IMG/VR virus record: IMGVR_UViG_3300021181_000004
From: a virus
Taxonomy: Duplodnaviria > Caudoviricetes
Strand: one strand, 5' to 3'
DNA length: 64,000 nt
Positions 1 to 64,000 of this stretch are shown here, one piece after another. Each line of letters opens with the position of its first letter. Within the stretch, counting starts at the first letter, position 1. The notes beneath the pieces were generated by a model. That model saw nothing but the letters and a program-made list of their open reading frames with translations. It made no database searches and was not told where the DNA came from. A program made the translations under genes and the position numbers.

Positions 1-141
1 CCCCGGCTGACGCACAAGCGTTTAAGGATCACGAGGATTACATAAGCACTCTTGAAAGCGTAATGGCTGATGATAAGAAAAATAGTCTAAATGCCAATGA
101 TGCTCTGATTGACTAATCTTTTAGAATGAAGGGATTAGCAA

Positions 142-3100
142 GTGCCTACCATTACTCTAGAAGACATCCTCACCAATAAAGCGAAAGATAAAATGAAGGC
201 TTCTACTGATTTGTCCAAAATCGCTCGTTTGTTTGAGGCGGGATCCATCATTTCCGATGCAAACGGCAGCATGTTTCGGGTGCGGGCAAAAACTGCCGGG
301 CCAGGAGGGGTTGTCTTCAAACTTGCAGACATGCAAGGTAAGCCAGTTCCTACCCCTACTGATTTTCATCCTATCAATCATTACGCGGCAAAACTAGCGA
401 AGTGGATGCGTTTTGTAGTTGCCTACAATGCGGATTGGGATCAGTACGTAAAGGAGTACATCCGAGCAGCTGGTCTCCCGGTAGATGAATCCTACAATTG
501 GGCAAAGTGGTTTCAAGCTAAATTCCTCCCTAAACTTAAAGGTGATGATGAGGTAAAAGATGAAGCGATTCATCACACAATCGTCACGGCTCTTGCTCAC
601 CGCAAAGCTCTAGATCCAAACAATCCCTCGGGGTTTCAGAATGTCATCAAACGGTTCCCAGCGGGTGTCCAAAGTCTCCCACTAGAAAAACAGGTCACAC
701 AATTCCTGCTGACCCTGTTTAGTGGTCGTGTGCAAGAAGCCAATCAATTTATTGATAAAGTCCAGCGCCCGGATAGTGATTCTATAAGCGAGCCAACCAA
801 GGATGACCCCAACGAAAATGGACGCAATGCTATTGATGTTCAGAACTATGCCACTCCATCTGGCGAACAAGCAACCAATTTTCGCATGGATATGGCAAAG
901 TTCAGTAAGGCATTCGCTGGCTGGCTCCGCAAAAACGAGCATGGAGAAGCTGCAGTAAACTATCTCCATCTGTTGAACGCCGTAATCTATTTCGTTTTAC
1001 ATGCGAAGCAGGAACCTAAGATCAGTGACATCAGTCCATTGTGGAGTCGGTTGACTCAGAATGAGAAGCATCCTAAGGGTCTGGGTTTTGATTCTTTGAA
1101 GACATATTGGGGTAAGTTTGCCCAATTGGTGAAGAAGTTTGTTGAAGATTCTGCTGGAGAGTTAGAAGACAATCCTCTGGTAGCAATTGTGGAACGCATG
1201 CCCGATGTTAACAAGGCTATGCCAGCCAAAGCTTCGTCATTGCTGAAAGGCTTGAAAGTTGCGGACGTGGAGCAATGTTCAGCTAATGAGTTTTGTCCTC
1301 AATGTCATGCTGATGCGGAACATTGCAAGTGCCCCAATAAAGAGAGTCTCCTTGATGGAAAAACTACAGGAGATCATGAGGCAGCGGGCTTTGGAGAGAA
1401 CAGTGACGGTCAGATCATTCAAGCCTATTGCCCACTCTGCGGTAGCTCTCCTGTATATCAAGAAGACCCGGCAGCAGGTGCTCCTACGCCGTACTATTGC
1501 CATTTCTGTAATCGTGGTTTTGATCAACCTAAGCCTCTGATCCCTGGTCACAGTTATGATCCTGAGCGTCTGAACAAGAAAGGCGAAGTGGACGCTGGTG
1601 GAGCAAAGTACGTGGGTGACAATGATCCAGAGAAGATGGGTGGGAAGACTGCAGACGACGTAAGTGGGGACTTCTCCGAAGCCAAAGCTGAGGTTGTCTC
1701 TCCTGACACGGTGGATAATGACATCAAGCAATCAACTGAACCTATCGAGAAGCAGGGTAGTGAATCTCTGGGTATAGGCGATTTAGTAGAACTCATGGGG
1801 CAAACTTATGAGATTGGTTTTATTAAACAGGATAATGCTAAACTACAAAATCCCAATACTCATGAACGTATTTCACAAGGTTATGCTTCAAACTGGATTC
1901 CTTTAAAAAATCTTCATTTTATAAAGAAGTATAATCCAGAAGCTGACCGTACAAAGCAGGGCCGACTTGACACTCCTGCTGTGACTTCAGATCCTGCACG
2001 TGCTCCTGGTGTGGAAGGAGATTTTGCTCAGGCTAAATCGAATACAGTTTCTGTGGATACAATCGATAAAGATATTCACCAACGTACTGTATCCCCGGCT
2101 GAAGCAGCCAAGGTTGCGTCTCAGGGCGGACACCCGCAATCCTGTTGGGGATGTGGTCCTGACTGGAGTCATCGCTGGCAGGAAGAAGATCTCGCTGCTG
2201 TAAAAATTGAAGGCGAGACTTATCGCATCTGCCCTGATTGTATTGAAGATGTAGGGCCAGAGAATCTAGAATTCGACAATACCCCTGATGAAGGATCTGA
2301 TGTATCCGTATCCATAGACAGTTTGAGGCCACGTGAAAGCGCCATGGAAAAAGAGGCAGGGCCGTTTGATCTTCAAAATTCTCCGAGTGATTATAGCAAG
2401 GGTGCTCCGAGCAATGAAGGTCCAGATGAAAATCCCAACGAATGCCCGGAATGTGAACACGAGCTGCCCCATGATCCACGCTACGGTTGTGAACACGAGT
2501 TTGGGGACATGCCTGGTGGAGAAGGCGATTTCGGACCTTATGGTGCTCAAGCTCGCGGGCCGTGTGGTTGTATGTATGGTATCAAGACAGGCAGTATGCG
2601 TCTGGCAGCTCTAAAGACCGCAGTTCTTCCTCACGAGTTTACTAATGGTATCCGCTCACAGACCAATGTGCAGGATACTGGAAGGCTGGAGGGGGATACA
2701 GGGCCACAATCTCCAAGTGAACGTGATCCTAATTGGCGAGTTACTGGTGCAGAATGGGATCCAGACACCAAATCATATTCTCATCCTGACAATTGCTCGG
2801 AGTGTGGTGGTTCGGGTGTGAAATCAGCTCCTCCCGCAGCCGCCGATACAACTTTCCAGGGTGCAGGTCCATGCCCCGTATGCCAGGGCAGTGGAAAGAT
2901 AGATAAAAAAGGTGCAGCGGCTCCTCCCTCCAACCCCGGCGTTGGTGGCGCAGCGGGCTTGACGCCGAATCAGAATCCAAACGCAAATATTCCCAATCAG
3001 AAGCAAGCTCCTCCCGTACCCTCTGATCTGGAAGAGAGAATGGACGTTTTGGAACAATCAAAAGAGAAGCATACTGTCCCACCCGATCTTCCGTTCTCAA

Positions 3101-4140
3101 AACTCCATCTGCAATCGTTGAAAACAAAGGTGCAGGCAGCGAGCATGATTGTAGCAGGCGCGAACCGTGATATCATCAAGAAGCTTGAAGATGCAATGAT
3201 TTTCGATCGCGTGGGTTGGTCTGGGAAGTTTCAAGAGTACATCTGCAAAGAAACCTATTTCTACACTCATGGGCGGAACGAAGACAAGCTGGCTGAGGCG
3301 GTCAAGCGCCTCATCCCTGAGGCAGTGATTACAAGTGCTCGTAACTATTGGCATTCATGGCCTAAAGAAAGCTATTGGGAAGTTCGTTTCAAAGTTCCAC
3401 CGAATTCTGAAAACACCACTCCGGCAACTACGGAAACCAATGAACAGGAGACAGTTATGGCAGAACCCAAGACTCAAGGTGCAGTTGCTTCGCAGAAACG
3501 AGCATCTGTCCTCGAAAAAATTAAGGCTCGCAGGACGGCAAAGGATAATGCTAAATGGGCACAGCTCCGCCGTGTAGCAGATGAGAATTCCCCCCAGGCG
3601 GCTGAGGCATTAGATCAGCTTGCGCAAGCGTTTGGTGAGCTTGCAGACCGCGTAGATGCTTTCCGTGAGAATTTGGATCTAGTTGATGCCCCGGTCACTG
3701 CATCTCTAAAGACTCGTATTGCTGCGAAGCGTGCATTGGGAACTCGTTTGAAGAAATATGCTGAAGAAAGTCCGCAGATTCTAGCAGATGCTGTGAACGA
3801 ATTATTCAAATCCCTGGACGAAGTTGCTGCAGGTGTAGAAGCATTTGCTGATAACATGGGGATCGAACTCAATATGACCCCGGTAGAAGAAGCTTTTGTA
3901 GATGAAGGCCAAGCTGAAATCGAACATGGGGAAGAGATGGGCGAAGAAATGGCTGGTGGTGAAGAAAGTGAAGGAGCACTATCCCAAATACATGGTGACT
4001 TCGGACATTCAGTAGAAGCGAATTCCGGCTCCGGCGCGAAAGGTTGGACAAACGATCGCGATGAATCTGGGCAGCCAAAGTCACCTACCAAGGTAGACCA
4101 GATGCCTACGACTTCCCAAGGTCAGACACCGCCGAAGTAA
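142..4140 (+). CDS. Giant modular phage protein (1332 aa), probable head/ejection or polyprotein-like, with many CxxC modules and K-x-A/G linkers
   Basis: Long ORF preceded by GAAGGG. Acidic low-complexity linkers, several CxxC pairs, and recurrent KTA/KVA/KEA/KQG/KKG motifs shared with the other giant ORFs. Function inferred only. Confidence 0.55.
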   Translation: MPTITLEDILTNKAKDKMKASTDLSKIARLFEAGSIISDANGSMFRVRAKTAGPGGVVFKLADMQGKPVPTPTDFHPINHYAAKLAKWMRFVVAYNADWDQYVKEYIRAAGLPVDESYNWAKWFQAKFLPKLKGDDEVKDEAIHHTIVTALAHRKALDPNNPSGFQNVIKRFPAGVQSLPLEKQVTQFLLTLFSGRVQEANQFIDKVQRPDSDSISEPTKDDPNENGRNAIDVQNYATPSGEQATNFRMDMAKFSKAFAGWLRKNEHGEAAVNYLHLLNAVIYFVLHAKQEPKISDISPLWSRLTQNEKHPKGLGFDSLKTYWGKFAQLVKKFVEDSAGELEDNPLVAIVERMPDVNKAMPAKASSLLKGLKVADVEQCSANEFCPQCHADAEHCKCPNKESLLDGKTTGDHEAAGFGENSDGQIIQAYCPLCGSSPVYQEDPAAGAPTPYYCHFCNRGFDQPKPLIPGHSYDPERLNKKGEVDAGGAKYVGDNDPEKMGGKTADDVSGDFSEAKAEVVSPDTVDNDIKQSTEPIEKQGSESLGIGDLVELMGQTYEIGFIKQDNAKLQNPNTHERISQGYASNWIPLKNLHFIKKYNPEADRTKQGRLDTPAVTSDPARAPGVEGDFAQAKSNTVSVDTIDKDIHQRTVSPAEAAKVASQGGHPQSCWGCGPDWSHRWQEEDLAAVKIEGETYRICPDCIEDVGPENLEFDNTPDEGSDVSVSIDSLRPRESAMEKEAGPFDLQNSPSDYSKGAPSNEGPDENPNECPECEHELPHDPRYGCEHEFGDMPGGEGDFGPYGAQARGPCGCMYGIKTGSMRLAALKTAVLPHEFTNGIRSQTNVQDTGRLEGDTGPQSPSERDPNWRVTGAEWDPDTKSYSHPDNCSECGGSGVKSAPPAAADTTFQGAGPCPVCQGSGKIDKKGAAAPPSNPGVGGAAGLTPNQNPNANIPNQKQAPPVPSDLEERMDVLEQSKEKHTVPPDLPFSKLHLQSLKTKVQAASMIVAGANRDIIKKLEDAMIFDRVGWSGKFQEYICKETYFYTHGRNEDKLAEAVKRLIPEAVITSARNYWHSWPKESYWEVRFKVPPNSENTTPATTETNEQETVMAEPKTQGAVASQKRASVLEKIKARRTAKDNAKWAQLRRVADENSPQAAEALDQLAQAFGELADRVDAFRENLDLVDAPVTASLKTRIAAKRALGTRLKKYAEESPQILADAVNELFKSLDEVAAGVEAFADNMGIELNMTPVEEAFVDEGQAEIEHGEEMGEEMAGGEESEGALSQIHGDFGHSVEANSGSGAKGWTNDRDESGQPKSPTKVDQMPTTSQGQTPPK
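407..456 (+). repeat. 50-bp inverted repeat, copy 1 (partner 4370-4419)
   Basis: 407-456 equals the reverse complement of 4370-4419 at 49/50 positions. Confidence 0.95.
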
Positions 4141-4216
4141 CTTGACTTAGCGTATCTACGAATTGTTTGGCCTCTGAAGTAACTTGACTTAGCGTATCTA
4201 CGAATTGTTTGGCCTC
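4134..4216. repeat. 42-bp tandem duplication (EAKQFVDTLSQVTS x2 on the - strand)
   Basis: gaagtaacttgacttagcgtatctacgaattgtttggcctc at 4134 and 4176. Confidence 0.95.
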
Positions 4217-4369
4217 AAGCAAACCAGCAGCAGTTATTTCACGAACTAATTTGATAGCCGGGATATTACCTTCATTCAGTAATGTGCGTCTGATTCCTAG
4301 CAGTTGATTTTTGGTAAGATCAGAGATAGAATTTGCACGGCCAAGATTAAATGCCAGTAGTGAGACTTG

Positions 4370-4419
4370 CTCCTTTACGTACTGATCCCAATCCGCATTG
4401 TAGGCAACCACAAAACGCA
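4370..4419 (-). repeat. 50-bp inverted repeat, copy 2
   Basis: On the - strand it matches 407-456 with a single A/G difference. Confidence 0.95.
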
Positions 4420-4571
4420 CTACGCCCTTCGTCTACACCACGCTCGAAGGCGTCGCGCATAGCAGCCTGCATCTGTGTTATCAACACATTCTGTATGGTT
4501 TCAGACATCCAATTGAAGCTGCGAACAAGCTCGCAGAATTCATCGTGACGATTCATTTGTTTTCTCCAATT

Positions 4572-5315
4572 CTATTCTACTGCTGCCATAGCCAACTCGG
4601 GTAACTTCAACTCGGGTACTTCAACCGGAGGCTGCAATTGATGAACAGGTACAATATCGATCAGCTTATCCGCCTTGTGCCCGTTACAAATAGAACACAT
4701 GGTCTGATAGTTGCTCATGATGTCTAAACCGCCCTTGGCTCGAGGTATGATGTGATCTTTGGTCATCAGCACTTCTTGCAAACCGCCGTCGGGCAAAAGT
4801 TTTAGTGCATACATGTTTAGATGCCAAGAGGATTGTTCCGTGTTCATTGCTCGGTACTCAGTCGTGTGACGATGGCCGTTTTCAGTCGGAATTTTAACCA
4901 TCTTAGCACTACGCTCTTTGGCAAAGTATAATCCTTCCAGCCCACAACGAACACAGAAGTAGTTCTGACGGAACAGAAAGTATCTTTGAGATACCAACCT
5001 GATCCAGTCACCGTTGAATTCTCGTTTTTGATAAAGAAAGTTGAAGACATCTTCTCGATTGAAGATACCATCGCGTTCATAGCCGCCCGTAAATCCTGTA
5101 AATTTCAAAAGGAATTGACCAAAGCAGGGTTTGACATTGGCTTGCTTGGGCCAGGGTGGGAATTGAATGCTCAACTGCCGCCAGCGCGGTGGGTTTGGAA
5201 ATAAAAGAAACTGAATGGGATCAGGCCGCGTCGGGAGGGCCACTCTCCGTTGCTTCTTGCTTTTTTGTTGCGGCAAGACTATTTTGTTGCCGCGCTTCTT
5301 GTGCTTGTTAGACAT
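4572..5315 (-). CDS. HNH endonuclease
   Basis: C-terminal TKDHIIPRAKGG...SNYQTMCSICNGHK motif, plus an earlier CVRC. Confidence 0.8.
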   Translation of the reverse strand: MSNKHKKRGNKIVLPQQKSKKQRRVALPTRPDPIQFLLFPNPPRWRQLSIQFPPWPKQANVKPCFGQFLLKFTGFTGGYERDGIFNREDVFNFLYQKREFNGDWIRLVSQRYFLFRQNYFCVRCGLEGLYFAKERSAKMVKIPTENGHRHTTEYRAMNTEQSSWHLNMYALKLLPDGGLQEVLMTKDHIIPRAKGGLDIMSNYQTMCSICNGHKADKLIDIVPVHQLQPPVEVPELKLPELAMAAVE

Positions 5316-5417
5316 TTCCCTAGCTTCGGCAAGAACCCATCACGGTTCTTCGTGAACGTTTGTTCAGTTCGCACTGAATTCTCTCGGTGGGACTTATGCT
5401 TGTAAATCTTGTGCTCA

Positions 5418-5876
5418 TTAGAGTGAAGCCGCCGCAGACTTGGATTGAATTTTGGATTCGAGGGCGGCAACCTTGGCTCTTAGTTCCTCGTAGCTCATCT
5501 TCTTTTCTGAGATCACCTGAAATGGCTTGTCCCACCGACCGATGTGAATGTAGGCGTAGTGACCAACATTGAAGTAATCGGACATAATGTCCGACTTGTC
5601 CCAGTTGCCGGTATTCATTGCGTCGCGAATCTTTTTGAAGATTTCCAACAGGTCGCCAGAGAATTGCCCTTCCAGACAGAACTCGTTTAGTTGGATGTAA
5701 CCATTCGACCAGCTGCTGTGCCCAGAATGGGCTGCAAACAGATCAATCGGGGCGGCCATAATTCGAAGAGTAATGCTGGAGTGATGAACACTTAGACTGT
5801 ACTTCCAGTCAGCAGGAATTACTTTCTTCAGCTCGACGACGATTTTTGCTTTCTTCTCCTGATTCAGGAACGCCAT
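5418..5876 (-). CDS. Conserved phage protein, LPD29-like
   Basis: GGAGGG RBS before ATG 5876. WKYSLSV...NWDKSDIMSDYFNVGHY...IGRWDKPF recalls the LPD29 family (from memory). Confidence 0.5.
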   Translation of the reverse strand: MAFLNQEKKAKIVVELKKVIPADWKYSLSVHHSSITLRIMAAPIDLFAAHSGHSSWSNGYIQLNEFCLEGQFSGDLLEIFKKIRDAMNTGNWDKSDIMSDYFNVGHYAYIHIGRWDKPFQVISEKKMSYEELRAKVAALESKIQSKSAAASL

Positions 5877-5895
5877 TTGTATTCCCTCCATTCAC

Positions 5896-5925
5896 ATGCT
5901 ACGGACGGACGCTGAACTTCGGGTA
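5896..5925 (-). promoter_or_regulatory. Phage promoter motif TACCCGAAG-N15-TAGCAT
   Basis: One of 10 copies with an identical 15-nt spacer, each directly upstream of a gene or tRNA operon. Confidence 0.75.
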
Positions 5926-5990
5926 GATTTAGTCCTTAATTTTGGTACGTGCGCCTCCCTGATTCTTACGTGCGCCTCACCTTCGTCTTT

Positions 5991-7319
5991 TCATTCAGAA
6001 ACTTCTAGTACAGGTGCTTCCGATGTTCGGCGAGTACGATAGGGCTTGCGTTGCTTCGGGACTTCTGCATTGTTCATGAAAGCATCGCGCAAGATCCTGA
6101 TCCTATTACGTGCACGATTGAATGCTGCTTCATCACAATTCAAGAATTGAGCGGCCTCGTTGAAAGTTCCTGTTGCTGCAATGGCCTCCATTACGGGGAC
6201 TAGTTGGGGGTCATGCTTTTCCAAGAAGGTGGCGAATTCTCTTAGAAAGACGCGGTTTTCATGTTTGGTCTGCTCTTGATGCGAAATATGCATGAGATGC
6301 GAACTGTTGGTATGGACATATTCGTCATCCACAACCTCATAATTTTCGGGGTCTAATTGCGTGGATAGCGAATAGTTCCCAGGTCTACAAATTGGATTTT
6401 TGTTGCGCTTGCTCATGATCGTATTGAATCTGTTGGCAAGGCAATTGTTAACGTAGTTTCGGAATCGTTTCTCCGAGGCTCCATATTGGAGCTCTGGGTT
6501 AAACGTCTGAATCACGTCTTGCATGCCTGCCAACCGCCATTTACTGCGTTCAGGCAGGTACTTCATGTGCAGCAGCAACTCCATCTCCCAGTCCTCTACA
6601 TCTTCGTCCACAATGTATTTATGCAGCCGTTTTTTGACCCAATTACGAATATAATGAGGCCAACGTTCCCAGAATTCTTCAAAATTGCGTGGCACGCAGA
6701 AGCCATCATCTCCAATGAAATGGTTTGTTTCCTGATCGATGGAAAATTTATCACCTGTGTATTTTGCATCAGTTTGCACGTTCTCAGTTTTGTGTTCTAA
6801 GACGTCGAGTATCAGGTCATCCACGTTATCTGTGTCGATTTTTACCGTAATAACGGGATCGTCAGAACGGTCAAGACGAGATTCAAGCTGAGGATCGCTC
6901 GCAAGGTTCCAGACTCCATTAGTATGGCCACCCGTTAGAGTTCCTGAAATAGGAAGGCCAAATGGCGGAACACCCACGATGCGCAATGCGTCGTTCCAAG
7001 GGATTACTATTGCATCTTTGTATTCTATTTTTCCTGCGATTTCTTCAACAAGCACAGCAAATCGAGGGAGAATACGACCTTCCCACAATTTCTTGTTCTT
7101 GCTGATAGCAAGTTCCTGCCAATAGTTTAATCTTTTGGCGGGTTCTAATTTCTCTGGATGCTCCCTGCGTGGCCAAAAAGTTCCTTCAGGAAGAGGGGTA
7201 TAGGCAAATTTTAACAAAGCGGCATCCACTAACCCGCCTTGCAAATTGATTTTTATGGAGCGGTTCGGAGCAAGGACTTTGAAGACAGATGTAGCTTGAA
7301 ACAAATCTGAAACGAACAT
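5991..7319 (-). CDS. Sigma-70/ECF-like factor (C-terminal regions 2 and 4) with an unknown ~190-aa N-terminal extension
   Basis: YIRNWVKKRL...DVEDWEMELLLH...FRNYVNNCLANRF (region 2-like); TFNEAAQFLNCDEAAFNRARNRI (HTH, region 4-like). Confidence 0.6.
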   Translation of the reverse strand: MFVSDLFQATSVFKVLAPNRSIKINLQGGLVDAALLKFAYTPLPEGTFWPRREHPEKLEPAKRLNYWQELAISKNKKLWEGRILPRFAVLVEEIAGKIEYKDAIVIPWNDALRIVGVPPFGLPISGTLTGGHTNGVWNLASDPQLESRLDRSDDPVITVKIDTDNVDDLILDVLEHKTENVQTDAKYTGDKFSIDQETNHFIGDDGFCVPRNFEEFWERWPHYIRNWVKKRLHKYIVDEDVEDWEMELLLHMKYLPERSKWRLAGMQDVIQTFNPELQYGASEKRFRNYVNNCLANRFNTIMSKRNKNPICRPGNYSLSTQLDPENYEVVDDEYVHTNSSHLMHISHQEQTKHENRVFLREFATFLEKHDPQLVPVMEAIAATGTFNEAAQFLNCDEAAFNRARNRIRILRDAFMNNAEVPKQRKPYRTRRTSEAPVLEVSE

Positions 7320-7373
7320 TAAACCTCCACAAACGGATTACTGAGATTTTACAATCCCATGTATCAATATAAC

Positions 7374-7403
7374 ATTCTACGGGACTGCGGGTTGCTTCGG
7401 GTA
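7374..7403 (-). promoter_or_regulatory. Phage promoter motif TACCCGAAG-N15-TAGAAT, upstream of the sigma-like gene
   Basis: Same motif and spacing as the other copies. Confidence 0.75.
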
Positions 7404-7428
7404 TGCTACTTTAATGGGAGCAGAAAAA

Positions 7429-7908
7429 CTACTTGTTTTTGACCGCGACTTCATTTGCATTGACTCTTGCTTGCATGGCATAATCTACGCGAGCTTGCTT
7501 CTCTAGATGAGATTTTAGAGCAGCTTCCGCAGCTTCTGCTTCTAAAATATCCACCGGATCTTTAGTGAGATCAGCTACTTGTCGTGATTTTTCAGCTGTT
7601 ATGCGCAGCTGTTGAGACATGGCGTTATTCACCAGGACATGTGTATCATCGCTAATCTGCTGGATAGATTCTAATTTGGAACCAAGTTGATTGTTAGCGG
7701 TTACCAGATCTGTTTTGACTTTTTCTACTTGTACAGCGGCATTGGTCGCCGCATTATCCGCTTTTGTCGCGGCTGCTGTCTGATTCTTTTTTAGGGTGCT
7801 AAGTCCAGTCCATGCGACAATCAAAGTAGCCAGACTGCTAATTATCACAGGAATTTCTGTCAGCCAGAGTTGAGCGGTTGTCATGGGTACAGCGTCGGGA
7901 AGTGTCAT
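7429..7908 (-). CDS. Single-pass membrane protein with a coiled-coil tail
   Basis: GGAG RBS; hydrophobic IPVIISSLATLIVAWTGL followed by a heptad-rich region. Confidence 0.55.
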   Translation of the reverse strand: MTLPDAVPMTTAQLWLTEIPVIISSLATLIVAWTGLSTLKKNQTAAATKADNAATNAAVQVEKVKTDLVTANNQLGSKLESIQQISDDTHVLVNNAMSQQLRITAEKSRQVADLTKDPVDILEAEAAEAALKSHLEKQARVDYAMQARVNANEVAVKNK

Positions 7909-7946
7909 ATTTCTCCTAGTCAATCTGTAAAGGGGTTAGAAAGTGC

Positions 7947-9941
7947 TTATCTACGACCTCGCCGTCCCACGCTTCTGTGCATGAACGGATTTTTCACTGG
8001 TATACCACCGCCCATTTGTGATTGCATAAGGACTTTATGCTGACGGTCTAAAATTCGTAAATCTTGAATCGATACTGCATCCACACTCATGATTGGAGCG
8101 GGATTCTTAAACATTTGTTCTTGCATGACTAAACTTAAGCCACTTGGATCTAGAGTCATGCGGCCTTCTTCGTTTAGCCATTTCAAGGCAAGATAAGCAC
8201 AACCTTGCGTTGCATCCGACATGTCATCATGAGAGTCTTTCTCTAGTGGGGCTTCTACACGAACCTGATACTTGTTCGTATACTGAGCTTCCACCATCTT
8301 CATTTCATGGAGGTATTTCGGCACGTAGGGAAATGATACACTTCCTCTGTCAATATAGCCTTTAAGAGTAAAAGCCATCTGAGAGTTAATCGCCGAGGTT
8401 AGATTGATAAGTTCAACATTATGGATCTGATTTAATTCAAGAAATTGAATCAGAAGCTGGCCCCCGTATTGATCCGTTCCTCCTTTGAAACATGGCATGG
8501 CTTCGTTAAGGCGAGCAAGCCAAGCCACAACATCTTCTACCGGGAGGCTTCGATACCCGACATATTTCTTATTGGTGAGAAGAGGATCATGGATCCAGCG
8601 TGGAAATTCAAATTCTTCTCCTACCATCATGCGGTCTATGTAATCAAATACAAGTTTAATGCCTGTAGCTCCTGTGGATTCTAGATGAGCGATGGCTACA
8701 GCTGTGGCATCGTGGTCCAGGCCTAAATCAATCCACCAAAAGAATTGACGGCCAATAGAGGTGGTATTGAATGCTACAAGGTTCTCCCTTGCAGTTCCTG
8801 CTATGGGATTTTCACCTTTTTCGTCCCATTGACAATCAACGCAAGACTTTAGTGCCGCTTCAGTAACATAGGTTTCTGATGACTCTAGAAATTCACCACC
8901 GAATTCAGCTTTCCATGTGAGGGAATTCTTATCATATTCATCGCGCAGAACCTCTTCCGTAATGCGGTGATTCATTTCCGCTGTACTTAGTCGGAGAGTA
9001 AAAATTTTACTATCTGCTCCTTGCTCAAGAGCCATTTTGTGGAGATCGTACATCTTACCAACTTTTTTCCAGGGGCTGCTGATGGATAAGATGAGACGAT
9101 CGATAACATCGGTGGTTTCGCCATTTATAGTTTCTTTATGAGAAAATTGGGTCGTGGACGGGGTGGCGGCAGCATAGACTTCATCTGAGGTGCTCCCCTT
9201 CTCAGAACGAAAATGGGCAAATTCATCAAAAGCTAAAAATAGAGAAGAAGGGCCACGAACTGCAGTTGTGGTACACGCAAAGCTCTGCACCTTTATGGTA
9301 GGTGTTACATCACGTTTCTGGCGGTCTGATTCTGACACAAATTTCATGGATTCATTTGAGAGGGTACGCAGATATGGGGTGAAAAATGGACCACGATTTA
9401 TGTCCTCTTTCATCTTTTCAAACAAGCGATTTGCACCAAGGTCATCAGCAGAGAGAAATGTGAAGTCTATAGGTGAACCCGGTACGAGTTGCCAAAATTC
9501 TTGTGGGCTAAAGATATTCAACAACTGGTACAAAGCGTACCCAGCCATTGCCGATACTACTTGAGATTTCCCCCCACGACGACCAACTATGAAGCAGCCC
9601 TCATTGTAGCCGTCGCTAGATAGATCCTGCCAGTTGTCTACATTACAACGACCTTGATCGTGCAATATATGAAGAAACTCTATTTCACTGACTTCACGTT
9701 CTAGTTTCGAATGGAATTTATCCCACATGGGGACTACGACAGGTTTATAATCTAAGGGTACACCAAACATCACTTTAACAATAGTTCGTTGCGCTGGATA
9801 TAGTTTAATGCCGAGACCTTGGGATGACTCGATAAAATCCGTTGCGTTCAATACAGATTTTCCACTGTCTACGGCAGCACGGACGATTCTACCAAAAGTA
9901 GAGTTAGCCGTTCTTTTAGAGAATCGTTCTTGTTTAGGCAT
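7947..9941 (-). CDS. terL: Terminase large subunit
   Basis: Walker A GRRGGKS, Walker B AFDEFAHF, coupling motif ISSP, nuclease motifs IDLGLDHDATA and HDDMSDA. Confidence 0.9.
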   Translation of the reverse strand: MPKQERFSKRTANSTFGRIVRAAVDSGKSVLNATDFIESSQGLGIKLYPAQRTIVKVMFGVPLDYKPVVVPMWDKFHSKLEREVSEIEFLHILHDQGRCNVDNWQDLSSDGYNEGCFIVGRRGGKSQVVSAMAGYALYQLLNIFSPQEFWQLVPGSPIDFTFLSADDLGANRLFEKMKEDINRGPFFTPYLRTLSNESMKFVSESDRQKRDVTPTIKVQSFACTTTAVRGPSSLFLAFDEFAHFRSEKGSTSDEVYAAATPSTTQFSHKETINGETTDVIDRLILSISSPWKKVGKMYDLHKMALEQGADSKIFTLRLSTAEMNHRITEEVLRDEYDKNSLTWKAEFGGEFLESSETYVTEAALKSCVDCQWDEKGENPIAGTARENLVAFNTTSIGRQFFWWIDLGLDHDATAVAIAHLESTGATGIKLVFDYIDRMMVGEEFEFPRWIHDPLLTNKKYVGYRSLPVEDVVAWLARLNEAMPCFKGGTDQYGGQLLIQFLELNQIHNVELINLTSAINSQMAFTLKGYIDRGSVSFPYVPKYLHEMKMVEAQYTNKYQVRVEAPLEKDSHDDMSDATQGCAYLALKWLNEEGRMTLDPSGLSLVMQEQMFKNPAPIMSVDAVSIQDLRILDRQHKVLMQSQMGGGIPVKNPFMHRSVGRRGRR

Positions 9942-9991
9942 TCAAATCCTTCACACTGTAAAGGGATTTGGTATTGGTCGGATATAAAAGA

Positions 9992-10015
9992 AAGACCCCA
10001 CCGAAGTGGGGTCTT
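9992..10015 (-). terminator. Intrinsic terminator
   Basis: AAGACCCCAC-TTCG-GTGGGGTCTT followed by TCTTTT on the - strand. Confidence 0.8.
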
Positions 10016-10035
10016 GTTTGAAACAGACTGAATTG

Positions 10036-10626
10036 CTACTTCTTGTGAATGTGATGCACTGTGACGAGGTTCTCGCAAGATGCAACACCATTACAGACCT
10101 TTGCATCCCACTGAGCCTTTATTCCTTCCGCAGTAGGCAGATAAGCAGCAACAGAACTGGCCTGTTTTGCCACCTTGTCCTTAGCAGCAACTTGGTTAGT
10201 CTGCAATTGAGGAATTAGAGTAACCACATCGTTTACTACGCCGATGATGAGATTGACCCAATTCGTAACCAGAGTAACAGTGTTTGGATCGACAATGTGA
10301 GCAGCCTTAAGAGCAGCGGACAAATTCGTCTTTACTGCTGCTAGAGCGGCTTGCAGCTTTGCAAGATCCGTTTGTGACCCAGAGGCCTCATAACCATTAT
10401 AAGCTGTCTGGACTACAGTTAACGAGTTGATGCCGATAGTGGCAATCGAAGCGCAAGCAGTAGCATCACCCTGATTTTCGATAGCGATAGACGAACAGAT
10501 TACGTTTCCGGTCTGTAACGCTAGATCGATATCCGATAGAACTTGGTTTACTGCGTTAGCTTGACAGCCCACTAGGGCTACTGCAAGTACAATTGCAAGA
10601 AATTTGCTACCAAAAGAACGATTCAT
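10036..10626 (-). CDS. Lipoprotein
   Basis: Signal peptide with lipobox LAVALVGC, then a helical body. Confidence 0.7.
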   Translation of the reverse strand: MNRSFGSKFLAIVLAVALVGCQANAVNQVLSDIDLALQTGNVICSSIAIENQGDATACASIATIGINSLTVVQTAYNGYEASGSQTDLAKLQAALAAVKTNLSAALKAAHIVDPNTVTLVTNWVNLIIGVVNDVVTLIPQLQTNQVAAKDKVAKQASSVAAYLPTAEGIKAQWDAKVCNGVASCENLVTVHHIHKK

Positions 10627-10678
10627 GATTCACCTCACTAATCAATACTAAAGTTTGATTTTGTTCAAACAAAAAGAA

Positions 10679-10699
10679 GACCCGTCATAAAGACGGGTC
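10679..10699 (-). terminator. Intrinsic terminator
   Basis: GACCCGTC/GACGGGTC stem followed by TTCTTTTT on the - strand. Confidence 0.75.
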
Positions 10700-10727
10700 C
10701 AGTTCTCTTCTACACGTGGTAGATGAA

Positions 10728-11273
10728 TTACTTAGGTTTTCCACCGCCAGCATGTCCACCGCTTGCGTGATTAGCATGCCCTTGCGCCCTTTGTGCGCTC
10801 GGCTTGCTAATTGGCTTGGTGTTCTGCTTTGCATGTTCAGCATTGACTGTCTTGTTGTTTTCAACAGTCTTGTTGTTCACATGCTCGGTATTAACCGTTT
10901 TGTTGTTAACATGTTCATTGTTAACAGTTTTATCGTTATGAACACTGCTGCGATAGCCAGCATTATTGCGATAGCCATAGAAGTTACCACTGAAACGGTG
11001 ACCTCCCCAGCCATGGTTGTATCCCCAGTGCTCCCAAGGTCCTACACCGATGAAGATGCCTCCATAGAAGTAGTCTGGGCCGTAAAACCCTTCGGGGACA
11101 CAGGCATACGGTTCATAATCATAGTAACCCCATTCACAAACAGGGGGTTCGCCAATTTCAACGCCAACAGCAGGAACGCCGATACCGACGCTAACCTGTG
11201 CTTGTGCTGGCATTGCAAATGCGCCCATTAACAGCGCGAGAGCTACAGCAAATGTTGCCAAAAATGTTTTCAT
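10728..11273 (-). CDS. Secreted protein of the PPVCxYGYY...GGIFIGVGPW type, with HVNNKTV repeats
   Basis: Signal peptide ending AQA. The motif is recalled from soil-bacterial (Acidobacteria/Proteobacteria) secreted proteins. Confidence 0.6.
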   Translation of the reverse strand: MKTFLATFAVALALLMGAFAMPAQAQVSVGIGVPAVGVEIGEPPVCEWGYYDYEPYACVPEGFYGPDYFYGGIFIGVGPWEHWGYNHGWGGHRFSGNFYGYRNNAGYRSSVHNDKTVNNEHVNNKTVNTEHVNNKTVENNKTVNAEHAKQNTKPISKPSAQRAQGHANHASGGHAGGGKPK

Positions 11274-11387
11274 TTTGTTCACCTCTGTTTAATACTTTGA
11301 AAGTTCAGAGATTGAGATAAACTAATTTGTTTACAACAATTTACGAAACTTTACACAGTAGGTTTAGTACAAGGTTTAACGTAGTGT

Positions 11388-12941
11388 TTAGTGGAAGAAT
11401 TCTTCGCCTATGACATCTGCCTTGCAGCATGAAGACTGACCAATGGAGTACTCGCCCATTGTTACGGTTCGGCCACATTTGCCGCATACTGCACCAGGAT
11501 GATCTTGTTCTATTTCTGTTGGGGCTGACTTAAATTCTCCAGGTTTGGGGCGTTCAATATACTTTCCGCCGCTAGGAGAACTTTTTTCTTGAGGAGGTTT
11601 TTCGTTGAACAAATGTTCGTGCAAAGATGGATTTAAGGCAACCTTCTTTTTAACATCCCAAACCAATCCACGCTTTGTGAGAATTTCCAAAGCACCCTTA
11701 TGGGAGGGATTAACTAATAAACGAGATGCTGCGATCTTCAGTACCGTGTATTCACTGGAGCCTTTCTTAAGTGAACCAGATACACGAACTTCTTGAACAT
11801 CGCCCGTAGCACGAAGACCAGCTTGAATTAGTGGTTTAATGATCTCACGACGTTGAACTTGAACTTTATTACGGTTGCTGTAGCCTTGAGCTGGCCCCTT
11901 CTTCCAATCTTGACCTGTTTGACCCGAAGGAACCACATCAAAGAATCCATAGCGCGATGTAATGCTGTCTTTGTCATCGTAAATCAGGTGCCACTCATCA
12001 ACGTAAGCTGTATCATGCTGTCTGTAGGATCCGTCAGGAAGTTCTTCCCCACCTGTCCACTCTGCGTATTCTTGAGCCGCGCGATCTAGTTGAGCATCAT
12101 CACGATAGGTTATGAACAGTTTATAGCCAACGTTCTCTAAAGCACCAGCCATTTGTTGTGGATCACCTTGCGCACCTGAAACAGCAACAGAATTCTGAAT
12201 ACGATCGTTCTTCTTGTTTTGCTTATCCGCTTGATCTTGTTGTGCGTGTTCTGCGTCATCGCGTTGTTTGATTTCTTGATTTTTGTTCTCGACTTCACCC
12301 AGAGAACGTACATCAGCAGCTGGTACCTCTTTTGTTACCTTACCATTGGAGACAGTGACCATGTCACCATTGATGGCTTGGACAGTTCCCTTTAGTGTCA
12401 TACCACCCAAACGAGCTTGAACTTCATCTCCAATTTGAAATGACGGAGCCATACCCGGTGCAGTCCCAGTTGGTTCGGCGGTCTTCATGGCTGATTGCTT
12501 AGTCTGACCAAGTCTGCTGAATCTGGTATCCAATATTTTTGAAAGAGACCCATCACCTAGCAGACCAGTTTGCCATTTGCTAGTTCCTCGTCTCAATCCC
12601 CAAGAACCTTCGTCCTGACTAAAAAATCCTTGCCAGCCGCTTGGGCCAGAAAATAGATGAACATCTGATTCTTCTTCATCATACTCTGGACCTTTGAATC
12701 CGTGGTTTAAAAATTCGTCGTCCGGATGTTCCTCTTCTCGTGCGGTTAGAAATTGATTGAAAGCAGAGGTCTTGGCGGGGGTAAACACACCAGAATAGAA
12801 TTCTGAATCATCTGCGGAGGCTTCTTTGGATTGTGCTATTGCTGCAAGATGGGTGAATGAAAAGAGAGAAGATTCGTCGTCAGCTTGCTTGGAGCTGAAG
12901 TTTGTGCTGCCCATCAAATCCTGCCACTGATTCGTGCTCAT
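11388..12941 (-). CDS. Modular phage protein with an SH3/KOW-like module and K-x-A linkers
   Basis: FQIGDEVQARLGGMTLKGTVQAINGDMVTV; KQA/KEA/KTA/KIA motifs. Confidence 0.5.
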   Translation of the reverse strand: MSTNQWQDLMGSTNFSSKQADDESSLFSFTHLAAIAQSKEASADDSEFYSGVFTPAKTSAFNQFLTAREEEHPDDEFLNHGFKGPEYDEEESDVHLFSGPSGWQGFFSQDEGSWGLRRGTSKWQTGLLGDGSLSKILDTRFSRLGQTKQSAMKTAEPTGTAPGMAPSFQIGDEVQARLGGMTLKGTVQAINGDMVTVSNGKVTKEVPAADVRSLGEVENKNQEIKQRDDAEHAQQDQADKQNKKNDRIQNSVAVSGAQGDPQQMAGALENVGYKLFITYRDDAQLDRAAQEYAEWTGGEELPDGSYRQHDTAYVDEWHLIYDDKDSITSRYGFFDVVPSGQTGQDWKKGPAQGYSNRNKVQVQRREIIKPLIQAGLRATGDVQEVRVSGSLKKGSSEYTVLKIAASRLLVNPSHKGALEILTKRGLVWDVKKKVALNPSLHEHLFNEKPPQEKSSPSGGKYIERPKPGEFKSAPTEIEQDHPGAVCGKCGRTVTMGEYSIGQSSCCKADVIGEEFFH

Positions 12942-12950
12942 TAGTACCCT

Positions 12951-13853
12951 CTATTCTCTAATCAGAAAGTTAAAGTTATAACCAGCGTCTTTGCACGCCT
13001 GCCTCTTAGCTTTATTCATTTCCCAATATTCTGAGTAGCCGTATAAAGTCCATGTAGACTTCACTTCCAAAATAAGATTAAGATGTGGGATATAGAAATC
13101 TGGAAAATAACGGCGCTTCCTGCCTTTTAGCTCGTACCAAATTACTGGAACCTTGGATTGACTTGTTAATATTTCTTCCTCCAGGATACCCTGCTTTAGC
13201 AGTTCCGAAACAACTTGAGGTTCATACCCTTGAAGACGGGTTATTTTTCCGGAAGGATAAACAAATAATTTGCTCCGAAGAGAACTTCGCTGTTGTTTTT
13301 CTAAAATGTGAGGAACCTGCATAGGGTTATTCACTCCAAACTTTTCTTGGAAGAATTTTTGTACTTTTGATTGGAAATCTTCCATCAAAAATGGGCATGA
13401 GCAGCCATAGCGTTCTTGTAAAGTCTGAATTTTTCTTTCTTTAACTTCACTAAGTTGTGTTGGGTTAACAACGCCGTATTTTGTGAGGAAAGTTCTCCGA
13501 AGTTTGTCTACAACATCCTTTGACTGCATAGCATTTTTAACCCCGTAGCGAATCATCGAGGTATCTTGCATCTTTTGAATGATCAAAGGAGATTTAGCTG
13601 GTACAGTTACGCCGTAGTTCTGAAGTAGGGTAGCCTTGGACTTTTCTCTAAAATCGGGAGCTTGGAAAGCTAGCACCCCATATCTTATAAGTGAGGTTTT
13701 CTTTCTCTTGTCTAGAATGGCAGAACATTGTGAGAAAATTCTAGAGCAGCATGGTCGTTTTAATTTCCCGGCTGTGAATTGGGCCGTTTTGTTACAGCCA
13801 TAGTAGCACAACTCAGAATCACTCGGATTCTTTTGTACCACACACGAATTCAT
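12951..13853 (-). CDS. Putative homing endonuclease: YGV-type repeats plus a PD-(D/E)XK nuclease
   Basis: Repeats of KYGVxNP; C-terminal YFPDFYIPHLNLILEVKS. Confidence 0.75.
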   Translation of the reverse strand: MNSCVVQKNPSDSELCYYGCNKTAQFTAGKLKRPCCSRIFSQCSAILDKRKKTSLIRYGVLAFQAPDFREKSKATLLQNYGVTVPAKSPLIIQKMQDTSMIRYGVKNAMQSKDVVDKLRRTFLTKYGVVNPTQLSEVKERKIQTLQERYGCSCPFLMEDFQSKVQKFFQEKFGVNNPMQVPHILEKQQRSSLRSKLFVYPSGKITRLQGYEPQVVSELLKQGILEEEILTSQSKVPVIWYELKGRKRRYFPDFYIPHLNLILEVKSTWTLYGYSEYWEMNKAKRQACKDAGYNFNFLIRE

Positions 13854-16140
13854 AAGTAAGTACCATAGAATCAGTATCTATACTGGACGCACGAACAAAA
13901 ACTTCATAAGAAAACCCGTTTTTCACACCCTCACACCAAACACAAGATTGTGCCCAAGAGTCGTCTATAGCACCTTGAATTTGAGAATCCGTGAGTTTTT
14001 CTAGTAAGTATTTGACACGAGATGCGGGGTCTACCAGGCTCATGTTAACGGCCATGAAACTTGGTTGAGCCTTCTCCACTTGTGCAAGTTGAACTTCCCC
14101 AACACCAGGTATTTTATCCATTAAAGGTCGAGAAGTTACTTTGAATCCTGCAACAAGAGTAGCAGCAATCTCACCACACACTTTGGTTAAGAATTTTGTA
14201 AATTGGCCAGCTTCATCTTCTGCTGCTACCTTGTGACTGACAATGGCCAGGGCTGCGCCGTCCGGACCTGCATCGTAGTTCTGATAGAATTCGTCGGTAA
14301 ATTGAGGCCCTCTGATATCTTGCTCGCGTCTTAGAGGAGCACCTTCCAGCACTTCCGGCTTACCGTCACGACCAATTCCCGCGCCAGCTGCTGGAGACGT
14401 GCTGACATAAGAGAGCTTGGTTGTTTCTAAAGATCCTTCCACCGCTGCTGCAATATCGTTATCGTAGCCTTGGGAGATATCGATGTCCTCGATCATCGGG
14501 GAGTTATTAGCATTCGGATAATCCACCAGTTCATGCTGGAGTTCTGGGTAGAACTCGCGTAGAGCTTGACCAGGGAAGTAGTAATTGAAGCCTGCTTCTT
14601 TACCTTCTTCTACGTGACGAATCTCCCGTTCAATCTTCTTGCGTTCTTCTGGATTGCCATCGCCGATAGACTTGCGTTTCAGTGCGTCAATCTTCTCTTG
14701 TTTGTCGGCGCTTGCAGCCTGTTTTGCCATCTTCTCTATATTTTCTTCCACGACTCCTTCCTCATAACCGTTAGTCAATAAAAATTGACGAAGAGCTTCA
14801 TAATCAGGAGACGTGACGTGTACTCGAAACATCTCTTCCGCAGGCCATTCTGCATCGATTTCTCCCTTTATTTCTGGATGAGATTGCAGATATTTTAAAA
14901 CATCTGTTTTTATTTCAGTAGAAAATTCAGGATTAGAGGCAAAGTCTGGGCTACTATGAACTGTATCGTCCTTACTTTGATTGAAAGTGCTTGGGGAGCA
15001 TTCCTCACAGACTCCTTCAGGGCATAATTTCTTCCGTTTGCCGCAAAAGCCGCACTCCCCAATGGACGGATCTGCTGCGGAATCAGAGGCGAGATCTGCC
15101 TTGATCGCTGAGATCTGAGGAGTGTGAGCATCGATGTCAGTCCCGCCCATTGCACCACCCGCGCCGTCGTTGGTGATGGGCGTAGAGCCTTCTTTATATG
15201 GACCTTCCTGCAGTTCAATTTCGCATTCTTCGCACAATCCTGTAGGCTCTAATAATCTAGCTTGATCGCAGTTAGAGCAACGTTCGACATTGGGGGAATC
15301 CTCTGTTGTTTCATAGCTAGGGGTATCTACACTGTAATTGCCTGGAGAGTTTTGTATTCCGAACGGGCCTGCTGTTTTCTTAGAAGCGACACGAGTCATC
15401 TTAGCTTCAGTTTCTTTGACTTTCTGCTTTGCGATGTTGATGATCACTTGACGACCCTGGACCTCATCCTTGGGGATTACGACTTCTTTGCTTTCCACGT
15501 TGCCTACGCCGGGAACATGTTCTTCTGCAATCCCGTGGTCCTTCTCTACACTCTGCACTTCTTGTTCCTTTTCCTGAATCGATTTCCCGACTTCGAATTC
15601 TTTCTGCGCATCTAGAGATTCGCGCATCGCGTTCACGTTTGCATCTTCAGCCTTCTGCAGATTACCAGGGAGAACTGCAACACCACCGTCTGCTTTCTTA
15701 GCGAATGGCTCCATACCTTTTTCTTTGCGAGTCTTTGCGCAGGAGTCGCAGCATCCCTTTTCAAGAGCCTCTGCATAATCAACATGATGCTCACAATATT
15801 TGCACTTAGCTGCTCTCTTTTGTACCGATGCTGCTATCGCTCCCAATTCAGAAAACAGATCAGTGGAGCTGTTGTCAGATGCAATTTGGCTGTCTACTTG
15901 AACAGGGACGTCGTGAGCTTCTGGAGGGTCGGTAATCTGGTCAGATTTCGGTTGCTCCCCGTTGTCGCTTTCACCTTGGGAGACTGGGAATTCCTCGGCA
16001 GCGATTTTCTGAGTTACCAAACCTAGGTCCCAATCGTCGCGATGACCGAGGACGTGGCTGCTTCCACTTGCCTGCTGACCTGCAAATTTGCTGAGCATCT
16101 TTTTTAACCTTTCCGATGATAATGGCCGCACTTCGTGCAC
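13819..16140 (-). CDS. Giant modular phage protein (773 aa)
   Basis: Long ORF with CxxC modules and K-x-A linkers; shares the AGPFxxQNSPxxYS module with 142-4140. Confidence 0.55.
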   Translation of the reverse strand: MHEVRPLSSERLKKMLSKFAGQQASGSSHVLGHRDDWDLGLVTQKIAAEEFPVSQGESDNGEQPKSDQITDPPEAHDVPVQVDSQIASDNSSTDLFSELGAIAASVQKRAAKCKYCEHHVDYAEALEKGCCDSCAKTRKEKGMEPFAKKADGGVAVLPGNLQKAEDANVNAMRESLDAQKEFEVGKSIQEKEQEVQSVEKDHGIAEEHVPGVGNVESKEVVIPKDEVQGRQVIINIAKQKVKETEAKMTRVASKKTAGPFGIQNSPGNYSVDTPSYETTEDSPNVERCSNCDQARLLEPTGLCEECEIELQEGPYKEGSTPITNDGAGGAMGGTDIDAHTPQISAIKADLASDSAADPSIGECGFCGKRKKLCPEGVCEECSPSTFNQSKDDTVHSSPDFASNPEFSTEIKTDVLKYLQSHPEIKGEIDAEWPAEEMFRVHVTSPDYEALRQFLLTNGYEEGVVEENIEKMAKQAASADKQEKIDALKRKSIGDGNPEERKKIEREIRHVEEGKEAGFNYYFPGQALREFYPELQHELVDYPNANNSPMIEDIDISQGYDNDIAAAVEGSLETTKLSYVSTSPAAGAGIGRDGKPEVLEGAPLRREQDIRGPQFTDEFYQNYDAGPDGAALAIVSHKVAAEDEAGQFTKFLTKVCGEIAATLVAGFKVTSRPLMDKIPGVGEVQLAQVEKAQPSFMAVNMSLVDPASRVKYLLEKLTDSQIQGAIDDSWAQSCVWCEGVKNGFSYEVFVRASSIDTDSMVLTYEFVCGTKESE

Positions 16141-18884
16141 CGCTCCCCACCCACTGCTCGGTTACAGCCGCACTGATAACATCCAGCTGTCTTTCCAGCG
16201 GCCTCCTTTGGCTTCTCTTTACCTTGATCCGGGGTAGAAGATGATTCCTGAGACTTCGTAGCTTCGTTTTCTAATGCTGTCTCTTCTGAGCGTGCTTCGC
16301 TATCGCTGACGCTCTTGGTATCCTCAGGTTCGCTGGATGTCTCGTTTGTAGGCATTGCACTGCCTCCAACTGATGGCTGAGAAGGATTCTTATTATCTCC
16401 TTCAGCATCTGCTGGAAGTTCAATCATAGGCTGTTGGCCCATGTCCTGGAGAACTTCACCAAGGATATCGTCATTGTCAGGAACTGAGGATGACCTAATT
16501 CCTCCATCTTCGTCAGCGACTTTACCACGAAGCTTCTGGAGCTTTGCCTCATGTGCTGCTTTGCTGCTCAAACTCTTTTTGGATTCAGCACGCTTGCGAG
16601 CAATAATTTCACCGCTCCATCCGCTACTTGATTCCACCTCGAAATCAGCGTCAGCATCGAACGGTGCGGAGCAACATGGATCATCTGCATCAACTGTGCA
16701 CCCACAGTCAAAACATTTGCGCTGCTTGATCCAGGTTTGATTGTCCTCATCCCAACGCGATTTCTGATTAGGGCAGCCTTGTTCATGACAAGGAATCCCG
16801 TTGATTCTAGACATTTGGCATTGATCACAACCGAAGGCAACTTTCTTTAAAGATCCGGCCTTGGTCGTAATGACTTCCGTAGAACCATAATGGCTCTTGT
16901 AAGCGCCATTAACTAAGCTCTCCAAGAAGCGCAAATCGCGCATCAAGTCACCCATATTGTATGGACAGGACTCTAACTTGTGGCGAATTTCGGCACGATC
17001 ATCGCCTGTGGCTAGTTCCAGAGCCTCTACGTACTTCATAGCATGCTCAGGGACCGAGACATCCTTGGGCTTTACCTTACCTTCAGTTGCAGCTGGCTCG
17101 GTGTACCCGTCTTTGATCTTTTGGTCAGCAACCTCGCGAGCTTTTCTAACAGCTTCCGATTGGCCAAGACCCTTTGCTTTTACACCTCCAGAATTCGCCT
17201 TGCCGCGTGGGCCATTCTTAAAAAGGACATCAAAAAGACCTTTTTGCGAAGAAGACGGTGCAGCCATAATGCGATATTCTTTATCTGAACCATCCTTGGT
17301 GCTGTAAAGAACGATTTCGGAGACGGGAGCATTGGATGTAGCAGGAGCTCCAGCCGGAGCTGCTTTCTTCACACTTGCAGTCTTGCCCTGCATTAGATAT
17401 TCAGCTGCATGGGCGTATTCTGATTTTGGCTGAAGCTCAGGATATGTCTTAGCCAGCTTGCCTGTAATCAACATCCGGTCCCCAACATATTCCACCAGGC
17501 GACGGAATCCATAGGTGCGCTTCGGATAGACGTTGACAAGACCCGGCTCGCCGCCTACAACCGCCACCGCGCTTGAGATATCCTTATGATGACCCATGGG
17601 AGAAGAATTCTCCCACATACCATCAGAAATCTGGCCTGTTAATTCGCATTCCCAGAGCCATGCCTGTACGTTGTTCTCGACGTGAATCTCTTGCTGAGCT
17701 GCGGTCTTGCTGGATTCCTTTCGCTTCGGCGTACCATCCTTGTTCAATTCAATCCCAATGGGCTCCTGATTTGATTCGTGATTCTTGGCCGCATCCGCGT
17801 TAAACTTCTTGTCAGAGATGGCTGGGTTCTTTTTAGCTGCTTCTGCTTGAGTTCCCGGCCCCACATTCGTGGTACCAGCTGGAACACCGTGCTCGGATTC
17901 GCAAGCTTCTTTACTCTGAGGAGGATTCTGGCAAAGAACACCACCTTCGTGTGCCCATTTTCCGTTGTTGTTCTTGTACGGCTTTCCACCTGTCTTGCAA
18001 TAAGAGCATTCTTTTGCAGCCAATCTTGGAACTCCAGGCTTTGCTTCTTCATGATGTTCTTTGCCCGCCTCGCCAACGGTCTTGCCCCCGAGTGCTTTGG
18101 TCATGGCAATATCTAGAGCTTCAATGACGTCCGCCTCAGGAGGATCTAGAACTTCCTTGGTGATTGCATCAGCATTCTTGATAGTGAGACTTAACCGTTT
18201 GCGAGGACTAGCAACCTTACTGCCAGCCGTTTCGTTCCAAAGAACTGGGAAACTCTTGAGGGGTGATTCAGTGATTTCTGGCCATGGCAACTTTGGAGTG
18301 ATATCTGTCACGTCCAGTTTGTCGGTGCTGACGTCATTCATCAATGCATCGAAGGCACTGGACAGGCGCGGATTGTAGTATGCCCCAAACACTAGATGAC
18401 GCAAGCGATCTGCCAGGACTACATCATCCTTAGTGAAGTGGAAACTGACATACTCGCGCTTGTTGAACCACTCAGGTGCGAAGAGAATTAACGTCTCAAA
18501 TTTACCTTCATCAATCTTGAAGAGACGATTTTTGACCTCTTCCATGCTGGCGTCGCTGTACTCATCAAACTCATTGACACCGATGTGCTTCTCGGTCAAA
18601 TCTGCGATTTCTTCCCCCCCAAATTGCTTAACCAAGCAACCGTAAAGGAGAGCTGTTGGGAATCCCTCCAACTTGTCTGCAATCTTAGCAGGGATTACAT
18701 AGATTTTGCCAATCGCGATATTCTGTCTGTATCCATGATAGAAAACTTCAAGACTTTGGACATTGCCCGAGGATCGAGCTTCCTTCTCGCCTGCTTTTAC
18801 AGCTTCGACAACTTTTGTAAGCAGACCTTCATTGACCTGAAAACTCTGCCAGGATTTTAATGCTACTGTGCCCGATACGCTCAT
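16104..18884 (-). CDS. Giant modular phage protein (926 aa) containing a WGR-like domain
   Basis: LYSTKDGSDKEYRI...FDVLFKNGPRGK...EAVRKAREVADQKIKDGY resembles WGR; CxxC modules; K-x-A linkers. Confidence 0.6.
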   Translation of the reverse strand: MSVSGTVALKSWQSFQVNEGLLTKVVEAVKAGEKEARSSGNVQSLEVFYHGYRQNIAIGKIYVIPAKIADKLEGFPTALLYGCLVKQFGGEEIADLTEKHIGVNEFDEYSDASMEEVKNRLFKIDEGKFETLILFAPEWFNKREYVSFHFTKDDVVLADRLRHLVFGAYYNPRLSSAFDALMNDVSTDKLDVTDITPKLPWPEITESPLKSFPVLWNETAGSKVASPRKRLSLTIKNADAITKEVLDPPEADVIEALDIAMTKALGGKTVGEAGKEHHEEAKPGVPRLAAKECSYCKTGGKPYKNNNGKWAHEGGVLCQNPPQSKEACESEHGVPAGTTNVGPGTQAEAAKKNPAISDKKFNADAAKNHESNQEPIGIELNKDGTPKRKESSKTAAQQEIHVENNVQAWLWECELTGQISDGMWENSSPMGHHKDISSAVAVVGGEPGLVNVYPKRTYGFRRLVEYVGDRMLITGKLAKTYPELQPKSEYAHAAEYLMQGKTASVKKAAPAGAPATSNAPVSEIVLYSTKDGSDKEYRIMAAPSSSQKGLFDVLFKNGPRGKANSGGVKAKGLGQSEAVRKAREVADQKIKDGYTEPAATEGKVKPKDVSVPEHAMKYVEALELATGDDRAEIRHKLESCPYNMGDLMRDLRFLESLVNGAYKSHYGSTEVITTKAGSLKKVAFGCDQCQMSRINGIPCHEQGCPNQKSRWDEDNQTWIKQRKCFDCGCTVDADDPCCSAPFDADADFEVESSSGWSGEIIARKRAESKKSLSSKAAHEAKLQKLRGKVADEDGGIRSSSVPDNDDILGEVLQDMGQQPMIELPADAEGDNKNPSQPSVGGSAMPTNETSSEPEDTKSVSDSEARSEETALENEATKSQESSSTPDQGKEKPKEAAGKTAGCYQCGCNRAVGGERCTKCGHYHRKG

Positions 18885-19396
18885 TTTGGCCCCTTGTCAA
18901 ACTTATCTAACTCTTGTCGCAATTTCGGTTCTGCTGCAGCTAAAGCATCCGAATATTGGAGCATAATATTGTTAACCATAGCTTTATCTAGATTGCATTC
19001 TTCTAAAGTCTTTTTGAAGATGTGAACAATCTCCGTTAAAACAAATTTGAATTTCGCCCCATCAATGTTTAACGAATCTTTCTTCGTCAGTATGTCTGTA
19101 TCGTTCAGCTGCTTTGCTAAAGCTGTGAGAACTTTTACTTGCGTCTCCCAACCTTTCTGTTTCCATGCATCCTGAACATCTCTGCCACCACGAACTGAAT
19201 CCCTAGCAATCTTACCCAGCTCTACCGTTATAAGACGACTCACCTCTGCTGCCGAGCAATTAGGATCCTCTAATTTTGCTAAGATCTCATCAAACTTATC
19301 AGTGATGTTAACAGCAGGCTTTTCAGGTTGCTGTACACCACCATTTGGGGCTACGAAAAATTCCTCGCTTTTTACCTCTTGTTCAATTTCAGACAT
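18881..19396 (-). CDS. Hypothetical helical protein
   Basis: 171-aa ORF in the operon with an AAGGA RBS. Confidence 0.6.
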   Translation of the reverse strand: MSEIEQEVKSEEFFVAPNGGVQQPEKPAVNITDKFDEILAKLEDPNCSAAEVSRLITVELGKIARDSVRGGRDVQDAWKQKGWETQVKVLTALAKQLNDTDILTKKDSLNIDGAKFKFVLTEIVHIFKKTLEECNLDKAMVNNIMLQYSDALAAAEPKLRQELDKFDKGPK

Positions 19397-19413
19397 GCAA
19401 TCCTTTAATCGAA

Positions 19414-21648
19414 TTAGATAGTGCCCATGCTAAAGGAGCTTCCCATCTCGACATCCATCTGACCGGAAGATTCCTTAATGTCGATATCTCCTGCGTTAAT
19501 CGGGTATTCACCTTCCATGTCAAACTCTGCGAGCATTGCATGGCCATCCTTCGGGGCACCATCAGCAATCTTGTGATTGCTGGCCTGCCGTTCCATACCA
19601 GGAAAGGACAATAGTGTTCCTCCTGTTAACCCGCAGTGCATTCCTTGGCGGAAAACGCAGGTGGCACATTTGCTCGCGCCCACGATTGCGTTCTGTACTC
19701 CTAACTTCTGTTTCAAAAACCGACAATCGATTTGAGACAACGCAATTTTGGTGCTGTTCTTCTTCAAACCTGCGATGAACTGTTTTACAGCGTCCCCTGC
19801 TTGTACGGAGCCGATCTTTCGGGCTGCTGCATTGTAGATCTTTTCGATTGTGTGCCCTTTTTTATGGAGAGCTTCTACCGTCGATGCATTGAAGCTGACC
19901 TGCTGCTCTTTCGCTGATGTCTTTCGGTTGTACTTATCCTGTACTGCCGCAATACTGCTTTGGCGAAATTCGGAACTCGGTAGAGTTTGTTCTGCACGAA
20001 CTAACTGACCACCCGTTTGTTCACCTGCTGTCTTTCCACGCAGCTTGGTTGCCTGCTTACGTTCTATTTCACGCTGTACGATGCGTATAAGAGCCGCTTC
20101 TTTATGAGCCTTTGGAACCCCTGCTGTCATTCTATTGAGGGAAGAACGAAGCTCCCCAGCCCATTCTCCAACTTTAGTCTTAAGTCGTTCGTAGGATTCA
20201 GGCTGCTTGGGCATGAAGTGGTTCGGCTCTAGATTATTAAATCCTAGTAAACCAGACATCTGGTTTAGATATTCTTGAGACATCTGACGATTAAAGAGAG
20301 GCTGATTTTCGGCTGTTTTGATCCTTCTGCCTTTTTTAGAAGCATTCATTGGCTTGCGAGCTTCTTGCGGCATCTTCATTTGTGTGGGCTGCGCCGACTC
20401 TGACAGGTTTATTTCTTCCCAGTCTTTTGTCGCTAATTGCGAAACGTCTACAGGTGTTTGTTGGAGAAGTTGATTGGCTGCTGCAACAGCTTGATTTTTA
20501 TCCTGAATATCTTTACTATACTCACCCTCGATGCCCATTAAAGATACACCTCTGGCGTCTACAATCAAAGTGGCTTTGGATAATGACTGACCTTTTTCAG
20601 GCCCAAATTCCTCAAGTTCTGGCCAATTTATAACCGCCACTTCCCCAATTAAAGGTTCGGTACCATCTGGAAATCTTTCGGCACCTGCAAGGCCGTACCA
20701 ATCTTCCTTGGTAAATGGACGAAGTTTCCCACCCGCGAATGCTGCTTCTGGCGCTTCTACATCGATTGGTCCGGCTGTCTTGGTACTTGCTTCATGCTGT
20801 TCATGCTGTCGAGCTGAATAGGGCGCACCGCATTCTGTGCATTTCTCTTCTTTATTGGGAGTGAATTTGTGGTAACCTTTTGTCCAACCACCTTTGCTGT
20901 CTTCAGAACCTAAAGTGTGGCGATGAGCGGCATCAGAACCGCTTGGAATAGATGGGCCAATTTGGCCTTCTGGTTTATCTTCAGAACGTTGTTTGCCACA
21001 CCATCTACAGGATTCACAGCGTTGCGAATTGGTGTGGGAACAATCTTTACATTTCCAATCAGGAATTTTAGCTTCCTTCGGCCCAGCAGCTAAGTACATC
21101 AATACGCGAGCAATCTTGGACGGGGCATGGCCTTGTTCCAGCAACTTAGTAATGTAGCGCAAGGTAGCCGCATCTGTAACGGGCTTCTGATAGATGTCTT
21201 CCGCTGTATTTCGCGCTTTGTTTGGAGACATGAGTTTCTCCAACTGCACACTGGCATTATCAGCGATCTCATTTACGAAATCGCGATCATGGGCTGCCAT
21301 ACGACTGGTTGTGGTTGGCCCATCGATGCCACTATTCTCATGTGCCTCTTTTGCCTGTCGTTTTTCTTGCGCGGCTGCACGAGCAATTTCTAAACGTTGC
21401 TGCCGATTGGCTACTTCGCGTGCTGGGGCATTAGCGTTGTGGGGTCCCCACACAGGAGTGTTGTGTGAAGTTGCACTTTCGGAAATTTCTTCAATGAAGT
21501 CTTCATCGACATATTTATCGGTGCGCTTGTTCCATTCTTCACCAGAGGCAGCCGCACCTTCAAGATCCAATTCTTCCCATTTTGGGGATCTATCATCCAG
21601 AATTTCATCGATAATGGAGCTGAATACGTGTTTCTTAGTTTCTGCCAT
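19414..21648 (-). CDS. Large modular phage protein (744 aa)
   Basis: Long ORF with K-x-A linkers and Cys-rich modules (CKDC, CESC, CATC...CGLTGG). Confidence 0.55.
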   Translation of the reverse strand: MAETKKHVFSSIIDEILDDRSPKWEELDLEGAAASGEEWNKRTDKYVDEDFIEEISESATSHNTPVWGPHNANAPAREVANRQQRLEIARAAAQEKRQAKEAHENSGIDGPTTTSRMAAHDRDFVNEIADNASVQLEKLMSPNKARNTAEDIYQKPVTDAATLRYITKLLEQGHAPSKIARVLMYLAAGPKEAKIPDWKCKDCSHTNSQRCESCRWCGKQRSEDKPEGQIGPSIPSGSDAAHRHTLGSEDSKGGWTKGYHKFTPNKEEKCTECGAPYSARQHEQHEASTKTAGPIDVEAPEAAFAGGKLRPFTKEDWYGLAGAERFPDGTEPLIGEVAVINWPELEEFGPEKGQSLSKATLIVDARGVSLMGIEGEYSKDIQDKNQAVAAANQLLQQTPVDVSQLATKDWEEINLSESAQPTQMKMPQEARKPMNASKKGRRIKTAENQPLFNRQMSQEYLNQMSGLLGFNNLEPNHFMPKQPESYERLKTKVGEWAGELRSSLNRMTAGVPKAHKEAALIRIVQREIERKQATKLRGKTAGEQTGGQLVRAEQTLPSSEFRQSSIAAVQDKYNRKTSAKEQQVSFNASTVEALHKKGHTIEKIYNAAARKIGSVQAGDAVKQFIAGLKKNSTKIALSQIDCRFLKQKLGVQNAIVGASKCATCVFRQGMHCGLTGGTLLSFPGMERQASNHKIADGAPKDGHAMLAEFDMEGEYPINAGDIDIKESSGQMDVEMGSSFSMGTI

Positions 21649-21657
21649 GATTTATCC

Positions 21658-21987
21658 TTAGAGAGTTAAGTCCTGTAAAACATCCTCGAGGAATCCCATA
21701 GCGTCGTTTTTAGGAGCAGGAGCTATGGAACTTCCATCGTCCACTTCATCAACTACAAGTTTAATTATCTTGTTTCCTCGTACTTGCCAAAATTCGTTGC
21801 GACTAGGACATGCCCATGTATTCCCGGCAACACGCTCCAGCCCTAAACGAGCAATTTTAGATTGTACTTCCGGAGAAATCTTGGTTTCGCTTGAAAAATG
21901 ATTACGATGGATGACTCGACCCTGTTCGCGGGGTTGCGCCAAGCTGTGTGCAGCGAACTTGGGTTCTAGACTAGCAAATTTTCGCAT
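21658..21987 (-). CDS. Hypothetical protein, first gene of the leftward giant-protein operon
   Basis: GAGG RBS; preceded by the AACTTTCTAACCC motif. Confidence 0.6.
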   Translation of the reverse strand: MRKFASLEPKFAAHSLAQPREQGRVIHRNHFSSETKISPEVQSKIARLGLERVAGNTWACPSRNEFWQVRGNKIIKLVVDEVDDGSSIAPAPKNDAMGFLEDVLQDLTL

Positions 21988-22103
21988 CTAGTGTTCCTCT
22001 TCCTTTCATTGTATGGGTTAGAAAGTTAAAAAATCCCAATTCCCACCCCTAAACAGGGACTTTGTTTGTTCCCCAACTTCCGATTGCTATTATTGAGGTC
22101 CGC

Positions 22104-23012
22104 ATGCTTGTAAGAGACATTTTAATTTTTGGTGCTGCATATAACCCTGCTATCGTAGTAAATCCTTTGACGGGATTCTATGATGGCCCCTGGGTTGACA
22201 TTAGCAATTTGGTGGCTTTCTCTGTTCAAGTTTCTAACCCAGGAAGCTCGGCTACGTGGATTGAGGTTTCTAACGATCCTAATGTTCAATCCGATGGACC
22301 CAGTGGCCAACTTGCTGCACCTTCAGCTCCTACTCTTTCTCAATTTACCTATAACACAGGATCTTTAGGAAATACAGGTCAATATCCTCCAGCGGTTGGC
22401 GGCCTACCTGCGCAAGCCTTGAGCATCAAATTGACTTACACAACGCGCAATCAGCTTGTTGTATTACCGACTCCACTCTATAGCTTCGCTGTGGGTGAAA
22501 CACTGCCAAGTGCTGCCAGTGCAATTTCAGTCCTTGCGGGAAATAATTGCCAAGTGACTTCACCCGCTAAGGATGCTCTGGGCGTTGCTACAGGGTATAA
22601 CGTCTATGCTCAACTTGGCGGTTCCGGGCCATATCTTCTCCAAAATGGTCGTGGTGGACCAAATGCCAGCAATGATCAATTTGTTTACGATGGGCCAATT
22701 CCATTAGGTACTCCTTTTATTATGAAAATGGGTTATGTTGCAGGAGGAGTTGCGACTCCAACTTCTGATACATCGGGTGGTCCGAATGCTGGAGTAAACA
22801 TTTTGGGGGCAGCTTCTGGCGAGACCTATTTATCTACTTCAACAGGGTACACAGATTCTCCAATTGCAGTAATCCCAGACAATACTAGCGTTAATGTAAT
22901 TGTGGCTCCATCTAGCATGTGTTGGAAGTGGTTACGAGTTCGAAGTAAGAATTCACCTTCTGGCAGTCCGCCTTCGGGTACGCAGGCTTGGCTAGTGGGT
23001 CAGCATGGATAA
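22104..23012 (+). CDS. Probable virion structural protein (beta-rich)
   Basis: GAGG RBS before ATG 22104; rich in G/P/S/T/V. Confidence 0.55.
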   Translation: MLVRDILIFGAAYNPAIVVNPLTGFYDGPWVDISNLVAFSVQVSNPGSSATWIEVSNDPNVQSDGPSGQLAAPSAPTLSQFTYNTGSLGNTGQYPPAVGGLPAQALSIKLTYTTRNQLVVLPTPLYSFAVGETLPSAASAISVLAGNNCQVTSPAKDALGVATGYNVYAQLGGSGPYLLQNGRGGPNASNDQFVYDGPIPLGTPFIMKMGYVAGGVATPTSDTSGGPNAGVNILGAASGETYLSTSTGYTDSPIAVIPDNTSVNVIVAPSSMCWKWLRVRSKNSPSGSPPSGTQAWLVGQHG

Positions 23013-23194
23013 TAAGGAGATTCTCACCCGCGCAACCTAGAGAGTCTCTTGATTCTCTTCATTAAAGACGGGGATTGGTGGCCGGGGTGAGGGAACAACC
23101 CTCCGCTTGGCCGGACAGGGGTAGGGTCACCACCCTCGCAAGTTTGTAAAAGATTTGAACTTTCTAATTCTCTACTTAGAGGAGCACTAAACTC

Positions 23195-24625
23195 ATGGCT
23201 ACACCAACTTTGCAACCTTTTACAGCGCCTGCAGCATTCCCGAAGTTCACGCCACCCAACACGTCTCTTTATGGTGGTGGTCCTTTCGGTGGAAAGACAG
23301 GCGGGAATAACCCGACTGGGTACGATGCCAACGGCTACAATAAGACACATGCGCATTTAGGTACGTTGCCACAAACCGGGTTAAATGCTGTTCTTCCCAC
23401 TACTGCTACAGTTGGCGATCTTCTCGTCGCAGTTGTCATCGGCAAGAAGAATTTGAACCCGTTCGGCCAGACGTGGGCCACGAGCGAACTCTCACCGTTC
23501 AATGTTTCGGATAATCCGCAGCTGAACACCGCCCAGGCAACTCCGCAACCAGTTCTGAATGATAATGAGGGCAACACATGGTCTCTCGCCACTAGTTCAA
23601 TCAACATCGACCTTCTCGCGACTGAGACCCCGGCATATCAGACTCCAGGTACGGGCTTCCTGTCCTCCAATGCTGCAGCAGAATCAGTTCCTGACTTGGA
23701 TGCCAAGTTTCCCAGCGTTTTTATGTTCTATGCCCCGAACGTCGCAGCGGGAACTCAAAGCCTCAACGTTCGCGCAAATTATCTAACGCAGAACAATTAT
23801 GTTAGATCAGTGGCCACCGTGCCGTGGCTCCAGCAGACAGCTTCACAAGTGGGCTATCTTGTTGGTGATCCTATTACGGTCGTTGGCGTAAACGGTACGT
23901 ACCCTCATCAGCAAACCTACACCACGTATGTTTGCATTAAGGCCAACCCCGTTGTGACTACGGGGTCGCCACCAGTCACTGAAAGCCAGCCGTACACGAA
24001 CGCGACGTACTGGTCTACAGTTTCTAATGTTAAGACAGATGCACGTTTTGCAAGTAATGCAGGCGAGCAGGTCTTTAGCGGGTTGGATGTTCTGCTCTTT
24101 GATTTCTCGGGGGTGGCGGCTTCAACTCCTCTGGAAAGTGCATCTTCTGCTATTGCAGCTACCAACCCAGTTACCACGGCAGTCACCACAGGTGAAACAG
24201 GTGACTTGCTCATCGCTGTTGGCCTACAAGTTGATGGTAATGAGTTTGATCCGGTTGCTGATGGTTCTCCGCCAGAAGGTTGGACTGTTATTGCTCAGGG
24301 TAAGCTCACTGGTTCTGAACAGCACTTTGTTGTGATGTATCAAGTCACGGGAACTGCTGGTACCTATAATGCAGGTTTCTTGAATCCTTCTACTCGTACT
24401 GTAGTTGGATACGGACTCGGGGATTCGCAGATCGCCAACCAGGGGTCTACTCCATCCGATCCTGGTGCAACCACAATCACCAGTAACGGACCGGGTTTCT
24501 CCGGTTATGCTGCTGGATACAACCAGCAAAGCGGCACACTTGGCGGGTATGCCAAGCCAGGAACCGCTCCTGTGCTGCAAGGTTACAAGATTGCAGTTTT
24601 GGCCGCTGCTTTCAAACACAGCTAA
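23195..24625 (+). CDS. Probable virion structural/decoration protein
   Basis: GAGGAG RBS; T/G/A/P-rich beta-type sequence; followed by a terminator. Confidence 0.55.
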   Translation: MATPTLQPFTAPAAFPKFTPPNTSLYGGGPFGGKTGGNNPTGYDANGYNKTHAHLGTLPQTGLNAVLPTTATVGDLLVAVVIGKKNLNPFGQTWATSELSPFNVSDNPQLNTAQATPQPVLNDNEGNTWSLATSSINIDLLATETPAYQTPGTGFLSSNAAAESVPDLDAKFPSVFMFYAPNVAAGTQSLNVRANYLTQNNYVRSVATVPWLQQTASQVGYLVGDPITVVGVNGTYPHQQTYTTYVCIKANPVVTTGSPPVTESQPYTNATYWSTVSNVKTDARFASNAGEQVFSGLDVLLFDFSGVAASTPLESASSAIAATNPVTTAVTTGETGDLLIAVGLQVDGNEFDPVADGSPPEGWTVIAQGKLTGSEQHFVVMYQVTGTAGTYNAGFLNPSTRTVVGYGLGDSQIANQGSTPSDPGATTITSNGPGFSGYAAGYNQQSGTLGGYAKPGTAPVLQGYKIAVLAAAFKHS

Positions 24626-24662
24626 ACTGCCTTCCCCTGGACCCAGGGTAATGGGTCAAATC

Positions 24663-24697
24663 ATCCGGTCAGCTTGTATCAGTGGCCGGATTTTTGT
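24663..24697 (+). terminator. Intrinsic terminator
   Basis: ATCCGGTCA/TGGCCGGAT stem followed by TTTTGTT. Confidence 0.7.
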
Positions 24698-24884
24698 TGC
24701 CTAATAATTATCATCTTCTTATTTTTGAAGTATTTAAAGTTGAAGGATTTAAAACACACCTTCGGTTCTGTAAGTTAGATACTAAGATTTTCTCAGGAAT
24801 AATGAGTTTTTGCTCATAAGATTAAATCTCGGTAATTTGAGATGGAATTAAGGAGAAACGACGTAAGTCGTTGAAACAAACCAC

Positions 24885-25619
24885 TTGGAAAACACACCAT
24901 ATTTTGAGGCAGTTTGTGGAGCTCGCGCGATGCACCTTACTGAGGAAGAAGCTCTGGAAGGAAACATTACAATTTCACAAGAAACACAGTTGGATCAAAA
25001 GGAGCAGAAGAAATTTGCTTACATTCAAGATAATTTCGCCAACTTTGTCAAAGTTCTTCGCCATCTCAAAGAAGAAGATCAAGAGATGCTTCTGTCATAT
25101 TATGTTTTAGCGAAGACGCAAAACACGCTAGCTCTAATACATAAGTCAACTCAGACAGTGTGTTCTTCCCAGATTCGAATGGCATTTAAAACTTTGGGAG
25201 CATTTTTAATGATGGGTGAACCCACCGTAGAAAAAATGCATGAAATCTTGACGGCAGCTGGTTTGGAAAATTCTATCCCTAAAATCGAATTGAGTAGAAT
25301 CATTGATCTATATATCAAAACTCATAATTTTCAAAAGATTGCAGACATGCATCGTTTGCATCGTCCAAATATTCGTCGAGCCATGAGTCGAGCGAGCAAA
25401 CAATTGATGGAATCCAAAGATGGGAATCAGCATGCTTTAGGAGCGTATATTCATTCTTTGATTGATAAAGCTAATCCAGCGGGGCAAGGATTCAGTAAAA
25501 GGAAATTGCAGAAGCAGTGCCACTTGTACCGGAGCGATCCAGATTGTCTTGGGGATTTTCGCGTCCGTATAGAAGACCCAGGTTTTTCGCAACTGTTCAT
25601 CAGCCGCGCAAATCGCTAG
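24885..25619 (+). CDS. Sigma-70 region-4-like / double-HTH transcription regulator
   Basis: LKEEDQEMLLSYYVLAKTQNTLA...QTVCSSQI (region 4-like), plus a second HTH NFQKIADMHRLHRPNIRRAM. Confidence 0.55.
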   Translation: MENTPYFEAVCGARAMHLTEEEALEGNITISQETQLDQKEQKKFAYIQDNFANFVKVLRHLKEEDQEMLLSYYVLAKTQNTLALIHKSTQTVCSSQIRMAFKTLGAFLMMGEPTVEKMHEILTAAGLENSIPKIELSRIIDLYIKTHNFQKIADMHRLHRPNIRRAMSRASKQLMESKDGNQHALGAYIHSLIDKANPAGQGFSKRKLQKQCHLYRSDPDCLGDFRVRIEDPGFSQLFISRANR

Positions 25620-25683
25620 AATATTTCCTGACTTTTGGCTGAAGGTGGGCCAAGCCTTTGCAAGGCACACCAGTTGATACTAT

Positions 25684-28600
25684 TTACTTCCTTGGCAGGT
25701 ACTGTGCACAATCTAGATCATTTATACCAGGCTCCCGCTGTGCTTCTGTGCAATCCTGGTACTCACTTTGACTGGGTTGTTTTAAACCCTGCCAGATATC
25801 GTAATTAGAAGTAGCGGAAGCAATCGCGGATTTAGAGCGAGAGCAACGTTCATTTGTTGAGTTTGTTCCCGTGATTAAGATAAAAACTATAAACAAACCC
25901 ACTAACCACAACAATCCCTCAGGCTTCATTGGCTTCATTTTCCTTTCTACCGAAATATTCTTTTTCTTCCACAACTTCGAAATCGTCAAACGGCTCGCTC
26001 ATGGTGTTTCCTTCCCCTGTGACCCAACTACTTTACTTTCGTCATGATCTGAGCTATTGTCTGGATTGTTTCTTCAAATTGCGTCGTGCCGATTCGCTTA
26101 ATGCCAGCGTCTGCACTACCGTCCATATTGGACAACTGCTTACGAATGTACTCTTCCGCAACCTTGTAACGTAGATCATCATGCGAAATTATGCGCTTCT
26201 TACTCATATTTGACCTCATAGGGTGACGGAGCGGGAGGAAGCGCGGACTCGAATGCACTTCTGAAATCAGCTTCATCTAGTTGCCCAATTCTTCCAGATG
26301 AGATGTATTCTTCCTTCAATTTCTTTGCGACTCTAGACAATGTTGCTAAGTTGGCATCCTTCCACTTCCACGCAGAGGCTTTCAGTTCGGCCAGTTCCTT
26401 CTCGGCAGCTTCGGCGCGTTGCTTCCGCCAGTGAAGCGCATTTGCCGCAATGGCAACAACCTCTGACGCGGATTCGCTTGTCCAGCGACGGTCACAGGCA
26501 TCTATTAACGGTTGGAGACCCGCAAAATCCGCCGCAATTACGGTCTGGGCGGGAGAGGCTCCGCAGTAGGCGGTCAACTTAATACATGACCAGCAATTGT
26601 CACAGAATAGTGTGCGATCATAGTCGATGTGTCGTTGCCGGAATTCTGGTGTATATCTATACGGTGCTTCGTTTTTGACAGCCCAATCGCGCTGATCGAG
26701 ACACGTCGATCCTTCTGGATAGCCTTGATAGATTATGTTGCAAGGAAACTCTTTTCTCCATTCCTGTGCGCTCATCTTCGCTGGCGTGCTCTCGGAAAAT
26801 ACATCCTCAACTCGTTGGAATATTTCCTCCTCAGACAATCCTTTCTTCTGCATGGCCGTATGGATTATTTCCCACAAACGTTGCGCTCCGACTATTTGAG
26901 CATTCCTGCTGGGGTCTTGGACGCCTCCGCCCGGAATGGTTGTCGTGTTATCGCGCGGCGTGCTCGTGGAAGCTCTTGGAGGATTGAGGCCAATTACGCG
27001 CTCCATTGCTTCACTTGGGTCGTCGTCAGGCGTGGAAGCTGGCGCGGGGGATGCGGCTCCTTGGCAAGTTGGGCAGCGTTTGCACCGTCGCGTGAACTCT
27101 GTACCGCACTCGGGATGCTCCCCCTTATGACACTCGCAGGCACAACACTCAGAGACATGTGGCTTCGAGCGAGGCGTCTCACTGGAGAGCGTAGCCCCGG
27201 CCTCAACTTTCTGCCAGCCGTGTTCCCGCAACCATTTGCAGAACTGGTCGTCAATCGTCAGCGAGGGATCGGTAAGCATCCGGTGGAATAAGTCAGCTTG
27301 CCCACGTTTGTAATCTTCACTTTGGGGAGCGACCTCTGCCGCGATGCGCTCGGGCTTCGCGTCGTGCCAAGGATTATCGCACTTACTACATTCTCGCGTC
27401 TGCGGCGTATGTGTGAACGTAAACCATCCGTGCTTGGGCATGCGACAAAAGTATTGCGTGCGACTATGGCTTCCGCACGTTGGGCAAATGGCTGTCTCGC
27501 TTTCGGAAGCAACGGCGGGGACGGAGGGCCAGAACGGAACGTGGCACATCGTGCACCGCCAAGAGTCCGAGCAGGTTCCGCCCGGATGCTCAATGCGAAC
27601 GTACTCTACGTTTCTGTGTGCGCAACACGCCTGCGTTCCTCGCTGCGGTACTTCGTTCTTCATGGCTTTTCCTCTTCGATCTCTGGCTGCCAATTCTTGC
27701 AGTTCTGATACTTCGGATGCTCGTTGAGATGTTCCGCGTAGCGAATCACGCTATCCTTCCAGCGTTCGCATCGTCCGTATTGCTGCGGCTTGCTTCCCTT
27801 CTCGCTCGTCTCAGTCAACGCTTTTCTCCATCGCATTTGATCTTTGATGGCACCCATGCCACTTCGCAATCTTGAGGCACTTCTTGTGGAGGAATAACCG
27901 TAGCTCCAATACAGTATGATGGATAGACTTCTATATGGGCTTCTTGCACCATACAGTGTTGTTCAATCCACGGCCCTAACCAAGTATTATCAGTTGGTGG
28001 CGAGACAACACATAACAATGTAACCAATAGCAATCTTTTCATCTTCCTCCAGCTTCTCGGAAATAGCGAAATCATCCTCGATAGCTTTTTGCGCCTCATC
28101 GAAACTGCCAAATGGGCCAAACTTTCGTAGGTGCTTGCCCTGCGATTTGCCTCCAACTCCAGGTTTCAACATACGATAGCCCCAAAAGTTTGATGGAGCT
28201 GTCGGCGAATCAGAACGAACAATCTGCGCGATGATTTGGCCCTGCTCATTTCTAGCCGTAAAATATTGCGAATTAGCGAATGCCTCTGAACTAGTAAAGT
28301 CCATTTCCATAGAGTCTTCATTTCAGTCTCTTCAACTTCGGAGTTTTACAGCGACACCACAACACGGAATTTTGACCGCACTTCTGGCAAACCTTCAAAA
28401 TATTCCGCTTCACGATTCGTCGCGCCATCACTCCTCCTTGCGTTCCCCGGTTATCCGTCGATGTTCTGCCGGGAGTCTCGTATCAGCACTTGCACACGTT
28501 TTATGCGGTTAATTTCGTTCATGGTGGGACTGCCGCACACTGCACTGTTTTAGAAAGCGCCCCTAGGTTTGAAAGTGCCCCAGTAGGTCTTGGAATCCCC

Positions 28601-31249
28601 AAGAATCCCCTGCCACGCTGAGTCAAACTGGCAATTGGGCGAAGCATCCATAAACAGCGGAGCCACTTCTGATGCTGCCCAGCCACCCAGACCGCAACCA
28701 AGTTGTGTGATCTTGAAGGTCAGTTCAGGGTGATGGGCCGCGTAGAGAAGGAAGCATTCCGTATAAAAACGAAGATCTGCTTCAGAGACCTTCACACGAG
28801 GCTCAGAAACTGTTGGGACAGCGAAAGAGTTACCCTGCGGCCCGAAACCTTGGCCGTAAATAGCCCCATAATTGTCCAGTGCAGTCCTAGCCGCGCCTGC
28901 TCCGTGTCTCCCTATACAATTTGAACCAAACACGAAAATTTCCTTCGACGGTGAATCACTTAAACCCAGATTGGCGTCCTGCAGATTTGTGACGTCCTGC
29001 AGATTTGTGACGTCCTGCAGATTTGTGACGTCCTGCAGATTTGTGACGTCCTGCAGATTTGTGACGTCCTGCAGATAGTCGGGTGCACTCGTAAGTAAAT
29101 CCTGAGGATTAACTGCGTGGTCGTTCAGTGGTGTCATATTTTCTCCTATTGAATTCTACTGTGAAATTTCGGCATTCGGGTATTTAGCCTGTAAATTTTT
29201 CAGTTGTTCTTTCTCGCGCTTTTGTACTTCCGCTAACCGTTTAGTTTCATTTTGGAGTTTCTTCTCTGTTTCTTGACGTTGATACTCCACTTCTTTGGCG
29301 TCGGCCATCGATTTTGCCCCCGCTTGAATCTCGTTCTGAACTACGTCGGTGTCCCAATCAGAGTCTGCACCTGTCTCACCATTAAACAAGAAAGTAATAT
29401 CATAACTAGACTCTCCATGACCTCTGTGCATATCCTTGAACAAGAAGTCAGAAAGAAATTTAGCCGCTTCATGGCGATCCATGGTCGACTTGAACTCAAA
29501 TTCTGAGCCGTAACGAGCCGTGACGCAGCCTCGGCAGGTGTCCTCTGAGTCGGATTTGTAAGCAAGAATAGTGATGATCATTTACTTTCCAATTGCTTTC
29601 TCGGGCGTCCCGGCGAGTTCATAACCGATCATGGTGACGGCGGACTCCAACTTTTGCATGGTGTAGAAAAGACCAAGTTCTCCAGCACGGTGTTTTAGCA
29701 GTGCGACTTCGCTGGCAAAATCCTTGCGTTGCTGTGCTTTGGACTTATTCATAGGCGGACTCACTTCGGATGTTGACCTCTATCCCGACTAATCTATTGA
29801 CCTCAGATTTCTCCAGAGGAAACCAATCCGGCTCTGTGAAGTGCCAACCTTTGGCGTCCTTGTAAGAGGATTTAAAGCGGATTAGTGAATATCTCTCACT
29901 AAGGATTCGATCTATACCGTAGTGCTCGATAAGGATGAGATCATACGGTTGAATCTTGTAATCAGAACAGAGTTGTGCGGCGATGTATTCTGCCGCATTG
30001 GTGATACTGAGTCCCTGGTTTTTCTTAAGTTCGGTTACGATAGCGACAGTGAATTTCTCGCCTCCACCCCGAATAAAAAGATCAAGTTGGCAGTGCGCCT
30101 TGGAGCGAAAGTATCCAGGGTACTCGTACCAATTATTGGTGGAAGAGGTCATTGGGTTGACACTTGGGGATAGCCCAAGCATTTCCAGAGTTGGGCCGCT
30201 CGGTATAATGTGGTTTCTGTTGTCACTTTCCATTAGTGTTCACTCCTCTCTTAGGAAGTTCATGTTATCGGCTCCTCAGGTGCGTGGGCACTGTTGCTTC
30301 GTTGTTTAAGTGACGATAGATCAACTGTTGCTTCGTTGTTTAAGTGACGATAGATCAACTGTCCGATCTGCTTGGTCTCACGCTGGTAGAACGTGACATA
30401 AGTCTTGGTCCGCTTGTACTCAGGCAGCTTGGTGTTCAGGATAACTCGCAACGAATACAGATCACCACTGAGCCACCCCTTACGTCCTGCGAGCAGCTGC
30501 TCTGCCCCCTTGCGAACTGCCAGCCAGGGAATCCTTGCAGCCATTACATCCTTTTGTGCTTGAGCCTCTTTTGCGGCTTTCTCTGCTGCCTTACGCTGCT
30601 CCCAGAAATCTGCGTGCGCGTGCTTCATCTTCTCCCAAAGTTCGGGATTGTAAGCCTGAAAGTGATTGATGCACTCAGAGCCAACCGGAGCTGTGCGTCC
30701 ATCCGGGTGATGAATAACGAAAACGTAACGGATGGGATGATCGCAGGTGCACTTGCCGGATGGAATACCAAGATCGATGACCTCACCGTCGAAAGTCCAC
30801 TCGCGAACATCGCCGAGGCGAGTTACAAATTTGCGGACGATTTCTTTGAAAACGTCGGGAGCAGGTCGCATATCTGCACCAGTAAAGTCGTCATCTCGAA
30901 CCTGCTCGGATTCCCAGAAATCCACTTCATTTTGACGTTCCTGGTTGGGCAGGGCGTCTTCTTCAAAAAAGACTTCTAAAAGTCGTTCCTGTTCCATTGT
31001 CTTCCTCCAGATATAAACTACGGAAAAAAGGCAAAATTCGGCTATTCATGTCGGAGTGCCCAATAGTGATACCAGCGCCAACCGGGGATGGCCGGGTAAG
31101 CCGCTTGGTCTTGTCCGTATTGAGCGAATCCGATCTTGTAGCCGTTGTCCAGCCACGCTCGCGCCTGAGCACATAGGAAGCGAATGATCATAGGCAGGGC
31201 CGATCTGACTTGTCCGGGGTCCATAGCGGCAGATAATCAATAAGGCCAA
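25684..31249 (-). CDS. Run of small leftward hypothetical genes (25684-25989, 26028-26276, 26200-27663, 27660-27869, 27990-28310, 29156-29581, 29582-29764, 29745-30233, 30260-30997, 31046-31249)
   Basis: Tightly packed, co-oriented ORFs, several with ATGA overlaps; no recognisable domains apart from Cys-rich stretches. Confidence 0.55.
28550..29137 (-). CDS. Macro-domain-like phage protein (A1S_2505-type) with an N-terminal LQDVTN repeat
   Basis: IFVFGSNxxGRHGAGAA...GQGFGPQGNSFAVPT...FKITQLGCGLGG. Confidence 0.7.
   Translation of the reverse strand: MTPLNDHAVNPQDLLTSAPDYLQDVTNLQDVTNLQDVTNLQDVTNLQDVTNLQDANLGLSDSPSKEIFVFGSNCIGRHGAGAARTALDNYGAIYGQGFGPQGNSFAVPTVSEPRVKVSEADLRFYTECFLLYAAHHPELTFKITQLGCGLGGWAASEVAPLFMDASPNCQFDSAWQGILGDSKTYWGTFKPRGAF
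28975..29076. repeat. 18-bp tandem repeat, about 5.7 identical copies, in frame
   Basis: cgtcctgcagatttgtga repeated without spacers. Confidence 0.97.
30290..30362. repeat. 34-bp tandem duplication that frameshifts the 3' end of 30260-30997
   Basis: actgttgcttcgttgtttaagtgacgatagatca at 30290 and 30324. Confidence 0.95.
31015..31044 (-). promoter_or_regulatory. Phage promoter motif TAGCCGAAT-N15-TAGTTT
   Basis: Same motif and spacing; GGAGG RBS and gene 30997 follow. Confidence 0.7.
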
Positions 31250-31793
31250 TGGTGTCCTCTTTGTGAATTGGCTCAGTGCCGATAGCGGTCATAATTTTGA
31301 TGCCGGGGCCATAAGCCTCCTCGTTGTCGTCTTCAAACTCATGAACCGCGATTCCGGCCTTGCGGAGCAAGTGATTCACGTGAATGAGTTCGTAGCTGTC
31401 ACGGGTTGCAAGGATAATGCGTGTCATCGGTTTGGGCAAGCTAAACCAAAATTCAGCGAATTTCGGCTTGGGTGTGGTTAAGAGCAATTCGTCATCCTCA
31501 CAGGTGTGCTGGTAGATATACTTTTTGAGCATCATCGTAGTCGTGATGTCTACCACGTGGCCAACCTGAGCCGCAATACGTCCACTGGGTTGAATAATCG
31601 TGTGAGTTTCACCGGGTATCGGGACAACGTACTCGCCATTGGTGTAGAAGTCATGGCGCAGCGGCGTCTGAACCGTTAGAGCCACGATGATGTAGCAGCG
31701 GAAGTCGTCAGGAAAATCGATTTGTGGCTTGTTTCTCATATCAGGGTTGCTTCCCAATCGTGCAATCGCTTCTCCCATGTCCCTATCCACCAC
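31188..31793 (-). CDS. Peptidyl-tRNA hydrolase, PTH2 family
   Basis: GRIAAQVGHV motif, TRIILAT, FEDD...TAIGTEP...YLPLW. Confidence 0.75.
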   Translation of the reverse strand: MVDRDMGEAIARLGSNPDMRNKPQIDFPDDFRCYIIVALTVQTPLRHDFYTNGEYVVPIPGETHTIIQPSGRIAAQVGHVVDITTTMMLKKYIYQHTCEDDELLLTTPKPKFAEFWFSLPKPMTRIILATRDSYELIHVNHLLRKAGIAVHEFEDDNEEAYGPGIKIMTAIGTEPIHKEDTIGLIDYLPLWTPDKSDRPCL

Positions 31794-32200
31794 TCAGGTG
31801 TCCTATGGAGATATTCGCGGTTATGTTCGATTATCTCAGCGATCATCTCTTTGAACGCCTTTTTCAATTCGCACTCCGCGTAGACTCGGCGCTTCACGTC
31901 GTCAGGAACACAAGTGTTCGCGTCAGTCTTTTCCACCTGCCTAGTACGCTTCTGTTTTGGTATGTCATGAAAGCCTGGGCGATTCCAAAATTCTTCGGCG
32001 TAGCCCAGCATTTCATTGAATCCGTGGATGCCTGTAATGAGGCCAGCAATCATTGCAGAAGTGGCGTTACCGTCGCAGCGAATATCCTTCACGGAACGAG
32101 TATCATCTGCCCAGATAATGATCACGTCTACGCCAAGGCGTTCGATACTTCGGTCACTGACTTTCCACTCTAGCCCTTTGATTTCCATGTCGAACTCCTA

Positions 32201-32239
32201 AGAAAAATCTGGACTGGTGAGTCGCGGTCACCAGTCCAG
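32201..32239 (-). terminator. Intrinsic terminator downstream of ku
   Basis: 12-bp CTGGACTGGTGA/TCACCAGTCCAG stem followed by ATTTTTCTT. Confidence 0.75.
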
Positions 32240-32367
32240 CCCGAAAGGAGAGTACTTGGAGGGAACGCTCGCATTCGGAAACTTTTAAGGGCGAAGCCCA
32301 TGGTAGATGGGAAAATGCTCTTCTCAGAATCTTTCCCACAAGCCTTTGGTACTTCGCTTCGCCCAAC

Positions 32368-33270
32368 TTATTTGCCAGCTGTCGCCTTTTTGCTAGCTGG
32401 AGCCGCTGCCAATGAAGCCTTCAGAGCCGCCATCAGATCCACCGTGGTACTGGGAACCGCAGCAACTTCCGGCGTCGGAACCGCAACGCCAGCCGACTTG
32501 GCTTCGAGCATCCGACGCACATTCTTCAGGAAACGATCTTCTGTGGCCGGAGTGAACTTTGCTTCGTACCGCTCAATCAGAGTGGCTGCGAGTTCGACTT
32601 CCTCGCCGCTGACCGCAACCGATTGCCACTTGTTGAACGACCGAACTTCATAGTCCGCGAACAAAAATGAGATCGCGATGCCATTTGCGCCGTAAGGCCG
32701 CGCCACGAACACCTGCTCGCGTCCACCCTTCACGCGGGTGCCCTTGGCAACCTTGCCAGTCTGCTTCATGCCGGCAAGCAACAGGGCAAAAGGCTTCTCG
32801 CCACCCTTGTCCGGCGCGATGAATTCGGTAGATTCATAGAAGACCGGATCGATTTCCATTGCGTCAATGAACTCAGTCAAGGTCATGTTCTCTTCCTTGG
32901 CTGGCTTTTGAGCGTCGATTTCGGTCTGGGTCACGGTGATGAACTTGTCGCCGACTTTGAAACCTTTTAGAATGTTCGCTTTCTCGACCGGAGTGTTGGT
33001 GGTCGGGTCGGTCATCGCGCCCTGTTTCAACTGCACGATGGTGCCGTCAGCGTGCTTGACAACCTGATTGAAGCTGACGGTGTCAGCATCGGTTGCCTTG
33101 TAAGTCTTGACAGGGAATGTCATAAGAGAGAAGGCAGTCAAAGTACCAACAAATGTGGATGTCTTCGCTTCTTTGCGAACCGGGGTCAGGTCAATGGTTG
33201 GGTTGGCAACTACCGCCGCCAACGCTGCGCTCGCATCTGCTACCTTGTCGGCTTTGCTTTGTTTGCTCAT
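32368..33270 (-). CDS. ku: Ku DNA end-binding protein (NHEJ type)
   Basis: FSLMTFPVKTYKAT, IDPVFYESTEFIAPD...KPFALL, EEVELAATLI, VDLMAALKASL. Confidence 0.9.
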   Translation of the reverse strand: MSKQSKADKVADASAALAAVVANPTIDLTPVRKEAKTSTFVGTLTAFSLMTFPVKTYKATDADTVSFNQVVKHADGTIVQLKQGAMTDPTTNTPVEKANILKGFKVGDKFITVTQTEIDAQKPAKEENMTLTEFIDAMEIDPVFYESTEFIAPDKGGEKPFALLLAGMKQTGKVAKGTRVKGGREQVFVARPYGANGIAISFLFADYEVRSFNKWQSVAVSGEEVELAATLIERYEAKFTPATEDRFLKNVRRMLEAKSAGVAVPTPEVAAVPSTTVDLMAALKASLAAAPASKKATAGK

Positions 33271-33275
33271 GTTAG

Positions 33276-33305
33276 AATCTACGGGACATCTCTATAAATC
33301 AGGTA
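33276..33305 (-). promoter_or_regulatory. Phage promoter motif TACCTGATT-N15-TAGATT; ku is probably leaderless
   Basis: ATG lies 5 nt after the -10 hexamer; no SD sequence. Confidence 0.75.
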
Positions 33306-33321
33306 CTGTTCAGAAAAAGAA

Positions 33322-33352
33322 ACGGCCAGCCGTTAGGATTTCGGCTGGCCGT
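33322..33352 (-). terminator. Intrinsic terminator after rIIB
   Basis: 11-bp ACGGCCAGCCG/CGGCTGGCCGT stem followed by TTCTTTTT. Confidence 0.8.
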
Positions 33353-33404
33353 ATGGAGCCGCTGGAGAGAAGACTTTGGAGGCGGCTCCTATCTGTTGGC
33401 GAAG

Positions 33405-34715
33405 TTAATCCTCGTCCTCATCCTCGCCGTACTCATCACCATACCCGTTGTCAACCCCGTACTCATCCTCATCTACAGTGTTGTAAGCCGGATTAGGATA
33501 CCATACCCCAGTAGAATCTCCGGCTGCTGACGCTGCCATCGTCCGGCAGATATATGGCTTGCTCGGTTGAGGGAAAGACAGACCAGCATGCTGACCTGTT
33601 AGGTTCTGAATCGCCTGCAAGAAGTTGTCAATCGACTCTTGCTTCGGGTTCGGAGCGTGTTCAGCCGCCCAGACCGCCTTGGGAGTCATGCCCAATTCCT
33701 TAGCGATATCCTTAAGTTCGACACCAGCCGCTTCGCGGAACTGCTTCAAAGGATTCTTGAGCAACACCGTAGTCGGCTTGTAGTCGACGACTTCCAGGTT
33801 AGGCAGCTTGGCCGCCATCTTCTGGAGACGTCCCAGGGTCTGCTTCACAATCGTGCTCTTCTTGATCTTACCCTTGCGAATCTGGTACTTGGTGCGCGGG
33901 TGAGATAAGACGAACTTCAGAATCGCGTTGCGTTCCTTGGCGACGTTGACTACCACCTGCACCATCTCCGGGTGATCCTGCAATTCCTGAGCCGACTCAA
34001 TGGTGAACAGTTCCTTCACCACTTCGTAGAACCAGGTACGACCCTTTAGCGTGTTCTTGTACTCAGGGATGGCCACAACGTCACGCGGATTGATTTTGAT
34101 CATAACCACGCGATTTCCCTGAGAACCAAATCCGCCCTTTATGTAGTCCAGAGCCGCAAAGTGGAAACCGCTTGAGCAAGCCACGCGGGTGCTCTTGTCC
34201 ACGTTCTTACGGGGCATGGCTGGGGTTTCGCCAGGTTCATTGTTTACTGTACCAGTGTGACAATCCGTATAGTCAGACTTGATGCACTTGTAGGCCAGGA
34301 AGCATCCATCGTCGGTAATGGGCATGTTGGAGATTTCCAGGAATTCCAGTATTTCCGGGATCGTCTTCGGATCGGGATTCTGGTACAGGTTGTTGGAGAA
34401 CTTGAGCAGGCTGGGCAAATCCTTCGTTTCGCCCCGACGGAGCATTTCCTGCATCTTGGTAGCCAGGTATCCTTCCATCTTGACACCCTTGTAGTAAGGA
34501 ATGCCACGCTCAATGGTGACTTTGCCATGAGTCTGGTAACCAAGCTGCTTCGCCAAATTGATCAGGTGGGGAACACGTGCCCACTGCTTGCGTTCCAATG
34601 CACGCTTCATCGCGGGGAAGGTCTGGTGAGATGCTTCCAGCGCGTAAGCGCCAACTCCAGGCAGAATGACGTGGACGAAATTATCACCCATCGTGTACTT
34701 CACTGCTTGTGCCAT
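33405..34715 (-). CDS. rIIB: rIIB-like protein with a C-terminal XRE-type HTH
   Basis: ITDDGCFLAYK...DCHTGT...CSSGFH...KINPRDVVAIP; LKQFREAAGVELKDIAKELG. Confidence 0.85.
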   Translation of the reverse strand: MAQAVKYTMGDNFVHVILPGVGAYALEASHQTFPAMKRALERKQWARVPHLINLAKQLGYQTHGKVTIERGIPYYKGVKMEGYLATKMQEMLRRGETKDLPSLLKFSNNLYQNPDPKTIPEILEFLEISNMPITDDGCFLAYKCIKSDYTDCHTGTVNNEPGETPAMPRKNVDKSTRVACSSGFHFAALDYIKGGFGSQGNRVVMIKINPRDVVAIPEYKNTLKGRTWFYEVVKELFTIESAQELQDHPEMVQVVVNVAKERNAILKFVLSHPRTKYQIRKGKIKKSTIVKQTLGRLQKMAAKLPNLEVVDYKPTTVLLKNPLKQFREAAGVELKDIAKELGMTPKAVWAAEHAPNPKQESIDNFLQAIQNLTGQHAGLSFPQPSKPYICRTMAASAAGDSTGVWYPNPAYNTVDEDEYGVDNGYGDEYGEDEDED

Positions 34716-34729
34716 ATGCTTCTCTCCTT

Positions 34730-37195
34730 TTAGTTTCCAGCTACAGCCGCCGTTGCCGACTGGCTGCTTGCTTTACGAGACGCATCCATAGTCCGGAGGT
34801 AATCCAGCAGGATGTTCTCCTTCTCAATACTACGATCGTAACTATAGTTTCGGCTAATCAGGCTCAGCATCGGATAAAGAATACTGACCTTTTCCCACTC
34901 TTCGTTATAGTCGATCATATTGGCTGGAGTGTATTTTCCACGCTCTTCTGCGAGTTGGAGAACTTCCACTAGAGCCTTGAGTTCATCGTCATCGTCAGCT
35001 TTCTGGGCTATCGCCAATTCCTCGCAAAAGGTCTGGAATGGACTATCTGCTGCCAGGGGTTTGTCGATCGCAATACGCTCTAACGTTTCGTCAAACTCAG
35101 AACCGGAATCCCAATCATGATAGAGGATGCTGAGTTCCTTTGCTTGTGCTGGAGTCATAACTTTCTTGATCTGACCCATAACGTAAGGTACGAAACTGAC
35201 CCATTCCTGTTTCTTGGCGCGCAACTTGTGTTCTTTCTTCAGACCGTAGATAGGCGTCTTAGCTGTGATGCCTGCGAATTTGCCACTCTTTTTAACGTTC
35301 TGAACAAATTCAGTTAAATCATGACCACCTGTTTCAGTATCGAACTCATCTTCGGTTGCGGCCAGATTCTCTACAGGAATATAGAACTTCCGGCCTGCAG
35401 GTTGTGTATCGCTACGAACCCATGCTTTAGTCCACCCTTTTACCGAATAACTTCCTGCACCCGTAGACGAAACAACTTTGTCGACTAAGACGAGTATGTC
35501 ACGAGCCGGGGCCAAAGCTGTTGGAGCTTTGCGTGCATCAAGAATGTGAGCATAACGTGTCTTTAACTCGCTGAGGCGGATGCAAGGTGGGTTGCCCAGC
35601 TTCACCATCATGTCTTCTGCCTCTCGAACCGCTGCAATTACTTCTACATCTTTGTTAGCGCGGCTGAACAAGAAGACGGTCTTGACCTTGGATTGAGTCC
35701 GCTCCCCCGTTTCACTGATTACTTCTTCGTTATCTGCTGCTTCTTGCAGGAAGTAGTGAATGTATTTTTCCGCACCAATTTTTACGTCATTGATGACCAT
35801 TAATACGTTGGGTTGAACCGGAAATGCTACATCAAAGTCTTCACGAGTGTGCACATTGGTCTGAACTTCATGGAACATTTCCAGACGTTTATCACCACGA
35901 CAAAAGGTGTGCTCTTTCTTGGCATACTGACTTCCACGGTAATTATGTGAAAACTCTGCTACATGGACACTTTTCGCGTCGAGCTGATTGATAACCGGGT
36001 GTTTGTCGGCCAAAGTGAAGTTCTTGTAATTCTTGCAGAATTGTCCATTGTTGTGGGCGTCGTTGACCAATTTACCAATGCCGGGTGCATGGCTCAATTC
36101 GTAGATAAGAACACGAGCCTGCCATGGTTCTTTGCAGGAATCGACCTTCTTCTGAACTTCCTCTAGCATAGAGTTGTAGATGTTATCCAACATAGCAAGG
36201 ATGTTGGCAACGGTGGTTTCATCCAGTTGAAGTGTTTCACGGGAGGCTGCCACTGCCAGCTGACCAATCGGGAAGAAAATATCTAGGGGCAGAGAAGTGA
36301 TGCTCTGCTGTTTTTCTGTCAATTTGGAGATGTCAATATTGCCAACCGTATACTGAACCTTGCCTTGGATGGCTCGTAGACCAGTATTCCCGCTTCCTCC
36401 AGATCGCATTCCCCAAGTTTCGGTGCGGATCGTATAGGTCGGAATCGGGATATCCAGGTCAATGTTAAGAATCGGGCGAGGCACGAAGAACTCCAGTGCC
36501 ATCTTGGCCTTGTTCTCGAATTCCCAGATATCGTTCTTCTTGACCGGGAAGGTCACTTCCAAACCGTTAACAGCATCCGGGGTCGCGGTGCTATCCATAG
36601 AATTTACTTGAGGCTTCCCTTCCTCGTTGATGAAGGCACTGTAGATGGTCGTAACACCATCATAGCGATTGATGATAGTGAAGCCCTCACAGTAGCAGAA
36701 GGGTGATTTTGAACCCACTCCAAAATATCCTATGGTTTCGTTGGAATCCCCTTTGTTTGAGTTCCCGTAGGTGCAGTACAAATCCACCACTTCGTCGATG
36801 ATTTTGACAATCTGACCCTTTTTCAGTTCTTGTTGAGGTTGCTTCTTGCCAATTCGCTTCTCGCCAAATTGTTTGCCGTAAGGAGTTTCGATCATTTCGA
36901 TCTCGTAGACGTATTCCGCAGCAGGGTTTAATCCAGTCCCGAAATCCTTAATGCTAAAGGTGGGTTCAAAATCTGTTGGAAGGTGAATTTCAAAGGGTAC
37001 TTCGGTTTTACCCGCCATAGCATGGGAATCCCAAGCATTGCAGGAAAGCTCGCGGATGATTGCGCGAATTTTATCGCTGTACAACGCATTAGAAAGGAGC
37101 GAAAACATCTCTGCAGTTGCTCTAATGGAGATGTTTTGCGGCCCAGTTTGTGCACCAGAAACCCTGACAGCGTTTCCTTTATGTTGCATCTTCAT
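34730..37195 (-). CDS. rIIA: rIIA-like protein (N-terminal GHKL ATPase)
   Basis: LYSDKIRAIIRELSCNAWDSH, IKDFGTGL, GYFGVGSKSPF; adjacent to rIIB. Confidence 0.88.
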   Translation of the reverse strand: MKMQHKGNAVRVSGAQTGPQNISIRATAEMFSLLSNALYSDKIRAIIRELSCNAWDSHAMAGKTEVPFEIHLPTDFEPTFSIKDFGTGLNPAAEYVYEIEMIETPYGKQFGEKRIGKKQPQQELKKGQIVKIIDEVVDLYCTYGNSNKGDSNETIGYFGVGSKSPFCYCEGFTIINRYDGVTTIYSAFINEEGKPQVNSMDSTATPDAVNGLEVTFPVKKNDIWEFENKAKMALEFFVPRPILNIDLDIPIPTYTIRTETWGMRSGGSGNTGLRAIQGKVQYTVGNIDISKLTEKQQSITSLPLDIFFPIGQLAVAASRETLQLDETTVANILAMLDNIYNSMLEEVQKKVDSCKEPWQARVLIYELSHAPGIGKLVNDAHNNGQFCKNYKNFTLADKHPVINQLDAKSVHVAEFSHNYRGSQYAKKEHTFCRGDKRLEMFHEVQTNVHTREDFDVAFPVQPNVLMVINDVKIGAEKYIHYFLQEAADNEEVISETGERTQSKVKTVFLFSRANKDVEVIAAVREAEDMMVKLGNPPCIRLSELKTRYAHILDARKAPTALAPARDILVLVDKVVSSTGAGSYSVKGWTKAWVRSDTQPAGRKFYIPVENLAATEDEFDTETGGHDLTEFVQNVKKSGKFAGITAKTPIYGLKKEHKLRAKKQEWVSFVPYVMGQIKKVMTPAQAKELSILYHDWDSGSEFDETLERIAIDKPLAADSPFQTFCEELAIAQKADDDDELKALVEVLQLAEERGKYTPANMIDYNEEWEKVSILYPMLSLISRNYSYDRSIEKENILLDYLRTMDASRKASSQSATAAVAGN

Positions 37196-37225
37196 GTGGT
37201 TTGTCCTCTCTCCAGTTACAATCTA

Positions 37226-37987
37226 CTAGAAAGGATCAGAAATCGGGTAATCGGCTGTTTCTATAGGAATGGCTTCTCCGTAGCGACCCGACACTTCTAT
37301 ATGTAAGCAGAATTGATGATATTCTTCTTCAACAATTACCCAGCTACGAGCGTGGTAATAGAGAAGTCGCCATTCTATCCATTTTACTTCTGCTTTAGTC
37401 ATGCGTTTACGCGCAAGGTCTATGGTAAGCCCAGCCAAGTGGGACGAAGCCGACTCTCCTTCATAGGGTGCCGCATTTCTATTCCATTTTCGTAGCTTCT
37501 TCTGTACTTCCACAGTACGAACGGCACTATCGACCATAAGCGGCTCATGAAATTTAGTGTAGAAATCGTAACTCAAATCGGTTAGAAACTGAGCTGTCCA
37601 TGGGCGACAATAACGCCGCTGGGGATCGAGGCGGGGGTCAACAATAAGAGCAGAAGAAAGAGGTAATGGCACAAGTTCTTGGTTGGTTACAGCGATGAGG
37701 AGATCGTCGCTATTTTGATAACGAGGGAGGGCTAGGCGGTCGATCTCCTCATTTTGACGCAATAGTGATTCATGCGTAGGGGGGAACATTGGATGCCACC
37801 AAGGATGGCGTATTCTCTGGTACAGCGAACGCCGCATTGGGCGGTGTTTTGTTAAGGTTATAGCATTGATCGGGGTGCAGAAGCTAATTAACAAAACGAC
37901 TAGGAGACCCAGAGAAAAGTTTTTCAAGCTCTCTCCTCTCTGCCAATTCTGTGTCCAACCTTGTACGTTTTGTGACAACTGCTTCAT
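37226..37987 (-). CDS. DUF5715 / M15-like peptidase with an N-terminal TM; endolysin candidate
   Basis: SAVRTVEVQKKL...SSHLAGLTIDLA...HIEV (zinc-peptidase-like H/D/H). Confidence 0.7.
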   Translation of the reverse strand: MKQLSQNVQGWTQNWQRGESLKNFSLGLLVVLLISFCTPINAITLTKHRPMRRSLYQRIRHPWWHPMFPPTHESLLRQNEEIDRLALPRYQNSDDLLIAVTNQELVPLPLSSALIVDPRLDPQRRYCRPWTAQFLTDLSYDFYTKFHEPLMVDSAVRTVEVQKKLRKWNRNAAPYEGESASSHLAGLTIDLARKRMTKAEVKWIEWRLLYYHARSWVIVEEEYHQFCLHIEVSGRYGEAIPIETADYPISDPF

Positions 37988-38089
37988 GACCCGGATGTAT
38001 ACGAAGTATACGAATAAATCCGAATACTGAGAAGCTAAATATCCCGCGCTCCTCTATCGTTCTGCTAATGCCGATTTTTGCGTATCGTT

Positions 38090-39222
38090 TCATCCTCCCC
38101 AATCTCCACGGCGTCTATAGGCTGCCAGCCGTACTTTATGTTCTGCAAACAATGGCTCATCCGCCTTTTCATCCTTTTTGATGACCTCCAGCATATGGAT
38201 TAAGTCATCTCCAAGCTGCGTCTTAGTTATGTCACCACGATCGTAGGCTGCCACGGATGCTGTTAATTGTTTGCGTACAAAACTATAGCGATGCTTCACG
38301 TTCAGCGCGTCGGCAACGAGTTGGTACAATTCTTCACGATCGTAGCTAGAATCATCGCGTAATACCGGAGGCCAAGGAGCTCTGCCTACTTGGCAAAGCG
38401 AATTTCCATAGCCGTAGAAACGCAGGGGTTGTGGTTTCTCTGACTTAGTCTTTGTAGGTTGAGGTTTGGGCTTATTCCAGAATTTAAAGTTCATGCCGTT
38501 TTCCTTACTGTGAGAGTTTTTTGAATTGCGAGTGGTATTCTACGCAAATCAACGGCCCGAAGTACGCGATAGCTAGAATGGGCTGCTTTACTTCTCAAGG
38601 ACCAAATTTCTCTTTTGAGAGGATTGTCTATTCGAATGTTATCATTGCCTAGCATGAATGAATGTGCTCCAGGCTTAATAATGATAACTTTTCTCATGTT
38701 GGAATCTACGGCTAGATATTAGGATTCGGCTACGTTGGGAGGAATAATGTCTTCTACTACTGTACCCCAGCGTTCCAAAGTCCCTCTAAACCCCATGGCT
38801 TGAGCTTGTTCAAAGGATTGTCGGAGCAGCCCATTCCAAATATCTGTATGCGGAACACGAAACAACATCGCGTCAATCATTCGGAGACGAGGGAGTTTTG
38901 GATTTTTAGGATCAGTGTTTTCAACCTGACGATGGACGCCCTCTCGGAAGGTGTTCTGAGCAAGGTGGATGAGACCTGAGATGTTGCCTATGTTGGGTAC
39001 GGGTGCATCAGGCGGGAGAGGAGAACCAAGAACTATACCTTCTTCTGCTAGTTTTTCAACCGTAAATTCTGGGTTCATGATTGGCTCACCGCAATCGATA
39101 CACTTGCTATTTTCTGCGATCATGCAAGGACATTTGTCTTCCATAATAGAGGTTTCTCTATTACTGGAAAGGTTGCCAACCCGCGTCGAGTTGGGGATTG
39201 CTGTCGTAAAGAACTCGTTCAT
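38090..39222 (-). CDS. Three small hypothetical genes (38090-38494, 38491-38697, 38719-39222)
   Basis: Co-oriented ORFs; 38697 is leaderless behind a promoter motif. Confidence 0.55.
38703..38732 (-). promoter_or_regulatory. Phage promoter motif TAGCCGAAT-N15-TAGATT; leaderless gene at 38697
   Basis: ATG lies 5 nt after the -10 hexamer. Confidence 0.75.
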
Positions 39223-39262
39223 AGTGGCCTCCTTTTAGTCATAGTTCATGGTGTATATTACT

Positions 39263-40243
39263 TCACATGACGTCTACTTCTTCCATTAGAACCATGTCTT
39301 CTGCGATATCACGAGTGAATTCGTTTCCGTAGCGAGTGGAAGATCGGAACTCGAGTTCTGTCATGAGTGCATTCAGTGCGTCCTGGTCAGGTGGATGCAT
39401 CTTCATGTCTTCTATATTCCATTCAAGAGGAGCGCACTTGTCCAAGGTCACTAGCTTCTTGCTCAATCGCACAACGGCTTCGTTCAGCCGAAGGGACTCT
39501 CGGTAGCTGGTCTTTTTTATTTCGTCGAGCTTTTTGTACAACTCATCAATGTCGCCGTACATCTGAATCAGATCTACACTGCCTTTATCACCAATTCCCG
39601 GGGCACCGGGGACGTTGTCGCTTGTGTCACCCCGTAGAGCCATCATGTCCGTGATCTGCTCTGGAAGGACACCTACGCGGTCTAAAACACCATGCGAAGT
39701 AAAGACTCCTTTATCCGGGTTCATGACATAGACATTTGACGTTACTAACTGGAACATGTCTTTGTCATGGGTGAGAACAGTGACTTGTCGATTGGGGTCT
39801 TGTTCCACTACGATACGAGCGAGGGTTCCTAGGAGATCGTCGGCTTCATAACCTTCCAATTTGCAAACTGGAATCCCGTAAGCGTCGAAGAGACGATAGA
39901 TGTAGGGAACTTGCACTAGGAAATCTTGGGTGTGCTCATCTCGGCCTGCTTTATAGCCCAGGTAAGGGATGGTCTCAACCCCTTTCTTGGTCCATCTTTT
40001 GATATCGGGCATACCCGCCGCGAGTGCATCTTGCCAGGTAGGTCCTTGAACGTCACAACAGGCGACTAGATATTCAGGAGCCAGTCCTGAATAGAGTTTT
40101 TGGAGCATCTTATTGAAGAAATAGATTGCCCCGGTGGGCAACCCGGCCTTGGTTTGCATAGGAGGGCGGCCCGGTACAACAGAGCCGTGGTACGCACGAT
40201 GAATGAAAGACATCGCGTCTAAGAGATAGATGCGCTTGTTCAT
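39263..40243 (-). CDS. 5'-3' exonuclease / flap endonuclease (stand-alone PolA N-terminal domain)
   Basis: LLDAMSFIHRAYH, GYEADDLLGT, THDKDMFQL, GDTSDNVPGAPGIGDKG. Confidence 0.92.
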   Translation of the reverse strand: MNKRIYLLDAMSFIHRAYHGSVVPGRPPMQTKAGLPTGAIYFFNKMLQKLYSGLAPEYLVACCDVQGPTWQDALAAGMPDIKRWTKKGVETIPYLGYKAGRDEHTQDFLVQVPYIYRLFDAYGIPVCKLEGYEADDLLGTLARIVVEQDPNRQVTVLTHDKDMFQLVTSNVYVMNPDKGVFTSHGVLDRVGVLPEQITDMMALRGDTSDNVPGAPGIGDKGSVDLIQMYGDIDELYKKLDEIKKTSYRESLRLNEAVVRLSKKLVTLDKCAPLEWNIEDMKMHPPDQDALNALMTELEFRSSTRYGNEFTRDIAEDMVLMEEVDVM

Positions 40244-40249
40244 TGACTC

Positions 40250-42739
40250 CTAATAACCTGGGATGAAGATTCGGATGATGAAGGCGACTATTTCCAGGCA
40301 TACGAATGTTGAGCACCATCTTACCACAAAGTCTAAACCTGGCTCCAAATTGGGTGTTTTAGTGCGTCGTCTGTCGGCATATCTTGATAGACACATCATC
40401 CCACATACAAAGGCACTGACAATAAAATTTATCACCGAAATGACTGAAAAGTTTAGCATAGATCTGTACCATGAATGCGACGAAGGTTGACCAATTTGTG
40501 GAGATCAAATCCCAACTGACCCAAGATCTCAATGGTTGCACCCTCTGCAATGCCTCGCATGCCGTGTTCAAATGCTCCAGCTTCGGCACGGACACGCACT
40601 TCGGATTTGAGAGACAACGCCATGCGCATGGCGGTCATAATCTGATCACGAACCCAGACCTCACGGTCTGGCCCAGCTTCAGGTCGTGGTTCATGATTGT
40701 TCGCGTTGTTTAGATGACATTGTTGAGGAGCAGCACTCTTCATCTCGCAGCGAATGTGTGCCAGCTCGGGGGAAGGTTTGTTGAGCTTATCCAGTGCCAC
40801 CTGTAATTCTGGATCAACTGGTTTTACGTTGGCGAATATCTGTCTCACGGTTTCTCCTGCTGCGTCAGTGAGGATCTCGTTTTGATCAGTTTCGTAGATT
40901 GCTTGCTCATCAGACATAGAAACTCCTCTTTCATACTTTCGTAGGGCGACACTGCTTTCTTGCGTTCTTCTAACACGTAATTCGCGATAGCAGTGTCTGC
41001 TTCCTCTCGTGTAATAGCCAATGAGAAATACGCTCGTTCTACCGCTGCAATAAAACTTTCACTCATGCATTTCCTTTTGGTTTGATCTTAGAAAGTGAAC
41101 GTTCCCAAATCTCGTCTAACGTTTCATTATTTGAGATTGGCTCCAGCGTATTTGGATTCAATGTTGTTTCAGCCCCACGTATTGGAGAATCTTTTGAGTG
41201 ATACTCTTCTCCAAAAGCTTTCCGCGCAAGATCAAAGTACCCGGTGGTTGCAATTTTGTTCATAATCTGCGCGTACTCTTCTTCACCAATTTTGACTTCT
41301 GGCGTAGCAAAAACTGGGGCGAGAATTTCAGCTACTTCGAAAGAAATCTTACAAATGATTTCCCGACTTCCTGCCCCCAAATCTCTGTAAGCGTTTCGTT
41401 CCGCCTCCTGCCAGATAAGAAATAGATCCTTCTTGAGTGGGTTTTTAAACAGTTGAGCCTGAATGAGTTCTAATCGATAACCTGCCAGCCATTCTTCGTA
41501 AGAGGATGGATTCTCTCCCCACTCCTTCATCTGTTCTGTATAATCTGCATATCGCTTCTCAATTGTTCGTTCGTCTTCAGGCACAGCATCAGTAATTTGG
41601 TTCACAGGCTTAACGGTCCCGGTTTTGAGCCCTTTCATGACTGCTTGTGCATTTTGAGTGGCGGTGGCTAATTGCGCTGCCAAACGTTCCTCAAAAGGAG
41701 TTTGGAAGCACTGGGTCACATATTGGAGCAAATTCGATACCAACTGGACTTTATCGTTGGGATAGTCAGATTGATAGACCATCTGGAGAAGTTTATCTGA
41801 CTCCATGTCGGTTAACCGGACTTCTCCTTTTGCTTTTTCAATTTCATTTAGGCACTTAGAAAAACCAATCTGTTGGAGAATCTTCGCTGCTGTAGCGCGA
41901 AGAGAAGCTCGATACGTTAGGGCTTTCTCCAAAAAATCAACCTCTAAACTAACTTTGTAGACTTCTGTGTTATCTTCATTTTGAGCAGTGGCGTCGTCCG
42001 CATCGATCGTAGTCCAATCATCTGCCTGAGCGGTTTCTGCATAGTCGGCAATCAGACCAGCTAGATCTGCTTTACTCAAATCATAGAGCCTAGCGCCCTC
42101 TTTGTTTACAAGTTTGTACCGTTGATTAAAATCATCTTTAGTGATATCATTCAAAAGTGCTTCAGCAGTTGAGTTTTGACCTTTCATACGGAAGTAGTTG
42201 GGCCATTCACGCTTGATCAAAGCCCAAATAACTTCATCTGATTGATCCTTCCAAATGCGTGGATCCCACTTATCAGCTGCGTTGCACAAGCAGATAATAC
42301 CTGGCCCTGGTTGGAACATGCATTGTTTCCAAGTCCGTTCAAGCCATTGACGTTCTGGGCATTTCGGTTCTGGGTGTTGAAGGAAACAATAGAAATTTCT
42401 ACCTTCGCCTAAAATCTCGCTATATTGTTCCAGATCGACGATAGAGGAGGAAAATTGACCGTTGCTACTGATGTACTGCTTACCAAGGTCAGCATCGCCG
42501 CCCAATCGTCCGCGTCTTCTCACGATAAATTTAGCTTCTAAAGCTGCAAAACGCGGATCATGGACAAGAGACCAGGTTGGGCCGAGACTTTCAACCAGCC
42601 CTCGAGGGCCGAAGACTACTTGATCGATCAATCGGCTGTGTTCAAATTCCTCTCGGCTGACATCGCCTTCCTCAAAACGGAAGATACGTTTTTCGTCTCC
42701 AAGGATACCCAATGCGCGTTGTAAAGCGTTGTCAATCAC
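40250..42739 (-). CDS. Hypothetical genes 40250-40459, 40453-40917, 40845-41066 and 41063-42739 (558 aa)
   Basis: Packed co-oriented ORFs; no domain recognised. Confidence 0.55.
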
Positions 42740-42910
42740 GTTTTAGTCCTTTAACCATCTTGCGTTCTACCAGGGCATCATAAGCAGCGATTATTGGAAA
42801 TTCTTCATCCCGCTGCTCAACCAAGTCCATGGCGTCCAATAGGAATTTCTCAACTTTAGTTAGTATGTCCTGTGGAGAATCCCCAACAGAGAGTTCATAT
42901 TGCATTTGCA

Positions 42911-43084
42911 TTAGTAGGTGGCCCCGAATTCTTCCGCAACCCCAATAATCTCAGCAGCAATGAGAATAATTGCAGCCCACCAAAGAGAAATAGAATGAAG
43001 GATCATGGCGGTTTTTGCGATGTACCCGTATCCAGCGAATCTGATACCACTTTTGATGAAACTAATTAGGCTATGTTTTGTCAA
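42911..43084 (-). CDS. Small membrane protein, absent from the ORF track (57 aa)
   Basis: GAGGG RBS + TTG; KHSLISFIKSGIRFAGY...AAIILIAAEIIGVAEE recalls a widespread phage family. Confidence 0.6.
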   Translation of the reverse strand: MTKHSLISFIKSGIRFAGYGYIAKTAMILHSISLWWAAIILIAAEIIGVAEEFGATY

Positions 43085-43414
43085 TTTCAAACCCTCTACA
43101 GGGAGCGAATTACAGCTCCAACAACTAAATACTCTGCTTCTAGACCCAAGGAGGGATTCTTTATGAATTTCGCACTTTCCGATGGTTTTTTCACTTTAAA
43201 CCCAAGAGAGTTAACTCCAACAGAAATAGGCGTCTAGAGGAGGAGGTGGTCTTTAATCTACACCATGCTTCCGGAGGGAAGAGGAGCCGGGGCTAAGTGT
43301 GATTGGAAAGCACAGTGTTTGAACTGTGTTATTTTGTGGTTGAATTCTGGGGGATTAATGGACAATGAACTACTCCGTACTACCAAATCGTTAACCACTG
43401 GCGAAAATCAAGGT

Positions 43415-43786
43415 ATGAATAGCATTATTTTCTATCTACAAGAGGCAGCTCGGCATTCTTTACTTTGGATATGCGGGGTTATTGGCACTGTCGGGGCAGC
43501 AGCTGGCATTTGTATAGGTTTGATTAAATGGATGAATTCTACCTACAAACGAGGAACTCAACTCGTAGATGAGATCAGTAAGATCCAAAATATCAGCATC
43601 CAATCTAAAGAGACGGCCAGGGTTGTAGCTGATACAAAGTTAGCCGTTGATCTCATACAAACCAATCACCTTGCTCATTTAGAACAGGGCATCACAGATG
43701 TTGCACGTACAAATACAGAAATGGTTGACTTGCTGCGAGATGTTCGGGATGGGATCATTAAACTAGTGGACAGAGGCAGGGATTAG
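43415..43786 (+). CDS. Holin-like single-TM protein
   Basis: One hydrophobic helix followed by a coiled coil (HLAHLEQGI...IIKLVDR). Confidence 0.45.
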   Translation: MNSIIFYLQEAARHSLLWICGVIGTVGAAAGICIGLIKWMNSTYKRGTQLVDEISKIQNISIQSKETARVVADTKLAVDLIQTNHLAHLEQGITDVARTNTEMVDLLRDVRDGIIKLVDRGRD

Positions 43787-44099
43787 GTTTCCTCACCTGT
43801 GTCTGGACTGATGGGTCGAGGACGGTGATTCTTACGTCGGATTTTGCCGCCTTCAAATTCAACCCCGGCGTACATTGTAGAATTCTTGCGGTCAGGTTTC
43901 GTCCTCTTAATCAATTTTCCAATGCTGGCTTCTCGGCCTTGTTTCAAGTTTCTTCTTTCATTCCGACGACTCAATAATTTCCAGTCAGTGCCTAACTGCC
44001 CATTGTGTCCTTCTCCGCCGCAACTATTTGCCGGGGCAGGACGCTCGTTGTGCCGTCTGTTTCTTTGATTTGCTGGTGCGCGGTGATCGATTTGATTAC

Positions 44100-44825
44100 T
44101 CATATTGTGACAGTTCGTTCAAAATGAGCGGCCAATCCCGATTTCAAAACAACAGAAAAACCATCCGGCCCAATGTAGGTGCTTGACCCCTTGGTGCTGA
44201 ACATGGGTTCAATCGCAATTCGTTGTCCTGCTACTAAGGTATGATTCGGGAAATGCATTGAGTAGTTTGGAACGAATGGCTCCTCATGAAGCTCACTACT
44301 AATTCCGTGCCCACCATAGTTGTCAACAGGAACAAGATCGTATTTGCACGCTGTTTGCCAGATGGCTCGACCAATGTCGTTGGTGGTGTATCCCGGTTTT
44401 GCCATTTGGATACCCGCTTCGAGTGCTTCTCGCGTCCCTTTGAGTAGCTTCTTTGCTACCTTGCTAGCTTTACCCACAACAATCGTGAGTGCCCCATCAT
44501 CGTATTCCCCATTCATTTTCAGGCCCAAGTCTAGCGAAACGATATCTCCGTCTTCAAACGGTTTATTGGTAGGAACTCCATGAACAACAGTCTCGTTAAT
44601 ACTTACACAAAGGACGTTTGGAAAATTGTTGAAACCGAGGAATGCCGGTTCTGCCCCGAGTATTTCAATGCAATTTTTGGCCATACCGTCCAGGTCCAAT
44701 CCGGTACAACCCGGCGTCTGGGCCATGGGAATGAGGCTATGCAAGATTTTCTGCAATGGTGACTGCATCGGATCGTTTCTCTCCCTGAATGTACCAACGA
44801 ATAAGTGCGTCTTCGATTTCTTCAC
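44100..44825 (-). CDS. map: Methionine aminopeptidase, type I
   Basis: CVSINETVVHGVP, DIVSLDLG...DDGALT, GGHGIS..LHEEP, IAIEPM, AHFERTV. Confidence 0.92.
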   Translation of the reverse strand: MKKSKTHLFVGTFRERNDPMQSPLQKILHSLIPMAQTPGCTGLDLDGMAKNCIEILGAEPAFLGFNNFPNVLCVSINETVVHGVPTNKPFEDGDIVSLDLGLKMNGEYDDGALTIVVGKASKVAKKLLKGTREALEAGIQMAKPGYTTNDIGRAIWQTACKYDLVPVDNYGGHGISSELHEEPFVPNYSMHFPNHTLVAGQRIAIEPMFSTKGSSTYIGPDGFSVVLKSGLAAHFERTVTI

Positions 44826-45123
44826 AAGTGATATCCAGAGTTTCTACTGCCGGATTGGAGATAGAGCAGAAGTGGCCTCGTTCCTTTTGTAAAAAACGAA
44901 TAAGATCCACGAGCGGGAATTTTGAGGGCACATTGGCAAACAGTCGTTCCAGTGCGAGAGTTGCGGGACCCGATACTCCCGGCATGCCGTTGGGAGGAGG
45001 GACAATTTTTCTATTAGCAAGAACGAATTGGAAGAACTCTTTAACTTCCGGGACGTAGAGATTCATGTAGTAATGCGTATTGATCTCCGAATTGAGGACA
45101 CGAACTTCTGCGATGTTGGTCAT

Positions 45124-45389
45124 TTACGATGTTCTCACCGCTCGCTCAAATTTTTCCCATCTGTCTTCGCTGCTGAACATAGTGTTTGTGAGTAGTGTTT
45201 GCGGGCATTCGACTCCCATCGCAGCCTGAGAGTGTTGATCATAAAGTTTTATCCAAGGACCATGGAACCAGCCTAGTTTAGAATCATAGAGTAGAGCTCA
45301 ATGTGCGCTTCGGGATCAGCCCAGAAGGGTAAGCGCAGTTCTGAAATTTGCTGTTTTGTGGCTTCGTCTATAGTCATCTTTTCTCTCAT
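45124..45389 (-). pseudogene. Approximately 86-aa gene broken by a 5-bp tandem duplication (45287-45296)
   Basis: ATGA-coupled start at 45389. Removing one CTCTA copy gives ...AHIELYDSKLGWFHGPW... open to TAA at 45124. Confidence 0.65.
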
Positions 45390-45591
45390 TTAGTTTCGAA
45401 AAGAGGCGTGGCCCATTGACGAAATGTCTCACGGCTTCTCCCGCAGTTTTTGTTCTCGTTAACAGCTGCTGCGGCGATTTCTGCTTGGTTTTTGTCCTCG
45501 AAAGCCTCAATGTGGGAGTGAACAGCAACGCCGCCTTGATAGGAGCCCGACGTAACTGTCGTGGTAAACATCACTTTGTATTCCATGCTAT

Positions 45592-45621
45592 AAAATACGG
45601 AGGGGCTCCGTAAAACAGCTA
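45592..45621 (-). promoter_or_regulatory. Phage promoter motif TAGCTGTTT-N15-TATTTT; leaderless gene at 45586
   Basis: ATG lies 5 nt after the -10 hexamer; the site is just downstream of a terminator. Confidence 0.65.
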
Positions 45622-45633
45622 TTCAAAAAAGAA

Positions 45634-45655
45634 AGCCGGGGATTTCTCCCCGGCT
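45634..45655 (-). terminator. Intrinsic terminator
   Basis: AGCCGGGGA/TCCCCGGCT stem followed by TTCTTTTTT. Confidence 0.8.
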
Positions 45656-45681
45656 CATACTTCAAATGCAAACAGCCTTTG

Positions 45682-46323
45682 TTAGAACGTGTATTTCAAA
45701 CCACCGCCCACTTGAGTAACTGTGGGGCCGTTGTTGATTTGGTTGATGGAAATAGGAAGCAATGCATACAGATTCTTCGTCAACTGATATTGACTCTGCA
45801 ATTGATACACATGCTGTCCCGGGATGGTAGTGTCGGTGTCAAACTGATACGTGAAGATACTGCGGAACTTCCCCACCTGTACGCCGCCGCCAACAAAGGG
45901 GTTAGCCGTTGATGTAGCAGTGGAAACAAACTTCTTGAATTGGAATCCATCTGTGTTAATGGCCCAATTCGCTCCACCGCCGCCAAGAAACGTCACACTG
46001 CCCAACTTAGCAAACTTCAAATAGCCCTGCGCCTGAAGAATACCGCTGTAGCCATTGCTGCCTGTTCCCACAGCAACAGATGCTGTATTGAACACGCCGC
46101 TGGCGTCCAACAGGAGGTGCTGAGTGTTGACTTCCAAGCCCAGACCGACATTGTAATTCACGTTGGCCGAACTATTTGGGGAAGAGCTGATGGTGCCTTC
46201 AACATACGGCAAGAAACTGGTTGAAGGGGCATTGGGAACCTGGGTTTGTGCTGATGCCAATCCTACTGCAAGAACAAGTGTAAACAACAGTGCTGTGATA
46301 CGCTTCATTACGATTTTCTCCAT
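45682..46323 (-). CDS. Outer-membrane beta-barrel protein
   Basis: Signal peptide ending ASA, amphipathic strands, C-terminal GGGLKYTF. Confidence 0.75.
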   Translation of the reverse strand: MEKIVMKRITALLFTLVLAVGLASAQTQVPNAPSTSFLPYVEGTISSSPNSSANVNYNVGLGLEVNTQHLLLDASGVFNTASVAVGTGSNGYSGILQAQGYLKFAKLGSVTFLGGGGANWAINTDGFQFKKFVSTATSTANPFVGGGVQVGKFRSIFTYQFDTDTTIPGQHVYQLQSQYQLTKNLYALLPISINQINNGPTVTQVGGGLKYTF

Positions 46324-46612
46324 GGGCAGAAGCCCGTTTCATTTTGTGATACGAGTTTGAGTTTGGGCATTAACAGCCCATTCGAAGTTCTGATACTGTG
46401 AGCTTCCACTTTTCATGAATTCCGTCCCAATCAGATCTTACTTCAACCCAAGGCGAACGGCTAAACCGTGGCTCCCACGGAAGGCAGGTTTAATCCCTGC
46501 TGTTCAATAATACTACGGAAGTTGGAAAGTTGGAGATTTGGCAACTACAAGGTTGTAAGTCAATGGGCCAGAGAACACAAAATGCCCGGGATTCGGAATT
46601 CAGCAAGAGAAT

Positions 46613-46688
46613 TGGTGGACCCGGCTGGGTCCGTCCCAGCGTAGTCGCATCTTAAAAGGATGGTGCATATCAGCTCTGCCACGGGTCC
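46613..46688 (-). tRNA. tRNA-Lys(UUU), atypical T-loop
   Basis: GGACCCG/CGGGTCC-A-CCA; anticodon loop CTTTTAA; T-loop GACGGAC. Confidence 0.6.
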
Positions 46689-46695
46689 TCTTTTT

Positions 46696-46776
46696 TGGGA
46701 GGGGCAGCAGGATTTGAACCCGCGTTTTCAGTCCGCTACGATGCTCAGATTTAGAAAATCTGGTCGCTATGCCCCC
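46696..46776 (-). tRNA. Degenerate tRNA-like RNA: UCU (Arg) loop, D-arm missing
   Basis: GGGGGCA/TGCCCCT-C-CCA, canonical T-arm GCGGG-TTCAAAT-CCTGC, CAGAT-TTTCTAA-ATCTG arm only 7 nt after the acceptor stem. Confidence 0.45.
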
Positions 46777-47022
46777 ACTTCGAATTGGATTTACGTTTTC
46801 GTCTCATAAAATTTAGGCACTTCCCTCATGGAGAAAGTATCCAGCATAAAGACAGCAGCTACAGCCGCATCCTGCATCGTTAATATCTCCGGTTGTACTA
46901 TCCGGAACAGGTGCTCCTACAGCTATCTTATGAGCACGATGCTTGTTCCAGATGCGTTCAACTAATGCCCGTGCTTCGTCTGCATCTTCACGCGGAATAA
47001 ACATGTCTATTCTCCTTGATAC

Positions 47023-47098
47023 TGGTAGTCCCGTCCGGGTATGATCCGGAATTTCAAGTTTAGGAAACTAGTGTCCTGTCCATTTGGACGACGGAACC
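47023..47098 (-). tRNA. tRNA-Arg(CCU), atypical T-loop
   Basis: Loop TTCCTAA; T-loop ATCATAC; CCA encoded. Confidence 0.8.
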
Positions 47099-47104
47099 AA
47101 ATTT

Positions 47105-47180
47105 TGGTAGGGACGGTAGGCAACGATCCTACACCCTCTCGGGTCAGAGCCGAGTGCACCGCCAATTGTGCTACGTCCCT
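47105..47180 (-). tRNA. tRNA-Gln(CUG), atypical T-loop
   Basis: CTCGG-CTCTGAC-CCGAG; T-loop ATCGTTG; CCA encoded. Confidence 0.85.
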
Positions 47181-47248
47181 AAAGACCTCTCAATTATGCG
47201 CATCGCTTGCATCGCTACAAGGCTAGGCGTGAGAGGTTTATTCAAGAA

Positions 47249-47266
47249 GGGGAACCGAAGTTCCCC
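47249..47266 (-). terminator. Terminator-like hairpin after the HNH gene
   Basis: GGGGAAC-TTCG-GTTCCCC followed by TTCTT. Confidence 0.65.
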
Positions 47267-47274
47267 AACTTTAA

Positions 47275-47847
47275 TCAAGGCTCTAGAGCTATGTTCCAAT
47301 AGCTCCAAGCGCCATTTTCTGCGTCCTTCCAACGCATGTATTCAGTCCATTCCGGGCGGAACTTCTTGCCCAGTCGCAACTTGAAGTTGAAGCGTGGATC
47401 ATTGACCTTTGGTTCTACTGGCGTTTTCCGTAGAGCCATACCAGCCTGAGCAGGAGTACGTCCATCCTTATCGTGGTTGCATTCTGCGCAAGCTAGAACC
47501 GTGTTTTTCCAAGTTGTAGTTCCACCTTGAGAACGCGGAATCACGTGGTCCAAGGTGTACTCACTTGTTTGCAGGATATAGCCACAATACTGACAACGGC
47601 TTTCGTCCCGAATCGCGATGTTACGCCGAGTGCAAGGTACAGCAACGCGCTTACGACGAACCCAAGCGTTCTTAACGACGATAACACGGGGCATACCCAT
47701 TGTCATGGAAGGGGAACGAAGGACACGACCTCCTTCATCTTCTTTGATTACCTGAGCACGGCCCTCCCATACGAGTTTTACAGCTTCCATCCAGCTGCAA
47801 GTATGCTGGGGTTGCCAGTACATATCTAGTACCAGTGTATCGTGCAC
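47275..47847 (-). CDS. HNH endonuclease (McrA-like)
   Basis: RRNIAIRDESRCQYCG...TLDHVIPRSQGG..TWKNTVLACAECNHDK. Confidence 0.9.
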   Translation of the reverse strand: MHDTLVLDMYWQPQHTCSWMEAVKLVWEGRAQVIKEDEGGRVLRSPSMTMGMPRVIVVKNAWVRRKRVAVPCTRRNIAIRDESRCQYCGYILQTSEYTLDHVIPRSQGGTTTWKNTVLACAECNHDKDGRTPAQAGMALRKTPVEPKVNDPRFNFKLRLGKKFRPEWTEYMRWKDAENGAWSYWNIALEP

Positions 47848-48082
47848 AAAATTCCTCCCTACTTAGAAGTTGCAAAAGCCTTTTTCTGCTCTTCCGGATA
47901 CCACAATACCCAGTGCTTGTCTGTTGCATTCCAGATCCTGAGAGATGCCTCGGGATACTGTCTTACATAATCCTGAGCACGCTGCTTCGCGATCTCTTCA
48001 TTGGGAGCCGTGTCGATAGTGTATGACAAGTCTCCTCGAAAGTGTTTCTTGATCTCAAACAGCATTGCTAACTCCTTAAACT

Positions 48083-48195
48083 ATCTTGGTGGAATCGAAC
48101 CACGCCCCGACGTTCATCTGCAATTCCCGCCGTTATTCCCCTCATTACTCACCAGAGTCAGAAGACGACGGAAGTTGCAGCTTCATTCGTCGCCC
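48083..48195 (-). ncRNA. Candidate structured RNA with a loop-loop kiss and a T-loop-like hairpin
   Basis: Stems GGCGACG/CGTCGTC and CGGCG/CGTCG; loops CTGCAA and TTGCAG are complementary; GTGG-TTCGATT-CCAC. Confidence 0.5.
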
Positions 48196-48401
48196 ACTTG
48201 AGGGCTGAAAACTAAAATTTCTGAGGATAAGTAAGCTGCCGTCTTGGTTCTACAACAACTTCACCGCAAGACTTCTTTTTGTCAGAGCTACAAATGCAGA
48301 TCAAGTTCTTCTTACTCAGGCGCTTGTAGACTTCCAGCATGTCGGCATTCTCAAATTCAATTAACATAATTCTCCATTCACCCGTAATCTACGGTCAATC
48401 T

Positions 48402-48478
48402 TGGTGCGCCGGGTGGGACTTGAACCCACAACCCTTCGGTTAAGAGCCGAGAGCTCTGCCAATTTGAGCTACCGACGC
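48402..48478 (-). tRNA. tRNA-Lys(CUU)
   Basis: Canonical cloverleaf, loop CTCTTAA, CCA. Confidence 0.95.
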
Positions 48479-48533
48479 AAATAAATTTATCATGAACCTC
48501 CCTAGTACCTAGGGTACTAGGGAGTCACGGAAG

Positions 48534-48606
48534 CTGACGAGGAGGGAGTTGAACCCTCTGAGGGCGGTTTAACAGACCGCTACAGTCACCGTGCTGTGCC
48601 TCGCCA
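48534..48606 (-). tRNA. tRNA-Asn(GUU)
   Basis: U1-A72, G73, GCGGT-CTGTTAA-ACCGC; CCA not encoded. Confidence 0.88.
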
Positions 48607-48611
48607 ATCTC

Positions 48612-48691
48612 TGGTGGGGACGGGAGGAATTTAACCAACGCCCTTCCTCTGCTCTAGAACAGAGGCTGCTCCTTCTCCGAGCTGCGTCCCC
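48612..48691 (-). tRNA. Atypical tRNA-like RNA with an 8-nt anticodon loop (TTCTAGAG) and a degenerate T-stem
   Basis: GGGGACG/CGTCCCC-A-CCA; GCTC/GAGC D-stem; CCTCTG/CAGAGG stem. Confidence 0.5.
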
Positions 48692-48700
48692 TTCAAAACT

Positions 48701-48775
48701 TGGTGGGCGAGGAAGGGAATTAAACCCTCCGACCTCCTGCTCATCGCAGGTGCTCTAACACTGAGCTACACGCCC
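48701..48775 (-). tRNA. Atypical tRNA-like RNA (Ala/Val-like body, 5-nt loop GATGA)
   Basis: GGGCGTG acceptor, TAGCTCAG D-arm, CCTGC/GCAGG stem, AGGTC variable loop, CCA. Confidence 0.5.
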
Positions 48776-48776
48776 A

Positions 48777-48860
48777 TGGCTGCGGCAAAAGGATTTGAAC
48801 CTCTACAAGGGAAGCGATCGCGAAACCGCTTGAACCTGCCATCACCGAGGACGGGCCGCA
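48777..48860 (-). tRNA. Degenerate tRNA-like RNA (loop TTCGCG)
   Basis: TGCGGC/GCCGCA-G-CCA and T-arm AGAGG-TTCAAAT-CCTTT; middle irregular. Confidence 0.4.
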
Positions 48861-48869
48861 ATAAAAATT

Positions 48870-48923
48870 TGGTGACCGCTTTGGCTTTCAACCGACCTCA
48901 TCTTGCGACAAGACCAGCGGTCA
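48870..48923 (-). ncRNA. 54-nt CCA-ended mini-tRNA-like RNA
   Basis: TGACCGCT/AGCGGTCA-CCA enclosing two short hairpins. Confidence 0.5.
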
Positions 48924-49008
48924 GCAGCCCTACTCCTGGATTTCACGACGTTCCGTTGATCAGACGTCTATCAGTTTTGGGTCTGGAGCCGTTACCAGTT
49001 CATAAATT

Positions 49009-49064
49009 TGGTGAATGCCCCGCCCTTTCGGACGACATTTCCTAAGCCTTACGGCTTGGCACTC
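49009..49064 (-). ncRNA. 56-nt CCA-ended three-way-junction RNA with two GNRA loops
   Basis: GAGTGCC/GGCATTC-A-CCA; AAGCC-GTAA-GGCTT; TCGTCC-GAAA-GGGCGG. Confidence 0.6.
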
Positions 49065-49115
49065 AATAATCGAACTTCCACTGTCATGAGTAGAGTGCTA
49101 CTCAATGAGGTTCGA

Positions 49116-49709
49116 ATGCTAAACTGCGAAAACTGTACTCTAGAACATGACGGCTCCTACGGGAGCGGACGGTTCTGTAACTCCAAATGTGCTCGTGGCT
49201 TCAGTACAAAAGCTAAAAGAACACAGATAAATCAAATTGTGAGCCGAAAACTTCAGGGTTATAAACCCGTTGTTTCTTTTCAGATTGGCCACAAATTCGT
49301 GGGACGCCCCAAACTTCTATCTTTAGAACAAACCCGTCAATTTCTTTCCCCCGAATATCGGGAAAATATGTCTCAAGTCCTAACCAAACACTACGCTCAA
49401 AAACTCCAAAAAGCTGCTAAAAACTGGTTAGCTGGAGTTCCTTTTCTTCTTTCTTCAAAAGGACGTAATCTTTGGTCCCTAAAAAGAATGGTTATCCTCA
49501 TTAGAGGAAATCGTTGTGAAAATTGCGGTTGGTGTAAAATTCATCCCATCACCGGCAATGTTCCCGTACAACTGCATCATGAAGATGGCGATCACTCCAA
49601 TAATGCTCCTGACAATGTTAAACTTCTTTGCCCCAACTGCCACTCACTTACTCCTAATTACATGGCACTCAATAAAGGAGCAACATGTCCGGGCAAACGT
49701 TATAATTAA
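49116..49709 (+). CDS. HNH homing endonuclease inserted antisense within the tRNA cluster
   Basis: CENCG...VQLHHEDGDHSNNAPDNVKLLCPNCHS; GAGG RBS before ATG 49116. Confidence 0.9.
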   Translation: MLNCENCTLEHDGSYGSGRFCNSKCARGFSTKAKRTQINQIVSRKLQGYKPVVSFQIGHKFVGRPKLLSLEQTRQFLSPEYRENMSQVLTKHYAQKLQKAAKNWLAGVPFLLSSKGRNLWSLKRMVILIRGNRCENCGWCKIHPITGNVPVQLHHEDGDHSNNAPDNVKLLCPNCHSLTPNYMALNKGATCPGKRYN

Positions 49710-49711
49710 AA

Positions 49712-49788
49712 TGGTGTTCCCGGAGGGATTTGAACCCCCAACCTCATGGTTCGTAGCCATGCGCTCTGTCCAGTTGCGCTACGGGAAC
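49712..49788 (-). tRNA. tRNA-Arg(ACG)
   Basis: Canonical; CATGG-CTACGAA-CCATG. Confidence 0.95.
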
Positions 49789-49795
49789 TAAAATC

Positions 49796-49873
49796 TGGTG
49801 CTCATGGCTGGATTCGAACCAGCGACCTTTCCCTTCGGAGGGGAATGCGCTTATTCCGCTGCGCTACACGAGC
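49796..49873 (-). tRNA. tRNA-Arg(CCG)
   Basis: Canonical; TTCCC-CTCCGAA-GGGAA. Confidence 0.95.
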
Positions 49874-49940
49874 ACATTAACCCCCTGAACCTTTTCGGCC
49901 TCGCTGCAGCGAGCGGTTTTCGGCTATCCGTCTGCCATTC

Positions 49941-50017
49941 TTGACCCGATAGGGAGTCAGAGCCTTAGTTCTGACCTGTGGAGCATTTCTGCTCCGCTTT
50001 CATCTCGCTCGGGTCAA
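49941..50017 (-). ncRNA. Candidate multi-stem RNA between tRNAs
   Basis: TTGACCCGA/TCGGGTCAA closing stem; GGAGCA-GAAA-TGCTCC; GTCAGA/TCTGAC. Confidence 0.5.
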
Positions 50018-50029
50018 CACGAGCAATCT

Positions 50030-50116
50030 TGGCTGGCAAGGAGGGACTCGAACCCCCAGAGGCTTTCGCCACTGCATTAACAGTGCAGCCCGCTACCAAT
50101 TACGGTTTACATGCCA
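50030..50116 (-). tRNA. tRNA-Asn(GUU) with a long variable arm
   Basis: U1-A72, G73; CTGCA-CTGTTAA-TGCAG; variable arm GGC-GAAA-GCC. Confidence 0.85.
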
Positions 50117-50127
50117 ACACTAAAACT

Positions 50128-50208
50128 TGGGGTGGCATCCGGGAGTTGAACCCGGCAGAAGACAGTTTCACAGACTGCTGGAACATTCCCAGAGTTCCCA
50201 ATGCCACC
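50128..50208 (-). tRNA. tRNA-His(GUG)
   Basis: G-1, C73, loop CTGTGAA. Confidence 0.92.
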
Positions 50209-50225
50209 ACATTACAACTAAACTT

Positions 50226-50300
50226 TGGCAGGGGCGGAGGGATTTGAACCCCCAAGTTCCGTTTTGGAGACGGACAGTTTGCCGTTGAGCTTACACCCCT
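50226..50300 (-). tRNA. tRNA-Trp(CCA)
   Basis: Canonical; TCCGT-CTCCAAA-ACGGA; G73. Confidence 0.95.
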
Positions 50301-50400
50301 GTACTATCTCTGTTGGTTGTCTTTGGGAAACCCCTGTACTATCTCTGTTGGTTGTCTTTGGGAAACCCCTGTACTATCTCTGTTGGTTGTCTTTGGGAAA
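50296..50400. repeat. 35-bp perfect tandem repeat x3 abutting the tRNA-Trp 5' end
   Basis: cccctgtactatctctgttggttgtctttgggaaa at 50296, 50331 and 50366. Confidence 0.97.
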
Positions 50401-50463
50401 CTCACTGACCGTTGGATGGAATCTTCATCAGGCACCCGAATCACTACCGAACAGAGAAAGCGA

Positions 50464-50541
50464 TTACCGCTTTCGCCACTGGCGATTAGCTGGGTGTTTA
50501 TGCCCGCCAATCTGATTCGTATTGTGCTGTCTGAAAATCAT
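50464..50541 (-). CDS. Putative leader peptide 2 (25 aa, MIFRQHNTNQIGGHKHPANRQWRKR)
   Basis: Lies between the promoter and the tRNA cluster; 16 of 24 non-start codons are R/Q/H/N/K/W. Confidence 0.7.
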   Translation of the reverse strand: MIFRQHNTNQIGGHKHPANRQWRKR

Positions 50542-50618
50542 GTCAGTTCACTGTGAGCCTTTGCAGGTGCCGATTCGCACTTTACAAGTGTACACGACCT
50601 ATCCTGTGGCTCATTTGC

Positions 50619-64000: not shown

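What the first reader, a model, noticed from the sequence alone, without database searches (positions are those of the whole stretch)
48612..49064. Array of five CCA-ended non-canonical tRNA-like RNAs, two reduced to about 55-nt three-way junctions
Seen: five consecutive elements, each with a paired acceptor-like stem and terminal CCA. They carry an 8-nt loop (TTCTAGAG), a 5-nt loop (GATGA), a 6-nt loop (TTCGCG), and two mini-RNAs (48870-48923, 49009-49064), the last with two GNRA-capped helices. A D-armless element also lies at 46696. Intact stems and CCA ends despite destroyed anticodon arms suggest selection. Inference: decoys for acceptor-end-targeting toxins or uncharged-tRNA sensors (RelA-like), amino-acid donors, or frameshift suppressors.
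Basis: partly seen in the sequence, partly recalled or inferred. Interest (0 to 1): 0.65.

Follow-up and report, generated by a model that had tools for sequence, protein, structure and literature searches.

The report
Anticodon-less tRNA mimics in phage tRNA operon
An uncultured giant soil phage carries, inside its tRNA gene array, five small tRNA-derived genes that keep the tRNA's acceptor stem and CCA tail but have no usable anticodon loop; at least two are conserved by selection, so they are probably working non-decoding RNAs, perhaps mimics of tRNA ends.

Summary
Five consecutive CCA-ended elements lie on the minus strand at 48612-49064, inside a phage tRNA array. E1 has an 8-nt loop, or an 8-bp stem with a CUAG tetraloop. 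E2 has a tRNA-Lys-like body with a 5-nt loop. E3 has a long arm with an invariant UUCGCG loop. E4 and E5 are 53- and 56-nt three-way junctions with GNRA-capped hairpins.

E3 and E5 recur in both other available lineages of this phage clade. Their helices are kept by compensatory changes: 8 of 27 pairs in E3 and 9 of 18 in E5. They are as conserved as the true tRNAs beside them. They are therefore selected structured RNAs, not decay products. E2 keeps its body but its anticodon arm is rewritten. E1 and E4 have no orthologues, so selection on them is untested.

None of the five can decode. I found no quadruplet or amber target for E1.

My best model is that they are co-processed with the tRNAs and act through the acceptor/CCA end, as decoys or competitors. 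This function is inferred; no expression data could be obtained.

The closest known parallel is T4 RNAC/RNAD. The scan had not noted these families on other DNA; its notes on expanded-loop tRNAs in other phages concern a different thing.

The parts
48612..48691 (-). E1: 80-nt tRNA-like RNA gene. It has a perfect 7-bp acceptor stem followed by ACCA, and a D arm. The anticodon arm is a near-palindrome that folds either as 6 bp with the 8-nt loop UUCUAGAG or as 8 bp with a CUAG tetraloop. The T arm is degenerate. It is specific to this lineage.
   Evidence: 22.9 bits; absent from L002-L004
48701..48775 (-). E2: 75-nt RNA with a tRNA-Lys-like body. The anticodon stem is 5 bp with the 5-nt loop GAUGA, and the T stem has 6 bp. 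Its orthologue in L002 has a different anticodon arm with a 9-nt loop.
   Evidence: (34.2 bits)
48777..48860 (-). E3: 84-nt conserved tRNA-like RNA. It has a 6-bp acceptor stem, a 5-bp D-like hairpin, a long arm of 3 + 8 bp with the invariant loop GGUUUCGCGAUC, a T arm with loop UUCAAAU, and a GCCA end.
48870..48922 (-). E4: 53-nt mini three-way junction. It has a 7-bp acceptor stem, a 9-bp hairpin capped by GCAA, a 3-4-bp hairpin capped by (U)GAAA, and an ACCA end.
   Evidence: (18.3 bits to the E5 model)
48923..49008 (-). Unassigned 86-nt spacer between E5 and E4. It shares short motifs (GAUAGACGU, CGUCGUGAAAUCC) with the equivalent stretches of L002 and L006, but has no convincing fold.
49009..49064 (-). 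E5: 56-nt conserved mini three-way junction. The 7-bp acceptor stem (with G3.U70) is stacked on a 6-bp GAAA-capped helix, giving 13 bp in all. It also has a 5-bp GUAA-capped hairpin, a GAAAU linker and an ACCA end.
48533..48606 (-). tRNA-Asn(GUU), immediately downstream of E1. It has no encoded CCA.
48402..48478 (-). tRNA-Lys(CUU), the next gene in the same array.
49086..49709 (+). HNH homing-endonuclease gene on the opposite strand. It separates E5 from tRNA-Arg(ACG). Its insertion site differs among relatives.
46696..46776 (-). tRNA-Arg(UCU)-like gene without a conventional D arm. This is the 'D-armless element' of the finding.
   Evidence: (31 bits)

Best explanation
The five elements are tRNA-derived genes for small RNAs that cannot decode. 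They sit in the phage's tRNA operon and keep exactly what tRNA-end enzymes read: a 6-7-bp acceptor stem stacked on a T-like helix, a purine at position 73, an encoded CCA, mostly U at -1 and G at +1, and tRNA-like spacers. They have lost what the ribosome and most aminoacyl-tRNA synthetases read, namely a 7-nt anticodon loop.

Shown here: E3 and E5 are conserved structured RNAs under purifying selection. E2 keeps its body while its anticodon arm is rewritten.

Inferred: they are co-transcribed with the tRNAs. RNase P cuts the 5' end and endo- and exonucleases trim the 3' end, releasing stable CCA-ended RNAs. These act in trans as mimics of tRNA acceptor ends. They would compete for, or soak up, host factors that attack or mark tRNA 3' ends. 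Candidates are CCA-tail nucleases such as Cas12a3, toxSAS pyrophosphokinases, MenT/AbiEii nucleotidyltransferases and GNAT toxins. Because they cannot enter translation, they would do this without disturbing decoding.

My odds are about 0.75 that E3 and E5 are functional non-decoding RNAs, and about 0.3 that the function is acceptor-end decoying. E1 and E4 may be young members of the set or by-products.
For: - Structure and ends are as described.
- E5: 18 pairs, 9 with changes on both sides, 98.5% of cells paired. None of 500 shuffles reaches this, and slid controls give 31-52%.
- E3: 27 pairs, 8 with changes on both sides, 98.8% paired. Its loop is invariant.
- Identity between the window and L002 is 91% for E5 and 85% for E3, against 60-84% for nine canonical tRNAs. 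Identity with L006 is 64% and 74%, against 58-75%.
- In L006, E5 sits between two tRNA-Asn genes with spacers of 2 and 11 nt. It is therefore not needed as a processing signal there.
- No promoter or terminator signal stands out inside the run.
- More distant relatives also carry anticodon-less tRNA-like genes capped by tetraloops: L034:2724-2820 and L054:4583-4658.
[quoted passage not shown] FaRel2 reads the acceptor stem (10.1101/2024.07.05.602228). MenT toxins extend tRNA 3' ends (PMC10435456). Phage tRNAs can counter tRNA-directed defences (PMC11555353).
Against:
- Only three lineages carry E3 and E5, so covariation rests on few independent events. Shuffle controls ignore relatedness.
- E1 and E4 have no orthologues. 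The E4 region is rearranged in L002.
- HNH endonucleases move within the array and leave partial tRNA copies, for example L002:9808-9871. Some elements could therefore be debris.
- L003 carries a G.G mismatch and a non-GNRA loop in its E5.
- No partner protein or defence system is identified. Neighbouring genes give no clue.
- The host is unknown.
Confidence: 0.4

Rival explanations
1. They are processing punctuation. Like plant mitochondrial t-elements or the mascRNA element of MALAT1, they would serve only as RNase P and 3'-end cleavage signals. These signals would define the ends of neighbouring RNAs in a long transcript that includes antisense HNH sequence and other structured spacers.
For: - They have acceptor/T-like helices with RCCA, and U at -1 and G at +1. 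The 13-bp GAAA-capped helix of E5 resembles model hairpin substrates of RNase P (own knowledge).
- In the window, E5 follows about 640 nt of antisense HNH sequence, and E4 follows an unassigned spacer.
- t-elements are an established precedent (PMC1920247).
Against: - Five elements stand in a row, separated by only 1-13 nt apart from the 86-nt spacer between E5 and E4. In L006, E5 lies between two tRNAs that are themselves cleavage signals.
- Single-stranded parts are conserved while stems vary: the E3 loop and the E5 GAAAU linker.
- The extra hairpins are maintained by compensatory change, although cleavage would not need them.
Confidence: 0.2
2. They are tRNA pseudogenes and recombination debris. 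Homing-endonuclease traffic and duplication in the array would have left damaged tRNA copies that persist without function. Their intact stems would reflect youth.
For: - E1 and E4 are lineage-specific.
- The anticodon arm of E2 differs completely between the window and L002.
- The T arm of E1 is degenerate.
- HNH insertion sites differ between lineages, and a partial Arg(ACG) copy lies next to the HNH gene in L002.
- About 10% of tRNA-like genes in related arrays escape ARAGORN.
Against: - E3 and E5 persist with compensatory changes across lineages whose neighbouring protein is only 68% identical, and they are as conserved as true tRNAs.
- Both GNRA caps of E5 are kept in three versions.
- The acceptor stems of E1 and E2 differ by three changes on both sides and still pair.
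Confidence: 0.2
3. They are dedicated aminoacyl carriers. Charged on the acceptor stem alone, for example E5 by AlaRS through G3.U70 with A73, they would deliver amino acids to a non-ribosomal reaction. Such reactions include Fem-type or Mom-type GNAT transfer and DNA hypermodification. The carriers would not enter translation.
For: - E5 of the window and of L002 has G3.U70 and A73, as does the phage's own tmRNA acceptor (note e1-5388846).
- The 13-bp acceptor/T helices of E2 and E5 recall tRNA-Sec, which EF-Tu rejects (own knowledge).
- Mom uses Gly-tRNA to modify DNA (PMC13219725).
- The phage encodes a 5-hmdU DNA kinase, so its DNA is probably hypermodified.
Against: - L006 has U3.G70 and L003 has G.G at this pair, so the Ala determinant is not conserved.
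- E1 to E4 carry no known identity set that works without an anticodon.
- No GNAT, Fem or Mom-like gene was found in the window.
- As far as I know, thymidine hypermodification pathways use free amino acids.
Confidence: 0.1
4. E1 is a working decoder: a quadruplet (CUAG or UAGA) or amber-suppressing tRNA that unlocks a phage gene. Expanded-loop tRNAs noted elsewhere in this scan appear to work this way.
For: - The 8-nt loop UUCUAGAG has U33, then CUAG, then A37.
- The same array holds a UCA suppressor tRNA paired with a UGA-locked gene (note e1-5388844).
- L002 has a tRNA with the 9-nt loop AUUUCAAAC.
Against: - The arm prefers an 8-bp stem with a tetraloop.
- The T arm is degenerate and the Rfam score is below threshold.
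- E1 has no orthologue.
- A scan of CTAG and TAGA sites gave only noise-level candidates.
- TAG is not over-represented between in-frame open frames, and all three stop codons are in use.
- The PTH2-like gene, which is a quadruplet target elsewhere, has its own start here.
Confidence: 0.07

Closest known systems
Phage T4 RNAC and RNAD (species 1 and 2 stable RNAs, genes rnaC and rnaD)
   Same: They are small non-coding RNAs encoded inside a phage tRNA cluster, next to a homing-endonuclease gene, and transcribed with the tRNAs. Their function is still unknown (PMC3014915, PMC9697503; annotation). RNAC folds with a canonical T arm and a closing stem.
   Different: The T4 RNAs are 119-139 nt and have no encoded CCA. 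They have no GNRA-capped three-way junction and no sequence similarity to the elements here. E3 to E5 are 53-84 nt, with a complete acceptor stem and encoded RCCA.
tRNA-like processing elements (plant mitochondrial t-elements; mascRNA from MALAT1)
   Same: They are tRNA-like folds without a decoding function that tRNA end-processing enzymes recognise (PMC1920247; the weak mascRNA hits lie on true tRNAs only).
   Different: Those elements mark mRNA or lncRNA ends. Here the elements stand in tandem among tRNAs, where no extra signal is needed, and they have conserved loops.
Acceptor-T minihelices and hairpin model substrates of RNase P, the CCA-adding enzyme and AlaRS; the tRNA-like domain of tmRNA
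   Same: E5 is in essence a 13-bp acceptor/T-like helix with a GNRA cap and ACCA. In two lineages it has G3.U70 and A73.
   Different: The model substrates are laboratory constructs or parts of larger RNAs. E5 has an extra conserved hairpin and linker. The Ala determinants are not conserved in L006.
Non-proteinogenic or pseudo-tRNAs of bacteria (Staphylococcus tRNA-Gly for cell-wall synthesis, Bacillus cereus tRNA-Other) and phage tRNAs that counter tRNA-directed defences
   Same: They are tRNA-derived genes kept for roles other than, or beyond, ordinary decoding. Phage tRNAs serving as counter-defence are documented (PMC11555353).
   Different: All of those keep a 7-nt anticodon loop and are aminoacylated. 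E1 to E5 lack a usable anticodon loop.
+1 frameshift-suppressor tRNAs with 8-nt anticodon loops (sufD class); relevant to E1 only
   Same: E1 can be drawn with an 8-nt loop holding a possible four-base anticodon.
   Different: E1 has a degenerate T arm and a palindromic arm that prefers to close. No cognate four-base site was found.
Armless mitochondrial tRNAs of nematodes and mites (42-54 nt)
   Same: The size is similar, and they have an acceptor stem with CCA plus reduced arms.
   Different: Those tRNAs keep a 5-bp anticodon stem with a 7-nt loop. E4 and E5 have only tetraloop-capped hairpins.

Membership tests
Canonical tRNA (Rfam RF00005) | Covariance-model score at or above the gathering threshold of 29 bits | tested here: not met
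   E2 scores 34.2 bits and so meets the threshold. E1 scores 22.9 bits. E3, E4 and E5 give no match even at E <= 10. The criterion is met by one element of five.
Canonical tRNA (Rfam RF00005) | A 7-nt anticodon loop with U33 and a purine at position 37 | tested here: not met
   The loops are 8 nt (or 4) in E1, 5 nt in E2 and 6 nt (or 4) in E3. E4 and E5 have tetraloops only.
Canonical tRNA (Rfam RF00005) | A 7-bp acceptor stem, a discriminator base and a 3' CCA | tested here: met
   Pairing is 7/7 in E1, E4 and E5 and 6/7 in E2. E3 has 6 bp. All five end in RCCA.
Quadruplet-decoding / +1 frameshift-suppressor tRNA (E1) | An expanded anticodon loop together with a matching four-base site in a gene that needs the shift | tested here: inconclusive
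   The 8-nt loop is present. Scans for CTAG and TAGA junctions gave only noise-level candidates. There is no excess of TAG. The PTH2-like gene has its own start. The 75-kb record is only part of the genome.
Quadruplet-decoding / +1 frameshift-suppressor tRNA (E1) | An otherwise intact tRNA body, meaning a T arm and elbow fit for EF-Tu and the ribosome | tested here: not met
   The T stem pairs at only about 3 of 5 positions. The score is 22.9 bits, and the minimum-energy fold closes the loop into an 8-bp stem.
T4 RNAC/RNAD-type stable RNAs of phage tRNA clusters | A non-tRNA small RNA gene inside a phage tRNA cluster, with a tRNA-like 3' domain | tested here: met
   The position within the array is clear. 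T4 rnaC shows a T arm and a closing stem.
T4 RNAC/RNAD-type stable RNAs of phage tRNA clusters | Accumulation as a discrete stable RNA during infection | not testable with these tools
AlaRS-charged minihelix / tmRNA-like acceptor (E5) | A G3.U70 pair with A73, conserved in the family | tested here: not met
   The window and L002 have G.U, L003 has G.G and L006 has U.G. A73 is conserved.
t-element / mascRNA-type processing signal | Placement at the boundary of a non-tRNA transcript whose end it defines | tested here: not met
   In L006, E5 lies between two tRNA-Asn genes. In the window, E3, E2 and E1 abut one another.
Armless mitochondrial tRNA | An anticodon stem-loop with a 7-nt loop between the acceptor strands | tested here: not met
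   Both internal hairpins of E4 and E5 carry 4-nt GNRA-type loops.

The most novel reading that the evidence does not exclude
This clade of giant soil phages has evolved a small family of anticodon-less, CCA-ended tRNA mimics, including 53-56-nt GNRA-capped three-way junctions. These would be made in bulk from the tRNA operon. They would act as RNA sponges or competitive substrates for host immune effectors that cut, extend, pyrophosphorylate or acetylate tRNA 3' ends. This would be an RNA-based anti-defence that protects the translating tRNA pool.
Probability: 0.2. Interest if true: 0.85.

Novelty: new variant of a known kind. Interest (0 to 1): 0.6.

Why it matters
tRNA ends and anticodon loops are now recognised as major targets of bacterial immunity, and phage tRNAs as a counter-measure. 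The roles of non-tRNA small RNAs in phage tRNA clusters, such as T4 RNAC/RNAD, have stayed unknown for fifty years.

This locus offers compact, conserved and easily synthesised RNAs of 53-84 nt. They isolate the acceptor/CCA half of a tRNA from its decoding half. That makes one question directly testable in vitro with RNase P, the CCA-adding enzyme, AlaRS and known tRNA-end toxins: what does a phage gain from a tRNA that cannot decode?

If they prove to be decoys, they would be a new class of RNA anti-defence. They would also be a ready-made scaffold for probes of effectors that target tRNA ends.

Tried and rejected
- **Relatives from single proteins.** Look-ups with single proteins in IMG/VR found nothing. 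An exact 20-mer of E5 found nothing. A 14-mer of the E3 loop gave only chance matches without a T arm.
- **Structure-aware patterns.** IUPAC patterns for E5 and E3 found nothing more in IMG/VR or in 185,579 prokaryote genomes.
- **Covariance models.** The models R1 and R2 found no further members in 571 kb of related loci. R1 gave a weak hit to E4, and R2 gave only low-scoring hits to ordinary tRNAs.
- **Rfam.** There is no family for E3 to E5.
- **Cultured phages.** No close relative exists in the phage collection.
- **Antisense or primer-site idea.** The longest complementarity elsewhere in the 75-kb record is 11-12 nt, which is about chance level. I rejected this idea.
- **Quadruplet or amber decoding by E1.** This was not supported.
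- **Link to the PTH2-like gene.** The gene has its own start.
- **Promoters and terminators.** Counts are at shuffle level.
- **Neighbouring proteins.** None is tRNA-related apart from an M24 aminopeptidase and a distant PTH2-like gene.
- **Cyanophage idea.** The GCGATCGC-like motif in E3 first suggested a cyanophage. I dropped this, since the motif is simply the invariant E3 loop region.
Full report
**Context.** The window is the minus strand of a 75,462-base IMG/VR virus record with terminal repeats. The record encodes rIIA/rIIB, several HNH endonucleases, a 5-hmdU DNA kinase, a 5'-3' exonuclease, an M24 aminopeptidase and a PTH2-like protein. It has no close cultured relative. Homologues of a neighbouring gene lie on contigs of up to 435 kb, so this is an uncultured jumbo phage. 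ARAGORN and Rfam find 16-17 tRNAs and a two-piece tmRNA; the tRNAs are all on the window's minus strand between 46.6 and 56.2 kb. The finding lies inside this array. It sits between an opposite-strand HNH gene (49086-49709) and tRNA-Asn (48533-48606).

**Checking the observation.** Read on the minus strand, the five elements are as described.
- E1 (48612-48691) has a perfect acceptor stem followed by ACCA, and a D arm. Its anticodon arm is almost a DNA palindrome. It can be drawn as 6 bp with the 8-nt loop UUCUAGAG, but the minimum-energy fold is 8 bp with a CUAG tetraloop. Its T arm is poor, and it scores 22.9 bits against the Rfam tRNA model.
- E2 (48701-48775) scores 34.2 bits and looks like a bacterial tRNA-Lys body. 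Its anticodon stem closes on the 5-nt loop GAUGA, and its T stem has 6 bp.
- E3 (48777-48860), E4 (48870-48922) and E5 (49009-49064) give no Rfam match at all.
- E4 and E5 are three-way junctions of 53 and 56 nt. Their internal hairpins carry the caps GCAA and (U)GAAA in E4, and GUAA and GAAA in E5.
- All five end in RCCA. Four of them have U at -1 (E1 has A) and four have G at +1 (E3 has U). Their spacers look like those of the neighbouring tRNAs. E3 and E2 are separated by a single nucleotide.
- In this region, perfect acceptor-type closures followed by NCCA are almost exclusively tRNAs or these elements.

**Finding relatives.** Its homologues led to syntenic contigs. Two further lineages share the local gene order. 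One is L002-L004, with 91% protein identity. The other is L006, L007, L029 and L030, with 68-69% identity. More distant relatives have different tRNA sets.

**E5 is a conserved family.** The same architecture occurs in all three lineages, with different stem sequences. It consists of a 7-bp acceptor stem, a 4-5-bp hairpin with a GNRA cap, a linker containing GAAAU, a 6-bp GNRA-capped helix stacked directly on the acceptor stem, and ACCA. Of its 18 pairs, 9 have changes on both sides and 98.5% of cells are paired. No shuffle reaches this, and slid registers give 31-52%.

**E3 is also conserved.** RNAalifold gives the following structure. A 6-bp acceptor stem is followed at once by a 5-bp D-like hairpin. 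Next comes a long arm of 3 bp, an internal loop and 8 bp, ending in an invariant GGUUUCGCGAUC. Then come a 5-bp T arm with loop UUCRAAU and a GCCA end. Eight of 27 pairs change on both sides, and 98.8% of cells are paired.

**Conservation compared with true tRNAs.** Between the window and L002, E5 is 91% identical and E3 is 85% identical. Nine orthologous canonical tRNAs are 60-84% identical. Against L006, E3 is at the top of the tRNA range and E5 is in the middle of it. These two elements are therefore selected structured RNAs, not decay products. The caveat is that only three lineages exist. Covariance models and degenerate patterns found no other members in related loci, in IMG/VR or in prokaryote genomes.

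**E2, E1 and E4.**
- The L002 orthologue of E2 keeps the acceptor stem, D arm and 6-bp T stem, with compensatory changes. Its anticodon arm, however, is entirely different: CCCGG-UCUUUUCGA-CCGGG. ARAGORN calls it Lys-UUU, and it scores 43.9 bits. The body is under constraint, while the loop is not.
- E1 is absent from L002, where the E2 orthologue abuts tRNA-Asn. It resembles E2, sharing the odd T loop UU(U/A)AAUU. If E1 is a paralogue of E2, its acceptor stem has three changes on both sides and still pairs.
- E4 has no orthologue, and the region is rearranged in L002. It matches the E5 model only weakly, at 18.3 bits and E = 0.34. It shares its layout with another mini element at L002:12051-12103.
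- HNH genes sit at different places in the three lineages and have left a partial Arg(ACG) copy in L002. Some elements could therefore be by-products of recombination.

**A wider theme.** In more distant relatives, about a tenth of tRNA-like genes in the arrays escape ARAGORN. Some again have the anticodon loop replaced by a closed hairpin. L034:2724-2820 has UCCC-GCAA-GGGA. L054:4583-4658 has a 7-bp stem with UUGC. L008:11820-11886 is a long hairpin ending in ACCA.

**What they cannot be.**
- None of the five has a 7-nt anticodon loop, so ordinary decoding is excluded.
- For E1 as a quadruplet or amber reader, I found no convincing CUAG or UAGA junction. TAG shows no excess between in-frame open frames, and all three stop codons are in use. 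The PTH2-like gene, which is a quadruplet target in other phages according to earlier notes, has its own start here.
- There is no antisense target or primer-binding site beyond chance in the record.
- The Ala identity pair of E5 (G3.U70 with A73) is present in two lineages. It is U.G in L006 and G.G in L003, so charging by AlaRS cannot be the conserved function.

**How it most likely works.**
- Shown: the elements retain the acceptor/T-like coaxial helix, the purine at 73, the CCA and tRNA-like flanks, and two of them are under purifying selection.
- From established knowledge: bacterial RNase P needs little more than such a helix with a 3' RCCA. Hairpins with a GAAA cap are standard model substrates.
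- Inferred: they are co-transcribed with the tRNAs, since no internal promoter or terminator stands out, and are released as stable CCA-ended RNAs.

A pure punctuation role is unlikely for three reasons. The elements stand in tandem. E5 of L006 lies between two tRNAs. Loops and linkers are conserved while stems vary.

I therefore favour a trans-acting role through the acceptor end. Several defence effectors read exactly this part of tRNA. [quoted passage not shown] FaRel2 inspects the acceptor stem (10.1101/2024.07.05.602228). MenT toxins extend the 3' end (PMC10435456). Phage tRNAs are known to counter tRNA-directed immunity (PMC11555353). A mimic that cannot enter translation would be a cheap competitor or sponge. 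This last step is speculation; I give it about 0.3.

**Comparison with what is known.** The nearest precedent is T4 RNAC/RNAD. These are small stable RNAs of unknown function in the T4 tRNA cluster (PMC3014915, PMC9697503). RNAC folds with a T arm and a closing stem. They are larger, lack an encoded CCA and are unrelated in sequence. Other partial parallels are t-elements and mascRNA, acceptor minihelices and the tmRNA tRNA-like domain, non-proteinogenic tRNAs, and armless mitochondrial tRNAs. Each of these fails at least one defining feature (see the membership table). I found no paper describing GNRA-capped, CCA-ended mini three-way junctions or E3-like RNAs in phage tRNA arrays, but the library is incomplete.

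**Verdict.** This is a real feature, partly shown to be under selection, and a new variant of the known kind 'tRNA-like small RNAs in phage tRNA clusters'. Its function is unknown. The acceptor-end mimic model is the best-supported working hypothesis. Interest is moderate to high because the RNAs are small, conserved and directly testable.

Noticed in passing
window 46613-46688 (-): A tRNA-Lys(UUU)-like gene with a normal anticodon loop (CUUUUAA), but a 6-bp T stem and the 5-nt T loop ACGGA. Neither ARAGORN nor Rfam called it.
   Followed up: partly
window 48479-48532 (-): A perfect hairpin of about 12 bp (z = -5.5) with CUAG-containing palindromic sequence and a U-rich tail, between tRNA-Asn and tRNA-Lys. 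Its loop region is complementary to the CUAG in the loop of E1. It could be a processing site, a terminator or a kissing partner.
   Followed up: partly
window 48533-48606 (-): This tRNA-Asn(GUU) lacks an encoded CCA, whereas nearly all other tRNAs of the array and all five non-canonical elements encode it.
   Followed up: no
L003:11937-11995 compared with L002:10117-10175: L003 and L002 are identical over about 740 nt except for four substitutions. All four lie in or just after E5: one in the linker, one changing the tetraloop GAAA to GACA, one at acceptor position 70, and one in the trailer. This is either a local mutation cluster or an assembly variant.
   Followed up: no
L002:9808-10016: A partial copy of tRNA-Arg(ACG) (25.6 bits) lies next to the HNH gene. 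It is followed by a structured element of about 145 nt closed by a 9-10-bp helix (GGCAAUCCC/GGGAUUGCC). The pattern suggests a duplication made by a homing endonuclease.
   Followed up: partly
L006:9007-9182 and L006:9709-9853: Two long stretches (about 145-175 nt) in the array end in ACCA followed by AGUUU, like the tRNAs. The first shares motifs with the spacer between E5 and E4 in the window. Their folds are uncertain.
   Followed up: partly
L034:2724-2820; L054:4583-4658; L008:11820-11886; L002:12051-12103: Further CCA-ended non-decoding tRNA-like genes occur in related phages. They include a tRNA body whose anticodon arm is UCCC-GCAA-GGGA, a 7-bp stem with a UUGC cap, a 67-nt hairpin ending in ACCA, and a 53-nt mini element with a GUAA cap.
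   Followed up: partly
L002:7067-7143: A tRNA (49.1 bits) with the 9-nt anticodon loop AUUUCAAAC lies upstream of the UGA-locked gene. It may belong to the four-base-codon switches noted by earlier agents.
   Followed up: no
window 31188-31793 (-) and 57184-58059 (-): There is a PTH2-like peptidyl-tRNA hydrolase gene with its own start, coupled to the stop of the upstream gene. There is also a 5-hmdU DNA kinase, which implies hypermodified thymidine in the phage DNA.
   Followed up: partly
window 48087-48127 (-): An isolated T-arm hairpin (GUGG-UUCGAUU-CCAC) followed by CA lies in the leader of a small gene. It is probably the remnant of a tRNA 3' half.
   Followed up: no
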